From: Bacteroidales bacterium
Lineage (GTDB): Bacteria; Bacteroidota; Bacteroidia; Bacteroidales; Tenuifilaceae
Assembly (NCBI GenBank): GCA_003818205.1
Contig: RPRQ01000022.1
Coordinates: forward strand, 71 to 64,070
DNA: 64,000 nucleotides
Direction: 5' to 3'
Position 1 is the stretch's first letter; each line of letters opens with the position of its first letter. The notes beneath the pieces were generated by a model. That model was not told the origin of the DNA. It saw nothing but the letters and a program-made list of their open reading frames with translations, and did not search any database. Shown in pieces: positions 1 to 64,000 of this stretch. The position numbers were made by a program, and so were the translations under genes.

Positions 1-205
1 TGCTGCTTTTTTAAAGTCGCAGAGCGATGACCTCTTTGTAGTAATTAGAGAAAAATCAAATTCAAGCCCCATTAGGCCTGCCGCCTGCCTGCCGCCTGCC
101 TGCCGGCAGGCAGGGTAGGCAGGGTAGGCAGGGGCGACCTATACATTGGATGTAGTAGTATCAAGTATTTCATGAGTTAATAGTATTTTGGTCGGTCAAG
201 TGGTG
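1..205. mobile_element. MITE-like repeat, copy A (truncated by window start), carrying a nested GC-rich palindrome
   Basis: It aligns by eye with 3940-4130 and 61870-62019 (gctgctttt..agtcgca.agcga.gacct.tttgtagtaat ... gacctatacat.g.atgtagta.tatcaagtatttcatga ... ttt.gtcggt.a). Its right end resembles the inverted-repeat terminus of copies B and C. Confidence 0.6.
76..133. repeat. GC-rich CCTGCC...GGCAGG palindromic element (REP-like), nested in MITE copy A
   Basis: The sequence ggcctgccgcctgcctgccgcctgcctgccggcaggcagggtaggcagggtaggcagggg is a self-complementary hairpin. MITE copy C has no such insert at the same position. Confidence 0.8.
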
Positions 206-351
206 TTTGATTATATATTAATTGTCAAAAACATAAATCGTATAACGCTAAGCGGATATTCATTTTCGTATATTTGTATTTAATGGTATAACTATCTAAA
301 TCAGCGTGGAATTTGATTAATTGGTTCGTTAAGCTCATTAAACTTTCAGCC

Positions 352-882
352 ATGAAGAAGATATTTCTGTTTTTATCGGTTATGGTGATTGTATCCTGTA
401 ACCAGGAAAAAAAGTTTGATTCTTTCTCAAAAGATAAATTGAGAAATTTTGATCCCGATATATACGAATTAAGGGATTATAATGTCAAGCTAGTAAAGGG
501 TCAGATACTTTATATGCCGATTTATTCGAATATACCCCACTTCATGGATTCGATTAAAATCGACATGAGCGCTTTTGTTGCGTTTCACAATACGGATTTT
601 AAGCATACGATTAAACTCAAGAGAGTACAATACTTCGACACCAAGGGTAAGCTGGTACATGATTTTTTACTCAATGGTACACGAGAGTTAAGCCCATTAG
701 AAACCGTTGATTTTTACGTTCCCTATCGTGATCAAAGCGGAACGGGTGCAAATTTCTTGATTGAATGGAAATCTGATAGCCTTGTAACTGAACCATTAGT
801 TGAATCAATAACGATTAATACTAAAATGCAGCATTGTGTTGCAGTGCTAAGCCAAGGTAAGGTTATTAAAGAACTAAAGTAA
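352..882 (+). CDS. DUF3124-like lipoprotein
   Basis: The lipobox reads MKKIFLFLSVMVIVSC. The segments GQILYMPIYSNIPH, FHNTD and SGTGANFLIEW match my recollection of DUF3124. The tracked TTG start at 313 is probably too early; ATG at 352 is preferred. Confidence 0.6.
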   Translation: MKKIFLFLSVMVIVSCNQEKKFDSFSKDKLRNFDPDIYELRDYNVKLVKGQILYMPIYSNIPHFMDSIKIDMSAFVAFHNTDFKHTIKLKRVQYFDTKGKLVHDFLLNGTRELSPLETVDFYVPYRDQSGTGANFLIEWKSDSLVTEPLVESITINTKMQHCVAVLSQGKVIKELK

Positions 883-1032
883 TCCCCCGTCCGCACGGAT
901 TTTGCTTCGCAGAAATCGCAAAGCGAGCTCGACGAAATCAGGTCCGCACCAGCAGGAATAGCACGAGGTTAAAACCCCGACATGGCACATAACCAATTGC
1001 AAGACATTGTAAGCAAATCAGAATAGTACATC

Positions 1033-1602
1033 ATGACAATGGGAAATAAAAACGAGTTGTCAACAGAACAACGAGAAGAGCTAATTAGAGCATTAAAAGG
1101 CCGTTTTGAGAGAAATATGAACCGCCATAAAGATATTGAATGGGCAAAGCTACAAGCAGCGCTGGAAGCCAATTCTGAAAAAATGTGGAGCCTCAATGAA
1201 ATGGAAAGAACTGGCGGTGAACCGGATGTAGTTGGTCATGATAGCAGGACTGGCCAATACGTTTTTTATGATTGCTCGGCGGAAAGCCCTAAAGGCCGCA
1301 GAAGTATTTGTTATGACCGTGAAGGGCTTGAATCAAGGAGAGAGCATAAACCAGAAAATAACGCTATCGACATGGCTGCTGCTATGGGCATCGAGCTTTT
1401 AACTGAAGAACAATATTGCGATTTGCAGAAACTTGGGAGCTTCGATACAAAAACATCAAGCTGGGTGAAGACACCCGTTGAGGTTCGAAAACTCGGTGGC
1501 GCACTCTATTGCGATCGTCGCTACAACCGTGTCTTCGTGTATCACAACGGAGCAGAATCTTACTATGGGGCTAGGGGTTTCCGAGACTCATTAAAGGTCT
1601 GA
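1033..1602 (+). CDS. DUF4256 domain protein
   Basis: The full-length pattern (LSTEQREELI..RFERNMNRHK..MERTGGEPDVVG..FYDCSAESPKGRRS.CYD) is typical of DUF4256. Confidence 0.7.
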   Translation: MTMGNKNELSTEQREELIRALKGRFERNMNRHKDIEWAKLQAALEANSEKMWSLNEMERTGGEPDVVGHDSRTGQYVFYDCSAESPKGRRSICYDREGLESRREHKPENNAIDMAAAMGIELLTEEQYCDLQKLGSFDTKTSSWVKTPVEVRKLGGALYCDRRYNRVFVYHNGAESYYGARGFRDSLKV

Positions 1603-2082
1603 AATTTAAATAGATAACCTTCGTTCGTGCGCATCTCATGATACGTGCTAAACAGGTTTCTTAGCCTAAGTAGATTGAGCGAAGCGGAAAATACGCCGTA
1701 GCTAAGTGGCGGTCTCCTGACCGCATAAATTTTGCTTTCTAAACACCACCAACGCACCACAGAAATATTATGGTACTTTTAAAAAATAGGGTTATTCGAC
1801 AAAAGGTATGGAAAGGAAGAGAGATAATCTTGTTTTGCTCCAATATTGACCCCAGAGGGGTCGGATGTTTATAGAAACAATGCCCATTTAGGGTGCGACC
1901 CCAGATGGGGTCGAATGTTCATGAGAATAAATATTTTCTATAGACATATAATCCCTCTGGAATTAAGAAAGCCAATGAATAAAAAGTGTGTGAGGTTTTC
2001 AAGAGATCACCGATAAAATCCTACAATTGTAGAATTTTAGCTATCCACTAGTTTTGTCGAATAACCAAAAACAGATATCGAA

Positions 2083-2562
2083 ATGAATGAATTTAAAACA
2101 AACAACCAAGAACTACTAAGTTTGATCGGTGAGTGGGAGCCAAAATTATTGGCCCTTTCAGATGATACCATAACAAATAAACAGAATAGCCAGAATAGGA
2201 CAATCAAGCAGATTGTTGGGCATATGATTGATTCAGCATCGAATAATACGCATCGGATAGTTCATTTACAGTATCAGCCAAGCCCTCTGATTTATCCCGA
2301 TTATGCGAACCTTGGCAATAATGATAGGTGGATTTCCATTCAGAGCTACCAGACCGAGAAATGGGATGATCTGGTTCAGCTATGGAAATATTCCAATATT
2401 CATATTGTTCATGTAATTAATAGTGTGAGCCTCGATAAATTGGACAACGAATGGATTACTGCGCTGAACAAGAGAGTGTCGTTAAAGGCCATGATTATTG
2501 ATTATCTGCCACATTTTAGGTTGCATCTAAGCGAGATTGACGAATTGATAAACAAAAAATAA
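2083..2562 (+). CDS. DinB-family (four-helix bundle) protein
   Basis: The size and the IVGHMIDSASNNTHRIVHL and HFRLHLSEI histidine motifs resemble the DinB/YfiT superfamily. Confidence 0.5.
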   Translation: MNEFKTNNQELLSLIGEWEPKLLALSDDTITNKQNSQNRTIKQIVGHMIDSASNNTHRIVHLQYQPSPLIYPDYANLGNNDRWISIQSYQTEKWDDLVQLWKYSNIHIVHVINSVSLDKLDNEWITALNKRVSLKAMIIDYLPHFRLHLSEIDELINKK

Positions 2563-2840
2563 GCATGCCATAGCATCCCTGTTAAACTGAGCCTGTAAGC
2601 GGATAAAACAAAACCTTTAGGTTTGATGATATTTATATGCTTTTGTGAATCTTAGCGCCTCAGTGGCAAAAGTTTATTGTATCATAGATTTGTCGTTTCC
2701 CAAATACTTCAACCTACAGGTTAAACCTCTGTCTCCTGACAACGAAAAACCAAAAACAATGATAAATGAGAATCCTATATCTTCGAAATGAATTTTAGAG
2801 TTTTTGTAACTATTCAGCAATACTATGAAATGCAATATAA

Positions 2841-2899
2841 ACCACGGAGACACGGACCTGCCTACCGCCTGCCGGTAGGCAGGTCTGTGTCTCCGTGTG
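2841..2899. repeat. cacggagacac hairpin with a nested CCTGCC palindrome in its apex
   Basis: The arms are accacggagacacgga and tctgtgtctccgtgtg. They flank cctgcctaccgcctgccggtaggcagg. Confidence 0.75.
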
Positions 2900-2975
2900 A
2901 ATGATTAAGAGTTTTTTGTTAATTTAAAAAAACATACTTAAATTTAGATACTTTTATTAACTAAAAACATACTAT

Positions 2976-3491
2976 ATGAAAAAACTACTATTATTACCAA
3001 TACTGTTAATTTTTATAACGGTATCATGTACAAAAGATGATCAGGTAGAGCCCGATTCGCAAAAGAGTAAAATAGCTCTTGGCGAAAAAGAATCACAAGC
3101 TGACGCTGTAAAGGCTGTTGCTGGCTGTCCTACTGGTTACAGACCCTGTAAACGCACAGGTTTATGCGTACCCTACAACACTAGCTATACTTGCCATACC
3201 AATGTTAGCTTAGAATACACAACCGAAACACAACGTTCAATCTCTTGCGATTGTGTATGGACAACGGTAACTACAAAAAGTCATACATATAAAGTAACAT
3301 GGGATAGTGGTTACATTCCAACTGCTGATAGAACAGGTCACACCAGAAGCATCGATTATAAATGTTTTAACACACTTAGGTGCAATATTACCTGCAATCA
3401 GGTAAAGCATTATTATTCTGGATGGTTAGCGCACAGACCAAATCCAAACAGTCCTAATTACTGTTTAGATTGTAAAATCAAGTACAGATAA
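2976..3491 (+). CDS. Cysteine-rich secreted lipoprotein, unknown function
   Basis: The signal and lipobox read LLIFITVSC. More than 12 Cys residues are spread over the mature part (CPTGYRPCKRTGLC, SCDC, CFNTLRCNITC, CLDC). I recognise no family. Confidence 0.5.
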   Translation: MKKLLLLPILLIFITVSCTKDDQVEPDSQKSKIALGEKESQADAVKAVAGCPTGYRPCKRTGLCVPYNTSYTCHTNVSLEYTTETQRSISCDCVWTTVTTKSHTYKVTWDSGYIPTADRTGHTRSIDYKCFNTLRCNITCNQVKHYYSGWLAHRPNPNSPNYCLDCKIKYR

Positions 3492-3844
3492 ACCCTCTTC
3501 GTTAAATGAAGATTATTAGCCTATTAAACAAGAATCAAAGGGTTCTACGGCGGTTTAGACTGCCGTTGAACTTTTAAAGAGGTTGCACTTGTAGCTTGTA
3601 TGCAATAGGTAAGTAGTGTTAATAGGAAAACTCCAAATTACAAAAATCAAATTACAAATAAAACCCAAATGATAAATTTTCAAACCTCAAAACGATTTGA
3701 TTATTTGGTACTTAAATAATTGGGATTTGATTTTTTTGAGTTTTACCTGCCTACCCTGCCTTCCGGCAGGCAGGCGACAGGTAGGTTATTTGAAATTTCA
3801 GGTTTATTGTGTTTTCTTAGTACCACTAAGTAATAGCATAAAAT

Positions 3845-4130
3845 ATCATTATTAACCGAGAAAAAAATCTAAAATCAATAGGTCGCAGCGATGCTGCTTC
3901 TAGTTGAAATGTAATCGCCTATTCTACAAATAGTTCGCAGCGATGCTGCTTTTCTATAGTCGCATAGCGACGACCTATTTGTAGTAATTAGAGAAAAATC
4001 AAATTCAAGCCCCATTAGGCCTGCCGCCTGCCTGCCGGTAGGCAGGGTAGGCAGGGGTGACCTATACATAGAATGTAGTAATATCAAGTATTTCATGAAT
4101 TGTATAGTATTTTAGTCGGTCAGTAGTGAT
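3845..4130. mobile_element. MITE-like repeat, copy B (complete, about 286 bp) with nested GC-rich palindrome at 4017-4056
   Basis: The termini are atcattattaaccgag (left) and the reverse complement of tagtcggtcagtagtgat (right), giving about 13/16 inverted identity. Inside are three gcagcgatgctgc/gtcgcatagcgac stem-loop units. AAAAT is present on both flanks. Confidence 0.65.
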
Positions 4131-4270
4131 AAAATATCACCTCTTGGTGGTTTATACTATGTAGCAGATTATGGTTTACCAATATTCATCCCTATGGGCT
4201 TTCATAAAATAACAGGTACCACACAAAAGAAAACACACTTTTCGTTCCATGTCAGTAGTGCTAAATATAA

Positions 4271-4318
4271 CCCCAATGGGTGATTTTACGCATTAAACCA
4301 ATTTGTAACTTTGTCAAA
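4271..4318 (+). promoter_or_regulatory. Repeated ~50-bp module ending in a Bacteroidota -7 box (TAACTTTG)
   Basis: The sequence ccccaatgggtgattttacgcattaaaccaatttgtaactttgtc is repeated almost identically at 20041-20090. TAnnTTTG lies at 4306-4313, about 75 nt upstream of the activase ATG. Confidence 0.4.
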
Positions 4319-4387
4319 ACAAGTGTTCTCCCGCACTACACATAGCTGCGACCATTGCGGAATACGCTTATTATGAGATGAAGTGTA

Positions 4388-5299
4388 ATGAGTAAATTAA
4401 AATATTTCGATATTTCATGGTTTTCGTCTGTTGATGGGCCCGGAACAAGGGTTGTATTGTACCTGTTGGGATGCCACCTAAGGTGTCCTTGGTGTCATTC
4501 TCCCCATTCATGGGAAATATCATCTCCCTTACTCTTCTTCGAAAACCGCTGCCAAAAATGCGGAAGCTGCGTGGATATCTGCCCCAATGGGGTGCATAAA
4601 ATCTCGAATGGAGCTCATCTCGTTGATCGAAGCCATTGTATTCGGTGTGGCGCATGTATTGAGATTTGCCCATCCTCCGACATTAACAAATGGAATACTA
4701 GCGCTTTAGGTTTTGTGTGTAAAGAGCTGGAGGTGGGGGAACTTTATCAAATACTAAAACCTCAGCTGGATTTATTAAAAGACATTGGAGGTTTAACAAT
4801 ATCAGGCGGCGATCCGCTATTACAATCCGAAGCCTTGGCCGAATTACTGAAAATTTGCTCGATGAACGGAATTCATACAACCGTTGAAACATCTGCAACC
4901 CTAAACAAAAAGCATATTGAAGACCTGCTGCCATTTGTCGATCATTGGTTAATTGGTTTACGTCCAACCAAAACAGATAAAGTGGAAGATTGGAAGCAAC
5001 TTCTAACGAATATTGAACTATTAGCGGCGCATAACCCGAATCAAATAACCATTCGAACGCCTATTATTCCCGGATATACTAATACACAAATTGCTTACGA
5101 TATGATAATAGAGGTTATGCATACGAATGGAATTAAATCGATAGAAATTCTTCCATACAATCCCTATTCCGAAAACTATTACAAAGCGATGGGTTTAAAA
5201 TTTCCTTTGGAAGGAACACAATTGTTAAGCGAAGAGGAGTTAATTCAAATAAAAAGTGTTTTTACTTCGGCAGGAATCCATACGGAAATTGTTGCTTAA
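4388..5299 (+). CDS. Glycyl-radical enzyme activating enzyme (radical SAM)
   Basis: The radical SAM motif CxxxCxxC is present (GCHLRCPWCHSP). Two ferredoxin-type clusters follow (CQKCGSCVDICP, CIRCGACIEICP), as in non-PFL GRE activases. Confidence 0.85.
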   Translation: MSKLKYFDISWFSSVDGPGTRVVLYLLGCHLRCPWCHSPHSWEISSPLLFFENRCQKCGSCVDICPNGVHKISNGAHLVDRSHCIRCGACIEICPSSDINKWNTSALGFVCKELEVGELYQILKPQLDLLKDIGGLTISGGDPLLQSEALAELLKICSMNGIHTTVETSATLNKKHIEDLLPFVDHWLIGLRPTKTDKVEDWKQLLTNIELLAAHNPNQITIRTPIIPGYTNTQIAYDMIIEVMHTNGIKSIEILPYNPYSENYYKAMGLKFPLEGTQLLSEEELIQIKSVFTSAGIHTEIVA

Positions 5300-5361
5300 A
5301 ATGATAAAATAAAACAATGTTGTTTAACCTCGATGTTGTATATGGATTTTCATAATTTTCT

Positions 5362-5490
5362 AAACCACGCCTTTTAAGGCGTGGTTTAGATGCAAAAAAA
5401 ACTCTAGGGCTTTAGCCCAAACCATAGAGTTGTTATTGGGCTAAAGCCCATGTTTAGTGTAGTTTTCATCCACGCCTTAAAAGGCGTGGT
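5362..5490. repeat. Cluster of four self-complementary hairpins (A-B-B'-A') between the activase and GRE genes
   Basis: The four units are aaaccacgccttttaaggcgtggttt (5362-5387), gggctttagccc (5407-5418), gggctaaagccc (5438-5449) and ccacgccttaaaaggcgtgg (5470-5489). Confidence 0.8.
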
Positions 5491-5552
5491 TATAATTTGG
5501 TTCTTAGCTATATGATATTGAAATATAAACTAACAAACGAGGAGACATTATT

Positions 5553-8393
5553 ATGAATGAATTGATTAAAGAAGAAACGATTATCGGTTCAACTTACCGG
5601 GTTAATGAATTGATCAAGTCGATGGAGAAACGTGCTTGGGCCGATCGTTCATCGGAATGGTTTACCAAGGATATGTTTAAGAAAATTGGTGTTGAGCATC
5701 CCGATAAATCAGTAATTGTTCGTCGAGCACTGGCTATAGAGGAAATCCTTAAAGCCATGACGAATAAAAATCTATTCAAGGGTAAGAATCCACACTATCA
5801 GATAAGAAATGGCGAGCTGATTGTTGGTGTTATCGCCCTAGGATCGCTGGGTTTGGGGAAGTCTTTTCCCGATTATCTTACCCCAAGCGAATTGGATGTT
5901 ACCTCGGTATCCACCAAGTCCGAAATGGGTTTATTTGGGCACGATTCGGTAAACTATGATGTTATGCTTGCAAGAGGCCTCGAAGGGATTATCGCAGATT
6001 GCAAAAAGGAGCTTAAATCAACTGAGCATAAGATTAATCATTACAATATTCTTTCAGATTATTGCGACAGAATTGAAAACGAAGGCGCATTTAATAAAAA
6101 GATAACCAATCTCAAGTCAAATGGTAAAACAACTGACATTATTGAAAGTTTAAAGGGAGTTTTCGAAGATCATGATGAAAGCAAAGGTAATAGAACTAAA
6201 GCGTATGATTCAAATTTGAAAGGATTATTCGAAATTTTAGAAACCCATATTCACACTAATTTTAGTAATATTTCCAAAAAACGCAGTAGTAAACAAGAAC
6301 CGTCTAGTTTTCCTTATCTAAAACAGATTAGAGAAATATTAAAAAGCAAAAAAAATATTCTTCATAATAGACAAGACTTTTATCAATCAGTAAAAATTAG
6401 CTGTCAGGCTGTTATTGATTACGCAGGTCGGTTCTCGGAATTGGCTAAAGCAATGAGTTTAGATGAAAAAGACCCTATCCGTAAGGCTGAATTGAACGAA
6501 ATAAGTAGAATTTGTAGTAAAGTTCCTGCAAAACCTGCAAGCACATTCTACGAAGCACTTCAATCCATCTATTTCTTTCACCTTGCCCTGCACAGTAGCA
6601 TGAGCCAATTATCGTTGGGTCGGCTCGATCAGGTACTGCAACCCTACTATAAGAAAGAGGATCATGAAAAACAGCAGGAACTCTTCGAATGCTTTCTGAT
6701 AAAATGTGCCGAGCGTTTGATTCTCGATTCAACAACTTTTGTCAAGCAAGATCACCTCGATTTTGGTTCAAACCTGCTTACTATTCCCGTACCTCTCGAT
6801 CAGTGGTCTGAATCAAACGAGTTCCTGCAAAATATCATTATCGGAGGGCAAACCCGCGATGGTAAAAATGCGGTGAATGACTGTACCTATCTTATCCTTA
6901 AAGCATTTCAGAAAACAAAACTTTATACTCCTACCTTGAATGCAAGGATTTATAAGGAGCAGCTGGAGGATGGCAAATATTTGAATGCGGTGGCTGAGTG
7001 CTTGTTTGAAACCAAAAATGGAATGCCGGTTATTGGGAATGATGAGGTACTTATTCCTGCCCTGCATAAATTCTCTGGTATCCCCTTGGATGAAGCAAGA
7101 GACTATGTAATTGATGGCTGCTGGGAACCATTACTCAATGGCTCCTGCGACTGGACTTTTAGAATGTTCAATATGCTTACCGCACTGGAATGTGCTTTAA
7201 ACGGAGGTGCTACGCTAAGTTCAAATGAGATATTGCTAAGAGGACAGAAGATGACCTACGAAACGGCTTTACCAGCAGTGGATAAAAGCATAGACTTTGA
7301 GGGATTGAAGGGCATCCTTAAAAAGCATATCAAGTTCTTTACCGATAATTCGGCATTAAGCATTCATATGCTATACCTAATTGATCAGGCAGTCAACCCC
7401 GATCCATTGTATTCCGCTTTACTAAAGGGGTGTATGAAGACCGGAAGGGATAAAACATGGGGAGGAGCCGATTATAAACTAGCCGGAATTATCCCCGCAG
7501 CTGTGCCCGATACAGTAAATACATTATCAGCAATTAAGAAATGGGTGTATGATAAAAAAGAGTTTGAATTGGCGGATGTTTTGGATGCCTTTAGAATGAG
7601 TTATAAGGGTGCAAATAAAGTCCAACAAGAGTTGTTCGATAAGATAAAACTCAAATTCCAAACAGATTCTCCAAAATTTGGTAATAATGATAAAGAATCG
7701 GTAGAGATGATGCAATGGGTGCTAAATACATTCTGGGATTGTGTTAAGGAATCGCACGCATTAGCCGAGGAGGTATTTTTATATCCACCGAAGAAAGGGG
7801 ATGAAGCAAGAATAAAATCTCTTAGAGCGCTGGCTGGTTATGCTGGAAAGTCATTAAAAGAAGAGTTTGGTGAGAATTTTAAGATAAATATTACCGCCGG
7901 AATGGGAACATTTGAGCTGTTCGACATATTCGGTGGTGGAAATGCCGCTTCGGCCGACCGCATTAAGGCTGGTGAACCTATTGCCCGAAATTTTGCGCCT
8001 ATGGTAGGAACAACTAGCTTTAGCATTGGGCATCTCTTAGCATCATTCAAAAAACTAGGGCTTAATCGATTTGCTGGTGGGGCTATCACCGACCTATGTC
8101 TCGAAGAAAGGGATTTAGAAAAGAATGGTCCCAACATAATTAAGTCTGTTATCCAGAACTTTATGTATAATGATGGCAATATGATGACCATCACTATTTC
8201 TGATAAAAAATTATTGGGCTTAATCTATAGCTTATGTGAGAAAAACAGGGGTGGTGATGAGGCAGCTAAAAAGGAGCTAAAGAAATATGAACATGTCAGC
8301 GTTCGAGTAGGTGGTTTCCAGATGCCTTTCGTCACTTTGCCGCCAGCAATGCAGAAGAGCTATATCGATAGGCCAATGTCTCCGATTAATTAA
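5553..8393 (+). CDS. Glycyl-radical enzyme of unknown substrate (PFL-fold, C-x-E type), 946 aa
   Basis: The C-terminal glycyl radical motif is VRVGGFQMPF, with Gly921 at nt 8313-8315. The thiyl loop is IDGCWEP, with Cys523 and Glu525 at nt 7119-7127. A GAGGAG lies 8 nt upstream of the ATG. Confidence 0.85.
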   Translation: MNELIKEETIIGSTYRVNELIKSMEKRAWADRSSEWFTKDMFKKIGVEHPDKSVIVRRALAIEEILKAMTNKNLFKGKNPHYQIRNGELIVGVIALGSLGLGKSFPDYLTPSELDVTSVSTKSEMGLFGHDSVNYDVMLARGLEGIIADCKKELKSTEHKINHYNILSDYCDRIENEGAFNKKITNLKSNGKTTDIIESLKGVFEDHDESKGNRTKAYDSNLKGLFEILETHIHTNFSNISKKRSSKQEPSSFPYLKQIREILKSKKNILHNRQDFYQSVKISCQAVIDYAGRFSELAKAMSLDEKDPIRKAELNEISRICSKVPAKPASTFYEALQSIYFFHLALHSSMSQLSLGRLDQVLQPYYKKEDHEKQQELFECFLIKCAERLILDSTTFVKQDHLDFGSNLLTIPVPLDQWSESNEFLQNIIIGGQTRDGKNAVNDCTYLILKAFQKTKLYTPTLNARIYKEQLEDGKYLNAVAECLFETKNGMPVIGNDEVLIPALHKFSGIPLDEARDYVIDGCWEPLLNGSCDWTFRMFNMLTALECALNGGATLSSNEILLRGQKMTYETALPAVDKSIDFEGLKGILKKHIKFFTDNSALSIHMLYLIDQAVNPDPLYSALLKGCMKTGRDKTWGGADYKLAGIIPAAVPDTVNTLSAIKKWVYDKKEFELADVLDAFRMSYKGANKVQQELFDKIKLKFQTDSPKFGNNDKESVEMMQWVLNTFWDCVKESHALAEEVFLYPPKKGDEARIKSLRALAGYAGKSLKEEFGENFKINITAGMGTFELFDIFGGGNAASADRIKAGEPIARNFAPMVGTTSFSIGHLLASFKKLGLNRFAGGAITDLCLEERDLEKNGPNIIKSVIQNFMYNDGNMMTITISDKKLLGLIYSLCEKNRGGDEAAKKELKKYEHVSVRVGGFQMPFVTLPPAMQKSYIDRPMSPIN

Positions 8394-8597
8394 ACAAGGT
8401 TCTGTTTTAAAATGTTGTGGGAAATAAAAGAAATAACGCCACGAAGACTCAAAGGCGCAAAAAAATAGACTTGTCTGAACCTCGTGTCTTTGTGACTTTG
8501 CTCCTTCGCTGAAGCTTCGGCGTAAGCGTTGTGGCAAAACTTTATTCTACAATTTGCTAAAACACAATCTTAAACAATAACATTTAAATAAGCAATT

Positions 8598-9692
8598 ATG
8601 AAAAAAATTCTTTTCGTATCCGGTTTACTACTATTAATCGGAGCATGTCAATCGCAATCATACAAATTTGCGGTATTGTGCGATACCAGAAGCGATGCGG
8701 ATAAAAATGGGATTACCGGAGTAAATGTATCTGCCGTTAAAGGGGTATGTAGCCATCTAAAGAATTCGGGGGCTGAGTTTGTTTTAGCCCCGGGCGATTT
8801 TATTTGTGGTAATGTAACCTGGTATAATTCAACAAAAACACCTCCCGACAATCAGACCCAGTATCAGGCATTTTTAACCGCTTGTCGATCGGTAGGCGTT
8901 GGTTTGCCTAGTGATAATGACAAAATTGCGCTCTATGCCGTACGAGGCAACCATGAATGTTACCAGCAGATTCTGCCTAAAAAAACCATTGAGGAAGCCT
9001 GGTTAAAGAGTATTGGTTACTCACTACCCAAGAATGGCCCTGATAAAGAGATAGGTTTCACCTATAGCTTTGTTTACAAGGGCTCATTGTTTATTGGTTT
9101 GGATCAATATATACATGCAAATGCAGCCCAAAAAGATAGCATAACCATTGATCAGAAGTGGTTAGATAAGGAGTTACTCAAATACCCCGACTCCAAACAT
9201 GTATTCGCTTTTGGACATACCCCTGCTTTTGCTGCTCAACATCAGGATTGTTTGGGACAAGACTCAATCGCCAGAAATAAATTTTTACAATCGATAAACA
9301 GTCGTTCAGGTGTTTATTTCTGTGGGCACGATCATTTCTATGCACGAGCCGATGTTCCGGTTTACAAACCGAATGGTGGAATCGAAAACTATATGCAGCA
9401 GGTAATCACCCCGAGTGGTGCTCCTTTCCTTGGAGGATTCAGCCCTAAGTGGAATGGTGAGTACAAGAATCAAAGTGTAAAAACAGAATCATACATCGAC
9501 AATGCCGTGGGATATCAGCTGGTAACTGTTGATGGGAATAAGGTCACCGTTGAGTTTATTGCCACTAATGATGCATGTACATTTACTATCGATTCTACCG
9601 GAGCGTATTCCTATACCTATAATGATAACTGGCAAAAATGGAATTTTGTAACAATGTCAAAGTTTTCATATGAATTACCGATAGGAAAGTAA
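8598..9692 (+). CDS. Secreted metallophosphoesterase lipoprotein (calcineurin-like)
   Basis: The lipobox reads LLLIGAC. The motifs GDFICGN, VRGNHE, GHTPAF and GHDHFY are present. Confidence 0.75.
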   Translation: MKKILFVSGLLLLIGACQSQSYKFAVLCDTRSDADKNGITGVNVSAVKGVCSHLKNSGAEFVLAPGDFICGNVTWYNSTKTPPDNQTQYQAFLTACRSVGVGLPSDNDKIALYAVRGNHECYQQILPKKTIEEAWLKSIGYSLPKNGPDKEIGFTYSFVYKGSLFIGLDQYIHANAAQKDSITIDQKWLDKELLKYPDSKHVFAFGHTPAFAAQHQDCLGQDSIARNKFLQSINSRSGVYFCGHDHFYARADVPVYKPNGGIENYMQQVITPSGAPFLGGFSPKWNGEYKNQSVKTESYIDNAVGYQLVTVDGNKVTVEFIATNDACTFTIDSTGAYSYTYNDNWQKWNFVTMSKFSYELPIGK

Positions 9693-9743
9693 AAGCACAA
9701 AAAGATGAGTTGTTTAATCTTGAGCAATAGAAAAATGTAACTA

Positions 9744-9915
9744 CTCACCACGGAGATCACAGAGGTTTGTTTCATTAATCACAGAACAGTAACCTTGATT
9801 AGTTCTTTTAAACGTACAAAACAAATACATTTTATTTGAGCAGTCGTCATGCCAGAAATAGATTAATATTTGTTTTTATTCTCATTTGTTCTCTGTGATC
9901 TCTGTGTCTCCGTGG
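9744..9915. repeat. Inverted-repeat-bounded ~170-bp element (cacggagatcacagag arms)
   Basis: The left arm is ctcaccacggagatcacagagg and the right arm is ctctgtgatctctgtgtctccgtgg. It belongs to the same word family as 2841-2899. Confidence 0.6.
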
Positions 9916-9993
9916 TTTTTGTTCATTTCGACTACTGGTGAATAGTTACGAAAAAATAAGTACAAGTATATTTTAAAAACTAAAAAAATAACA

Positions 9994-11922
9994 ATGGAAA
10001 CAAAATACGGATACATGGGCAGAATCCTTTGGATAGACTTAACTAAAGGTACGTTTAAGGATGAAAAAATCCCTGATAAGGTATATGAAGACTTTCTGAG
10101 TGGTTATGGACTAGCATCTAAAGTTATTTACGAGAACCAGCCCATTGGTATTGACTATCGCGATGAACGTAGCATAATTTCTGTTATGAGCGGTATTTTA
10201 ACCAATACAGATGCTGGCTTCAACGGTCGTTGGATGCTAGCAGGGAAAAGTCCTTTAACAGGATGCTGGGGTGATGCAAACTGTGGTGGCAATTTTGGAC
10301 CTTCGATAAAGAGGAGTGGCTACGATGGGATTTTTATCACAGGAAAAAGCGATAAGCCGGTTTATATTTATATCGATGATAAACACAAACAAATTCTACC
10401 CGCAGAAGAATTATGGTCCCGTAAAGATGCTGTTGAGACAGAGGATATTCTGATAAAAAAGCACGGTAAGGATGCAAAGGTAATCTGTATTGGCAGTGCG
10501 GGTGAAAATTGCTCGCTCATCTCGGGTGTTGTAAACGACGGCGGTCGCCTTGCGGCACGAAGCGGATTAGGTGCCTTGTTTGGTGTTAAGCAGCTGAAAG
10601 CCATTTGTCTCAATGGTTCTCAAAAGGTTTATGAGCATAATAAAGCGGAGGTACGGAAAGCAACCGTTGAGCTAGCTAATGCATTAAACAATTCTACAGA
10701 TTCATTTTGTACTACAATGAAGTGGTCGGGAACAGCAGGTACTACCGACGACTCCGTTAAAACAGGTGATTCGCCAATAAAAAATTGGGCAGGTGTTGCC
10801 AAAGATGATTTTCCGCAAGAAAAAGCGTCAAAGATTAGTGGGTATTCAGTAACAAAGTATCAGGAAAAGGAATACTACTGTGCTGACTGCACATTTGGTT
10901 GCGGTGGAATTTGTTCCGTTAAACATAATCCATTACTGAAAAAAACGCATCGCCCAGAATACGAAATACTAGCCGGATTTGGTGCTTTAGTGCTATGCGA
11001 TGATGTGATGGCCATATTCGAAATCAATGAAAAGTTAAACCGAGCAGGTTTCGATGCCATTAGCGTTGCAACAACCGTAGGATGGGCTTTCGAAGCCTAT
11101 GAAAAAGGATTGTTTAAAGATAAGTTTCCAAAAATAAAGCTTAAATGGGGTGATTCGAAAGCCTTAGTTGAATTGGTGGACGATATTATTGCGAATAAGA
11201 ACCTTGGAGCCTATTTAAAGGATGGCGTAAAAAAAGCGGCTGAGTATTTTGATAAAGAGGGAAAAACAGCCCCAATGCACGTGCATGGTCAGGAACTTCC
11301 AATGCACGATTCGCGCAAAGATGGCTCTTTGAGCCTTGGTGTTGGCTATGAAGTTGAGCCCACTCCGGGTCGTCATACATCCACAAATGCGCAATGGGAG
11401 CAAATGGCCGATACGCATAGTGCCGATGCCGTATTGAATGATAATAAGTTGAATATTAAATTCCAGAAAAGGTATTTACATACAGATATGTCGCACGAGG
11501 AGCAGGGGCAGGATTTAATGGCTGCTAGCTGTTCAGAAGATATTATAAACGGCGCAGGACTATGTAACTTTAGCTTTATGGGACCTTATGTTCCTGTGGT
11601 ATCCTGGCTGAATAATGTTACCGGATGGAATAAATCCTTTGAAGACTATATAGAAATAGGCAGAAGAATAAAAACAGTTCGTCATTCATTTAATATCCGA
11701 GAGGGAATTGATGTAGCCAATATAAAAGCTCCCAGTAGGGCTAAAGGAGATAATACTCTGAAAGATGGACCCAATGCCTATAGCGCTAATGTATTGAAGT
11801 GGGATGACGCAAAAGCCGATTATTATATCTCCATGGGATGGGATGTTGATACCGCTAAACCATCAGCTCAAACCCTAAAAGATTTGGGATTAGGCTTTGT
11901 TGCTAAAGATCTTTATAAATAA
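9994..11922 (+). CDS. Aldehyde:ferredoxin oxidoreductase family (tungsto/molybdopterin AOR)
   Basis: The N-terminus MGRILWIDLTKG is AOR-typical. A CxxCxxxC cluster (YYCADCTFGC) and the GAGLCNF motif are present. The length (642 aa) fits the family. Confidence 0.85.
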   Translation: METKYGYMGRILWIDLTKGTFKDEKIPDKVYEDFLSGYGLASKVIYENQPIGIDYRDERSIISVMSGILTNTDAGFNGRWMLAGKSPLTGCWGDANCGGNFGPSIKRSGYDGIFITGKSDKPVYIYIDDKHKQILPAEELWSRKDAVETEDILIKKHGKDAKVICIGSAGENCSLISGVVNDGGRLAARSGLGALFGVKQLKAICLNGSQKVYEHNKAEVRKATVELANALNNSTDSFCTTMKWSGTAGTTDDSVKTGDSPIKNWAGVAKDDFPQEKASKISGYSVTKYQEKEYYCADCTFGCGGICSVKHNPLLKKTHRPEYEILAGFGALVLCDDVMAIFEINEKLNRAGFDAISVATTVGWAFEAYEKGLFKDKFPKIKLKWGDSKALVELVDDIIANKNLGAYLKDGVKKAAEYFDKEGKTAPMHVHGQELPMHDSRKDGSLSLGVGYEVEPTPGRHTSTNAQWEQMADTHSADAVLNDNKLNIKFQKRYLHTDMSHEEQGQDLMAASCSEDIINGAGLCNFSFMGPYVPVVSWLNNVTGWNKSFEDYIEIGRRIKTVRHSFNIREGIDVANIKAPSRAKGDNTLKDGPNAYSANVLKWDDAKADYYISMGWDVDTAKPSAQTLKDLGLGFVAKDLYK

Positions 11923-12125
11923 GAAACGCTTGCAGTATTTACACTTATACAAATGCGTAGTAATTTGTTGTAAAAGCTAGCTTAACGATAAAAACACAGT
12001 TGCATTGAGATTATAAGCAAGTAAAAACCATTGAGCTCGACGGCGACTTGTCCGACTACTATCGGATAACGCCGTCGTTCTATTAATACAGGCATGGAGT
12101 AGTGAGATAGTTGACAGTAGTTAGG

Positions 12126-12217
12126 AGTCAGAAGACGGGAGTCGGGAGTCGGAAGTCAGGTGTCAGAAGTCGGAAGTCAGAAGTCAGGAGTCGGAAGTCA
12201 GGAGTCAGAAGTCAGAA
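12126..12217. repeat. Heptanucleotide microsatellite GTCRGRA, about 12 units
   Basis: It reads agtcagaa..gtcggaagtcaggtgtcagaagtcggaagtcagaagtcaggagtcggaagtcaggagtcagaagtcagaa. A short reverse-complement copy lies at about 22518-22545. Confidence 0.85.
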
Positions 12218-12228
12218 CCCAACTCCGG

Positions 12229-12346
12229 ATGCTGAGCCTGTCGAAGCATCACCTCTCTGCATGCTAAGACTTTCGAAGCATAATCTCCCCGTATGCTAAG
12301 CCTTTCGAAGCATAATCTTTCTGTATGCTGAGCCTGCCGAAGTATC
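12229..12346. repeat. 32-nt tandem repeat x3.7; each unit is a small hairpin (atgct..agcat)
   Basis: Units start at 12229, 12261, 12293 and 12325, an exact 32-nt period. The unit is atgctaagcctttcgaagcataatct plus about 6 variable nt. Confidence 0.85.
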
Positions 12347-12660
12347 AAATTATTTCATCTTCAAATTTTCAAATTAATTTTTTTCGTTTAACTTTATAAG
12401 GAAATCACTTACAAACAATCCGTTAACGGGTTATTTTCTGATTATTGAGGTGCGGTTGAATTTTATATTCAATAAGTGTGTAGTTGTAGGACGGTAATTT
12501 AAGAGTTCGTTTTATTTAACGATATGGCAAATTTCATAAACATAAACCGCTCCATAATGGAGTTAATATATCGACCTGAAAAGGATGCGTATTAGTATAA
12601 ATGGTAAAAAATAAAAGAGTTGTATACCATTGAATAAACAATAATAATCAAACTAAGTCT

Positions 12661-14130
12661 ATGTCAAAATTCAAACTTCTTTTCACTGAGTATTTTGATA
12701 TTGAGGAATCAATATTAACAAATTATGGTGCTCTTAACATTTGTTTAAGTTCGGACATTCCCCTGTTTATAGACCCATTTTTATTGTTTGCTTCTGAAAA
12801 AACGGAATACAAAAAACTACATAAACACGTTGTAGACCACTTACTTTTTCTAAAAAAATATGCAACAGAAAATGAATTTAAAGATATTGACCTTAGACTC
12901 TTTAGGTTTCCTGAGATAAAACAAAATTGGTTAGGTTTAGCTCAATATGGAAATGGAGGAAAAGGTTTAGGACCTAGATTTGCAAAAAATGCAATAAAGG
13001 CATTTAATGGTTTTTATAAATCCTTTGGTGAAGAAAAGATTACAGATGAAACGCATATAGAAAAACTAACACTTTTAAATTCAGGAGTTGGAAAGGATTT
13101 CATTAGTGATTTTTCTACTAATTTAATCTACGAGTACCTTTTGGAGTATACTGAGAAATTCGCTATTACTAATCTGAAAGAAAGCCAAGTAACAGAGTTC
13201 TCAATTAGATGTAAATTCAATAAAGAAACCAAAACATGGCAACCTAGGACTTTCAAACTCCCATATTTTTTTAGAGAAAAGGGAGGTGATTTTATTCTGC
13301 TTACTCCGCTTGATATTTTAACTATTGATGAAGCTATTATTAATAGCTCTGATTTCTATAATAATTTTAATAATGTAACGCGTTCAATAGGAAATGATTC
13401 TTTAAGAACAGCAATCAATGATTATTTTAGGTCGCATCTGCCAAGAAAACCAAAGAAAAAAGATAGATTTAAAGCTTTCGTTCAGACTGTTGAGCAATAT
13501 CCCGATTTAGTTGACCTATATATTAGAATCAAAGAAGACAGTAAAAAAGTAGCTGGAGCTATTGCATTTTCTAAAATTGAAGAGATTAGAGAGCATTTAA
13601 TTGATGCATTAACTCCGTTGTGTAATTTATTAAATGAAAATAGTGAGTTTTATACAGTAAAACCAAATAGTTATGACGAAGCTCTAAAAAGAGCTAATTA
13701 CCTGAAAGATGTTATTGAGAACAATGATGGATATAGGATTTTCTATGATGGCTCAAGACCAATTGCAAAAGAAGATACAATTCAGAGAATTTTTAGGTTA
13801 ACATGGTATGCTTCACCATACGATGTGAATTCAGAAGTAAATAATGGTAGAGGTCCTGCAGATTATAAGGTATCTTTTGGTAGTGGAGACTCTACAATTG
13901 TTGAATTTAAACTAGCAAAATCATCGTCTCTTCAAACAAACCTAGAAAATCAAACTAACATTTATAAAGCTGCTTCAAAATCCTCAAGTGATATTTCGGT
14001 AGTTTTATGCTATACTTCAGCAGATATCCGAAAAGTAAATCGGATATTAAAATTAATTGGAAAAGAAGGACATGAGAATATTATTATAATAGATGCAACA
14101 CCTAAGATTTCTGCATCTAAAGTGAAATAA
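12661..14130 (+). CDS. Hypothetical 489-aa protein with a C-terminal PD-(D/E)xK-like nuclease motif
   Basis: GRGPADYKVSFGSGDSTIVEFKLAKSS gives D401 ... E415-x-K417 (nt 13861-13911). The gene is very AT-rich compared with its neighbours. The N-terminal ~390 aa are unrecognised. Confidence 0.45.
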   Translation: MSKFKLLFTEYFDIEESILTNYGALNICLSSDIPLFIDPFLLFASEKTEYKKLHKHVVDHLLFLKKYATENEFKDIDLRLFRFPEIKQNWLGLAQYGNGGKGLGPRFAKNAIKAFNGFYKSFGEEKITDETHIEKLTLLNSGVGKDFISDFSTNLIYEYLLEYTEKFAITNLKESQVTEFSIRCKFNKETKTWQPRTFKLPYFFREKGGDFILLTPLDILTIDEAIINSSDFYNNFNNVTRSIGNDSLRTAINDYFRSHLPRKPKKKDRFKAFVQTVEQYPDLVDLYIRIKEDSKKVAGAIAFSKIEEIREHLIDALTPLCNLLNENSEFYTVKPNSYDEALKRANYLKDVIENNDGYRIFYDGSRPIAKEDTIQRIFRLTWYASPYDVNSEVNNGRGPADYKVSFGSGDSTIVEFKLAKSSSLQTNLENQTNIYKAASKSSSDISVVLCYTSADIRKVNRILKLIGKEGHENIIIIDATPKISASKVK

Positions 14131-14178
14131 AAACCACTGCTGGCGCGGACATGTTGTCCGCGCCAGCAGTGGTTTTTT
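14131..14178 (+). terminator. Rho-independent terminator (perfect 21-bp stem plus T-run)
   Basis: aaaccactgctggcgcggaca tgt tgtccgcgccagcagtggttt tttt begins immediately after the stop codon at 14128-14130. Confidence 0.85.
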
Positions 14179-14268
14179 ACATTAATATTTATTGTTAACA
14201 AATTGAAAATATATAATTTACCATTAATTTGGTTACAATAATAAATTTAAAACTAAGGAGGAAAAACT

Positions 14269-14400
14269 ATGGGAATTAAGCCAGGCCCTAAAAGGATTGC
14301 TAAAACAACAGGGCAACCAGACAAACGTCAACGAGACAACAAAGAAACTCCGAAAAATACCCCTTCACAAAAACCTCACAAACACAAGAAAGGAGACTAA
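14269..14400 (+). CDS. Possible 43-aa highly basic small protein
   Basis: It is not in the ORF track because it is under 60 aa. The translation is MGIKPGPKRIAKTTGQPDKRQRDNKETPKNTPSQKPHKHKKGD. It is preceded by a strong AAGGAGG 6-7 nt upstream, which is unusual in this window. Confidence 0.35.
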   Translation: MGIKPGPKRIAKTTGQPDKRQRDNKETPKNTPSQKPHKHKKGD

Positions 14401-14513
14401 CATAACATTAATGACCTTGATTTTCTCTACGCTAGGCGTTGTCCTTCTCGGCTCGGCATAGATTGAGCGCAGCGGAGACAGAAAGCACAACAATATAAAA
14501 TGATATTACAAGT

Positions 14514-14975
14514 ATGAAAAATTTATTTTTTTTCACGGGATTGCTTTTATTGACCTTTTGTTCATTTGGTCAAATGAAAGAAACTTCTGGAGATATTAAT
14601 TTTAGAACATCCCCAGAAATTAGAGAAAACAAAATATGTGTAATACCAAAAGGTACAGTTGTTAATATAATTCAAGATACAGTTGAATTTGAAAACTGGA
14701 TAAAAATAAATTATAATGGAAAGAATGGATATGTTTACAATACTTTTCTTAAAGATATATCCATTGATTCAAAGAAGAAGAACAATATTAATTCTTCTGA
14801 TAATGGAGTTAAATATTATAAAAATTCAAATGGTGAAAAAGTTCAGTCTCCTACAAAATATGATTCACCACCAGTTGGAGCAACTGCAGAATGTAATGAT
14901 GGAACATACAGTTTTAGTAAAAGTCGTAGAGGAACATGTTCTCACCATGGAGGTGTAAAACGATGGTTAAAGTAA
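14514..14975 (+). CDS. Secreted SH3b-like plus DUF3761 protein
   Basis: A signal peptide is present. INFRTSPE..VIPKGTVVNI..WIKINYNGKNGYVY looks like a bacterial SH3 domain. The C-terminal CNDGTYSFSKSRRGTCSHHGGV matches the DUF3761 signature. Confidence 0.6.
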   Translation: MKNLFFFTGLLLLTFCSFGQMKETSGDINFRTSPEIRENKICVIPKGTVVNIIQDTVEFENWIKINYNGKNGYVYNTFLKDISIDSKKKNNINSSDNGVKYYKNSNGEKVQSPTKYDSPPVGATAECNDGTYSFSKSRRGTCSHHGGVKRWLK

Positions 14976-15149
14976 AGTATTTATACTTATCCGCACCTAC
15001 GCTTACGCTCACGCGGATTTGCAATCTCGGCTCGGCTTAGATTGAGCGCAGCAGAATCTAAATCGTGTAAACCAACTATCTCAGTCCGCACCAAATACAA
15101 ACCCACCAAAGCCAACATAATAAATATTGAAATATGAATTAACTAAAAG

Positions 15150-15989
15150 ATGAAATTAGATAACGATTTAATTGAGCCAAAATATTCAAAGAAGGATTTA
15201 AAATGGTCCATTCTATTACTATTTGGATGCTTTTGTATTGGATGGAATGTTGCCAATGTCCTGCATGAGCTGGGTCATGCATTTGCAATGGCATTGGTAG
15301 GAGTTCCTATTAAAGAATTCGTATTAAACCCCTTTTCGTGGTGTTGGACCTTTGCGGAGTACCAGAAGTATTCACTGCTTTTATCACTTGGTGGGGTAAC
15401 ATTTGGTCTCTTATTCGTTATACTTCCTTCCTTTGCAGCCATTTGGATTCGAAGCGCTTATTTCCGAATACCTGCATTTACAATCGCCGCTTGGGCTCTA
15501 TCAATGGATGGAATATACCTGCTAACCGGTGCTCTGTTCAGTGCTGGTGATGGTAAGGAAATAGTCGAATTTGGTGCACCTTATAGCCTCGTTATATTTC
15601 TTGGTTGCCTATATTTGATGTTAGCCCTATTTATGTTTGGGTTGATTCATCCACTGGTTGGAATTGGTAAAAATTCATCTATTACAAAAAGGTTTTTAAT
15701 ATTTGGAGCTGCTGTATTTCCTTACCTCCTAATGATATTCTTGTATAACTTCATACTGAATAGAAGAGAGATATTGCTTTGGACCTCATTTGTTCTGGGA
15801 GGAGTAGTGCTTATTTGGATGTCTGCTGTTGCTGGATATTTTTGGGCTAGAATTGGTAAAGGATTTGATGAAATCAATCGAACAAAAATAGGCTGGAAGC
15901 CTGTGATAATATTTCTGATCATCGGATTTATTATAATTGCCGGAGAGTTTTTGATCTTTGGTATTCATGAAAACCCGTTTGGGAAGTAA
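15150..15989 (+). CDS. Polytopic membrane protein with an HExxH motif (putative intramembrane zinc metalloprotease)
   Basis: LHELGHAF lies in the first TM segment, and there are about 7 hydrophobic helices. This resembles the M50/site-2-protease arrangement. Confidence 0.4.
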   Translation: MKLDNDLIEPKYSKKDLKWSILLLFGCFCIGWNVANVLHELGHAFAMALVGVPIKEFVLNPFSWCWTFAEYQKYSLLLSLGGVTFGLLFVILPSFAAIWIRSAYFRIPAFTIAAWALSMDGIYLLTGALFSAGDGKEIVEFGAPYSLVIFLGCLYLMLALFMFGLIHPLVGIGKNSSITKRFLIFGAAVFPYLLMIFLYNFILNRREILLWTSFVLGGVVLIWMSAVAGYFWARIGKGFDEINRTKIGWKPVIIFLIIGFIIIAGEFLIFGIHENPFGK

Positions 15990-16069
15990 TAGTTGGAAAA
16001 ATATATTAACCGATCGCGTGAACATGCTGTCCGTGCGCCAATAGTACAAGACTTAAGAACATACTACCT

Positions 16070-16480
16070 ATGAAGAGTATATTTACTGATAAGGATAAAC
16101 AACCTAATGATAACGATTTGAAAGAGTCGTTGGGTGAAACATATCAATTATGGCAGCTGATTAAGGATTATGTTATTTCGAAATACCCGAAAGGATTTGA
16201 GGAGTGGAGCTGTTCAAAATACGGTTGGAGTTTAAGGATTAAGGATGAAAAGCGAGCGATAATCTATCTCTTACCAAGAGACAGATTCTTTAAAGTAGCA
16301 TTTGTGTTTGGACAAAAAGCAACCGACATGATAATGAAAAGTCAGATTGCAAATTCGATTAAAACAGAGCTCGATTCTGCGAAAGTTTATGCCGAAGGTC
16401 GAGGGATTAGGGTTGATATTATGGACAGAACGATTATTAGCGATATACAAAAGTTAGTTGATATTAAAATGGCTAACTAA
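16070..16480 (+). CDS. DUF3788-like protein
   Basis: The size and the pattern KYPKGFEEWSCSKYGWSLRIKDEKRAIIYL.PRDRFFKVAFVFG match this family as I remember it. Confidence 0.5.
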   Translation: MKSIFTDKDKQPNDNDLKESLGETYQLWQLIKDYVISKYPKGFEEWSCSKYGWSLRIKDEKRAIIYLLPRDRFFKVAFVFGQKATDMIMKSQIANSIKTELDSAKVYAEGRGIRVDIMDRTIISDIQKLVDIKMAN

Positions 16481-16632
16481 AACACCGCTCGCGCGGACTA
16501 CTTGTCCTGCAAGGCGGGATGCTATCAGTGCGCCATTATGAATGTATTTATAGAAATGTCACGGACTGTAAGTCCGCGCCAGCAGGCCAATATTTCAGCC
16601 CTACAGGCTTATTTTAGTTCATAAATAACAGA

Positions 16633-16702
16633 AACCTCTACTTTTCAACGTATCTACTTTTCCGCAAAGGCAAAAAGATTAGCTTAATAAATTTGTCAAT
16701 AG
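16633..16702 (+). promoter_or_regulatory. Repeated promoter-like module (..tatctactt.tc.gcaaaggcaaaa.gatta..TAAATTTG)
   Basis: It aligns with 19041-19096, and with a decayed copy at 23336-23368. It ends in a TAnnTTTG box about 70 nt upstream of namA. Confidence 0.4.
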
Positions 16703-16767
16703 TTCGAACAACATAATAATTTTTGAGTTATAAGAGAAAACAAATGCTAGCAAGTAATTGCATTTAA

Positions 16768-17841
16768 ATGTTAACCAGTATGTCAAAACTACTATCACCG
16801 CTCAAAATAAGAGATATTGAATTAAGGAATCGGATTGTAATCTCCCCGATGTGCATGTATTCTGCTGTTGATGGGTTCGCCAACGACTGGCACTTAGTGC
16901 ATCTTGGAAGCCGTGCAACAGGTGGAGCAGGATTAGTTATACAGGAGGCAACTGCTGTTTCTCCTGAAGGTAGAATTTCGCCCGGTGATCTAGGGTTGTA
17001 TAACGAGGGGCATATCGAAATGCTACAGAGAATCACCTCATTTATTCACAGTCAGGGAGCAATTGCAGGGATCCAAATTGCTCACGCCGGAAGGAAAGCA
17101 AGCTGCGCTAAACCATGGGATGGAGGAAAACAGGTTAAGAAAACGGATGGTGGTTGGACAACCGTTGCTCCTTCAGCACTTCCTTTTTATCCCGATGATG
17201 AAGCGCCACAAGCGCTTGATATAGATGGAATACAGAAAGTAATCGCTGATTTCCAAAATGCTGCCAAACGTGCACTAAAAGCAGGTTACAAGCTGGTTGA
17301 AATACATGCAGCGCACGGATATCTGGTTCACCAGTTTCTTTCACCCTTGAGCAACCATCGAACCGATAGTTATGGCGGTAGCTTCGAGAATAGGATACGC
17401 CTGTTGCTTGAAATCGTAGAAGGAGTAAGGGGTGTTTGGCCTTTATATCTGCCTTTGTTTGTGCGTATATCGGCCACCGACTGGGCTGAGGGAGGTTGGA
17501 ACCTCGATGAGTCGGTAAAACTTGCAGCAATACTGAAAGATAAGGGTGTTGACCTAATCGATACCTCATCAGGAGGAATGGTGCACAATGCAAAGGTTAC
17601 CGTTGGTCCGGGTTATATGGTTCCTTTTGCGGAGCGTATCAAAAAAGAGTCAGGCATTTTAACGGGCGCTGTTGGTTTGATAACCCAAGCGCAGCAAGCC
17701 GAGGATATTTTACAAAAAGGGGAGGCTGATCTAATCCTTATAGCAAGGGAATCGCTCAGGAATCCATATTTTGCAATAAACGCTGCAAAAGAGCTTGGTG
17801 ATGAGCATAAATGGCCTCTTCAATATCTTAGAGCGAAATAG
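16768..17841 (+). CDS. namA: NADPH dehydrogenase, Old Yellow Enzyme family (YqjM/NamA type)
   Basis: The segments LRNRIVISPMCMYS, DWHLVHLGSRATGGAGLVIQEATAV, HAAHGYL.HQFLSP and NHRTD.YGGS are present. The true start may be the ATG at 16780. Confidence 0.85.
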   Translation: MLTSMSKLLSPLKIRDIELRNRIVISPMCMYSAVDGFANDWHLVHLGSRATGGAGLVIQEATAVSPEGRISPGDLGLYNEGHIEMLQRITSFIHSQGAIAGIQIAHAGRKASCAKPWDGGKQVKKTDGGWTTVAPSALPFYPDDEAPQALDIDGIQKVIADFQNAAKRALKAGYKLVEIHAAHGYLVHQFLSPLSNHRTDSYGGSFENRIRLLLEIVEGVRGVWPLYLPLFVRISATDWAEGGWNLDESVKLAAILKDKGVDLIDTSSGGMVHNAKVTVGPGYMVPFAERIKKESGILTGAVGLITQAQQAEDILQKGEADLILIARESLRNPYFAINAAKELGDEHKWPLQYLRAK

Positions 17842-17913
17842 TTTTTTCCATTCTGAATAGATAAACTAAAGGATTGCCCTTAAAAAATGGACAATCCTTC
17901 GTTCTAAAATTAT

Positions 17914-18687
17914 CTATATCTTCTTCCCAATATAGAATACATAGCCATAGTACTCTTTATACTTGAAGTATAATTGAGTTTCGTGCCTTTCGCTCGCTAT
18001 GAACTCTTCAGCAGTTTTATTCCCTTCATATTTCTTAAGGAAGATTTCCTGCGCCTTAGCCTGCGGAGTATAGAAATGCTCTATCCAGCAATTTTCGGGT
18101 AGAATAAATGCGGCAACAGGGATATACCCAGTTTTTTGCATTTGGTTAACCTTATTAGGAATAGTATCTATGCCCGAATAAGCATTTTGCCAAAACTCAT
18201 CTATTTCAGTAGGCCTTTCATCGGTAAACCAGGATGCCTCGGAAACAGCAATGTAGCCTCCCGTTTTCAGGAATTTACGCCACTCATTCAAGCCCCGTTC
18301 AAAACCGATATTATAGATTGCTCCTTCAGACCAGATAAGGTCTAACTCTTCACTCTGAAAAGGAAGGTTGTCCATCGAACCTACGACACCTTTTACTCTA
18401 TCTTGAAGATTCAGCTTAATGGCATTCAAGTTGAACAGTTCGATAAACTTAGGAAACAGGTCGATACCTGCAATATGGCCCAATGCATGCTGTGCTAGAA
18501 CCATTGTCTGACCGCCTGTTCCGCAGCCAATGTCGGCAATAAGGGATTCGTTGGTAAGATTATCGATAAAATTCAATGCTTTAATGGTTACTTCGGGGCT
18601 ACCTGGCCCTTGTCGTACTACACTTGAAAAATATTCGCAGATTAAATTGACATCGAAATCGTGAATTGATTTATTTTCGTTACTCAT
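17914..18687 (-). CDS. Class I SAM-dependent methyltransferase
   Basis: Motif I is [12 protein letters not shown], followed by the downstream [11 protein letters not shown]. Confidence 0.75.
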
Positions 18688-19040
18688 GATTTTAATTTTT
18701 TTTTATTGTTGAAATCAGGGTATAGGAATATAATATATCCTTTACCAAGCCTCAAAATATATTAATATATTGAAATGAAAATAACTCCGACAAGATAATG
18801 TCAGAGTATATTAAAGGGATAACCAAAGGCAGAATACCAAAGGTTATTTACTTCACCAAATCCTTCTTAGAATTAAACATCCAATGTTTTTAGATTGAGC
18901 AAAGGTAAAGATTTTTTTATTATGTTGATTATTTACTAAATTTTGTTCACTTTTTAAGCTGTGGTAGTAAGCAATTAAAACAAATTATTAGTTGACAGTT
19001 AACACCTGCCAGACCGGTAGGCAGGGTTAATGGTTCACGG

Positions 19041-19096
19041 TAACCTCTAACATATCTACTTGTCAGCAAAGGCAAAATGATTAACTTTGTAAATAG
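19041..19096 (+). promoter_or_regulatory. Second copy of the promoter-like module (ends TAACTTTG)
   Basis: The sequence is aacctctaacatatctacttgtcagcaaaggcaaaatgattaactttgtaaatag, about 120 nt upstream of the ATG at 19215. Confidence 0.4.
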
Positions 19097-19214
19097 AAAA
19101 CTGCTATGTAGAAACGGCGATTTTGCTGAGCGGGAGAACCTTTGGGATTGTTAAGTACAATAAACCAGAACCTCTAATTAAATTGGCAGTATTGGTCAAA
19201 GTAAAAAGGTATAA

Positions 19215-19697
19215 ATGAAAAAGGACAAATTATTATCTAGACTCAAGCAGCTTTATTTGCTTGAATTCTGTAATATCTTTTTATTGCCATTTGTTTTTTG
19301 GCTATTCGGGCAACCACACAATCATGTGTTGGGTCAAAATACAATTGTGGCAATGGCATTGAATGGAGTCTTGCTGCTAGAAGGGAGTTATCTTTGGTTT
19401 CGTATTAGCCGAAAATTGAGATTCAAAGAACAATTTGATTTTGGGAGAACTTTTAAAATGCTAAAGATTTTGAATTTTGGGCTTCTGGCATTGACCATAA
19501 TCATCTTTATTGTTAACCCATTTCAAGGGGCTTATGACAAAATTGGGACAACACTATTTTTGTTACTTGCTGTATTAGAGCATATAAACTATTTTGAGAT
19601 TCAGCTTATGTACGACAATAGTAACGACCTAAAATATATAAGACAATACAGACGATTTAAGGTTGCTAAATTGAAAAGGCTAATGGCTAAGGTTTGA
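19215..19697 (+). CDS. Small membrane protein (about 4 TM), unknown function
   Basis: The call rests on the hydrophobic segments only. Confidence 0.4.
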   Translation: MKKDKLLSRLKQLYLLEFCNIFLLPFVFWLFGQPHNHVLGQNTIVAMALNGVLLLEGSYLWFRISRKLRFKEQFDFGRTFKMLKILNFGLLALTIIIFIVNPFQGAYDKIGTTLFLLLAVLEHINYFEIQLMYDNSNDLKYIRQYRRFKVAKLKRLMAKV

Positions 19698-20040
19698 TAA
19701 AGCCACTACCCATGTAAGACATGGCTATAAGCAAATAAAACAAAATTTAATAGCTGATGGTTGATACCACCCTATGGGGTTATTTCACACAACAGATAAC
19801 ATACTTCGGGCTTCCGACTTCTAACAGCATCACAGCAAAACCTCTCCCCACTATCCAATATACCACCCCAACGGGGGTTTTAGCATTGCGACAGGCTGCG
19901 TTTTACCGATATTTCAGCCCTACGGGCTTACCTCTGACAGCTGATAACCGACAACCGATAACAGGCAATAGACTTCTGTCTTCCACATACATCATAGTAA
20001 AACATTATCACAGCAACAATTCAGAACACTTTTAGCCATA

Positions 20041-20090
20041 ACCCCAATGGGTGATTTTTACGCATTAAACCTATTTGTAACTTTGTCTCA
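20041..20090 (+). promoter_or_regulatory. Second copy of the ccccaatgggtgatttt...TAACTTTG module
   Basis: It is nearly identical to 4271-4318, with TAACTTTG at 20068-20075. Confidence 0.4.
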
Positions 20091-20362
20091 ACAAATTTTT
20101 GCAAGTACTAGCGTGGCGAAAAGTGTAAAATAAACAAAAAGACTTTAGTTTAAATTGGCGTTTAAATCTTATTGTTTTCTTAGTGTTCCCGCCTGCCAAA
20201 GTAAAAGACTTTTTACGGCGGGCAGGTTAGTGCCTTAGTGGCTAAAGAAAGATTTGCCACTAAGGCGCAAAGTCACAAAGCATCGCTAAAACAAGTTGTA
20301 ACGCTAAACTACACCAACAAAAATACTAAGCTATTTGGGGCTAATATAAAGGAGGATACTTT

Positions 20363-21205
20363 ATGCCAGTCGTTTATAAAGGATCAAATAATATTCAATC
20401 AGATGCTGATGGTATTGTAGGAATTATTGCACTTGTAGGAGTTGCTATTGGAATTGGTGCTATTATATTTATTGCAATATCTTTATATACCTCAGTAGTA
20501 TCCTTGACTTTTCCTGCATTTATAAATGCACTTACCGTCTTTTCACCTACAAGCACTTCATCATTAGCGAATTGTTTCATTATGGCACTTGAGGGAATGC
20601 TAGCAGGTTATTTTATAGGATGTATGAAGAAATCGTTAATTCTAGAAAACATATCCTTTTACTTTTTCTTGTCAGAACTATTTTCATTTGATGCTTTTAA
20701 GAGCGATCTCAATTTTATATCAACCATGATTCTATCGCTTTTAGTGGGTGGTACTGTGGGTTGGATTGCTGGAGCAAGTGGTACAATAGGGTTAACTACA
20801 TTTTTATACACCGATTCACATAGTATTATTCATAATATTTTAGAAACATCACAACCTATTGTAGCAATTGTAATGCATGGGGGTGCAGGTGGAGCAGGTT
20901 CAAGCGGAGGTTTTTTTTGGGTTGTACTAATTATTCTAATTTTTGTATTTCAAGGGATTATAGTTGGTGCTGCAAGCGGGCTTACTTTCGGAGTTTTGAT
21001 GGGGAGCTTAAATGGTGCGATAAAAGGAGGAGCTCTTAAGTACGTTTGCAGCCTTATTGTGGTATCCGATAAACCTGAAACTAAAAGGGAAATAACCTGG
21101 AGATCGTCAAAAAAAGGTTTTATAGAAGGTGCTATTGTGGGCGGAATTGTTGGTCTTATTCAAGGATTATTAACTTCAATAGCATTTTATGATAAAAACA
21201 AGTGA
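20363..21205 (+). CDS. Glycine-zipper-rich polytopic membrane protein, unknown function
   Basis: Repeated GxxxG/GG-rich hydrophobic segments are present (GIVGIIALVGVAIGIGAI, HGGAGGAGSSGGFFWVV, GAIVGGIVGLIQG). A strong AAGGAGGA lies at 20349-20356. Confidence 0.45.
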   Translation: MPVVYKGSNNIQSDADGIVGIIALVGVAIGIGAIIFIAISLYTSVVSLTFPAFINALTVFSPTSTSSLANCFIMALEGMLAGYFIGCMKKSLILENISFYFFLSELFSFDAFKSDLNFISTMILSLLVGGTVGWIAGASGTIGLTTFLYTDSHSIIHNILETSQPIVAIVMHGGAGGAGSSGGFFWVVLIILIFVFQGIIVGAASGLTFGVLMGSLNGAIKGGALKYVCSLIVVSDKPETKREITWRSSKKGFIEGAIVGGIVGLIQGLLTSIAFYDKNK

Positions 21206-21422
21206 GTTTTCAGCCCAAAGCTAAGAGTAAACTAATTGCCTAACCTTAATAAGTTGGGGTTTATTTATAATAGATACGAAAGTTTTAGATGTCACGGTCT
21301 TCAACCGATCAAAGCATGCTCGATAGATTCAAGTCCTCAACAGCAGAGGACTTAGCCGAGGGGGAGAAGTGAACTAACGAAAAGTTTACTGATAGCAAGT
21401 GTCCGGACAGCATTGGTTTGCG

Positions 21423-22256
21423 CTATAGCTCCCCTCTCTCAAATTTTTCAATCATCTCGCCTGCAATACTTAAATTTAAAGAGTGTTGTGGAAGATTTCC
21501 TCTGGTGAACCACGCGGCATCTGCAATTTCTTTGTCATCAATAGAAATGGGCTGATTTTCATCCGCTTCAGCCACAAAACCAATCATCATTGAACCTGAA
21601 GGAGGCCAGGGTTGACTTTTATAGTATCGGATATTCTTAATATCCAACCCCACCTCTTCCTTCACCTCTCGTACTAAAGTCTCCTCAAGCGATTCGCCAA
21701 CATCAGCATACCCGGCAATTAATGAATACCAACTCCCGGAAAAATTTGAATTGCGAGCTAACAGTATTTTATTATTACAAACGATGACTACTATAACTGC
21801 CGGCGAAATTTTTGGATAAACAGTTGTTTTACAATTGGGACATACAATGGCTCTTTCATCAGGCTTATGTTGAGTTTTTGTCCCACATTTTCCGCAAAAT
21901 TTGTTTTGCGAGTACCAATTCATCAGATGGAATCCGACAATGCTGACCCATGCTATTTCCTGCTGCCTCGTAGTTCGGAAAAAACTGATTTCCTTATAAG
22001 CAAAATGGGGGTTATCTGCCATCAGGTTATCCCATATCAGAAAACACGGAACATCATTAAGGGTAAATAGGAATGTATTGTCTGATTTATCAGAGATTTC
22101 TAGAAAATCTCTTCTTTGTGGTATGTCAAATTCATCACCACTGGTTTTCAACAGCAACGAATCTCCATTATAATGAAGGATAAAATCGTTTTCTCCAATA
22201 TTTTTATTTGCGAGATAAAGATTATTGAAGCGGTGGGGAAATATTTCGTGAATCAT
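21423..22256 (-). CDS. nudC: NAD(+) diphosphatase (NADH pyrophosphatase), Nudix
   Basis: A zinc ribbon (CGKCGTKT..CPNC) is followed by the Nudix box GYADVGESLEETLVREVKEEVGL, then SQPWPFP-like QPWPPSGS. Confidence 0.8.
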   Translation of the reverse strand: MIHEIFPHRFNNLYLANKNIGENDFILHYNGDSLLLKTSGDEFDIPQRRDFLEISDKSDNTFLFTLNDVPCFLIWDNLMADNPHFAYKEISFFRTTRQQEIAWVSIVGFHLMNWYSQNKFCGKCGTKTQHKPDERAIVCPNCKTTVYPKISPAVIVVIVCNNKILLARNSNFSGSWYSLIAGYADVGESLEETLVREVKEEVGLDIKNIRYYKSQPWPPSGSMMIGFVAEADENQPISIDDKEIADAAWFTRGNLPQHSLNLSIAGEMIEKFERGEL

Positions 22257-22780
22257 TCTGATGGCTAATTTAATTCAAATTACAATTGTAATGATGTTTA
22301 ATCATGCGAAGATAGTAGCTTTGTATTAAAGTATTGATATCCCCCATTAATCTGAGGCTGTAATCAAATAAAACAAAAAATCATAGGGTTCGGCAGCAGT
22401 TAAATGCTTTCGTGTAGTTTAGAGCACTATATGGTATTTATTCTTTTCACTAAAAAATCAATAAGACTCAAAGTAGTTACTTATATTTCAACCCTACGGC
22501 TTAATTATAAACCTTATGCTTCTGACTCCTGAACTCTGATTTCCACCGCTAAGTGAAGTTTCCAAACTACGCTTTCATAATTGGTAGTCTTAGGCTCGCA
22601 TCATCATAACGACCGTCTTTGTCACCACAAAACGGTCAATTCTTATTGATAAACGTATTTGGGCGATGGCTCACGAATATAGAACCAATTTTGCCATGAC
22701 ATTACTCTAGTAATCAATTTTTCCCCTAAACTTTTAAGGAACTTCATTGTTTTTATAAAACACTAAAATAAATTAAATTT

Positions 22781-23329
22781 ATGAGAACAAACAAATCATC
22801 ATTCAAAACCATAGTTTATACAGCCTTATGCCTTACATTAATTGTTAATGATGTAAAAGCACAAGAGATGCATAAAATGGATGTCAACAAGGCCGTTTGT
22901 GTGCTTTATCCGACTCAGGGTAACAACGTTTCAGGAACAATAACATTCGAAACCACTGGAATAGGCGTAAGGGTTGTTGCAAATATCCATGGATTGACTC
23001 AAGGTAAGCATGGTTTTCATATACACGAGTGTGGCGATTGCTCAGCCGCTGATGGTAGTTCGGCTGGAGGTCATTTCAACCCAATGGGGAAAAGTCATGG
23101 AAGCCCAATGGAAATGATGCGGCATACGGGTGACATGGGGAATATTGAAGCTGATGCTAACGGAGATGCACATTTAGATTATACTGATAATATGATTTCT
23201 TTATCTGGAGAGTATTCTATAATAGGTCGTTCTATGATTATTCATAAAGCGGAGGATGACCTCAAAACACAACCCACTGGCAATGCAGGCGCGCGCATTG
23301 CTTGTGGTGTTATAGGTGTTGTCGAATAA
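22781..23329 (+). CDS. sodC: Periplasmic Cu/Zn superoxide dismutase
   Basis: A signal peptide is present, along with GKHGFHIHECGDC, GGHFNP, GDMGN and GNAGARIACGVIG. Confidence 0.9.
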   Translation: MRTNKSSFKTIVYTALCLTLIVNDVKAQEMHKMDVNKAVCVLYPTQGNNVSGTITFETTGIGVRVVANIHGLTQGKHGFHIHECGDCSAADGSSAGGHFNPMGKSHGSPMEMMRHTGDMGNIEADANGDAHLDYTDNMISLSGEYSIIGRSMIIHKAEDDLKTQPTGNAGARIACGVIGVVE

Positions 23330-23603
23330 TCCTCATTTCAACGTAATCTTGTGCGAAGGCAAAGGAGTGCTGGCAGACTATAGCGTAACTAAGGGATGGT
23401 TTACTAACACATCCAATACATTAAAGCCAAGTATTATGTTTTGACCTATGAATCAACTTTAATGGCTGTGTTTTTTATCGTATTGACATAAAAAAATGAT
23501 GAAAAACGGAAATTGTAATATCTGGAAATTCCCATGATTCAGCAACTAAAATTTATTTAACGACGGATATAAATACCACAAATTCAAAAATTTAGCAAAT
23601 AAG

Positions 23604-23650
23604 AGGCTGTCTCTAAAGTCGAACAAGACTGGAATAGACAGCCTTTTTTA
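23604..23650 (+). terminator. Hairpin plus T-run, about 275 nt downstream of sodC
   Basis: aggctgtct..(inner agtc/gact)..agacagcct is followed by tttttt. Confidence 0.55.
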
Positions 23651-24471
23651 AGTTTGAGTAAAACTACCACCGGCTGAGCCAGTGGTTTTAATATCAGAGC
23701 CCCCTAAAGAGGGGAAATCAATTATTCTCATCATAACGTTCTTCATCTTCTTGACATTTTACATACCGCCTAAAACTCGCATTGGGAATACACATGCTAG
23801 CGTTTAATTCCTTAAACGACATTGATATATAATTATTGCTTATCATAAGGGCTAGGTTTTGAGCAAGCGGGTGGGAACGGCATCCGATGCCCGAAGGGCG
23901 AACTCAGCGAAGCTAAAACGGTGAACCAGAGCATGCCCTGATCGTAGGCAGGAAGCGAGAGGCAGCATTGCTTCGATTTGAACTTTTTTTGTTTCAAGAC
24001 AAAAAAAGGAAGGGGGCAGGGTCAAAGTCCCATTGGATTTTAGTCGGACAATAATGATTTTAAATAATCAATAACTCAAAAAAATGAAGTATATTTCAAC
24101 AAACAAAAAAGGAAACTATTCAGCAGTAGTCGAATTGAACAAAAACCACTGAAACACAGCCCGTCCCGATGTATCGGGAGTGGCAATTATAAAAAACGAC
24201 TGAGTATCATACGAAATATATAAAAATACGAACCTGCCCGCCGAGCTTAGGCAGGCGTGTCTCTGCGATGAGTAGTTACAAAATATAAACCGAAATCATT
24301 AATAATTGTTATGGCTATTGCAGCATCACCTCATAAAACAAGCCGAATTAAAGAAAGGTTTATAGAATGCTAAATGTAAACATCCAAATGAACAATTCAT
24401 CGTGGTTTCTTTTGGCATTATTATTCCAACGGGAAATACTTCATATATTTATCTACAGATATTAATTGTCT

Positions 24472-25698
24472 ATGAGTGAACTTGTAAAAATATTGGTTGC
24501 AGATGATTCGCCGTCTATTCAGCTATCGATTCAGAGCATGCTTATGGCAGATCAGTCTAACAAGTATTTAATACATAATGTTAATGATGGAAGGCAGGCC
24601 TGTATTATGGCTTTAAATGAAAGACCAGACCTTATTTTAATAGACATTGAAATGCCTGTTATGGATGGTATTGATGCCATAAAGAAAATAAAAACACACA
24701 ACCTTTTAAAAGATATCCCGATTATTGTTATGTCATCGAGTCGCAAATTTCAGGAGGCATTTATAGCTGGAGTCGATGATTTTTTGATTAAGCCTTTTAA
24801 TCAATACGAATTATTGCTCCGAATACAGCTTAATCTAAAGTTAGCCAATATCTCTGCTGAGTTAAAAAATCAGAATGAATTGCTAGTATTACAAAAGCAG
24901 GAGGTTACTCAGCAAAAAGAATTAATTGAAAAGCAACAAATAGATTTACTCTCGGGCATACGTTATGCAAGCTATATACAGAAAGCCATATTGCCAGAAG
25001 ATGTTCTTATTGATGAATTGTTTTCTTCGAATTTTATTCTTAACAAACCTAGAAGTATTGTTAGCGGAGATTTTTATTGGGTTACCCAAAAGAACGATCT
25101 TAAGTTTTTTGCTGTAGGAGACTGTACTGGACACGGTATTTCGGGAGCACTAATGACAATGGCAGGTATTGCTTTCTTAAACGAGATTGTTAATGATTAC
25201 AACGAGTACGAAGCAGATAAAATATTAAACGAGTTACGTTTAAGGGTTGAAAAACTTCTACATCAAAGAGGTACAGCAGGTGAAGCCTCTAATGGTATGG
25301 ATATTGCCCTTTGTGTTTATAACAGCAAAAAACGAATAATTCAATATGCTGGTGCAAATAATCCAATTTATATTATACATGCTGATAAATCATTAGATGT
25401 CTTTAAAGCCGACCGAATGCCTGTTGGTATTCATTTTAATCATGAACGTCCCTTTACTAGTAAAGAATGTATAATTAGTCAAGGTGATGAGGTATATCTA
25501 TTCTCAGATGGTTTTCCTGATCAATTTGGTGGATCAAACGGACAAAAATTCAGATATGATCAGTTTCGTGAACTTCTTATCAGGTGCTCTAGTTCACCTA
25601 TGAATGAACAGCTAAAGATATTGGAAAACACTCTCGATGATTGGATGATAGGATTTGAGCAAATAGATGACATCTTAGTTATGGGTATAAAATTTTAG
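24472..25698 (+). CDS. Response-regulator receiver fused to a PP2C/SpoIIE phosphatase (RsbU-like)
   Basis: The REC domain shows ILVADDS, LILIDIEMPVMDG and KP. The PP2C domain shows VSGDFYWV, GDCTGHGISGA, LFSDGFPDQ and DDILVMGIKF. ATG at 24472 is preferred over the tracked TTG at 24466. Confidence 0.85.
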   Translation: MSELVKILVADDSPSIQLSIQSMLMADQSNKYLIHNVNDGRQACIMALNERPDLILIDIEMPVMDGIDAIKKIKTHNLLKDIPIIVMSSSRKFQEAFIAGVDDFLIKPFNQYELLLRIQLNLKLANISAELKNQNELLVLQKQEVTQQKELIEKQQIDLLSGIRYASYIQKAILPEDVLIDELFSSNFILNKPRSIVSGDFYWVTQKNDLKFFAVGDCTGHGISGALMTMAGIAFLNEIVNDYNEYEADKILNELRLRVEKLLHQRGTAGEASNGMDIALCVYNSKKRIIQYAGANNPIYIIHADKSLDVFKADRMPVGIHFNHERPFTSKECIISQGDEVYLFSDGFPDQFGGSNGQKFRYDQFRELLIRCSSSPMNEQLKILENTLDDWMIGFEQIDDILVMGIKF

Positions 25699-25780
25699 TT
25701 GTCAATTTTTTCAACTAATTGTTAGCAACAAGTGTAAAAGGCAAGTACGAAACATGAAAATAAACCTATAAGTTGATTTA

Positions 25781-26296
25781 ATGAAAATTGATTGTATCTT
25801 TGCAGAAAATTTATTCACCTTTCATTACGCGAAAGAAAAGAACAATGAGTATGAAAGATTAATGGATATATGGACAGATGTTAGTTATTTACATGCTTAT
25901 GCAAAAAGAAACAAGGTAAAAAATATTTATGGATTTATTGATGACATATTGAAGTGTGCTGAAAAAATTCAAGACTTTTTGGACAACATTAGCCAAAACA
26001 AAGAACCTTTTGGTTCTTACTTTGAACCTTTACAACAATCAGAAAATGACAACAAAGTGCTCGCACTTCAAAAAGGAAAAATACGAAAAAATCAACTTCG
26101 TTTGTATGCAGTTAAAATAGATGCTAATTGTTTTGTAATAACAGGAGGTGCAATAAAAATGAGTCAAAAAATGGAAGACCACCCTGATACCGCAAATGAA
26201 TTGGAAAAATTGAAAAAAGCAAGAATCTATTTAAACCAAAATGGTGTATTTGACGAGGATTCTTTTTTTGAACTATTAAATGAAGAATATGACTAA
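25781..26296 (+). CDS. Putative toxin (RelE/HigB, Gp49-like C-terminal half) of a three-gene cassette
   Basis: LRLYAVKIDANCFVITGGAIKMSQKMEDHPDTANELEKLKKARIYL resembles the R.lY....g..v.L.g..KK....p..ei..A motif of Gp49/HigB-type toxins. The gene overlaps the next one by 17 nt. Confidence 0.4.
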   Translation: MKIDCIFAENLFTFHYAKEKNNEYERLMDIWTDVSYLHAYAKRNKVKNIYGFIDDILKCAEKIQDFLDNISQNKEPFGSYFEPLQQSENDNKVLALQKGKIRKNQLRLYAVKIDANCFVITGGAIKMSQKMEDHPDTANELEKLKKARIYLNQNGVFDEDSFFELLNEEYD

Positions 26297-26750
26297 CAAA
26301 GAAAAGTTTTTAGCCTTAGTTTCTAAAGAAAAAAACAACACTTTAGAAAAAAACAAAGAGCGAATCAAAAACAGAGCAATGTTGAGTGAATCGCAACAAA
26401 TTGCTATGAAGGTATTGAAGAAATTAGACGAGTTAGGGTGGACCCAAAAAAACTTGGCAAAAGCAATGGAAGTAAGTCCGCAACATGTGAATAAAATAGT
26501 TAGCGGAAAGGAAAACCTTACAATTGAAACTCAAATTAAATTGCAAAATATTCTTGATATTCCAGTATTAGCCAGTTATTATGAATCACGTTTGAAATCA
26601 ATTGAAGAATTGATTCTAACAGTTGAAAAGAAAGTTGAGCGCATCTATGCTACAACAAATCTAGTTCCTGTTAATTATCAAGATTCAAGAAAAATTAAAA
26701 TGGAATACGATACTTTATCAGGTGAGTACTCATATCAATTAGCTGTATAA
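26280..26750 (+). CDS. XRE-family HTH protein (putative antitoxin with a ~65-aa C-terminal extension)
   Basis: The HTH reads LGWTQKNLAKAMEVSPQHVNKIVSGKENLTIETQIKLQNIL. It shares one base between its stop codon and the next ATG. Confidence 0.7.
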   Translation: MKNMTNKEKFLALVSKEKNNTLEKNKERIKNRAMLSESQQIAMKVLKKLDELGWTQKNLAKAMEVSPQHVNKIVSGKENLTIETQIKLQNILDIPVLASYYESRLKSIEELILTVEKKVERIYATTNLVPVNYQDSRKIKMEYDTLSGEYSYQLAV

Positions 26751-27196
26751 TGAAAAAAGAAAATGCACAAATAGGTTTTGCGTTGTTAGGTATTAAGACT
26801 GAGCAATTTGCAGTTTTCGAAGAAAATTATAACCCTAAACAAGAAACCGGTTTGGGTTTAGAAATTCAATACAAAATAAACAAATCCAACAACCAAATTG
26901 GCGTTTTTTTAGGATTTGAATTTATTCAATCAAAAAAAGTATTTATTAAAGTAATTGTGAGTTGTCACTTCAAAATTGAAGAAAATTCTTGGAAGAGTTT
27001 TCTTCAAGAAAAAGAAACTAAGTTAGTTGTTCCAAGAGGTTTTCTTGAACACCTAGCAATGATTGCTACAGGTACAACTAGAGGTGTTTTATTTGCAAAA
27101 ACAGAAGGAACCGAGTTTTCAAAATTTATCATCCCAACTTTAAATGTTGCCAAAATGATAAAAGAAGATGCCATATTCGAAATAGGGAATGAATAG
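26750..27196 (+). CDS. Possible SecB-like chaperone
   Basis: At 148 aa, the order of segments parallels E. coli SecB. FALLGIKTEQFAVFE lines up with FQIQRIYTKDISFE. The central strands are VFIKVIVSCHFKIE. FIIPTLNVAKMI lines up with LAPVNFDALF. This is similarity by eye only. Confidence 0.4.
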   Translation: MKKENAQIGFALLGIKTEQFAVFEENYNPKQETGLGLEIQYKINKSNNQIGVFLGFEFIQSKKVFIKVIVSCHFKIEENSWKSFLQEKETKLVVPRGFLEHLAMIATGTTRGVLFAKTEGTEFSKFIIPTLNVAKMIKEDAIFEIGNE

Positions 27197-27459
27197 TTGC
27201 AATTTACGAATTAATTAAAACACTCGTTGCCAACATAGATTCACTGATTATGAAAGAGATGTAATACCAAACTGCTAATATGATATTGAAAATAATTATG
27301 TTAGCGAATCGGTATAAATTAGAAAATCTGTGAACAAAGCGAAGCGATTTCATGAACACCTTATAAAAAATGACAATTTGTGAATAATCAGTGGCAATAT
27401 TTACTGTAAAGACAGACTCTAATTAACTGGTAGATTTTTTTTGTATTTTAAACTATTTT

Positions 27460-29313
27460 ATGAGAACAGTTAAAGGACTTGTTTTGAGATTATGGTTTCC
27501 AAAAATTAATTTTCAGAAGCGAAGATTTGCGAGTTCTCTTTTATATCCTGGGGCATTTTTTCAGCTACCTATAACCCAATTATTATTACTCTTACTCCTT
27601 GTTTTGCCAATATTTGTCAATGGGCAAGAAAGTATAAATGAATTTGAAGTTTTAGCCAATGAGTATCTAAATCAAGGGAAATACAAACAAGCTGCGGAAT
27701 CTTTCAACAAATCAGGCTACGATTATCGGAATAGAGGGAATAAAAGGAAGGCTGCCGATGTATTTGAGAAAGCGTATAAACTTTTCGATAAAGAGGGTAA
27801 CGATAATGTATCAATCGAAATCAGTAACAACCTAGGCATAGTATATCTCGACGAAAATAAATACGCAAACGCATACACTGCTTTCTCCAATACGTTAAAA
27901 CATGCTCGAAGAGTAAAGGATACGACCGAAATATTTAATTCATTAATCAATGTAGGTAGTTTAGCTATTGAATTATCATTATATTCCAATGCTATTGATA
28001 AAGTGAATGAAGCGCTAGGGATAGCAAAAGAACGGAACAATAATAAATATTTAAAAGAATGTTACAGTTTACTTGCAAGGAGCTATGAGAGAATTGGAAA
28101 TACTTCAAGTGCAAACGAGTTTTACAAGCTATACTCGATTATTGATCAGCAAATTAATAATATTGAGCCTGAAGAAATAAGTTCAGCTTCGAATAATAAG
28201 TTTAGCATATTGAAAAAAGAGAGGCAGATAGCAGAAATTCGACCAAAATTTAAAAATGGAGAATTGAGGTTAACTCCAGATTCAATGGCAAGGATATCAC
28301 AATTACTTCAACAAATGTTAACGCAAATAGGGCTTCGTAACTCACAGCTCAGACAGAAAGAGATACAACTACAGTACGAGAAACATATACGCAGAACCCT
28401 TATTATTGGAATTATTGTAGTTTTAATCTTCCTGGTCATACTCGGTTTTTTACTCAGACAGAAACAGCTCTATAATAAAATATTAAAGCAGCAAAAGGAG
28501 GAAATTACGCAACAGCGAAATAAACTCGATGTTCAGAATAAAAAAATAACAGACAGTATTTACTTCGGGTTACGTATTCAACAGGCTATTTTACCAAGAA
28601 TGAAAGAATTAAATAAGGTCTTTGAAACATTACTTATTTATAAGGCAAAGGATATAGTGTCAGGCGATTTCTATTGGTATCACGAATCAATTATTGATGA
28701 AGTAACATATCATTTTATTGCTGTAGTAGATTGTACTGGGCATGGCGTGCCAGGCGCTTTTATGTCCATTATTGGAAACAGGATACTTAACGAGATTATA
28801 ATAGAACGTAGAATTTTTAACCCCTCTGAAATTTTAATTGAAGTCAATAAGCTTCTCAGGAGGGATCTGGAACAGGACAACAATAAAACAATAAGCGGAA
28901 TGGATATCGCTCTGTGTCGGATTTCTTTTAACAATGGATATAACGAACTTGCTTTTTCAGGAGCTAAACGTGAGATTATCATATATAAAGCGAATACTGG
29001 TACACAGGAAATAATACATGGAGATAAATTATCGATTGGTTGCTTAACATCTGGGAAAACAAATATCTTTAATGAAACGAAAAGAGATATTGATGCTGGT
29101 GATATTATTTTTATGTTTACCGATGGTATTATCGACCAGCCAAATATAGAAAGAAAACGATTTGGCACAGAACGATTTATGAACTTTATAGCTGAAAATA
29201 TTGATTCCTCTATGGATAATATTGAATCGTCTCTTGAGTCATTAATTGACAATTATAAGGAGTCGGAAGAACAGAGGGATGATATTACTGTTTTGGGTAT
29301 TAAATTGAAATAG
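27460..29313 (+). CDS. Transmembrane TPR-sensor PP2C/SpoIIE phosphatase (SiaA/RsbU-like)
   Basis: It has a signal/anchor, TPR-like repeats and a TM helix (TLIIGIIVVLIFLVILGFLL). PP2C motifs follow: VSGDFYWY, VDCTGHGVPGA, MFTDGIIDQ and DDITVLGIKL. Confidence 0.85.
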   Translation: MRTVKGLVLRLWFPKINFQKRRFASSLLYPGAFFQLPITQLLLLLLLVLPIFVNGQESINEFEVLANEYLNQGKYKQAAESFNKSGYDYRNRGNKRKAADVFEKAYKLFDKEGNDNVSIEISNNLGIVYLDENKYANAYTAFSNTLKHARRVKDTTEIFNSLINVGSLAIELSLYSNAIDKVNEALGIAKERNNNKYLKECYSLLARSYERIGNTSSANEFYKLYSIIDQQINNIEPEEISSASNNKFSILKKERQIAEIRPKFKNGELRLTPDSMARISQLLQQMLTQIGLRNSQLRQKEIQLQYEKHIRRTLIIGIIVVLIFLVILGFLLRQKQLYNKILKQQKEEITQQRNKLDVQNKKITDSIYFGLRIQQAILPRMKELNKVFETLLIYKAKDIVSGDFYWYHESIIDEVTYHFIAVVDCTGHGVPGAFMSIIGNRILNEIIIERRIFNPSEILIEVNKLLRRDLEQDNNKTISGMDIALCRISFNNGYNELAFSGAKREIIIYKANTGTQEIIHGDKLSIGCLTSGKTNIFNETKRDIDAGDIIFMFTDGIIDQPNIERKRFGTERFMNFIAENIDSSMDNIESSLESLIDNYKESEEQRDDITVLGIKLK

Positions 29314-29321
29314 ATAGAAAA

Positions 29322-29843
29322 GTGGCTTTATCAAGTACATATAACGATTTATTAATCTCGTATTACGGGCCTTTCAGTATGCGAATAATCTCCACAATTG
29401 GTAAACATCTCACTGAAAACATAAATGCATCAGAAATTACGAAGATGAAGCTGTATAGGGTGTTTATTGAACTCTGTCAAAATGTTGCACGCTATTCAGC
29501 TGAAAGACATGTTTTACTTGATAGCTCAATTATTGGTGTAGGAACCATTCATATTCAAAATAACGACTTGTATTTCAAATGCACAACAGTAAATAGGATT
29601 TTAAGCGAACATCAAAATGTATTAATAAAGAATTGTCGTGAAATTAACAGCTCTACAAAAGAAGACCTGAAAAAAAGAAAAGAAAAGTTTCGAAAAGAAT
29701 CTACTATTCTTGATACTGGAGCTCACATTGGTTTAATAGCAGTATGCTTGTATTCAGAAAATCAATTTGAATTCGACGTTACAGATAACCCTGAAAACAG
29801 TGCTACCTATTTTTCAATTACTGCAACTATCAATAAAACATAG
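29322..29843 (+). CDS. SiaB-like small protein kinase (RsbW/GHKL-type)
   Basis: Its position between a PP2C gene and a DUF1987 gene fits. It has an N-box-like FIELCQNVARYS and a G-box-like LDTGAHIGL. The GTG start lies 8 nt after the upstream stop, so the start is uncertain. Confidence 0.55.
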   Translation: MALSSTYNDLLISYYGPFSMRIISTIGKHLTENINASEITKMKLYRVFIELCQNVARYSAERHVLLDSSIIGVGTIHIQNNDLYFKCTTVNRILSEHQNVLIKNCREINSSTKEDLKKRKEKFRKESTILDTGAHIGLIAVCLYSENQFEFDVTDNPENSATYFSITATINKT

Positions 29844-29918
29844 AATGCAACGATCATATCTTTTCAAAATATAAATTATCTTTACAAAACGGAAAGAAAT
29901 CATTAAATAACAAGTAGA

Positions 29919-30308
29919 ATGGAAAGCCTATATATCAATAGTTATCCCGATTTGGTTTTTTTCCCCATTGTTGATTTTAAATACCAAACTGGGGTGTGTG
30001 AAATTTCAGGTGAATCGTACATGGAGGATACTTATAGTTTTTATGAACCTGTAATTATCTGGCTAAGGGAATATATGCAGGAGAAAAAACCAATCATCTT
30101 TAATGTTAAGTTAACCTATTTCAATACCAGCTCATCCAGATTTATACTTGAAATGCTTGATTTATTCAAAAAATACCTGAATGAAGGGAATCAAGTTATT
30201 GTTAACTGGTACTATAAAAAGGACGATCCCGATATGTTAACAGAAATCAACGAATTAATCGATGAGTCTGGAGTCGACATCAATATTTATACAGTAACCC
30301 TTCAATAA
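29919..30308 (+). CDS. SiaC-family / DUF1987 regulatory phosphoprotein
   Basis: At 129 aa, it carries the hallmark KLTYFNTSSSRFILEML and the C-terminal WYYKKDDPDM. Confidence 0.75.
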   Translation: MESLYINSYPDLVFFPIVDFKYQTGVCEISGESYMEDTYSFYEPVIIWLREYMQEKKPIIFNVKLTYFNTSSSRFILEMLDLFKKYLNEGNQVIVNWYYKKDDPDMLTEINELIDESGVDINIYTVTLQ

Positions 30309-30466
30309 TAACTTTTTAACGAATTTACTCGTCAACTTATCCGCTATTGGTAACCCAAAACTTACCCTAATTGCCTAATTATCAAATTATCAAATTGTCA
30401 AATTATCATATTAATAAATTTTCAAATTAAACATCCTATCTTTGCGCCCCGAAAGAGATTCCTAAA

Positions 30467-32047
30467 ATGAGTTTAGAAAAAGAGATAAAAAGGCGTAGAA
30501 CCTTTGCCATTATTAGCCACCCCGATGCTGGTAAAACCACTTTAACCGAAAAATTGCTTCTTTTTGGGGGGGCAATCCATATTGCGGGTGCGGTAAAAAG
30601 TAATAAGATTAAGAAAACCGCAACCTCCGACTTTATGGAGATTGAGCGTCAGCGCGGTATTTCGGTTTCGACCGCCGTAATGGGTTTTGAGTATAAAGAT
30701 GTCAAGATAAATATCCTCGATACCCCTGGCCACGAGGACTTTGCTGAGGATACCTACCGTACGCTAACAGCTGTAGATAGCGTAATCATTGTAATCGATC
30801 AAGCTAAAGGCGTTGAGACGCAAACCCGCAAGCTGATGAACGTTTGCCGGATGCGAAACACTCCGGTAATTGTATTTATCAATAAGATGGATCGAAATGG
30901 TAAAGATCCATTCGAGCTACTCGATGAGATTGAAAGCGAGCTGAAGATTAAGGTTCGCCCATTAAGCTGGCCCATCAGTTCTGGTCCAACATTTAAGGGG
31001 GTTTACAACCTTTTTGAGCAGAAGCTTTGCCTATTCTTCTCGGAGGACAAGCAATCATTATCCGATGATGTCATTAAATTTGATGATGTTAATAGCCCTG
31101 AGCTCGATCAGTATATCAAACCCTTCACCGATAGATTTAGAGAGGAATTGGAGCTCGTTAAAGGTGTCTATCACGATTTTGAAATTAACAGGTATTTGAG
31201 CGGAGAGCTCGCTCCCGTATTCTTCGGTAGCGCATTGAATAATTTTGGGGTACAGGAGCTGCTCGATTGCTTTATCCAAATTGCACCACATCCACGACCT
31301 ACGGTTACTGATGCTCGTGAAATTTCACCATTTGAGGAGAAATTAACAGGCTTCGTTTTCAAGATATTCGCCAATATGGATCCAAACCACAGGGATCGAT
31401 TGGCTTTCCTAAAGATATGCTCTGGTACTTTTGAAAGGAATAAGTTCTTTCACCATGTAAGGCTCGATAAGAATTTCAAATTCTCAAGTCCAAACGCCTT
31501 TATGGCCGATAAAAAATCGATTGTCGATTTTGCATATCCAGGCGATATCATTGGTCTGCACGATACAGGTAGCTTTAGAATTGGTGATACGCTAACCGAA
31601 GGAGAAATACTTAAATTTAAAGGTATCCCAAATTTTTCACCCGAGCTATTCCGCTATATCGAGAATGCTGACCCAATGAAGTCAAAACAACTTGCGAAGG
31701 GTGTCGATCAGCTAATGGACGAAGGGGTTGCTCAGCTATTTATCCAGAAATCTAATGGCCGTAAGATTATTGGAACCGTTGGTGCGCTCCAGTTTGAGGT
31801 CATTCAGCATCGCTTGGAGCATGAGTATAGCGCAACCTGTAGGTACGAATCAATCAGCTTGCATAAGGCATGCTGGATTGAGAGCGATAATAAGACCCAA
31901 ATTGAAGATTTCCGCAAGCGTAAATTCAACAACCTTGCAGTTGATAAGCATGGTAGAGAGGTTTTTCTAGCCGATTCACCATACTCTTTACAAATGGCAC
32001 AGGAGAAATTTCCGGATATTAAATTCTATTTTACCTCGGAATTCTGA
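30467..32047 (+). CDS. prfC: Peptide chain release factor 3
   Basis: [37 protein letters not shown] and NKMDR are present, and the full length (526 aa) fits. Confidence 0.95.
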
Positions 32048-32124
32048 GAATCTAAACGCAAAGACACGAAGACGCAAAGTATATATTTTCTTAGCGTTGT
32101 TGCGACTTAGCATTTAGTTTTTGA

Positions 32125-33681
32125 TTAATAAAAATGCCTTATCCGTTTCTGAGTTTTTTCCTGTATTACTTCCTGAACATTTCTCCTTTCTATCTTGCTC
32201 TCAAGCCACGAAAGGATATCAAAATACATGAAAGCTCTCTTCTCGTAGGTTGTTTGCTCCAGCGGTAACAGCTGGTCGTGCAAATCTTGGAAAGCCTCGG
32301 GCAGCTGAGCAGGGGTGATGCTTCCCAATCGTTTTAGGAATTTAAGAACAATCTTTTGGAAAAGGTGTAAATCCTCCTTTTTAGCCAAAAATCTGTATGT
32401 TGATTTTATATGGTAATCGATTAAATCCATATTTTTCAGCTCGTAATGGCTTATAAGGCTCAGGATACGTGCAAAACATAGTATATCTGAGCGTAAATCC
32501 AAATCCTTATCATTTATAACCTGGTTAAGCCAATAGATAACCTTGCTGTGTTGGCTATCGCCAAAATACATACAGGCGAACTTGTAGTAGAATATAAGGA
32601 TGTAGTGCTTATCAAGCCTATCCCTAAACTTCTCTAGGTCTTCTGAAATCTCAGGAATAGTCTTTGTTCCCTCGGTAAATTCGCCAAGTAAAAAGTATTT
32701 ATTGATTTTATGGGTTGACCCATATTTAAATAGGAGTAATTCTATATTCGGTGTAACCGTCAAATCAGGAACATTTGCTATTGAATCGAATTTTTCCACC
32801 GTAACAAGGAATTCATCGTATTTCGAAAGCTTCTCCTGTGCCAAAAGCAGATTGTTAATCGACTTGATGTACATCTCTATCTTAGGCAGGATATACTGTG
32901 GATTCGAATCAAATAACGACACCATCTTTTGTGCATACTCGTATCCCCGTTGAAAATCTTGGGTGAAGAAGTAGTAGCCCGTGAATGTATTATAAAGGTG
33001 CATCTTCTCGGTAAACGATAGGAGCTCCTCCTTAAAAACGGGTAATGTACTGTAAAGAAAACTGTTGGCTAGTTCAAACTCCTTTTGATTTCGTATAAAC
33101 CCTATCTTAATGTAGAACGAGTATAGCTTAAGCGTTAGATTCGAAAAATCTGAGATATTCGAAAGTTTATCCTTTAACGAATCTATCTCGCATATCAATC
33201 TGGTTACATGCTCCTCGATGTTTGTCTTTATAAACCTAGTTACTAGCTTCTTTTCCAAATCCAATATCTCATAAAGCAGATAATTCTTATCGTATTTAAT
33301 GGCTAACGCCTTTGCCTTTTCGAGCATCTTAATGCTCTGATCGTACAAACACCTATTATATAGAAGTTGAGTATAGTCAACCATCTCTCGAATAGTTAAG
33401 TAAATGCTATTCTCCGGATTAGTAATTCGCAAGCTCTGTAGAATCTGTTTATACAGGTGAGCCTTAAGGTTCGATAGCTGGGCTGGTTTAAGCTCTTTCT
33501 CTTTCTCTAGGATTTTCTCCTCATCGTACTCCTTATGCTTATCGATATAATCGAAAAGGATGATATACTTTAAATCTTCGGGGTTACCGTTACGGGAGGC
33601 GTAAATCTTGAACGAACGCTTCTCTGCTTTGGTTAACGATTTAATTAGGTAGTATAAAGGGTCGATATTGCCGTTGGACAT
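32125..33681 (-). CDS. Hypothetical alpha-helical (TPR-like) protein
   Basis: It is a long uninterrupted ORF with repetitive helical character. I recognise no motif. Confidence 0.4.
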   Translation of the reverse strand: MSNGNIDPLYYLIKSLTKAEKRSFKIYASRNGNPEDLKYIILFDYIDKHKEYDEEKILEKEKELKPAQLSNLKAHLYKQILQSLRITNPENSIYLTIREMVDYTQLLYNRCLYDQSIKMLEKAKALAIKYDKNYLLYEILDLEKKLVTRFIKTNIEEHVTRLICEIDSLKDKLSNISDFSNLTLKLYSFYIKIGFIRNQKEFELANSFLYSTLPVFKEELLSFTEKMHLYNTFTGYYFFTQDFQRGYEYAQKMVSLFDSNPQYILPKIEMYIKSINNLLLAQEKLSKYDEFLVTVEKFDSIANVPDLTVTPNIELLLFKYGSTHKINKYFLLGEFTEGTKTIPEISEDLEKFRDRLDKHYILIFYYKFACMYFGDSQHSKVIYWLNQVINDKDLDLRSDILCFARILSLISHYELKNMDLIDYHIKSTYRFLAKKEDLHLFQKIVLKFLKRLGSITPAQLPEAFQDLHDQLLPLEQTTYEKRAFMYFDILSWLESKIERRNVQEVIQEKTQKRIRHFY

Positions 33682-33858
33682 TGTAAACTCTCCTTAAATT
33701 AGTTTTAATATAATAATTTAATTATCAGCAGTATATAATGCTCCGTATATACATAAGTGTGATTTTGTGAATCGTAAAAACCAAAATTTATGGTTTTGGA
33801 TGAGCATCAAAGGCGAATACTTTCGCCGCACAAGAGAGTGAACAAATATAAATAAATT

Positions 33859-35022
33859 ATGGGAAAACAAATTTTTATTTTTGATACAACCCTGCGCGAT
33901 GGAGAACAGTCGCCTGGTTGTAAGTTGAATAAAAATGAAAAATTGATTTTAGCTCAGGATTTGGAGCGGCTTGGTGTCGATGTTATCGAGGCTGGGTTTC
34001 CTATTTCAAGCCCTGGCGACTTTGATGCGGTTAAGGATATCGCTTCAATAATTAAATCGGCCACAGTTTGTGGGCTAACCCGAGCGATAAAAAAGGATAT
34101 CGAGGTTGCTGCTGATGCTTTAAAGGGTGCAAAAAGACCTAGAATTCACACCGGTATAGGTACATCCTTTTATCATATCCATCATAAGCTTCAGATTACC
34201 GAAGATCAGGTAATCGAAAGGGCTATTGAGGCTGTAAAGTATGCAAAAACCTTTGTGGAGGATGTTGAATTCTACGCCGAGGATGCAGGTAGAAGCGAGA
34301 ATGATTTCTTGGCAAGGGTTGTTGAAGCAGTAATTAAAGCAGGTGCAACCGTAGTTAATATCCCCGACACTACAGGTTACTGTTTGCCCGAGAACTACGG
34401 ACAAAAGATTAAATACCTTTTCGAGAATGTAAAGGGCATTCATAAGGTTACCATTTCAACGCATTGCCACAACGATTTGGGATTGGCAACTGCAAACTCC
34501 TTAGCAGGGGTTCAGAATGGTGCTCAGCAGGTAGAATGTACTATAAATGGCATAGGTGAGAGGGCTGGAAACACCTCGCTAGAGGAGGTTGTGATGATTC
34601 TAAAGCAGCACAAGGGGCTCGATTTCACTACCAATGTGAATAGCGAACAGCTAACCTCAATTAGCCGTAAAGTATCTGCTTTAATGAGAATGCCTGTTCA
34701 GTCGAATAAAGCAATAGTAGGAGTTAACGCTTTTGCGCACTCATCGGGAATTCATCAGGATGGGGTGATTAAGAATAGGCTAAACTACGAGATTATCGAC
34801 CCAAAATCGGTAGGTGCTGAGGAATCGGCCATAAAACTTACAGCACGCAGCGGTAGAGCAGCGCTAAAGTATAGACTTGAAAAGCTTGGCTATAACCCCA
34901 AGAAGGAGAAACTTGACTCTATCTACGCTGATTTTCTTAGTGTAGCCGACCTTAAAAAGGAGGTTGATGATAATGACCTAATAGGGTTGATGCACAAGGA
35001 GGCAATGCTGCCTGTAACCTAA
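33859..35022 (+). CDS. leuA: 2-isopropylmalate synthase family enzyme, short form lacking the C-terminal regulatory domain (LeuA, or citramalate/homocitrate synthase-like)
   Basis: [30 protein letters not shown] and HSSGIHQDG are present. It has only 387 aa and heads the leuCDB cluster. Confidence 0.75.
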
Positions 35023-35068
35023 CTCTAATTATGGTGCAGGTTTATTACTTATTACAATTTTAATTACA

Positions 35069-35172
35069 ATGGAAGGATGGAAAAATGGAATATTGCCTGC
35101 CGGTAGGCAGGGCAGACAGGGAAGAGAAAAGTTAGTATTAACTCCATCATTCCATTATTCCAACATTCCAAA
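35069..35172. repeat. GGAAT/GGAAG-word hairpin element with a nested CCTGCC palindrome in the loop (leuA-leuC spacer)
   Basis: The left arm is atggaaggatggaaaaatggaatattg. The nested insert is cctgccggtaggcagggcag. The right arm is tccatcattccattattccaacattccaaat. Confidence 0.75.
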
Positions 35173-35207
35173 TCTGTAAAACATTCGTTTTTTATAACTG
35201 TTTTTTC

Positions 35208-36587
35208 ATGAAAGGAAAAACTCTTTTCGACAAGATATGGGATTCGCACGTAGTTCATTCAATACCTGAAGGTCCTGATGTTCTATATATCGACAGACAC
35301 TATATTCACGAAGTTACTAGCCCACAGGCGTTTGATGGGTTAGGTCGCCGTAAGGTTAAAGTTTTTAGACCAAGGCAAACAACTGCCACTGCTGATCATA
35401 ATGTGCCTACAATCAATCAGCACCTTGAGGTTAAAGATTTACTTTCCCGCACGCAGCTTGATAAGCTAAAGGAGAATTGCGATAATCATGACATTGAATT
35501 GTACGATCTAAATCACGAATTCAATGGGATTGTTCATGTCATTGGTCCTGAATTAGGTTATACACAGCCAGGAATGACAATAGTTTGCGGCGATAGCCAT
35601 ACATCAACCCATGGTGCTTTTGGTGCTATTGCATTTGGTATCGGCACGAGCGAGGTCGAGATGGTGCTGGCAACTCAAACCATTCTTCAGTATAAACCTC
35701 TAAGGATGAGGATTAACGTTGAGGGTACAATCCAAAAGGGTGTTACCTCAAAGGATATTATCCTCTATATAATTCAAACATTAGGTGTTGATGGGTCAAC
35801 TGGCTATTTTGTTGAATATGCGGGCAGTGTTATTCGCTCAATGTCCATGGAGGGAAGAATGACGGTTTGTAACATGAGCATCGAGATGGGAGCAAGGGGT
35901 GGTTTGATTGCCCCCGATGGAATTACTGAAAAATATATAAAGAATAGGCAATTCAGTAAAGGTAAGATTGATTACATCGACTACAAAACCGATGATAATG
36001 CCACTTTTGATAAAGAGGTAAGTATCGATATTTCTACTTTAGAGCCAATTGTTACCTATGGTACAAATCCAGCAATGAGCATTCCAATTAGCAAGGGAAT
36101 ACCAAAACTTGAAAACCTAAATGAAAACGATCGAGAGAGCCTAAGCAAATCATTAAGGTATATGGGCTTTCGTTCGGGTCAAAGAATTGAGGGTGAAAAG
36201 GTCAGCTATATCTTTATCGGTAGCTGTACTAATGGACGAATCGAAGATCTGCGCGATGCAGCAAAAATCTTAAAGGGTCGTAAGGTTGCTGATAATGTAA
36301 CGGTTTGGATTGTTCCGGGCTCCAATCAGGTTGCTTTGCAGGCAAAGCAAGAAGGGCTCGATAAAATATTTAGCGATGCTGGTGCAGCAATGCGCCAACC
36401 AGGGTGCTCTGCATGTCTCGCCATGAACGATGATAAGGTTCCTGCTGGTGAAATATGTATCGCCACATCCAATAGAAATTTTGAAGGCCGACAAGGAGTT
36501 GGAGCAAAGACAATACTTTCAAGTCCTCTTACAGCAGCAGCATCGGCAGTTACAGGTATAATAACCGATCCAAGGGTTTTTCTTTGA
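35208..36587 (+). CDS. leuC: 3-isopropylmalate dehydratase large subunit
   Basis: LFDKIWDSHVV, HEVTSPQAF, GDSHTSTHGAFG and the CSACL/SNRNFEGRQG cluster motifs are present. Confidence 0.95.
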   Translation: MKGKTLFDKIWDSHVVHSIPEGPDVLYIDRHYIHEVTSPQAFDGLGRRKVKVFRPRQTTATADHNVPTINQHLEVKDLLSRTQLDKLKENCDNHDIELYDLNHEFNGIVHVIGPELGYTQPGMTIVCGDSHTSTHGAFGAIAFGIGTSEVEMVLATQTILQYKPLRMRINVEGTIQKGVTSKDIILYIIQTLGVDGSTGYFVEYAGSVIRSMSMEGRMTVCNMSIEMGARGGLIAPDGITEKYIKNRQFSKGKIDYIDYKTDDNATFDKEVSIDISTLEPIVTYGTNPAMSIPISKGIPKLENLNENDRESLSKSLRYMGFRSGQRIEGEKVSYIFIGSCTNGRIEDLRDAAKILKGRKVADNVTVWIVPGSNQVALQAKQEGLDKIFSDAGAAMRQPGCSACLAMNDDKVPAGEICIATSNRNFEGRQGVGAKTILSSPLTAAASAVTGIITDPRVFL

Positions 36588-36605
36588 ATTTGGGATAGTT
36601 ATTTA

Positions 36606-36681
36606 ATGGAAGAATGGAGTATTGGAGTTTTCGAAATTAAATGGTAGTACAACCCATCATTCCATCGTTCCAATATTCCAA
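36606..36681. repeat. GGAAT-word hairpin element (leuC-leuD spacer)
   Basis: The arms are atggaagaatggagtattgga and catcattccatcgttccaatattccaac. Confidence 0.75.
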
Positions 36682-36708
36682 CAAAAACTATAATAAATTT
36701 ATAAAACT

Positions 36709-37305
36709 ATGTCTGCCTTAGCATTTAAAAATATAACATCAACAGCAGTTCCGCTCGGCATCGATAACGTTGATACCGATCAAATAATACCTGCCCGCTA
36801 CCTTAAAGCGGTTACTCGTGGCGATTTTGGTAAAAACCTTTTCGCCGATTGGCGCTATAATAGCGATGGCAGTATAAATAAGGATTTTATACTCAATAAC
36901 CCAATATACGAAGGACAAATACTTCTTACCGGAAAGAATTTCGGCTGTGGATCAAGTCGTGAGCATGCCGCATGGGCTCTTTCCGATTATGGTTTTAAGG
37001 TTATCCTATCGAGCCATTTTGCCGATATCTTTAAGAATAATGCGCTGAATAATGGTATCCTGCCTATACAAATATCTGAAGAGATCATTGCTAATCTTTT
37101 GAAACTTGTCAGTTCAAAGCCTGAAACAAAATTCATTGTTGATCTTGATAAACAAATATTTAGTACAGTAGATAAAAGCATTACAGAAAACTTTCAAATC
37201 AACGCATTTAAGAAAGAGTGCATGCTTAAAGGATACGATAGCATCGATTATCTTATCAATCTAAGGGATAAAGTTGAGCGGTACGAGGGGAGGAAAGTTG
37301 GGTGA
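36709..37305 (+). CDS. leuD: 3-isopropylmalate dehydratase small subunit
   Basis: NVDTDQIIPARYLK and GKNFGCGSSREHAAWAL are present. Confidence 0.95.
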   Translation: MSALAFKNITSTAVPLGIDNVDTDQIIPARYLKAVTRGDFGKNLFADWRYNSDGSINKDFILNNPIYEGQILLTGKNFGCGSSREHAAWALSDYGFKVILSSHFADIFKNNALNNGILPIQISEEIIANLLKLVSSKPETKFIVDLDKQIFSTVDKSITENFQINAFKKECMLKGYDSIDYLINLRDKVERYEGRKVG

Positions 37306-37307
37306 TG

Positions 37308-37375
37308 AAAGAATGGAATGATGGAAGATAATTGTTAGAACAAACCATATTTCCAACATTCCAATATTCCATCTC
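37308..37375. repeat. GGAAT-word hairpin element (leuD-leuB spacer)
   Basis: The arms are aaagaatggaatgatggaag and atatttccaacattccaatattccatctc. Confidence 0.75.
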
Positions 37376-37431
37376 ATTAAGTGTAAAAAAAAATAATTAT
37401 AAACCGAATTCATACTAACAAGTTAGTAATC

Positions 37432-38544
37432 ATGAAAAAGACAATTGCAGTTTTACCTGGCGATGGAATAGGACCCGAGATTACGGATCAGGCGATTAAT
37501 GTATTAAAAACAATTTCCAATATGTACTCATTCGATTTTACATTTGAGTACGGACTAATCGGCGCAGCAGCCATCGATAAAACAGGCGATCCTTATCCTG
37601 CTGAAACGCATGATCTATGCAAAAGAGCCGATGCAATTCTATTCGGAGCAATTGGTGATCCAAAGTACGATAACGATCCTAAAGCTAAAGTTCGTCCTGA
37701 GCAAGGGCTACTTAAAATGCGTAAAGAATTGGGCTTGTATGCCAATATTCGTCCGCTTAAGCTGATCCCTGGCTTGGAGAGCAAATCACCTTTGAAAAGG
37801 GAAATTATCAAAGATGTAGATTTCGTTGTAGTTCGTGAATTGACGGGTGGCATATATTTTGGCAAAAGAGGGCTGAATGAGACCGACTTTTCAGCTTTCG
37901 ATACCTGTACCTACAATGCCAAGGAGATTGAAAGGGTAAGCATTGTAGCTTACGAAATAGCCAATAAACGCAATCGAAAGGTTTCTCTGGTTGATAAGGC
38001 GAATGTGCTTGACACATCGAGGTTATGGAGACAAATTGTTAAGAATGTTGCCAAGAATTACCCGAATGTACAAACCGATTACCTGTTTGTTGACAATGCT
38101 GCAATGCAGCTGATACTTAACCCACGTCAATTCGATGTAATCCTTACAGAGAATATGTTTGGCGATATCCTTACCGATGAGGCAAGCGTATTAGCAGGTT
38201 CGTTAGGCCTTTTACCATCGGCATCTGTAGGTGATTCGGTATCACTCTATGAACCTATTCATGGTTCATTCCCCCAAGCAGCTGGGAAAAATATTGCAAA
38301 TCCAATCGCTACAATTCTTTCAGCAGCCATGATGCTTGAAATGAGTTTTAATACTCCTGATGCGGCTAACCTTATCCGGAGGGCAGTAAATTCAGCCATT
38401 GGCAGCGGTAAACGTACACCTGATATTGCAACATCAAACCCTATGGGCACAAAAGAGGTAGGTGCATGGATTTGTGATCATCTTGAGCGTATTTCAGAGT
38501 ATTCCAACTATTACCTTTTCGAGGAGGAAAAGGCTGCTTGGTAA
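37432..38544 (+). CDS. leuB: 3-isopropylmalate dehydrogenase
   Basis: IAVLPGDGIGPEI, NMFGDILTDEAS and GSLGLLPSAS are present. Confidence 0.95.
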   Translation: MKKTIAVLPGDGIGPEITDQAINVLKTISNMYSFDFTFEYGLIGAAAIDKTGDPYPAETHDLCKRADAILFGAIGDPKYDNDPKAKVRPEQGLLKMRKELGLYANIRPLKLIPGLESKSPLKREIIKDVDFVVVRELTGGIYFGKRGLNETDFSAFDTCTYNAKEIERVSIVAYEIANKRNRKVSLVDKANVLDTSRLWRQIVKNVAKNYPNVQTDYLFVDNAAMQLILNPRQFDVILTENMFGDILTDEASVLAGSLGLLPSASVGDSVSLYEPIHGSFPQAAGKNIANPIATILSAAMMLEMSFNTPDAANLIRRAVNSAIGSGKRTPDIATSNPMGTKEVGAWICDHLERISEYSNYYLFEEEKAAW

Positions 38545-38587
38545 ATTTGTCGGTTCTCACTTGTTTAATTTTCATTTAGACCGAAAA

Positions 38588-38621
38588 ATCTTGCAATATG
38601 TTTGCAAGATTTTTTTTTTTT
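38588..38621 (+). terminator. Rho-independent terminator of the leu operon
   Basis: It reads atcttgcaa tatgt ttgcaagat followed by 11 T. Confidence 0.85.
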
Positions 38622-38682
38622 GAAACAATTAAACCCTTATATCGTTTACAACTCTTATAGTGGAATAATTTTAAAGAGAGAG

Positions 38683-41100
38683 ATGGATAGTAGAGTTTTT
38701 GGATTTTCCTTGACAATTGGAATATTGGTTAGCTTAAATGTTTTTACTCAACCAGTTAGAAAGAGAGTTGATGCTTTAAGAATAAATCAGCACATTACAA
38801 TTGATGGTAAATTGGATGAGGCTGAATGGGTGAATGCCTCTGAAGCAAACGGCTTTATTCAGCACGAACCCTATAACGGTGCTGCACCTTCCGAGAAAAC
38901 ATCAGTCAGAGTGCTTTTCGATAACAGCGCCCTATACATTGGCGCAAGGCTCTATGACTCTAATCCAAGTTTAATTTATAGGGAGCTGGGGCAGCGGGAT
39001 AATAATAGCCTGAAATCGGATTTATTCTCGGTATTCATTAGCCCATACAATGATGGGATTAACTACTCAGAATTTATTGTTTCAGCTTCAGGGGTTCAAA
39101 CCGATATAAAAATAACAGGTGAAAATGAATCAAAAAGTTGGGATGCTGTTTGGACAAGTGAAGTGAGCTTTGATGGGCAGGGATGGGTTGTTGAGATGAA
39201 AATTCCCTACTCTGCACTTCGTTTTACAAAGGGAAGTATTCAAAATTGGGGTATTAACTTTGGGCGAATGATAAAGCGCTACAACGAGTGGAGTTCATGG
39301 AATTTTATCGATAAATCGATTTCAGGCGTTGTCAGCCAATCGGGTGAATTAACAGGGGTTAATGGGATAAATCCTCCTATTCGGCTTTCGCTTAGCCCTT
39401 ACATTTCGGGCTATGCCGATAAGCTACCCGATTCAAAAAAGGTTGATTACAAATTAAGCGGAGGACTTGACCTAAAATATGGAATTAATGAGGCATTTAC
39501 ACTCGATATGACTTTAATTCCTGATTTCGGACAGGTAAAAGCGGATGATAAAATCTTAAATCTTTCCCCTTTCGAAGTTCAATACTCTGAACAAAGACCT
39601 TTCTTCACTGAGGGAACGGAGCTGTTTAATAAAGGCGGAATTTTTTACTCCCGCAGGGTTGGTGCTAAACCTTACTCATTCTATGCTATTGAATCGTTAA
39701 TCGATACAACGAAAGAACGAATCGAAGATAATCCCAATGAAACAAAGATGATTAATGCTACAAAAATATCAGGTAGAACATCTGGCGGATTTGGTATAGG
39801 CTTTTTTAATGCTATGACCTCTAACGCATTTGCTACAATTACGGATACATTAGGCAATAGTCGCAAAATTATGACTCAAGGATTTACTAATTATAATATG
39901 ATTGTTCTGGACCAAACATTAAAGAATAACTCCAATGTTAGCTTAGCCAATACACATCTTTACCGACCCGAAGGACATTATACTGCCAACGTAACCGCTA
40001 CCGATTTCACCCTACGCGATAGGTCGAACCGTTACGCCATTTCAGGGGTAGGGAGCCTAAGCCAGATTTTTAACGACTCAACCACAAGGGGATTTAAATC
40101 GAACATAGAGCTGGCAAAAACAAGTGGGAATTTTCAATTCGAGGTTGGAAATAATATTGAGAGTAAAAACTATAATCCGAACGATATGGGTTTTTTACAA
40201 AATCCTAACGAGTTCTCCTCTTGGGTCGAATTGGAGTACAATGTATTTAAACCTTTTTGGAAGTTACTTAACTTAAACTCTTCGGTAATGTACTTTCATC
40301 AAAGTCTTTATGAACCAAGAAGTTTTACCTCATCATTCATTTTTTTAAATTTCAGGACAACAACATTCAAACGAAACTATACTATTGGGATTAATGCTGA
40401 AATTCAACCTGTTGATATTATTGACTTTTATTTACCTCGAAAGAATGGTTATCAGGTAATTCTCCCAAACCGTAGCTCATTTAGGCTTTTCGGCTCCCCC
40501 GATTATCGCAAATCGTTTGTAGTCGATCATGGTATTAATTTATGGTTCGCCGACCAAATGAGCCAAAAGGGAATTGGTTTCAATCTATCACCGAGAATAC
40601 GTTTTAACGATAAGCTGTTTGTTATCTACAAAATTAACCTGCAATTTGACTATAATGAGATAGGCCAAGTGAATGAGATTGGAGGTGCTGTTTATGTGGG
40701 TAAGAGGGACATTGTAACCCTTGAGAATATGATAAATGCTCAATATACATTCAACGAAAAGGCATTTATAAATTTGAATATCAGGCATTATTGGAAAGGG
40801 TATGAGTTCAGCAAATTTTATCTGCTCAGTAAAGATGGAACGATGTCAGCCACATCGCCAATTGATGGCTATAACAACAACACAAATTTCTTTGATGTAT
40901 TCCTAGATTATAAGTGGAATTTTGCACCCGGAAGCGTGTTATCTGTTGTTTGGAAGAATTCAATTGCTCTATCAAAGGATAAGATTGAGTATGATTATTT
41001 AAAAAACTTTAAAGATGTTTGGAATACACCTCAAACCAATAGCATTTCATTTAAACTATTGTATTACTTAGATTATCACATGTTAAAAAAACAGCGATAA
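38683..41100 (+). CDS. CBM9-like plus DUF5916 outer-membrane protein
   Basis: A signal peptide is followed by [19 protein letters not shown] (CBM9-like) and a long beta-rich C-terminal part. The tracked TTG at 38602 lies inside the leuB terminator, so ATG at 38683 is used. Confidence 0.65.
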
Positions 41101-41103
41101 CTT

Positions 41104-41577
41104 TTATATTAATTCTAGAATAGTAATCTTTTGCCCATTAAAAACCACAGTATCCCCTGTGGTTTTTCCTTTTAATGTCTGAAAAATAGGAGCTAAGGGA
41201 GATATTGCGTAAAATTCTCCCTCTGGCAAGGTAATTTTCCCAATGCCAATAGAGACATAAAACTTCTGCTTATTAGTAATTACTAATGTATTTATAGTTA
41301 ACTCCTTATTCTGATTTGAGGGGTCTAGTTTCTCTAAAAAATCCAATTCATTCATTGCCTTTTCGTATTGAGCCGCATGCAGATCTCTTTTTCTCAGAAG
41401 TTGAGCCCTAAATGAATCATACCTATCTCGTGGCGCACCATACTCGTTAGCCGCTATTTGCGCTTCATCCATTGCAGCTTTAGCGTTATCAAGAATATCC
41501 CTTTGCTTTTCAACGCACATTTGATGAAGTTTTATCTTTAGTTCAATTAAATCCATAGAAATAGATAATTTTTTCAA
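41104..41577 (-). CDS. GreA/GreB C-terminal-domain family protein
   Basis: A coiled-coil N-terminal half is followed by ISPLAPIFQTLKGKTTGDTVVFNGQKITILE. Confidence 0.55.
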   Translation of the reverse strand: MKKLSISMDLIELKIKLHQMCVEKQRDILDNAKAAMDEAQIAANEYGAPRDRYDSFRAQLLRKRDLHAAQYEKAMNELDFLEKLDPSNQNKELTINTLVITNKQKFYVSIGIGKITLPEGEFYAISPLAPIFQTLKGKTTGDTVVFNGQKITILELI

Positions 41578-41615
41578 GTAAATTTACGGCATTAATTCAT
41601 TCTAACTACACCCTT

Positions 41616-42656
41616 ATGGAATTTACCAATAAACGTGGCTTTGCGAGTGATAATAACTCAGGGGTTCATCCCGTTATGATGAAGGCAATAATGGATGCCA
41701 ATCATGGTCATACCATTGCATACGGCGATGATCCTTACACAGCCCAAGCAATTTCTAAATTTAAAGAGAATTTTGGGGACGATATTGATGTTTTTTTTGT
41801 TTTTATTGGTTCAGCAGCAAATGTACTTGGTTTAAAAGCTATTACCGAGACCTATAATGCCGTTATTTGTACCGATACCGCTCATATTCATGTAGATGAG
41901 TGTGGTGCACCCGAACGATTTACAGGATGTAAGCTATTAACCGTCACAGCTCCTGATGGTAAATTAACCGTTGATTTGGTCAAGAAACACATGCACGGAT
42001 TTGGTTTCCAGCATCATGCACAACCCAAGGTAATATCCGTATCACAAACAACGGAGCTAGGAACCGTATATACAATTAATGAGATTAGAGCATTAGCCGA
42101 TTATGCGCATCAGAACGGAATGCTACTGCATATGGATGGGGCAAGATTAGCCAATGCAGCTGTATCGCTTAACCTTGGTTTTAAAGAGTTTACAAAAGAC
42201 GCAGGGGTTGATATCCTTTCATTCGGTGGCACTAAGAATGGGATGATGTATGGCGAAGCCATTGTTTTCTTTGATAAGAAGTATTCCCAAAACTTTATGT
42301 ACACCCGTAAGCAGGGTTTACAACTTGCTTCAAAGATGCGTTATATATCCGCTCAGTTTAATGCTTATCTTTCTGATAAACAATGGGTAAATACTGCAAA
42401 ACATTCCAATAGAATGGCTCAAATCCTTGCTGAAAAGGTTCGTAGTATCCCTTGTGTTAAAATAACTCAAAGGGTTGAGGCCAATGGCGTATTTGTCATT
42501 ATCCCTAAAGAAGTAATTTCTGCTCTTCAGAATGAGTACTTCTTTTACGTTTGGGACGAAGATAAATCGGAGGTTCGGTGGATGACTTCATGGGATACAA
42601 CCGAGGAGGATATCATTAATTTTACAAATAGGTTGAAAGAATTGGTTGAAAGTTAG
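41616..42656 (+). CDS. ltaE: Low-specificity L-threonine aldolase (PLP, beta-eliminating lyase fold)
   Basis: FASDNNSGVHP, YGDD, HMDGARLANA and FGGTKNG (PLP lysine) are present. Confidence 0.8.
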   Translation: MEFTNKRGFASDNNSGVHPVMMKAIMDANHGHTIAYGDDPYTAQAISKFKENFGDDIDVFFVFIGSAANVLGLKAITETYNAVICTDTAHIHVDECGAPERFTGCKLLTVTAPDGKLTVDLVKKHMHGFGFQHHAQPKVISVSQTTELGTVYTINEIRALADYAHQNGMLLHMDGARLANAAVSLNLGFKEFTKDAGVDILSFGGTKNGMMYGEAIVFFDKKYSQNFMYTRKQGLQLASKMRYISAQFNAYLSDKQWVNTAKHSNRMAQILAEKVRSIPCVKITQRVEANGVFVIIPKEVISALQNEYFFYVWDEDKSEVRWMTSWDTTEEDIINFTNRLKELVES

Positions 42657-42794
42657 TGATTCAATAGATTATATTATGTATCAATATATCAATTGCATAT
42701 AATCCGATTTTTGTTTCTTTAATCAAATTTATTCCCTTTGATTGGGAATTAAACTCCTAAGTTGATAGTTTTGCCTTCGTCTCAAAAATGGTTT

Positions 42795-44114
42795 ATGCAT
42801 CGTATTATTATCAGATATAAGCACGTTAAAGCAATAGCAGTAATCTCCTTTTTCTGCCTTTTCTTTTTAATCGATTTTTCATCAGGATTTTCATTAAAGG
42901 ATAAAAGCGCAAATTCAGGTTTTAGTAATTCTGTTTATCCAAGAAGTTATACGTTAACTAACGATAAATCTGAATTAGAATCATATAACAGGTTGGACCA
43001 ATCATTCAACTCCTTTATCAAGAAATGGGATTTAGCAGGAGCATCTGTGGCCATTGCAAAAGATGGTAAATTACTATACGCTAAGGGTTTTGGATATGCA
43101 GATAAAGAGGATAGTATAAAAGCCGAACCTTTTAGCATGTACCGAATTGCTAGCGTTTCGAAGCTGATTACTGCCGTTGGCGTAATGAAGCTGATTGAAG
43201 GTAAAAGGCTTAATCTCAACACTAAAATTTTTGGTGAGAATGGTTTACTGAACGATACCTGTTATTCACATTACGTCGATAAACGTGTTGAGGATATTAC
43301 AGTTAAAAATTTACTTAATCATTCAGCAGGCTGGACAAGCTATTGGGGCGATCATATGTTTATCAACGATATGATAGCCAAATCACTAAAGAAACCTCTT
43401 CCTATTAATTTACAGGATATTATTACCTTTGCTCTGTCAAAAAAACTTCATTTTCAGCCCGGTACATACAGCTCATACTGTAATCTAGGCTTTTCAGTTT
43501 TACAGCTCGTTGTAGAAAAAGCATCGGGACAATCCTATGAATCATACATAAAGGAGAATGTTTTTTACCCATTAAATATTGAGGATGCCAATTTATCTTT
43601 CAATTTCGATAGCCTTCGATACCCCAATGAAGCAAGATACTACGAAATACCCGAGGCTCAAAAAGTTATTGCCTTTGATGGTTCAAAGGATTCAATTCTT
43701 AAATGTAGAGGTGGCAATGATATTAGAACCCTGGGAGCGGCTGGTGGCTGGGTTATTTCATCGGTAAGTCTGCTTAAACTTCTTTTAGCCATCGATGGAA
43801 ACGATAATTTCCCTGATTTGCTAACCCGCAAGTCGATTTCAAGACTAATTGAACGTGAGGGAGAATATCAACCATTAGGTTGGAAAACGATATACCCCAA
43901 CGGTAAATGGTGGCGTTCGGGTTCTTTTCCCGGAACTTCAGCGCTGGCTGTAGTTCGAAGTGATGGGTTTACCTATGTTTTTCTTACGAATACTAGCCCT
44001 TGGTCAGGATCTAAATTCCCCTATGAAATTGATAGGCTAATGAGTCGTAACCTAAGAATGATTGAGAATTGGCCAAACGTTAATCTTTTCTACCCATCAC
44101 AACCTGTTAATTAG
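42795..44114 (+). CDS. Serine hydrolase, beta-lactamase/PBP4* family
   Basis: The SxxK motif is present (RIASVSKLITAVG), with the downstream YCNLGF. ATG at 42795 is preferred to the tracked TTG at 42762. Confidence 0.7.
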   Translation: MHRIIIRYKHVKAIAVISFFCLFFLIDFSSGFSLKDKSANSGFSNSVYPRSYTLTNDKSELESYNRLDQSFNSFIKKWDLAGASVAIAKDGKLLYAKGFGYADKEDSIKAEPFSMYRIASVSKLITAVGVMKLIEGKRLNLNTKIFGENGLLNDTCYSHYVDKRVEDITVKNLLNHSAGWTSYWGDHMFINDMIAKSLKKPLPINLQDIITFALSKKLHFQPGTYSSYCNLGFSVLQLVVEKASGQSYESYIKENVFYPLNIEDANLSFNFDSLRYPNEARYYEIPEAQKVIAFDGSKDSILKCRGGNDIRTLGAAGGWVISSVSLLKLLLAIDGNDNFPDLLTRKSISRLIEREGEYQPLGWKTIYPNGKWWRSGSFPGTSALAVVRSDGFTYVFLTNTSPWSGSKFPYEIDRLMSRNLRMIENWPNVNLFYPSQPVN

Positions 44115-44148
44115 TTCTGGATTACTATCCTATCCTAAATTCTATAGC

Positions 44149-44400
44149 CTAACCAACCTTTTTCGAAAACCAATTTCTTGGATCCAAATAGGATTTGTAT
44201 TTAGTAAATAGCTCTTTCCCTAGAAGTAATCCACCTGACCAAAAAGTAACCTCTGCAATAATAAATACAATAGTCGAAACCGTTAGCTTAGTTTTACCAG
44301 CTAAGTTTAGAAAGGGTATTAAAGGTAACGATAAAAATAGCAAGCAGGATAAAATAATTAGGATTAATCCTAACTTGAATTTCCAACTCTTATTCCCCAT
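44149..44400 (-). CDS. Small 2-TM membrane protein
   Basis: The call rests on the hydrophobic profile only. Confidence 0.35.
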   Translation of the reverse strand: MGNKSWKFKLGLILIILSCLLFLSLPLIPFLNLAGKTKLTVSTIVFIIAEVTFWSGGLLLGKELFTKYKSYLDPRNWFSKKVG

Positions 44401-44487
44401 AGTGTCTTAATCTAAAATAATAATGTCGTTTTTTTATTATTGTATTGTATATTAGCAATGTATGAATATATTTAATAATCAAGAGTC

Positions 44488-45090
44488 CTAGTTCAACGAA
44501 AAATTCTTTTGAAGCGCATCCTCGTTATTCTTAACCAATTCGTAAAATTTTAGCTGCTTGATTAAGAACTTTTCCATTCTCAAATGGTTTCTGAGTGAAT
44601 ACAATTTATACTTATCCTCCGATTTTAGGAGTAGCGATTTAGCAATATCAAAAAGTTTAAATGAACTATGCGTTGCAATAGCACCGTTTATTGAGTTTAT
44701 CTCAAGTTTTAACTTCTTTACCAAAACGATTAGTTCAGGATTATTCGTATTAAAATCATCGTCAACATACTCAACTACTCCGCCGCTATAGAGCTTATTG
44801 GGTAGCTCGTCAAAGAAATCTAACAGATGAAAATTTCGAACACACTTAATAAGAACAACCATCTCATTTAGGCTGTTCTTTGCTACAATGCTTTGTAGTT
44901 CAACCTCACAGCCATAGGAGGTTATCTCATCACTTGTGGTATAAGGAATGCCAAACCTCATACCTGTTTTCTTGCAATCCTCGATTAGCTCAATATAACG
45001 AGGCTCAAAGATTCGTAAAGGAATTTCCTCGCCTGGTAAAAGAAAGGTTTGCAATGGGAACATTGCGAGTGTGAAGTCGTAAGAATTCAT
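44488..45090 (-). CDS. LON N-terminal (substrate-binding) domain protein
   Basis: MFPLQTFLLPGEEIPLRIFEPRYIELIEDC is present. Confidence 0.7.
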   Translation of the reverse strand: MNSYDFTLAMFPLQTFLLPGEEIPLRIFEPRYIELIEDCKKTGMRFGIPYTTSDEITSYGCEVELQSIVAKNSLNEMVVLIKCVRNFHLLDFFDELPNKLYSGGVVEYVDDDFNTNNPELIVLVKKLKLEINSINGAIATHSSFKLFDIAKSLLLKSEDKYKLYSLRNHLRMEKFLIKQLKFYELVKNNEDALQKNFSLN

Positions 45091-45095
45091 GCAAT

Positions 45096-45554
45096 CTATT
45101 TAATGGGTGTGAACTTTATTGATACAGAGTTGATGCAGAACCTCTTGCCTGTTGGCTTTGGGCCATCGTCGAAGATATGACCGAGATGAGCACCACATTT
45201 CTTGCATAATACCTCGGTTCTTATCATTCCATGGCTAGTATCATTATGAAATTCAATATTATCTTTATACTTCGAATCAAAAAAACTTGGCCATCCACAA
45301 CTTGAAGCAAATTTTGAATCCGATTCAAAAAGGTTAGCACCACAGCAAACGCATGAATAGATACCTCTCTCGAAAAAATCCCAATATTTCCCTGTAAACG
45401 GTCTTTCTGTTCCTTTTTCACGGGCTACAGCATATTCAATATCGGATAATTTACTCTTCCAGTATTCATCCTTCTTAATGGAATCAGTACTTTGTGCCAT
45501 TATGCTAGTATTTAAAAGTATAATTATCGATATAATTGGAGTTGACCTAATCAT
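45096..45554 (-). CDS. msrB: Peptide-methionine (R)-S-oxide reductase with an N-terminal signal-like segment
   Basis: [39 protein letters not shown] and RFCINS are present. Confidence 0.9.
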
Positions 45555-45688
45555 TTACCAAATTGTAATTTCGTTAACTGAGAAACGTTAAACTCTTTAA
45601 AAAGTTCATTATGGTTGATTTTATTAAGTATTTTTATATCAACTTTGTAATTAAAATCGTTTGAATTCATAAATAAACCAAAATACAC

Positions 45689-46372
45689 ATGAGAAAGATA
45701 GCTATACTTTTAAGTCTGTTTTTCGCCACTTGTTTTGCTGTGAATGCGCAAACAACCGAAGAACGAGCTCTTAACCCATTCGATAAGCTGATAATTGATA
45801 GCGATGTTAAGGTTTTCCTAACTAAAGGGAATGAAGAAAAGGTGAAAATTATTGTTTCCGGAATCGAATTGTCGGAGGTCGAAACCACGGTTAAAGGAAA
45901 AACCTTACAAATTCAGCTTTCTCGTGGTGTGCATATGGATATTAGCGCTGAACTTTACATAACCTACAAGGAGATTAGGGATATTTCAGTAAACGCATCG
46001 GGTCGCTTAAGCGTTCAAGGTCCTTTGGTTGGCGATAAGGTTGTTCTAGTAGCAAATACTAACGCTCAGATTGATACTGAGCTGGACCTCAAAACAGTTG
46101 ATGTTAAGGTAGGTCAAGGAGCATCTATCCGCATAAGCGGGAAGGTAGGTTCGATTGATGCCAAAGTATCAACAAGGGGTATTCTTTCTGCTCTCGATGT
46201 ACAATCCGATAGTACATATATACAGGTTGGTAGCGCTGGAACAGCAAAGATAACAGGTATTTATCTACTCGATGCAAAAGTTGGGATAGGAGGAACTCTG
46301 ACCTATTCAGGTGCTCCCAAAGTAAAGAATATTAAATCTGGTTTAGGGGCTACTGTTAACGCTATAGAATAG
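45689..46372 (+). CDS. Head-GIN / DUF2807 domain protein (secreted)
   Basis: A signal peptide is followed by FDKLIIDSDVKVFLTKGNEEKVKI and repetitive beta-helix-like segments. Confidence 0.6.
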   Translation: MRKIAILLSLFFATCFAVNAQTTEERALNPFDKLIIDSDVKVFLTKGNEEKVKIIVSGIELSEVETTVKGKTLQIQLSRGVHMDISAELYITYKEIRDISVNASGRLSVQGPLVGDKVVLVANTNAQIDTELDLKTVDVKVGQGASIRISGKVGSIDAKVSTRGILSALDVQSDSTYIQVGSAGTAKITGIYLLDAKVGIGGTLTYSGAPKVKNIKSGLGATVNAIE

Positions 46373-46580
46373 TAAATATTTTAGTTTAAAAGCTCACTAA
46401 TGATAAAGTTCGTTGGTGGGCTTTTTTTATTAATAATAGTTAATATATTGATATTAAATATTTTACAAACAAATTAACCATCTGGTTAAAATATTTGGTT
46501 AATTTATTTGCAAATTCAAAAACTCACTCATATATTTGCCACATGGTTTAACCATATGGTTAATTAAATAAAACAATGAA

Positions 46581-47201
46581 ATGACCGAACAACAAAAAGA
46601 TACCGAACAGCTTATTCTAAATGCTGCTCGGAAAGTGTTTATCGAAAAAGGGTTGGATGGTGCTCGAATGCAGGAAATTGCAGATGAGGCGGGTATTAAT
46701 AAATCATTGCTTCATTACTATTTCAGGGGCAAGGAAAAACTCTTCGAGATGATTTTTCAGGAGGAGATAGGGAAGTTCTTCCCTCAAATGGTAACATTAA
46801 TGGCATCGCCAGAGGTTAGCTTCGAGGATAAGATAAGGACATTTGTAGGTAACTATATCTCAGTCTTTATTAAGAATCCATTTCTTGCCCCATTTATTCT
46901 AAAGGAGATACACCGGAATCCTGAGAATATCCGTCAATACTTTATAAGAGCAGGCATTAATGTCGAACACGTTAAGTTTGGGATTGGCATGCTTGGTCAG
47001 CAGCTGAATATGAGCTTTGAAGAGGCAAGGCATTTTATAATTAACATGATAAGCCTTTGTATCTTTCCCTTTGCGGGTCGTCCCCTGATCGAAAAACTAC
47101 TATTTCAGGAAGATAAAGCTATCTATGAGCAATTCTTGGAAGAGAGGAAGAAAATGGTAGCCGAGTTTATAATCAACGCATTAAAAAACAGAAATATATG
47201 A
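46581..47201 (+). CDS. TetR/AcrR transcriptional regulator
   Basis: The HTH reads ARMQEIADEAGINKSLLHYYFRGKEKLF. A palindromic ttaaccatctggttaa / ggtttaaccatatggttaa lies upstream at about 46478-46565. Confidence 0.85.
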   Translation: MTEQQKDTEQLILNAARKVFIEKGLDGARMQEIADEAGINKSLLHYYFRGKEKLFEMIFQEEIGKFFPQMVTLMASPEVSFEDKIRTFVGNYISVFIKNPFLAPFILKEIHRNPENIRQYFIRAGINVEHVKFGIGMLGQQLNMSFEEARHFIINMISLCIFPFAGRPLIEKLLFQEDKAIYEQFLEERKKMVAEFIINALKNRNI

Positions 47202-48454
47202 AAATAGTATTGAAATTCTTCTTTGTTTTATGGATTGGTTTGTCTCCAAGTTTGGTGTTTGGTCAAAGAGTGGTTAACCTATTGGACCTATATAAAGCGG
47301 TAGATTCAAATAATCCATTAGCAAGGATACCTTCGGGAATTGATTCTGTTTATCAGCTTAAGCATAGCAATCTAAAGGCTAACTATTTACCTAAGCTCGA
47401 TGTTAATGGCTCGGCTACATGGCAATCGGATGTTACATCGCTAAATGTTAACCTTCCCATTCCTGGATTTACGATGCCTAGCGCTGATAAGGATCAGTAT
47501 AAGGTAGCACTTGATGTATCGCAGCTGATATGGGATGGTGGTACAACCAAGGCAAAGGAGGATTTAGAGAGTTTGAATCAAACCCTTGAAAAGAATAGGG
47601 TTAATATTGAAATCTATAGCATTAAGGATCGAATTACAAACCTATTCTTTAATCTATTAATACTAAGAGTGACTGAAAATCAGCTTAACCTAATGTCTGC
47701 TGATCTCGATAAACGGATTCAAGAACTTGAATCAAGCGTGAATTCAGGTTACATCCTAGGTTCAACCCTCGATGGTTTAAAAGCAGAAAAATTGAAGCTA
47801 TTACAGAACATCGATGGTGTTCCTGCTCAAAGGCAATCGTTAATTTCATCATTAAAGTCATTAACAGGCATTACCCTTCACGATAACGATATTTTTATCC
47901 TTCCAAACCCTGATTCTCTTAGCGAGATATCGTGCATACGTCCCGAATTTGAGGGGTTCAAGTATCAGCAAAATGTATTAAACGCATCGTCTAGCCTTAT
48001 TGCTAGAAAAAGATATCCCATTCTCGTAGGCTTTGCCTCAGCTGGATATGGTAAGCCGGGCTTAAATATGCTAAGCAATAGCTGGGATACCTACTATATG
48101 CTTGGCGCAAAACTTTCGTGGAATATATGGGATTGGAACTCGGTAAATAAGGATAAGCAGCAGCTAAAGATTCAAAAGAACATCGTTGATTATCGTAAAC
48201 AGGCCTATCTCGATGGCTATCAGGCTCAAATTGATGGAATTTTATCTGAAATTCAAAAATTGAATAATCAGCTAAGCAAAGATCATGAAATTGTCAAACT
48301 ACTGCATCAGGTAACCGAAAGGAGTGGCTCTTCATTAAAGAATGGAACGATTACCTCTGCCGTTTATCTAGCTGATTTTAACTCCGAATCGAGATCGAAA
48401 CTTGAACTTGAACTCAGAAAAATTAAGCTCTCATTGCAGAAAGTGTTACTTTAA
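47198..48454 (+). CDS. TolC-family outer-membrane efflux protein
   Basis: The two-repeat coiled architecture is present. It overlaps the TetR stop by 4 nt. Confidence 0.75.
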   Translation: MKIVLKFFFVLWIGLSPSLVFGQRVVNLLDLYKAVDSNNPLARIPSGIDSVYQLKHSNLKANYLPKLDVNGSATWQSDVTSLNVNLPIPGFTMPSADKDQYKVALDVSQLIWDGGTTKAKEDLESLNQTLEKNRVNIEIYSIKDRITNLFFNLLILRVTENQLNLMSADLDKRIQELESSVNSGYILGSTLDGLKAEKLKLLQNIDGVPAQRQSLISSLKSLTGITLHDNDIFILPNPDSLSEISCIRPEFEGFKYQQNVLNASSSLIARKRYPILVGFASAGYGKPGLNMLSNSWDTYYMLGAKLSWNIWDWNSVNKDKQQLKIQKNIVDYRKQAYLDGYQAQIDGILSEIQKLNNQLSKDHEIVKLLHQVTERSGSSLKNGTITSAVYLADFNSESRSKLELELRKIKLSLQKVLL

Positions 48455-48494
48455 ACATTAGTGGAAACGAATTGATTATTAAATAATTAAATAT

Positions 48495-49400
48495 ATGAAT
48501 AAGATTTATAAACCATCAATATTAGCATTTGCTCTTATTGGATTTGTATTAGCCTCATGTAATCGTGATGGTGATAAAGCTGACGCTTATGGAACCTTCG
48601 AAACCGATGAAATCACCATCTCTGCTGAATCATCGGGGAAAATCCTAAGTTTTACTATCGAAGAGGGCGATCAGGTAAAATCAGGTCAGAAGGTTGGAAG
48701 CATCGATAGCATTCAGCTTTTCTTGAAGGTTAAGCAGTTAACAAGTCAAATTGATGCCATAAAAGCGAGAATTCCCAATATCAATGCTCAGTCCGATGTA
48801 CAAACAGAGCAGCTTAATGTTCTTAGTATAGAGCATGATAGGGTTAAAAAGATGTTCGCCGATGGCGCTGCAACGCAGAAACAGATTGATGATATCGAGG
48901 GAAGGCTTAACCTTGCTAAAAAGCAAAAGGATGCAATAGATGTTCAAAAAACATCTGTATTTGCCGAAATACCTGCATTGAACGCACAGGTAGAACAGAT
49001 TAAGGACCAACTTCATCGCTGTAGAATAGTTAACCCAACCGATGGCAAAGTGCTGATTACCTATGTAAATCAGTTCGAAAGCGTAGTTCAAGGCAAAGCC
49101 TTATATAAGCTTGCTAACATGGACTACATGTACCTTAGAGCTTATATTTCTGGTGCCCAACTTCATAGTTTTCAAACTGGCAGTAAGGTAAAAGTTTATA
49201 CCGATAGCGAGAACGATAAGCTAATCGAAATGGAGGGTACAATTACTTGGGTGTCGCCAGAAGCTGAGTTTACCCCAAAAATCATTCAAACCCGCGAGGA
49301 GAGGGTTAAATTGGTTTACCCTATTAAAGTAAAAGTTAAAAACGATGGCAGTATAAGAATTGGAATGCCAGCAGAGGTAAGGTTAATAAATGGGCATTAA
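48495..49400 (+). CDS. HlyD-family periplasmic adaptor lipoprotein
   Basis: The lipobox is VLASC. A biotinyl-lipoyl-like EGDQVKSGQKVG, a coiled coil, and the C-terminal EFTPKIIQTREER are present. Confidence 0.8.
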   Translation: MNKIYKPSILAFALIGFVLASCNRDGDKADAYGTFETDEITISAESSGKILSFTIEEGDQVKSGQKVGSIDSIQLFLKVKQLTSQIDAIKARIPNINAQSDVQTEQLNVLSIEHDRVKKMFADGAATQKQIDDIEGRLNLAKKQKDAIDVQKTSVFAEIPALNAQVEQIKDQLHRCRIVNPTDGKVLITYVNQFESVVQGKALYKLANMDYMYLRAYISGAQLHSFQTGSKVKVYTDSENDKLIEMEGTITWVSPEAEFTPKIIQTREERVKLVYPIKVKVKNDGSIRIGMPAEVRLINGH

Positions 49401-49490
49401 CTTGTTGAATAAAATGCAAATAAGCAATTGTGTTTCATGCTATGAATACAAATAGGATAGATAAATGTTTAAAAACTAATACGATTCAAT

Positions 49491-49907
49491 ATGATTGAAC
49501 AAAAGCATAAGCTATTCTTGATAAAAATTGCATACTGGCTGGGCGTGATTGCAGATGCAGTTTGGGCAGTTGGTTTGATGTTTCCTCAGGTTTTCGCTAT
49601 TCTAACTAGTACACCTGATTTTAACCCTAATTTGCAATTTAGATTAGTCATGTACATTGGTGGAATATTAATGACAGGTTGGACTATTCTTCTAATATGG
49701 GCTGTTAGAAAGCCAATTGAAAGAAGGTTCATTATTCTTCTAACGGCTATTCTTACAGTTGGATTATTTTTTGTTTCATTAAAAGGTTTTTTGGAAGGGA
49801 ATACAAGCAATATCTGGATTCTAATTAAAATTCCAACGCTATTCTTTTTTATGGTTTCAAGCTATTTTCTTGCAAGAAATATAGACAATGCGAATAAAGT
49901 GCAATAA
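49491..49907 (+). CDS. Small 4-TM membrane protein
   Basis: The call rests on the hydrophobic profile only. Confidence 0.4.
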   Translation: MIEQKHKLFLIKIAYWLGVIADAVWAVGLMFPQVFAILTSTPDFNPNLQFRLVMYIGGILMTGWTILLIWAVRKPIERRFIILLTAILTVGLFFVSLKGFLEGNTSNIWILIKIPTLFFFMVSSYFLARNIDNANKVQ

Positions 49908-50090
49908 TAGATGAGTTTTTTGCAGTCATTAACTCAAAAACAAATGAATAAGAATTACGAAAATATAACATATTACACTAAAATTATTGGTGCCATTGAT
50001 GCAAAGGCAGGTTCTTTATGTTTGATAAAACTTTCACTCCAAACTTTCTAACATTTTTTGGCATCAGAACCTTAACTTAAGAATTAAAGT

Positions 50091-50726
50091 ATGAAAAACA
50101 GACAGAATAAAGAGAGAAAATTTTGGGATAGATTTGCTAATAGCTATGATTCATTCATAAAAAACACGGTTGACAAAACGTATAAATCTATTCTTGAAAA
50201 TATAGATTCTGAGCTTAATGTAAACCAGAATATCCTTGAGATTGGAACAGGAACAGGAATTATACCGTTTTCTGTCTGCTCAAAGGTTTCATCGATTACT
50301 GCGATTGATATATCTCCTGAAATGATTCGGATTGCAAATCAAAAGCGGAAAGACTCAAACATCAAAAACATAGATTTTCAAGTTCAGGATTCGTATTCCT
50401 TGACTTTCCCCGATAAATCGTTTGATATTGCTATTGCATCCAATTTATTACACCTGCTTTATGAGCCCGAGAAACCATTGAATGAGGTTAAAAGGGTTAT
50501 GAAAGATGATGGAGTTTTCATTGCTCCAACATTTTGTGTGGGAGAGAATATGAAGAGCCGAGTAATTACAAGCCTTGCAGGTGTATTTAGCGGATTCAGT
50601 ATTGTAAGTAAATGGAGTATCAATGATTATAAAAGCATGTTGGTCAGTAATGGATTTACTATTGATAAAGCCATAAGAATTGATGGAAGATTCCCATTAG
50701 CTTATATTGTAATGAGTAAAAACTGA
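50091..50726 (+). CDS. Class I SAM-dependent methyltransferase
   Basis: ILEIGTGTGIIP and DIAIASNLLHL are present. Confidence 0.7.
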   Translation: MKNRQNKERKFWDRFANSYDSFIKNTVDKTYKSILENIDSELNVNQNILEIGTGTGIIPFSVCSKVSSITAIDISPEMIRIANQKRKDSNIKNIDFQVQDSYSLTFPDKSFDIAIASNLLHLLYEPEKPLNEVKRVMKDDGVFIAPTFCVGENMKSRVITSLAGVFSGFSIVSKWSINDYKSMLVSNGFTIDKAIRIDGRFPLAYIVMSKN

Positions 50727-50828
50727 ACGTTACTCAAAAAGAGGTCGGTAAACTTTCGAGATATATAAATATCAATACTGTCTCGTTCTATTTTCTTATA
50801 TAATTTATTAACAATCAGTTAACGTGTT

Positions 50829-51755
50829 ATGAAAATCGATAAAAATCAAATAATAGTTTACGGTGGTACCGGTTACTACGGTCGAAAAGTGGTTGAAAAG
50901 CTCGTTAAAAAAGGGCAATCAGTAAAAGTTGTAAGCCGAAACTCGGAATCAGCCAGAAAAACACTCGGGGATAAAGTCGAAATATTTCAAGGTGATGTTA
51001 CAAACCGCGAAACCATTATCGAATCGCTTAAAAATGTTAATGCTATAATCATTTGTCTTTCAGCGATGAGCAATAAGCTGATTAAGCGAATGAAGCAGAT
51101 TGAACGGGATGCCGTGATAGCAATTATGGAAGAAGCTAAAAAAGCGAATATTTCAAGATTGGTCTATATGTCGGGCTATGAAATGAGGGAGCAACTTTTA
51201 GCCGACCTAGGAATACCTGAATTTGGAGCCATAAAAATTGAAATTGAATCTAAAATCTCACAATCAGATTTCAGCTGGACTATACTTGGTGATGCTCCTG
51301 CCTTTGAGATATTCTTCGCCTTTATAAGGAATGGGAAGATGACAGTACCCGGAGGTGGGTTCAATGCAATTCCAACCATTTCGGCTGAAGATGTTGGCGA
51401 AATTACCGCTCAGGTGGTAATGCGTAACGATTTAGCAGGAAAACGAATTAAGCTAACGGGGCCAGAAGCTTTAACATTTCCAGAGGTAGCAAAAAGAATC
51501 TCTTTGATAAGCGGTAAAAAGGTTAAACATATTGCAATACCATTGGCTATAATTAATGTAGTATCATTCATACTGATTCCATTTGCTCCTTTTGTCCGAT
51601 TTCTGTATAAAAGCCTTAAAATGTTGAATAATTTTCCAAAAGATTTGGCCGATAAGGTACCAGAAGACCATAAACGATTAAGGGAACTTTTTGATTATGA
51701 GCCTGTGAGCTTGGAGGAGGAGATTAAACGAAGGATCAGTGAAAATAAACTTTAG
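50829..51755 (+). CDS. NmrA/atypical-SDR NAD(P)-binding protein with a C-terminal hydrophobic segment
   Basis: The Rossmann motif is VYGGTGYYGRKVV. LAIINVVSFILIPFAPFV lies near the C-terminus. Confidence 0.6.
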   Translation: MKIDKNQIIVYGGTGYYGRKVVEKLVKKGQSVKVVSRNSESARKTLGDKVEIFQGDVTNRETIIESLKNVNAIIICLSAMSNKLIKRMKQIERDAVIAIMEEAKKANISRLVYMSGYEMREQLLADLGIPEFGAIKIEIESKISQSDFSWTILGDAPAFEIFFAFIRNGKMTVPGGGFNAIPTISAEDVGEITAQVVMRNDLAGKRIKLTGPEALTFPEVAKRISLISGKKVKHIAIPLAIINVVSFILIPFAPFVRFLYKSLKMLNNFPKDLADKVPEDHKRLRELFDYEPVSLEEEIKRRISENKL

Positions 51756-51766
51756 GATACATTACA

Positions 51767-52681
51767 ATGAACCCTATTATAGTTAATAAACTAGCAAAAT
51801 CATACGAAAAGGTTAATGCCTTAAAGGGGATTTCCTTTGAGGTGGAGGATGGGGAGCTATTCGGGCTAATTGGGCCCGATGGTGCTGGTAAAACAACTCT
51901 AATTAGGATTTTAGCATCATTACTCTTGCCCGATACAGGGAAAGCATCATTAGTAGGAAATGATGTTGTGAAAGATTTTCATGAAATCCGAAAGATTGTA
52001 GGCTACATGCCCAGTCGATTCTCGCTTTACACCGACTTAACAGTGCAAGAAAATTTGGAATTTTTTGCAGGTGTTTTTGGCTCAACCATTGAGGAGAACT
52101 ACTATTTGATTAAAGATATTTACCACATGCTAGAGCCTTTTAAGGGTAGGCTGGCTGGTAAACTCTCAGGAGGTATGAAGCAGAAGTTAGCCCTTTCGTG
52201 TGCGCTGATCCATAAACCTAAAATTCTTCTGCTCGATGAGCCAACAACCGGAGTTGATGCTGTTTCTCGAAAAGAGTTCTGGGCAATGCTAGGCAAGTTA
52301 AAAGCGGAGGGGATAACTATTCTAGTTTCTACACCTTACATGGACGAGGCATCACTTTGCGATAGAATCGCTTTAATTGATAAAGGAGAAATTCTTAGCG
52401 TTAATACTCCCAAAGGAATTATAGCGCTTTTCCCTCAAAAACTATACGGTATAAGTACACCCAACTCATTTTCATTGCTCAATCATCTTAGAACGCTCCC
52501 TATTTGTAAGGATGCATTTCTTTTTGGACAGGAAATACATGTTACAACAAGTAATAGCAATATAACGTGTGAATCTCTCCACGATTTGTTGTCAAACTCA
52601 GGTTTTACGAATTCAACGGTAACGCTCATTGAACCTACGGTTGAAGATTGTTTTATGCAGCTAATGGGGAATAACAGATAA
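51767..52681 (+). CDS. ABC transporter ATP-binding protein
   Basis: Walker A is GPDGAGKTT, the signature is LSGGMKQK, and Walker B is LLLDEP. Confidence 0.9.
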   Translation: MNPIIVNKLAKSYEKVNALKGISFEVEDGELFGLIGPDGAGKTTLIRILASLLLPDTGKASLVGNDVVKDFHEIRKIVGYMPSRFSLYTDLTVQENLEFFAGVFGSTIEENYYLIKDIYHMLEPFKGRLAGKLSGGMKQKLALSCALIHKPKILLLDEPTTGVDAVSRKEFWAMLGKLKAEGITILVSTPYMDEASLCDRIALIDKGEILSVNTPKGIIALFPQKLYGISTPNSFSLLNHLRTLPICKDAFLFGQEIHVTTSNSNITCESLHDLLSNSGFTNSTVTLIEPTVEDCFMQLMGNNR

Positions 52682-52686
52682 TTAGG

Positions 52687-53430
52687 ATGGAAAAAAAAGA
52701 GATAATCATTGAGGTTGAAAACCTTGTAAAAAAGTTTGGGCAGTTCGTTGCCAACGATAACCTGACCTTCAAGGTTTTTAAGGGCGAAATATTCGGATTT
52801 CTTGGTGCTAACGGTGCTGGGAAAACTACTGCCATTCGGATTCTGAGCGGTTTACTTGAACCAACATCGGGGAAAATAAGTGTTGCGGGCTATAATGCGT
52901 ATAGTCAGCGCGATTTAATAAAAGCGAATATCGGTTACATGAGCCAAAAATTCTCGCTTTACGATGATTTAACTGTAAGGGAGAATATCAGATTCTTTGG
53001 TGGGATATACGGATTATACGGAAAGATTTTAAAGGCTCGAATTGATGAGCTGCTGAGCGATTTAAAGATGACAGAATTTAAGGACGACCTAATTTCATCG
53101 CTTCCATTGGGGTGGAAGCAACGCTTGTCCTTTTCAATTGCTATGATTCATAAACCCGTAATTATTTTCCTTGATGAGCCCACTGGTGGCGTTGACCCGA
53201 TTACCCGACGGAGTTTCTGGGAAATGATTCATTCTGTTGCAAATCAGGGAACTACAGTTTTTGTTACTACTCACTATATGGATGAGGCAGAATACTGCGA
53301 TAGGGTAACAATTATGGTCGATGGCAGAATTGAAGCTCTTGATTCTCCTGCCAATTTGAAAAAAACATTCAACGCCAATAGCATGGATGAAGTATTCGTT
53401 ATGCTTGCCCGAAAAGCGAAAAGTGCCTAG
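52687..53430 (+). CDS. ABC transporter ATP-binding protein
   Basis: GANGAGKTT, a degenerate signature (LPLGWKQR) and IFLDEP are present. Confidence 0.9.
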   Translation: MEKKEIIIEVENLVKKFGQFVANDNLTFKVFKGEIFGFLGANGAGKTTAIRILSGLLEPTSGKISVAGYNAYSQRDLIKANIGYMSQKFSLYDDLTVRENIRFFGGIYGLYGKILKARIDELLSDLKMTEFKDDLISSLPLGWKQRLSFSIAMIHKPVIIFLDEPTGGVDPITRRSFWEMIHSVANQGTTVFVTTHYMDEAEYCDRVTIMVDGRIEALDSPANLKKTFNANSMDEVFVMLARKAKSA

Positions 53431-53453
53431 AGAAACTAAAGATGAAAAAAGTT

Positions 53454-53559
53454 AAAAGTGCACTAGAGTACTTCGAGTACTTAAAGTTGAAAGACATAAA
53501 GAATTTAGTTTTTTCAAATACTTTAGGCACTCTAGGCACTCGAAGTAATTTAGGCACTT
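53454..53559. repeat. Imperfect inverted-repeat element (gtgcactag/gtacttcgag words) between the ATPase and permease genes
   Basis: The arms are aagtgcactagagtacttcgagtacttaaag and ctttaggcactctaggcactcgaagtaatttaggcactt. Confidence 0.5.
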
Positions 53560-53581
53560 CTTAATTTAATTTGACTTAACA

Positions 53582-54703
53582 ATGAACAACTCAAAACCAA
53601 ATAAATTCTGGGGCTTTGCCCTTAAGGAGTTTAGGCATATTTTTAGAGATAAGCGAACGCTACTCATTATTTTTGGTATGCCAATAGCAGAACTGCTTAT
53701 ATTCGGTTATGTGGTTACCAATGAGATTAAGGATGCGAACATTGCCATACTCGATAAATCGGGCGATTACCTTTCTCAAAAGTTAACATCTAAACTTGCC
53801 TCATCGGGTTATTTTATACCTACAACCTACCTATATTCAGAGAATGAAATAGAACCTGTACTTCGTTCAGGTAAAGCAAAAATGGTAGTGGTATATGAAC
53901 CCAATTTCGCAGAAAAATTTTTCAGAGAAAAAAATGCTGCGATTCAGATAATTACCGATGCATCGGAACCCAATACAGCGAGTCTTTTAGCTAATTACGC
54001 AGGGTCAATCATCAACAGTTTTGCTTCTGAAAACGGAGCGAACGAATTGAGGTCTTCGCCCATCGATATAAGGGTCAGAATGCTTTATAATTCAGAATTA
54101 AAATCGGTTTTTATGTTTGTCCCAGGAACAATGGCGTTAATCCTCATGCTATTAACTGCAATGATGACAGCCATTTCCATTGCAAGAGAAAAGGAGCTGG
54201 GAACAATGGAAGTACTGCTGGTTTCGCCGTTAAAACCATCGCACATTGTACTTGGTAAAGTCCTTCCATACGTTGGTCTGGCATTCATAAACGCCTTGGT
54301 CATACTCTTTCTAGGTTATACGGTATTCGATCTACCCATGAGGGGTAGCCTTGCTCTATTGCTCCTTGTTAGCTTTGTATTCATCATACTTGCATTATCA
54401 TTGGGTATTTTTATATCAACCGTTAGCAAAACGCAACAGGTTGCCATGTTCTTCTCAATGATCGGTTTAATGCTACCCACGATGCTTCTCTCAGGGTTTA
54501 TCTTTCCCATAGAGAATATGCCGTTGGTACTTCAATGGCTTAGCGCATTAATGCCCCCCCGGTGGTTTATTTCGGCAATTAAAACAATTATGATAAAGGG
54601 AGAGGGTATTGCCTATGTTTGGAAGGAGATGTTGATAATGATAGGCATGATAGTATTCTTTTTGACCCTTAGTATAAAGAAATTTAAAGTAAGATTAAGC
54701 TGA
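53582..54703 (+). CDS. ABC-2 type permease
   Basis: It has an N-terminal TM, a large loop and a C-terminal 5-TM bundle. The REKELGTME motif is present. Confidence 0.8.
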   Translation: MNNSKPNKFWGFALKEFRHIFRDKRTLLIIFGMPIAELLIFGYVVTNEIKDANIAILDKSGDYLSQKLTSKLASSGYFIPTTYLYSENEIEPVLRSGKAKMVVVYEPNFAEKFFREKNAAIQIITDASEPNTASLLANYAGSIINSFASENGANELRSSPIDIRVRMLYNSELKSVFMFVPGTMALILMLLTAMMTAISIAREKELGTMEVLLVSPLKPSHIVLGKVLPYVGLAFINALVILFLGYTVFDLPMRGSLALLLLVSFVFIILALSLGIFISTVSKTQQVAMFFSMIGLMLPTMLLSGFIFPIENMPLVLQWLSALMPPRWFISAIKTIMIKGEGIAYVWKEMLIMIGMIVFFLTLSIKKFKVRLS

Positions 54704-54705
54704 CC

Positions 54706-55821
54706 ATGAGAGCGATTCTTTTTATCATCCAAAAAGAGTTCCTGCAGATATTCAGGAACAAAACCATGCTGCCGATAATTTTTCTTCTTCCTATTATTCA
54801 GCTGCTTATACTAGCCAATGCCGCCACATTTGAAATGAAGAACATCAACATCTCTGTTGTTGATTACGATAATTCACGAATATCACGTGAGGTTATTAGC
54901 CATTTTGATGCCTCTACCTTTTTTACAATCATACCTACGGAGCAGTCGGTTGAAAAGGCTCTTGAGCTAGTTCATTCCAATCGAACCGATTTGGTTATGG
55001 TTATTCCGAATGGTTTTGAAAAGGACATCGACAACTCAATCGCGCCCAAAGTTCAGCTATTGGTCAACTCCATAAATGGTATGGGGGCAAGCTTAGCATA
55101 CGCCTACTCCTCATCAATACTGATGAACTTTACTAAAAATATAGCGATTAAAAAATTAAATGTTAATATTCAAACGCCGCCAACAATATCTACACAAACC
55201 AGCTACTGGTATAACCCTGAGCTGAAGTACTCGCACTTTATGGTTCCGGGTATTCTAGTTATTCTGGTAACAATTATTGGAATGTTTCTTACAGCACTAA
55301 ACCTGGTCAGAGAGAAAGAGCTTGGAACCATTGAGCAAATCAACGTTACACCGATAAAACGATACCAATTTATTATTGGCAAGTTGGTACCATTCTGGAT
55401 AATCGCAATGTTCGAGTTGGCATTCGGATTGCTTGTTGGTAAGTTACTCTTTGATATTCCCATCAACGGAAGTTTAACCCTTTTATTCTCATTTGCTGGA
55501 GTTTTCTTGGTGCTTGCGCTAGGAGGAGGGCTTCTACTTTCATCCATCTCATCATCTCAGCAACAGGTAATGTTTGTTGCGTTCTTCTTCATGATAGTAT
55601 TTGTGCTAATGAGCGGAATTTTCACTTCAACCGAAAGTATGCCGAATTGGGCACAAATATTCAACCGAATAAATCCATTATACTATTTTATGAAAGTAAT
55701 CCGAATGGTTCTGGTTAAGGGTGCAAATCTCTCTGATATTCGAGAGAGCTTTATTTCAGTCTCTATTCTTGCAGTTACAATGCTTTCATTTGCAATTTTT
55801 AGGTATAAAAAAACCTCCTAG
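54706..55821 (+). CDS. ABC-2 type permease
   Basis: It is a paralogue of the previous gene (REKELGTIE). Confidence 0.8.
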   Translation: MRAILFIIQKEFLQIFRNKTMLPIIFLLPIIQLLILANAATFEMKNINISVVDYDNSRISREVISHFDASTFFTIIPTEQSVEKALELVHSNRTDLVMVIPNGFEKDIDNSIAPKVQLLVNSINGMGASLAYAYSSSILMNFTKNIAIKKLNVNIQTPPTISTQTSYWYNPELKYSHFMVPGILVILVTIIGMFLTALNLVREKELGTIEQINVTPIKRYQFIIGKLVPFWIIAMFELAFGLLVGKLLFDIPINGSLTLLFSFAGVFLVLALGGGLLLSSISSSQQQVMFVAFFFMIVFVLMSGIFTSTESMPNWAQIFNRINPLYYFMKVIRMVLVKGANLSDIRESFISVSILAVTMLSFAIFRYKKTS

Positions 55822-56106
55822 CCTCAAATTTCGAATAATTCATCAAAATCTGCAAGGCTAACCAAAATAGTTTCTTTCATCCTGTTTTCTTAGTAAAAAC
55901 AGGGGGTTTGATGCGTTAATGACGAAAATCACTATAATTATCAACACGCTATTCATTGAATTTTTATAAAATCCAATGAAATAATCATCACTTTTGGTAA
56001 GTTTACCGTATAATTGGAAGTTGAGAAATTGTGTAATTTTCGAACCGATTAGATTCGTTATCTTTAAATCATTATAGTGAATTTTTGTTTTATTTCTTAG
56101 TAAAGT

Positions 56107-57933
56107 ATGGGAAATCCTTTTAATATTCTTGCTTTTCCTAAAAGAAAAAGTATTCTTATACTTTTGTCAATTATCCTTATATCATTTTCATTTACCTCAG
56201 AAATCTTTGCCCAAAAAGGGTTAACTTGCTTTGTGAAGCTAATTGTACGTAAAAGTGATTCCAGCGGAGCAAAGATTGTTTTATCAAAAAATGGAACTAC
56301 AGTTCAAGAGGTTTTCGCCAAAAAAAGCGGTCGTTTCGAGGTTGTACTTGAATATGGTAGTGTTTTTATCCTCTCATTCGAGAAAAAAGGGTTTGTTTCA
56401 AAGAAAATTGAAATTAATACTACCGTACCTGACCTATTTCCAAAGGATGTAGAGAATATAAAAGATTTTGATGTTGAAATCTTTCCACAAAAAGATGGTG
56501 TAAACGTAATGGTTTATAACAATCCGGTAGGAAAAATTAGATACGAAGAGGCAACAGGCGATTTTGGCTACGATACCGATTACTCGGCTACCATTAAAAA
56601 GCAGATCGATCAGGTTGATAAGGACATGGCTCAAAAGGAGAAGGAGCAGGAGAAGCAAGAAAAAAAGAAGATTGATGATGCTAATAAAGAGAAACTTTTA
56701 GCTGAGGCAAGCCTAAGAAAGGAAGAAACTGAAAAAAAGAAAAAAGCCGAGGAGGAGCAGAAGCAGAAGGAGATAGTACAGCAAAAAGCCATTGCAGAAG
56801 CAAAATTGCTTGCAGAAGTTAAAAAGAAAGAGGAGCAGAAGAAACAAGAGCTTGAGCTAAAGCAAAAGGCTGAGGAGGATGCAAAGAAAAAGGTCGAGGA
56901 GGAGACCCGTTTAAAGGAAGAGGCTCGTAAAAAGGAAGAGGCACGGATAAAGGAAGAGAATGAGAAGCGTATGCTTGCTGAACAAGAAAAGAAGAGAATA
57001 GATGAGGAGAATAAGCTGAAAGAGCAGGAAAAACTTAAAAAAGAGCTGGAAGTAAGACTAGCCGCTGAAACGAAGCTAAAGGAAGAAGCAAAGCAAAGGG
57101 AGCTAGAGCAAAGGAAAAAAGCAGAAGAGGAGGCACGATTAAAAGCCGAAACCGAAGCGAAGCAGAAAGAAGAAGCTATTAAGAGGGCGGAAGAGCTGAA
57201 GAAGAAAACCGAAGAGGAAGTTCGTCTAAAAGCAGAGCAGGAAGCGTTACTAATGGCTGAGAAGAAGAAGCTCGATGAGGAACGGATTAAGGCTGAAAAT
57301 CAGAAAATTCAGCAGGAAAAAAATGAAAGACTTCGGATTGAGCAGGAGAATAAAATAAAAGAGCAGGAGCGGCTAGATAAAGAAGCGGAGGAACGACGAT
57401 TGGCTGAACTAAAGCTTAAAGAAGAAAATCAGAAAAAGATTGAGGAGTCTAGAAAGCAAGCTGAGGAGCTAGCTCTGGTTAAAGCTGCTGAGGAGTCGAA
57501 AAGGGCTGATGAACAGAAAAGAATCGAAAGGGAACGTTTGGAGAAGGAGGATGAGGAACGAAAGGTTCTTGAAGAGAAACGTTTAAGGGAAAAAGAGGAA
57601 ACCGAAAAGAATGAAAAGGAAAGAATGAAGAAGGAGGATGAAGAACGAAAATTGAAGATTATTTCAGAAAAAATTGTTAACGATAGAAAGTATCAGGAAG
57701 CAAAAGATGAAGTATTTAAGGTGATTCCACCTGAAGAGCTTGCTAAAAAGTATTCGAATGAACGCTCCGATGAGGTCACTAAGCTGAAAAGGCTAACCAT
57801 TACCAGAACAGTATTCAACCGAAATAAAGCTCTTACCTTTTATACGAAGGTTGAGCACATATATGGCGGTGTTTACTACTTCAAGGATGCATTCGATATT
57901 TCAGAATGGCAATACAAGAATGATACAAAATAG
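56107..57933 (+). CDS. Membrane-anchored protein with a ~340-aa E/K/R-rich single-alpha-helix-like region
   Basis: An N-terminal hydrophobic anchor is followed by a beta-sandwich-like domain (KIVLSKNGTTVQEVFAKKSGRFEVVLEYGSVFILSFEKKGF). Residues ~175-515 are almost purely E/K/R/A/Q. A ~90-aa C-terminal domain follows. Confidence 0.6.
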   Translation: MGNPFNILAFPKRKSILILLSIILISFSFTSEIFAQKGLTCFVKLIVRKSDSSGAKIVLSKNGTTVQEVFAKKSGRFEVVLEYGSVFILSFEKKGFVSKKIEINTTVPDLFPKDVENIKDFDVEIFPQKDGVNVMVYNNPVGKIRYEEATGDFGYDTDYSATIKKQIDQVDKDMAQKEKEQEKQEKKKIDDANKEKLLAEASLRKEETEKKKKAEEEQKQKEIVQQKAIAEAKLLAEVKKKEEQKKQELELKQKAEEDAKKKVEEETRLKEEARKKEEARIKEENEKRMLAEQEKKRIDEENKLKEQEKLKKELEVRLAAETKLKEEAKQRELEQRKKAEEEARLKAETEAKQKEEAIKRAEELKKKTEEEVRLKAEQEALLMAEKKKLDEERIKAENQKIQQEKNERLRIEQENKIKEQERLDKEAEERRLAELKLKEENQKKIEESRKQAEELALVKAAEESKRADEQKRIERERLEKEDEERKVLEEKRLREKEETEKNEKERMKKEDEERKLKIISEKIVNDRKYQEAKDEVFKVIPPEELAKKYSNERSDEVTKLKRLTITRTVFNRNKALTFYTKVEHIYGGVYYFKDAFDISEWQYKNDTK

Positions 57934-57959
57934 CATCATTACATTTCCCCTATTCTCCT

Positions 57960-60011
57960 ATGAAGCAATTTATTACCGCTTGTCCGCGAAATTGCTATAG
58001 CACCTGTAGTTTTAAGGTTTTTGTCGATAATGGAGTCGTTGTTAATATCGAACCACTATCGGAGAATAAAGCCACCCCTGAGGGTATCTGCTTAAAGGGT
58101 TTAAGCTATATTGAACGGGCTAACTCTCCCGAACGAATATTGTACCCCCATAAAAAGAATAAGAATGGCTCCTTCTCCCGTATCACATGGGACGAGGCTC
58201 TCGATACCATTGCCCAAAAGTTGAACTACTTTAAAAAAGAGTTTGGCCCTCAAAGTGTTCTTTTTTACGCTGCTAGCGGTATGTCGGGACTTCTCAACGA
58301 TTTCAGCGGAACGTTCTGGAAGGAGATATATGGTGGCGCAACGAGGGTGTATGGGAACTTATGCTGGCCTGCAGGGCTTGAGGCAACCCGATTGACCCTT
58401 GGTGAGAATAAGCACAATGCTCCTTGGGATTTGGAGAATGCCAAGCTTATCATTCTTTGGGGTAAAAACTCAGCCGAAAGCAATATACAGGAGATGATTC
58501 CTCTTGGAAAAGCTCTGGATGATGGTGGCAAGCTAATCGTTATCGATCCCCGTCGAACGGAATCAACCCAACGTGCTGAAATTCTTGCTCAGCCATTACC
58601 CGCAACCGATGGAGCCTTAGCCTTAGCTATAGCGAACGTGCTAATCGAAAACGATTGGATTGATCACGATTTTATCGAAAAATACGTTTTGGGTTACGAT
58701 CAGTTTAAGGAAAGCGTTAAGAGCTGTACACCCAAATGGGCATCCGAAATCTCAAGCGTTCCAGAGGATTTTATCCGAACAATGGCATGGATGATTGGCA
58801 ATATCAAACCCATGACCCTTATCCCTGGCTACGGTATGCAGCGTTACTCCAATGGAGGTCAAACCACAAGATGCTTACTCGCTTTATCGGTACTAACAGG
58901 GAATATCGGAAAGGCCGGTGCCTGCTGGCACTATGCAAATCTTCAGAGCTATGTTTTTGACGATCTGCTCGAACCGCTCTGCTACTACCCACCCGAAATA
59001 CCCGATGGCATCATCCGTCGAGAGGTTTCAACAGCTAGGCTTGGCGAGGATATGCTTGCACAGACCAATCCACCTTTAAAGATGATTTGGGTAGAACGGG
59101 GAAACCCCGTTACTCAAAACCCCGATACCAATAGTGTACTGAGAGCCTTTAACGCACTTGATTTTAGAGTGGTAGTTGAACAATTTTTCACCGATACTGC
59201 ACTTGAAGCAGATATTGTATTGCCTGCTAAAAATATGTTTGAGCAAACCGATATTATCGGGTCGTACTGGAATCCTTACGTTCAGCTACGCCAAAAGGTG
59301 GTTGAACCTGCTGGGGAGGTTAAACCTGAAACAGAGATATACTATTTACTCGCCCAAAGGATGGGGTTCTCGGAGGAACAACTCGATAGTATTCTTTTAC
59401 CTCCGGGCGAAGAGGCTGTAATAAATTACCTGAACGAAAGGTTAAAACCATTCCCTTCGTTAACCATTGAAAGGCTTAAAGAAGGACCTGTTCTAGCACC
59501 GAATTTACAGGAAATAGCCTTTTCCGATTATATTTTTAGAACCCCATCGGGTAAGATTGAGCTAAACTCCAACGAAGCATTCGATAAATGGGGAGCAAAT
59601 CCACTACCAACCTATGAAAAAGGGGCTGAAGCGAATAGTGCATTCGACGATCAGTATCCGCTTTACCTAATGAGCCCAAACTCCAAGAACCGTATTCATT
59701 CTCAGTTTAGTAATTTGAAGATTATCAGAATGATCAGCGGTGAACCTACGCTTCAGATTAACCCAAGTAATGCATTTGAAAGACAAATAGTTAACGGTGA
59801 TTTAGTGAGAGTATTCAATGGGAGGGGGGCGTTGATTATTAAAGCCGATGTTTCCTATCAGGTTAGGGTTGGCTGTGTTGTTATCCCAAATGGGTGGTGG
59901 AAAAGCCAAGGTGGTGCTATTAATGCCTTATCAAAGGGACGAGAAACCGATATGGGGCATGGTACAGCATTTCACGATAACAAGGTTCAGGTTGAAAAGT
60001 ATTCTAAATAA
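57960..60011 (+). CDS. Molybdopterin oxidoreductase catalytic subunit (DMSO-reductase superfamily) without a Tat signal
   Basis: The N-terminal FeS motif is CPRNCYSTC..(27)..C starting at residue 8, and no RR leader is present. The MopB and C-terminal barrel regions are present. Confidence 0.8.
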   Translation: MKQFITACPRNCYSTCSFKVFVDNGVVVNIEPLSENKATPEGICLKGLSYIERANSPERILYPHKKNKNGSFSRITWDEALDTIAQKLNYFKKEFGPQSVLFYAASGMSGLLNDFSGTFWKEIYGGATRVYGNLCWPAGLEATRLTLGENKHNAPWDLENAKLIILWGKNSAESNIQEMIPLGKALDDGGKLIVIDPRRTESTQRAEILAQPLPATDGALALAIANVLIENDWIDHDFIEKYVLGYDQFKESVKSCTPKWASEISSVPEDFIRTMAWMIGNIKPMTLIPGYGMQRYSNGGQTTRCLLALSVLTGNIGKAGACWHYANLQSYVFDDLLEPLCYYPPEIPDGIIRREVSTARLGEDMLAQTNPPLKMIWVERGNPVTQNPDTNSVLRAFNALDFRVVVEQFFTDTALEADIVLPAKNMFEQTDIIGSYWNPYVQLRQKVVEPAGEVKPETEIYYLLAQRMGFSEEQLDSILLPPGEEAVINYLNERLKPFPSLTIERLKEGPVLAPNLQEIAFSDYIFRTPSGKIELNSNEAFDKWGANPLPTYEKGAEANSAFDDQYPLYLMSPNSKNRIHSQFSNLKIIRMISGEPTLQINPSNAFERQIVNGDLVRVFNGRGALIIKADVSYQVRVGCVVIPNGWWKSQGGAINALSKGRETDMGHGTAFHDNKVQVEKYSK

Positions 60012-60016
60012 TTGCC

Positions 60017-61363
60017 ATGAAGGATAAGGGGTTTATTTTCGACTATTCAAAATGCGTTGGCTGCCATGCCTGCATTGTAGGATGTTACAATGAGAATAGA
60101 ACCAACCCTCCTATAGCCTGGCGTCAGGTGAATGCATTGAATGATAAGAAAATACCATTAGCGGGTTTCCTTAACCTGTCAATCGCATGCAACCATTGCA
60201 TCGAAGCACCATGCCTAAAGGCTTGTCCCGCAAAAGCCTACTCCAGAGATGGAATTACAGGGGCTGTCATCCATCAACCTGAAAAGTGCATTGGGTGTAA
60301 GTATTGTACCTGGGCATGCCCTTATGATGCCCCAAAGTATAATCCCCAAAAGGGTATTGTCGAAAAATGCCATTTATGCAATCATCTTATCATCAAAGGG
60401 CATAAACCTGCCTGCGCAAACCAATGCCCAACGGGTGCCTTATCGTTCGGTTTTATCGACAATACAAACCAACCTCAACCCTTTGGAATACCTAAAACAA
60501 AATATCAGCCAAGGATAAAAACTTTACATTCAAACATTATGAATAGCATTCCCGAAATGGATTTAAGCGTTTCGGGGTATAGTCAAAAGCACCTTGCAAC
60601 CAATAAATCGAATGATAAGATTAATGCATTCGAAGAGTGGCCCCTGATTATATTTACATTCTTATTTTCATTCCTCTCAGGGTGGATTGTATCTTTTAAA
60701 CAGGAAAGCCCATTAGTTCAGAAGGTGCTATTCATATCTCTAGGTTTTATAGGTATTCTCCTAAGCGCTTTCCACCTCGGAAAACCATTCCGAGCACCCC
60801 GTTCGATTACTAATTTGAAAACAAGCTGGTTAAGCCGCGAAATACTTTTTAGCGGGCTATTTATTTCATCATCAATATTTTACTTTTTTATCATCAATTC
60901 TATCTTATTTCTTTTAATCACCTCATTATTAGGCTTATTGCTATTGCTGTCAGTAGAAATGGTTTACTCAATACCCGAAAAAAAGTATGTGACTCCGCTA
61001 CATAGCTCCAATACTATTATTACCGCTCTGATGTTTGGGCTTTACTTTAGCGGACTATTCAAGTTGCTTGTAGGGGTAATCGTGCTAAAAGCTATACTCT
61101 ACTTAGTTCGAAAGAAAGATATTGATAACCACCTAAGCCCCATGCAGGCGATTTGTTTAACCATAAGGTTTTTAGTTGGTTTAATGCTACCATTATCAGT
61201 AATATTGCTATCGAATCCGATTAAACTAGAATTTATTATATACTGCTTACTGATTGGCGAATTGATCGATAGATATGAATTTTATGACGATTTGTATATC
61301 AACTCCCCATCAAGAATGTTGGATCAAACCCTAAAAAATAAACTTAATTGTATAACAGAATAG
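60017..61363 (+). CDS. Fusion of a four-cluster ferredoxin (DmsB-like) with an ~8-TM DmsC/NrfD-like anchor
   Basis: The cluster motifs are CVGCHACIVGC, CNHCIEAPCLKACP, CIGCKYCTWACP and CHLCNH..CANQCP. About 8 hydrophobic helices follow from residue ~205. Confidence 0.7.
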   Translation: MKDKGFIFDYSKCVGCHACIVGCYNENRTNPPIAWRQVNALNDKKIPLAGFLNLSIACNHCIEAPCLKACPAKAYSRDGITGAVIHQPEKCIGCKYCTWACPYDAPKYNPQKGIVEKCHLCNHLIIKGHKPACANQCPTGALSFGFIDNTNQPQPFGIPKTKYQPRIKTLHSNIMNSIPEMDLSVSGYSQKHLATNKSNDKINAFEEWPLIIFTFLFSFLSGWIVSFKQESPLVQKVLFISLGFIGILLSAFHLGKPFRAPRSITNLKTSWLSREILFSGLFISSSIFYFFIINSILFLLITSLLGLLLLLSVEMVYSIPEKKYVTPLHSSNTIITALMFGLYFSGLFKLLVGVIVLKAILYLVRKKDIDNHLSPMQAICLTIRFLVGLMLPLSVILLSNPIKLEFIIYCLLIGELIDRYEFYDDLYINSPSRMLDQTLKNKLNCITE

Positions 61364-61389
61364 TCATTTAGATTAATCAGAGGTATTCT

Positions 61390-61755
61390 ATGGTTTTGCA
61401 TATCACAACTTACAAAGAATGGGAGAAAGCTCAGCAGGAAGGCGAATATACTGCACCCTCCCTTAAATCAGAAGGATTTATTCATTGTTCAACAATAAAA
61501 CAGGCTGTAGATACGGCAAATATATTCTTTCGAGGACAAAATGGATTAGCTCTGCTTTGTATTGATGAAAATCAATTAGAATCCATATGCAAATATGAAC
61601 CACCAGCTGCTGGTGGTCAACAGAATCCAAGTGTTGGTAATCTATTTCCGCATATATATGGTCCAATCAACGTATCTGCTGTGGTAAAAGTAGTTGATTT
61701 CCCTACAAATGAAAATGGCTTTTTTGTACTACCCGAGGAGGTGCTTAACCTCTGA
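61390..61755 (+). CDS. DUF952 protein
   Basis: W.KAQ..G.Y....L..EGFIHCST and LFPHIYGPIN are present. Confidence 0.7.
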   Translation: MVLHITTYKEWEKAQQEGEYTAPSLKSEGFIHCSTIKQAVDTANIFFRGQNGLALLCIDENQLESICKYEPPAAGGQQNPSVGNLFPHIYGPINVSAVVKVVDFPTNENGFFVLPEEVLNL

Positions 61756-61760
61756 AAAAG

Positions 61761-62019
61761 GATATTACAGATCATTATTAACCGAGAAAAAATCTAATTT
61801 TAAAAGGTCGCAGCAATGCTACTTCTAGCTAAAATATAATCGTCTATTCTACAAATAGTTCGCAGCAATGCTGCTTTTTAAAGTCGCATAGCGATGACCT
61901 ATTTGTTGTAATTTTCATTAAAACGAAATCCAAGCCCCATTGGGGGCGACCTATACATTGTATGTAGTAATATCAAGTATTTCATGAATTTATAATATTT
62001 TAGTCGGTTAGTAGTGATT
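61761..62019. mobile_element. MITE-like repeat, copy C (complete, about 259 bp, no nested palindrome)
   Basis: The termini are atcattattaaccgag and the reverse complement of tagtcggttagtagtgat. It is collinear with copy B except for the missing cctgcc..ggcagg block. Confidence 0.65.
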
Positions 62020-62334
62020 ACCGATAAATATTTAGTGAATAAGAAATAGTTTATTGAAGGTTGGTTGTTCGGTTTAAACACCCCAACATCGTTTGTTAAG
62101 AAATTGTTAAATACACCAAAGTATAAGCATTTTTATTTTATGTTCTAAACGTATTGAGGACAAGCTTTTAATCGGCTCAAACACATTAATTAAACATAAA
62201 ATTTGTTGATTCGGCATCATTTTTTGAGCAACTCACCAAAAGGATTACTTTTGATGTTTGATAATCATCCCAATATTTATAAATTTGTTTCTCAAAGAAA
62301 TTCAAATTTTCATAGCATCTAATCAGAAAAAACC

Positions 62335-62721
62335 ATGGACGTTATTAGCATTAAAGGAACTCAGGAAACACCAGAAGTATTGCTCGATAGCAGTAGGGGG
62401 ATTTTTGAATTGTCTGGCAAATCTTTACCCGAAGATGTAAAAGAGTTCTATAACCCCATACTCAAATGGTTTGATGAGTATTCGAAAAATCCGAATTCCT
62501 CTACAATCCTTAAAATAAAGATGGACTACTTTAATACTGCTTCATCAAAAATGATTCTCGAACTTTTCGAAGTGGTAAAAAAAGTTCATTCTGGTGGTCA
62601 CGAAACCATTGTTGAATGGTACTATCAGGAGGATGATGAGGATATGCAGGATGCTGGTCAGGATTATTCTGATTTAATTGAGATGCCCTTCAAGCTCATA
62701 AGCTACCAATCGGTCCGATAG
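62335..62721 (+). CDS. SiaC-family / DUF1987 protein, tandem paralogue 1
   Basis: GKSLPEDVKEFYNPILKWFDEYS, KMDYFNTASSKMILELF and WYYQEDDEDM are present. Confidence 0.75.
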   Translation: MDVISIKGTQETPEVLLDSSRGIFELSGKSLPEDVKEFYNPILKWFDEYSKNPNSSTILKIKMDYFNTASSKMILELFEVVKKVHSGGHETIVEWYYQEDDEDMQDAGQDYSDLIEMPFKLISYQSVR

Positions 62722-62784
62722 CACTATATTTTCAATGAACCATATTAATTTGGTATTCAATGATTTCAAATTATATATAAGCTA

Positions 62785-63162
62785 ATGGATAATCTTCTCG
62801 TTGAAGCAACTGATATTACCCCTAGGATTGAATTCAGCAAACATACTAATACGTTTAAAATAATAGGTAAATCACTACCTGAGGATGTTAAAAATTTTTA
62901 TAACCCTATAATTCAGTGGTTTGATACCTATTCGTCGCAACCAAACCCTGAAACACATCTTATCCTTGAGTTTGAGTACTTCAACACATCATCATCAAAG
63001 ATGATCCTTATTCTCTTAAACAAACTACGCGATATTCATCGAAGAGGATTTAAGGTTTTGGTTACCTGGTCCTATCCTTCGCACGATGCTGAAATTGAAG
63101 AGGCCGGTGAAGAACTTGAAGAATTGTTAAATATTCCGTTTCAATTTATAGCAAAAGATTAA
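62785..63162 (+). CDS. SiaC-family / DUF1987 protein, tandem paralogue 2
   Basis: GKSLPEDVKNFYNPIIQWFDTYS and EFEYFNTSSSKMILILL are present. Confidence 0.75.
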   Translation: MDNLLVEATDITPRIEFSKHTNTFKIIGKSLPEDVKNFYNPIIQWFDTYSSQPNPETHLILEFEYFNTSSSKMILILLNKLRDIHRRGFKVLVTWSYPSHDAEIEEAGEELEELLNIPFQFIAKD

Positions 63163-63224
63163 TATTTTTATTGTTATTTTTGTAATAATCACTATATTTA
63201 GAATTCAGTTTTTATTAAATAATT

Positions 63225-63626
63225 ATGGAAAAATTAGTTCTATCAGAAACAAAGGATTCACCTAGCGTTCTTCTAGATCCTAAAACAAATATTTTTAGCA
63301 TTGCTGGTGTATGCCACCCTGAGAATGTAACAAAGTTTTATGAGCCAATAATTGACTGGATTGAAAAGTACAAAGCAGAAGTCAAGGTTACAAAAAACTC
63401 GAAGCCAATCGAACTCTCCCTGTTTTTTAAGTATATTAACTCTGCATCTTATAAGTATTTACTTACTTTTCTCCAGCTTATCGAAGGGTTTACAACAATT
63501 GGAATGCCCGTGAACGTTATTTGGTATTATGAGCCCGACGATGTTGATATGCACGAGGCAGGTGTTGAAATTTTCGACTTTTCAGGTGTGAAGCTACCCT
63601 ATGTTTGTAAGGTAAAAGCTGATTAA
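63225..63626 (+). CDS. SiaC-family / DUF1987 protein, tandem paralogue 3 (divergent)
   Basis: FYEPIIDWIEKY and WYYEPDDVDM are present. FFKYINSASYKYLLTFL replaces the YFNTSSS segment. Confidence 0.65.
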   Translation: MEKLVLSETKDSPSVLLDPKTNIFSIAGVCHPENVTKFYEPIIDWIEKYKAEVKVTKNSKPIELSLFFKYINSASYKYLLTFLQLIEGFTTIGMPVNVIWYYEPDDVDMHEAGVEIFDFSGVKLPYVCKVKAD

Positions 63627-63649
63627 AACAGATACTAAGCAATAATTGA

Positions 63650-63680
63650 AAAAGCAGCCTTTTCCGGCTGCTTTTCTTTT
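63650..63680. terminator. Bidirectional hairpin terminator between the DUF1987 genes and the tRNA genes
   Basis: It reads aaaagcagcc ttttcc ggctgctttt, with A- and T-runs on both sides. Confidence 0.7.
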
Positions 63681-63681
63681 G

Positions 63682-63754
63682 TGATCCAGCTGGGATTCGA
63701 ACCCAGGACCCCATCCTTAAAAGGGATGTGCTCTACCAACTGAGCTACTGAATC
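63682..63754 (-). tRNA. tRNA-Lys (anticodon UUU)
   Basis: The reverse complement reads GATTCAGTAGCTCAGTTGGTAGAGCACATCCCTTTTAAGGATGGGGTCCTGGGTTCGAATCCCAGCTGGATCA. It has a 7-bp acceptor stem, anticodon stem CATCC/GGATG, loop CTTTTAA and T-loop TTCGAAT. Confidence 0.9.
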
Positions 63755-63775
63755 GATAGGATTTCGTTTCTTTCG

Positions 63776-63848
63776 TGATCCAGCTGGGATTCGAACCCAG
63801 GACCCCATCCTTAAAAGGGATGTGCTCTACCAACTGAGCTACTGAATC
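63776..63848 (-). tRNA. tRNA-Lys (anticodon UUU), second tandem copy
   Basis: Its sequence is identical to 63682-63754 as far as I can read. Confidence 0.9.
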
Positions 63849-64000
63849 AATCTGTCAACAAAAAAAAAGGACTTCCTACCGTCCCAACGATCTTTTACGA
63901 TCAATTCCTTTTTTCAAAGGTGCGGCAAAATTACTAATATTATTTATGCCACCAAATATTTTTTAAAAAAACTAACCCTTACTTTCTATATGATTTTCAT

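Follow-up and report, generated by a model that had tools for sequence, protein, structure and literature searches.

A predicted three-gene operon of SiaC-family paralogues, conserved in Tenuifilaceae-like Bacteroidales and located away from SiaB-type kinase genes

We report that three tandem genes, referred to as C1, C2 and C3, in a 64-kb window (i.e., the whole stretch of DNA analysed) encode members of the SiaC family (PF09345, formerly DUF1987) and, judging from sequence comparisons, constitute an ancient, ordered, three-gene operon. In the reading that we favour, and to which we assign a probability of roughly 0.5, the products would act as three phosphorylation-gated adaptors that are controlled in trans and have targets other than diguanylate cyclases. 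The trio represents a real but modest departure from a known signalling part.

The coordinates (Table 1), the lengths (125-133 aa) and the spacers (63 nt between C1 and C2, and 62 nt between C2 and C3) match exactly those given in a preliminary description of this DNA. Its assignment of the three genes and of a fourth, C0, to the DUF1987/SiaC family is also upheld: the scores against PF09345 were 139.4 bits for C1 (E 5.7e-41), 123.1 bits for C2 (E 6.4e-36), 98.3 bits for C3 (E 3.1e-28) and 122 bits for C0, all above the 24.5-bit gathering threshold. A profile HMM made from these four proteins detected exactly four SiaC-like open reading frames in the window and phmmer detected one SiaB-like, in agreement with the four-to-one ratio noted earlier, a ratio that covers 64 kb only and is uninformative on the whole genome. 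Pairwise identity is 42% for C1 and C2 and 31-34% for every other pair among C0 to C3, and hence we regard the four as old paralogues rather than recent duplicates. Within the trio, C1 is the most conserved member and C3, which carries a 5-residue insertion ahead of strand beta4, the most divergent.

Table 1. Features in the window (window positions), listed in 5' to 3' order
Feature	Position	Strand	Remarks
Candidate trans-acting module	24466..30308	+	only such candidate in view; putative link to the trio; contents in the next five rows
RR-SpoIIE (response-regulator-SpoIIE, PP2C)	24466-25698	+	SiaA-like phosphatase
Three-gene cassette	25781-27196		interrupts the module
TPR-SpoIIE	27460-29313	+	SiaA-like PP2C, 617 aa
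SiaB-family kinase	29322-29843	+	NF038262, 107.9 bits (cut-off 85)
C0	29919-30308	+	C0-type SiaC, PF09345 match
Putative Bacteroidetes-type promoter	62257..62287	+	read from the sequence; TTTG 62257-62260, 19-nt spacer, TAAATTTG 62280-62287
C1 (position-1 paralogue)	62335..62721	+	ATG start, 128 aa, SiaC family
Thr68 of C1	62536..62538	+	codon ACT; aligned gap-free with the SiaC phospho-acceptor T68
C2 (position-2 paralogue)	62785..63162	+	ATG start, 125 aa, SiaC family
Thr68 of C2	62986..62988	+	codon ACA; aligned with SiaC T68
C3 (position-3 paralogue)	63225..63626	+	ATG start, 133 aa, SiaC family
Ser73 of C3	63441..63443	+	codon TCT; aligned with SiaC T68
Intrinsic terminator hairpin	63650..63675	+	10-bp stem, then a T run; 24 nt past the C3 stop

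For the comparative analysis 48 loci carrying the array were used, i.e., this window and 47 other assemblies. The trio is predicted to form a tricistronic operon that is complete in itself, with a housekeeping-type promoter of its own and a single terminator. The second element of the putative promoter stands 48-55 nt 5' of the C1 ATG, and a TAnnTTTG box beginning 44-66 nt 5' of the first gene is present in 44 of the 48 arrays, compared with 11% at other genes of these loci and with an expectation of 1.7% based on motif density. No terminator-like sites were detected between C1, C2 and C3, and the hairpin downstream of C3 may also serve the convergent tRNA-Lys genes since it is A-rich on its 5' side. 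Across the relatives the median lengths of the two spacers are 32 and 24 nt, and the gap 5' of the array is never below 75 nt and in most cases 130-290 nt; the short spacers, together with a gene order that does not vary, suggest that C1 to C3 are co-expressed. A regulatory RNA 5' of the trio was considered and rejected, as a search against Rfam (E up to 1) matched only the two tRNAs.

The ordered array was found in at least 45 species-representative genomes, mostly Tenuifilaceae-like Bacteroidales; Perlabentimonas gracilis (locus L023) is a carrier available in culture. For each of the 144 array proteins (144/144) the nearest homologue from another locus holds the same array position, and a neighbour-joining point-estimate tree separates three clean clades by position. 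The bootstrap values for these clades were 7/50, 13/50 and 41/50 for positions 1, 2 and 3, respectively; the low values at positions 1 and 2 reflect single-copy relatives that interleave, and strict monophyly of every position was dropped, support being good for position 3 only. C1 is 88-92% identical to its nearest relatives, where the flanking proteins are 72-94% identical, and it exceeds the neighbouring enzymes in conservation (88-92% vs 72-88%); about 30 protein clusters of C1 lie at 84-93% identity. In the 48 genomes 39% of the C1 columns are at least 95% invariant, including the entire alpha3 region, which in SiaC contacts the target. The dN/dS ratios (0.03-0.13 for all three genes, approximately 0.03 for C1 and 0.06-0.13 for C2) indicate strong purifying selection on the whole trio and very strong selection on C1.

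All three proteins align with P. aeruginosa SiaC of known structure: C1 without gaps over residues 4-122 (6KKO, E 7.7e-15), C2 over nearly its full length (E 4.5e-12) and C3 with E 7.6e-12. These near-full-length alignments indicate that C1 and C2 keep the SiaC fold. For C3 an AlphaFold model (pLDDT 92.3) predicts the same fold, with a mixed beta-sheet and three helices; its best Foldseek matches were solely the SiaC entries 6KKP, 6KKO, 7E6G and 6K4F (TM 0.82-0.92, rmsd 1.6-2.0 Å), the hits that followed all had E > 0.1, and STAS-containing SLC26/SulP proteins matched weakly (E 0.1-0.7). The motifs listed in the preliminary description, GKSLPEDVK(E/N)FYNPI..WFD.YS and YFNT(A/S)SSKMIL in C1 and C2 and YINSASY in C3, are all present, and the alignment check that it called for was run: its putative phospho-site column, with a Thr to Ser replacement in C3, coincides with T68 of P. 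aeruginosa SiaC (T68/T68/S73). In the C3 model Ser73 opens a predicted helix (residues 73-91), i.e., it sits at a helix N-terminus. The column is Thr at positions 1 and 2 (48/48 each) and Ser at position 3 (47/47), and Thr or Ser in all of the approximately 184 covering sequences among the 185 gathered, the remaining one being a truncated copy. The surrounding motif Y-x-N-[TS]-[AS]-[ST] is invariant, as is W95 of the hydrophobic pocket beside T68, and the other pocket positions remain hydrophobic. Moreover, on the predicted binding face the residues at SiaC positions 31, 34, 63, 68, 71, 73 and 110 are fixed separately for each array position. In P. aeruginosa the T68 peptide LLYLNTSSIK has been mapped by mass spectrometry (PMC7647112), and in the crystal structure of SiaC with SiaD a hydrogen bond links the T68 hydroxyl directly to the target, N67, T68 and S69 forming the binding face (PMC8457831); because of this contact a conserved Thr/Ser is not in itself proof of phosphorylation.

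Kinase and phosphatase genes are not found next to the trio, as had been noted before; the nearest belong to the module in Table 1, approximately 32 kb upstream on the strand and contig that carry the trio. The window thus holds all three types of partner-switching component, i.e., one SiaB-family kinase, two SpoIIE/PP2C proteins and four SiaC-like proteins, and of the single kinase/phosphatase pair suggested earlier the kinase count stands while the phosphatase count does not. In none of the 47 other assemblies was a SiaB or PP2C gene seen at distances of up to 10 kb from the array, and five rounds of jackhmmer on all locus open reading frames revealed no hidden SiaB beside the arrays. The RR-SpoIIE/TPR-SpoIIE/SiaB module recurs in other Bacteroidales with one C0-type SiaC, exactly one being present in 7/7 examined contexts of SiaA homologues, and of 33 SiaB loci from metagenomes 27 carry a single SiaC, one carries two and five carry none. 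C0-type proteins are 61-67% identical within their group compared with 31-34% to C1-C3 of this window, and by sequence they form a SiaC subtype separate from the trio and dedicated to SiaB-linked modules, with almost always one per SiaB.

In a search of 5.8 billion proteins no homologue of the window's 617-aa SiaA exceeded 55% identity, and no SiaA-like match of at least 45% identity was found on two long contigs of the relatives (L009 and L010; 54-70 kb around the arrays). Given that C1 clusters at 84-93% and this SiaA reaches 55% at most, the trio persists where this particular module is not conserved. SiaA was used for this comparison because the corresponding SiaB search was insensitive: the nine SiaB matches were rejected as evidence of rarity, since a word-indexed search performs poorly with so short a protein; it missed at least the 174-aa SiaB of locus L089, and SiaBs 42-53% identical adjoin SiaA homologues. 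The contig accession JAOAFU01 from the module look-ups shares no prefix with any array contig. Outside the arrays, the closest kin of C1 (52-58% identity) are encoded directly after SpoIIE and SiaB at 10 further loci of Bacteroidota (L057, L059, L060, L064, L066, L070, L075, L080, L082 and L086), mostly labelled Flavobacteriales and some with tandem SiaC pairs, so that the C1 subtype is a kinase-linked type elsewhere.

The genes flanking the arrays alternate, with Mo-oxidoreductase/Fe-S or 2-oxoacid dehydrogenase and flavodoxin genes on the 5' side, and tRNA-Lys with a DUF4252/ECF-sigma cluster, or phosphofructokinase and others, on the 3' side. Because this linkage follows clades it is taken as synteny from which no functional partner can be inferred, and a conserved neighbour as the target of the trio was rejected. 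No GGDEF protein was present among the scanned and annotated open reading frames of the window, and in a crude motif scan none of the 530 open reading frames lying up to 10 kb from an array had a credible GGDEF motif; the sole GG[DE]EF-like chance match belonged to a non-cyclase protein of 181 aa. In the most likely reading the targets would differ from SiaD-like diguanylate cyclases.

By analogy with P. aeruginosa SiaC we infer that unphosphorylated C1, C2 and C3 would each bind a target via the alpha2/alpha3 face, and that phosphorylation at Thr68, Thr68 and Ser73, respectively, would free it. Control would come from genes elsewhere, a SiaB-type kinase and one or more PP2C phosphatases determining the phosphorylation state in trans; in the DNA in view the module at 24466-30308 alone is a candidate for this role, and it is probably not the universal partner. 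The hydroxyl residue kept by position, the kinase-linked kin elsewhere, and the SiaB and two PP2C genes in this genome argue for this reading; the lack of kinase genes near the arrays, the SiaB modules having a SiaC of their own, and a window SiaA without close homologues argue against it.

An alternative wiring, close to the branched network under the 29322-29843 kinase that the preliminary description put forward, would let one SiaA/SiaB pair (27460-29843) switch C0, C1, C2 and C3, i.e., one sensor with four outputs. The sole SiaB in 64 kb, the acceptor residue in all four SiaC-like proteins, their location on one strand of one contig 32 kb apart, and the tandem SiaC pairs just after SiaB in other Bacteroidota (L057, L064, L066, L080 and L140) are in line with it, but the trio has an operon of its own, the module, wherever found, is complete as a 1:1 unit that includes a C0-type SiaC of its own, C0 is distant from C1-C3, and the region is lower in G+C than the window average (32.0% vs 37.3%). 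Since its SiaA, moreover, lacks the close homologues that the arrays have in about 30 clusters, and has no counterpart on the L009 and L010 contigs, such a network is possible, unsupported and in our judgement unlikely, and the comparative evidence leans against a dedicated link between the trio and the kinase and phosphatases of the window. That the orphan copies are decoys or buffers, absorbing kinase or phosphatase activity without targets of their own, would agree with the kept acceptor motif and with no output gene adjoining. This second suggestion of the preliminary description fits poorly with the selection on C1, its invariant alpha3 region and its conservation above that of neighbouring enzymes, and three subtypes in a long-fixed order are unexpected of passive sinks; we regard it as very improbable.

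Rather unlikely, too, is that the three proteins are phosphorylation-independent adaptors, possibly a hetero-oligomer, in which Thr/Ser serves as target contact and helix cap instead of as a switch. The direct contacts of the T68 hydroxyl, N67 and S69 with the target (PMC8457831), the absence of a linked kinase in 47/47 assemblies, the suggested co-expression of the trio and the position-specific residues on the predicted binding face are what it would explain; however, N, D, G and A never occur at the site, although a residue needed solely for capping or hydrogen bonding could be replaced by them, close homologues in other Bacteroidota have linked kinase genes, and the genome encodes a SiaB kinase and two PP2C phosphatases. 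A further reading, which we consider a long shot, is that C1, C2 and C3 each read a different motif on one non-cyclase coiled-coil or helical partner and form a hetero-oligomeric switch, the output of which would depend on the combined T68/T68/S73 phosphorylation, possibly read by different phosphatases (RR-gated and TPR-gated). The analogy is with Pseudomonas, where the coiled-coil stalk of SiaD bears repeated motifs to which four SiaC molecules bind.

To our knowledge, SiaC-family proteins have been studied only in Pseudomonas, with one copy and one diguanylate cyclase; full-text searches gave a single paper that names DUF1987 and no treatment of the family in Bacteroidota. In this phylum the SiaC family is widespread without a linked cyclase, and in one lineage very strong selection has preserved an operon of three specialised copies that are not linked to a kinase. 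If the three proteins are phospho-switches controlled in trans, they would mark an unexplored layer of serine/threonine signalling in anaerobic Bacteroidales and offer three pull-down handles toward its outputs; if they are not phosphorylated, the SiaC family would have a second, kinase-independent mode, and the hetero-oligomeric reading, if true, would amount to a previously undescribed signalling hub, in a phylum with sparse c-di-GMP signalling. Either outcome would be useful and neither overturns current understanding.

Among the nearest known systems, P. aeruginosa SiaC (PA0170; PDB 6K4F, 6KKP, 6KKO and 7E6G) works within SiaABCD as a phospho-switch that activates the diguanylate cyclase SiaD. 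The trio shares with it the Pfam family, the fold (TM 0.84-0.92 when C3 is superposed on SiaC crystal structures), a similar length, and a Y-x-N-T-S-S-type motif whose acceptor lies at the helix alpha2 N-terminus, but the proteins are only 24-27% identical to it, and with 89.9 (C1), 77.7 (C2) and 61.8 bits (C3) none reaches the cut-off of 150 of the NCBIfam SiaC equivalog NF038265. In contrast to SiaABCD, the trio has neither a co-operonic SiaA phosphatase or SiaB kinase nor an adjacent SiaD-type GGDEF diguanylate cyclase, and instead of a single SiaC gene there are three specialised paralogues, the third with Ser for Thr. The SpoIIE-SiaB-SiaC operons of other Bacteroidota resemble the trio in that their first SiaC is nearest to C1 and that some have tandem SiaC genes, but there SiaC comes right after the phosphatase and kinase genes (a 1028-aa ABC-type protein then being present in 6 of the 10 loci), whereas the trio stands alone. 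The C0-type modules of Bacteroidales (RR-SpoIIE/TPR-SpoIIE/DUF6272 SiaB/SiaC) belong to the same family and the same group of organisms, but their SiaC is single and kinase-linked wherever found. Finally, SiaC is structurally akin to STAS antagonists, with the acceptor at the start of helix alpha2 (PMC7647112, PMC8457831). Those of the RsbV/SpoIIAA type are, compared with the trio, a different sequence family. In partner-switching systems several STAS antagonist paralogues can share one kinase, and orphan paralogues remote from the kinase are a known theme.

C1, C2 and C3, the three tandem SiaC-like (DUF1987) paralogues at positions 1, 2 and 3 of the array, are clearly members of a known family: like C0, the SiaC-like ORF next to the SiaB-like kinase and the SiaA-like TPR-SpoIIE gene, they match Pfam PF09345 (SiaC family regulatory phosphoprotein, formerly DUF1987), the trio scoring far over threshold. 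The preliminary description was correct in its ORF boundaries, family assignment and quoted motifs, and the spacers are 63 nt (C1-C2) and 62 nt (C2-C3) as computed. C1 and C2 share 42% identity and the remaining pairs among C0-C3 31-34%. An HMM trained on C0-C3 detected no fifth SiaC-like gene in the 64-kb window, and one SiaB-like ORF was identified (phmmer; DUF6272; NCBIfam SiaB_fam_kinase 107.9 bits, cut-off 85), which confirms the reported ratio of four SiaC-like proteins to one kinase. The kinase/phosphatase pair described earlier is single only with respect to the kinase, since two PP2C phosphatases are present, TPR-SpoIIE and a response-regulator-SpoIIE protein (RR-SpoIIE).

Positions of the array, its acceptor codons and other features in the window
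Feature	Position	Description	PF09345 E-value
C1	62335-62721	128 aa, ATG start	5.7e-41
C2	62785-63162	125 aa, ATG start	6.4e-36
C3	63225-63626	133 aa, ATG start	3.1e-28
C0	29919-30308		1.4e-35
C1 T68 codon	62536-62538	aligned to SiaC T68	
C2 T68 codon	62986-62988	aligned to SiaC T68	
C3 S73 codon	63441-63443	aligned to SiaC T68	
Putative promoter	TTTG 62257-62260; TAAATTTG 62280-62287	19 nt between; upstream of C1 ATG (62335)	
Second TAnnTTTG match	63175-63182	TATTTTTG, C2-C3 spacer	
Terminator hairpin	63650-63675	strong, 3' of C3	
tRNA-Lys(UUU) pair	63681-63848	tandem, - strand	
DUF952 gene	61390-61755		
Palindrome TCGCAGCRATGCTGC	3883-3949; 23962-23976; 61808-61874	5 copies	
Lys/Glu-rich protein	56107-57933	608 aa	
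SiaB-like kinase	29322-29843		
TPR-SpoIIE	27460-29313	PP2C, SiaA-like	
RR-SpoIIE	24466-25698	PP2C	
Three-gene cassette	25781-27196	between RR-SpoIIE and TPR-SpoIIE	

In P. aeruginosa, mass spectrometry placed the phospho-acceptor T68 in the SiaC peptide LLYLNTSSIK, with SiaB phosphorylating and SiaA dephosphorylating this residue (PMC7647112). C1, C2 and C3 align directly with the SiaC PDB chains 6KKO, 6KKP, 7E6G and 6K4F (E-values 7.7e-15, 4.5e-12 and 7.6e-12, respectively), and in these alignments the proposed T/T/S acceptor column falls on T68 without misalignment. C3 is the most divergent copy; its AlphaFold model has high confidence (pLDDT 92.3), with S73 predicted to open helix 73-91. 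The significant Foldseek matches of this model were SiaC structures only (TM 0.82-0.92, rmsd 1.6-2.0 Å), and the matches that followed had E-values >0.1. By array position the acceptor is T in 48/48 (position 1), T in 48/48 (position 2) and S in 47/47 (position 3), and T or S alone occupies this column in all 185 gathered family sequences, one truncated copy aside. Residues near the acceptor that are fixed per array position correspond to SiaC positions 31, 34, 63, 68, 71, 73 and 110.

The window is part of a Bacteroidales MAG, with Tenuifilaceae as named relatives. The protein collection contains >1,500 homologues of C1, with approximately 30 clusters at 84-93% identity, and a GTDB scan (one genome per species) returned 80 loci, 45 of which have the same three-gene array; two further assemblies outside these species-representative loci also carry it. 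In every array found the three genes share strand and order, and each of the 144 array proteins is most similar, outside its own locus, to a protein of the same array position. A neighbour-joining tree gave three clean clades by array position, with good bootstrap for position 3 (41/50) and weak values for positions 1 (7/50) and 2 (13/50), because single-copy relatives interleave. Relative to the nearest relatives dN/dS is ≈0.03 for C1, 0.06-0.13 for C2 and 0.05-0.07 for C3, which are rough figures since dS is saturated. C1 is 88-92% identical to its relatives compared to 50-94% for the flanking proteins, most of which it exceeds; the nearby Mo-oxidoreductase shows 78-84% in the same relatives. 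Over 48 arrays, columns at least 95% invariant amount to 39% (C1-type), 28% (C2-type) and 17% (C3-type).

In its anatomy the array is an autonomous tricistronic unit, and would be transcribed as one, given its own TAnnTTTG box, short spacers, and a hairpin after C3 with no terminators between C1, C2 and C3 in the window. Spacers within arrays have medians of 32 and 24 nt; the intergenic distance on the upstream side never falls below 75 nt and is mostly 130-290 nt. The Bacteroidetes promoter consensus consists of -33/-7 elements, and judged by sequence the TTTG and TAAATTTG elements upstream of C1 fit it. The TAnnTTTG box begins 44-66 nt upstream of the first array gene in 44/48 arrays irrespective of the upstream gene, compared to 11% for other genes of those loci in the same test and 1.7% predicted from motif density; Rfam gave no match upstream of the array. 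The second match, TATTTTTG, lies 43 nt before the C3 ATG; since the C2-C3 spacer is just 10-30 nt in most relatives, it is probably not conserved and may represent chance or a lineage-specific internal promoter. The window's upstream gap of 579 nt is long because a DUF952 gene separates the Fe-S/DmsC gene from the array in this lineage only; it is missing in the close relatives L003 and L007-L010 (L-numbers denote loci from other genomes or metagenomes). Just 3' of the DUF952 gene, upstream of the array, is one of two pairs (52-nt spacing) of the palindrome TCGCAGCRATGCTGC, for which 0.16 copies are expected by chance and which resembles a dispersed REP-like repeat or small terminator hairpins. 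The two tRNA-Lys(UUU) genes are convergent with the array and seem to use a common terminator with it; the matching JGI and Logan contigs stop a few hundred bases or less from here.

The genes flanking the arrays vary by clade. On the upstream side, a secreted KE-rich protein accompanies a molybdopterin oxidoreductase and an Fe-S/DmsC protein in some clades, and 2-oxoacid dehydrogenase E2/E1 with flavodoxin is found in others; on the downstream side, the convergent tRNA-Lys(UUU) precedes a DUF4252/ECF-sigma cluster (an arrangement kept in L003, L004, L023, L039 and L042), or else there are genes for phosphofructokinase, amylase and flavodiiron protein. The 608-aa protein of the window combines a signal peptide with a very long region rich in Lys/Glu, probably coiled-coil, and has no Pfam or NCBIfam match; homologues are upstream of the array in 23 loci, immediately so in L030, L046, L048 and L053. 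The flanks (≤10 kb per side) of 47 other arrays contained no SiaB or SpoIIE/PP2C genes, iterated SiaB search included, and no credible GGDEF proteins were found near any array or among the window ORFs scanned.

The SiaA-SiaB-C0 genes of the window belong to a recurrent module, [RR-SpoIIE]-[TPR-SpoIIE]-[DUF6272]-[one C0-type SiaC]. In each of the seven contexts of SiaA homologues that were inspected, TPR-SpoIIE and SiaB are accompanied by a single C0-type SiaC. The C0-type proteins are a group apart (61-67% identity mutually, 31-34% to C1-C3 of the window). RR-SpoIIE has an N-terminal response-regulator receiver domain and a PP2C domain matching the SiaA model slightly better (E 8e-49) than that of TPR-SpoIIE (E 8e-43); because it precedes TPR-SpoIIE/SiaB/SiaC in 5/7 contexts, C0-type modules may have two phosphatase inputs. 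The G+C content of the module region is 32.0% compared to 37.3% for the window, and the module is interrupted by a three-gene cassette that its other versions lack, RR-SpoIIE and TPR-SpoIIE adjoining in other genomes. The cassette proteins (171 aa; 156 aa, HTH_3/HigA-like; 148 aa) have matches in PDC-M64, a candidate defence system of PADLOC (A/B, B/C and C; E 7e-6, 1e-12 and 3e-13).

The nearest non-array relatives of C1 (52-60% identity) form two groups, from which the C0-type module is distinct. In group 1, ten other Bacteroidota loci mostly labelled Flavobacteriales, SiaC directly follows SpoIIE and SiaB, as a tandem pair in four. In L057, L060, L066, L075 and L080 (about 10.4-14.8 kb; Flavobacteriales-type) a 1028-aa fusion of ABC-type ATPase and permease comes after SpoIIE-SiaB-SiaC, together with two small proteins; these are a candidate non-cyclase output. 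L059 (1.2-10.4 kb) carries a tandem of three SiaB paralogues, along with three PP2C genes, ahead of one SiaC. Group 2 comprises orphan single SiaC genes among housekeeping genes in Salinivirgaceae and other Bacteroidales (commonly, as in L056, L058, L062, L067-L069, L076-L079, L083-L085 and L081), flanked by an M48-like peptidase and alpha/beta hydrolase or by dapF and htrA, with acceptor Ser as frequent as Thr. In the Salinivirgaceae-type L067, L076, L078 and L085 and in L081, a TPR-SpoIIE gene beside a large OmpA-family protein is ≈6 kb from the orphan SiaC, and no SiaB was found at these five loci; L081 and the array locus L031 are from the same MAG. In 33 SiaB loci from metagenomes that extend far enough downstream, the kinase is followed by one SiaC in 27, two in one, none in five and three in zero. 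Alternative layouts (L131, L133-L135, L138-L140 and L149), e.g. SiaB-SiaB-SiaC, SiaB-SiaC-SiaB-SiaC (L134, L138) and SiaB-SiaC-SiaB-SiaC-SiaC followed by PP2C (L140), indicate that kinase duplication occurs besides substrate duplication.

In Pseudomonas, unphosphorylated SiaC binds the SiaD coiled-coil stalk via helices alpha2 and alpha3 and an N67/T68/S69 patch, four SiaC on two repeated motifs of the SiaD dimer, and T68 phosphorylation stops binding (PMC8457831; PMC7278518). The general proposal that DUF1987 proteins modulate adjacent proteins (PMC8457831) does not fit the array, since its neighbours are not conserved. The reading we favour, at a probability of roughly 0.5, is that of three phosphorylation-gated adaptors, which would be controlled in trans and act on targets other than cyclases. 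It draws support from the strict T/T/S pattern, from the fact that in other Bacteroidota the nearest homologues are kinase-linked, and from the two PP2C phosphatases and the SiaB kinase that this genome encodes. That the T68 hydroxyl itself contacts the target is the reason for retaining a phosphorylation-independent or hetero-oligomeric adaptor role, which we nevertheless regard as rather unlikely.

The preliminary description suggested that one SiaA/SiaB pair controls four SiaC outputs, a special case of trans-controlled adaptors that draws on the kinase and phosphatase genes of the window; we consider it doubtful, because the array persists where this module is not conserved. In a collection of 5.8 billion proteins the 617-aa SiaA has no homologue >55% identical and ≈55 at 44-55%, while the array is kept by relatives with ≈80% average protein identity, judged on flanking proteins. 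The contigs of two of these relatives, L009 and L010, extend 54-70 kb around their arrays, and no SiaA matches of at least 45% identity were recorded on contigs of these lengths. For this comparison we relied on SiaA, since the SiaB search (9 matches) was too insensitive to use: at least one SiaB that it had not returned turned up later next to a SiaA homologue. The decoy or buffer role also suggested for the orphans is highly improbable given the strong selection on C1.

In the literature searched we found no description of three specialised SiaC paralogues kept in fixed order and unlinked to a kinase; DUF1987 is named in a single paper, and there is no treatment of the SiaC/DUF1987 family in Bacteroidota. 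The trio gives a sound and testable entry into Ser/Thr signalling of Bacteroidales, although it is no surprise for the specialist. Scoring under the equivalog cut-off, and having neither linked SiaA/SiaB nor SiaD, C1-C3 differ from the Pseudomonas SiaABCD system, in which a phosphatase (SiaA) and a kinase (SiaB) set the SiaC phospho-switch and SiaD is a diguanylate cyclase.
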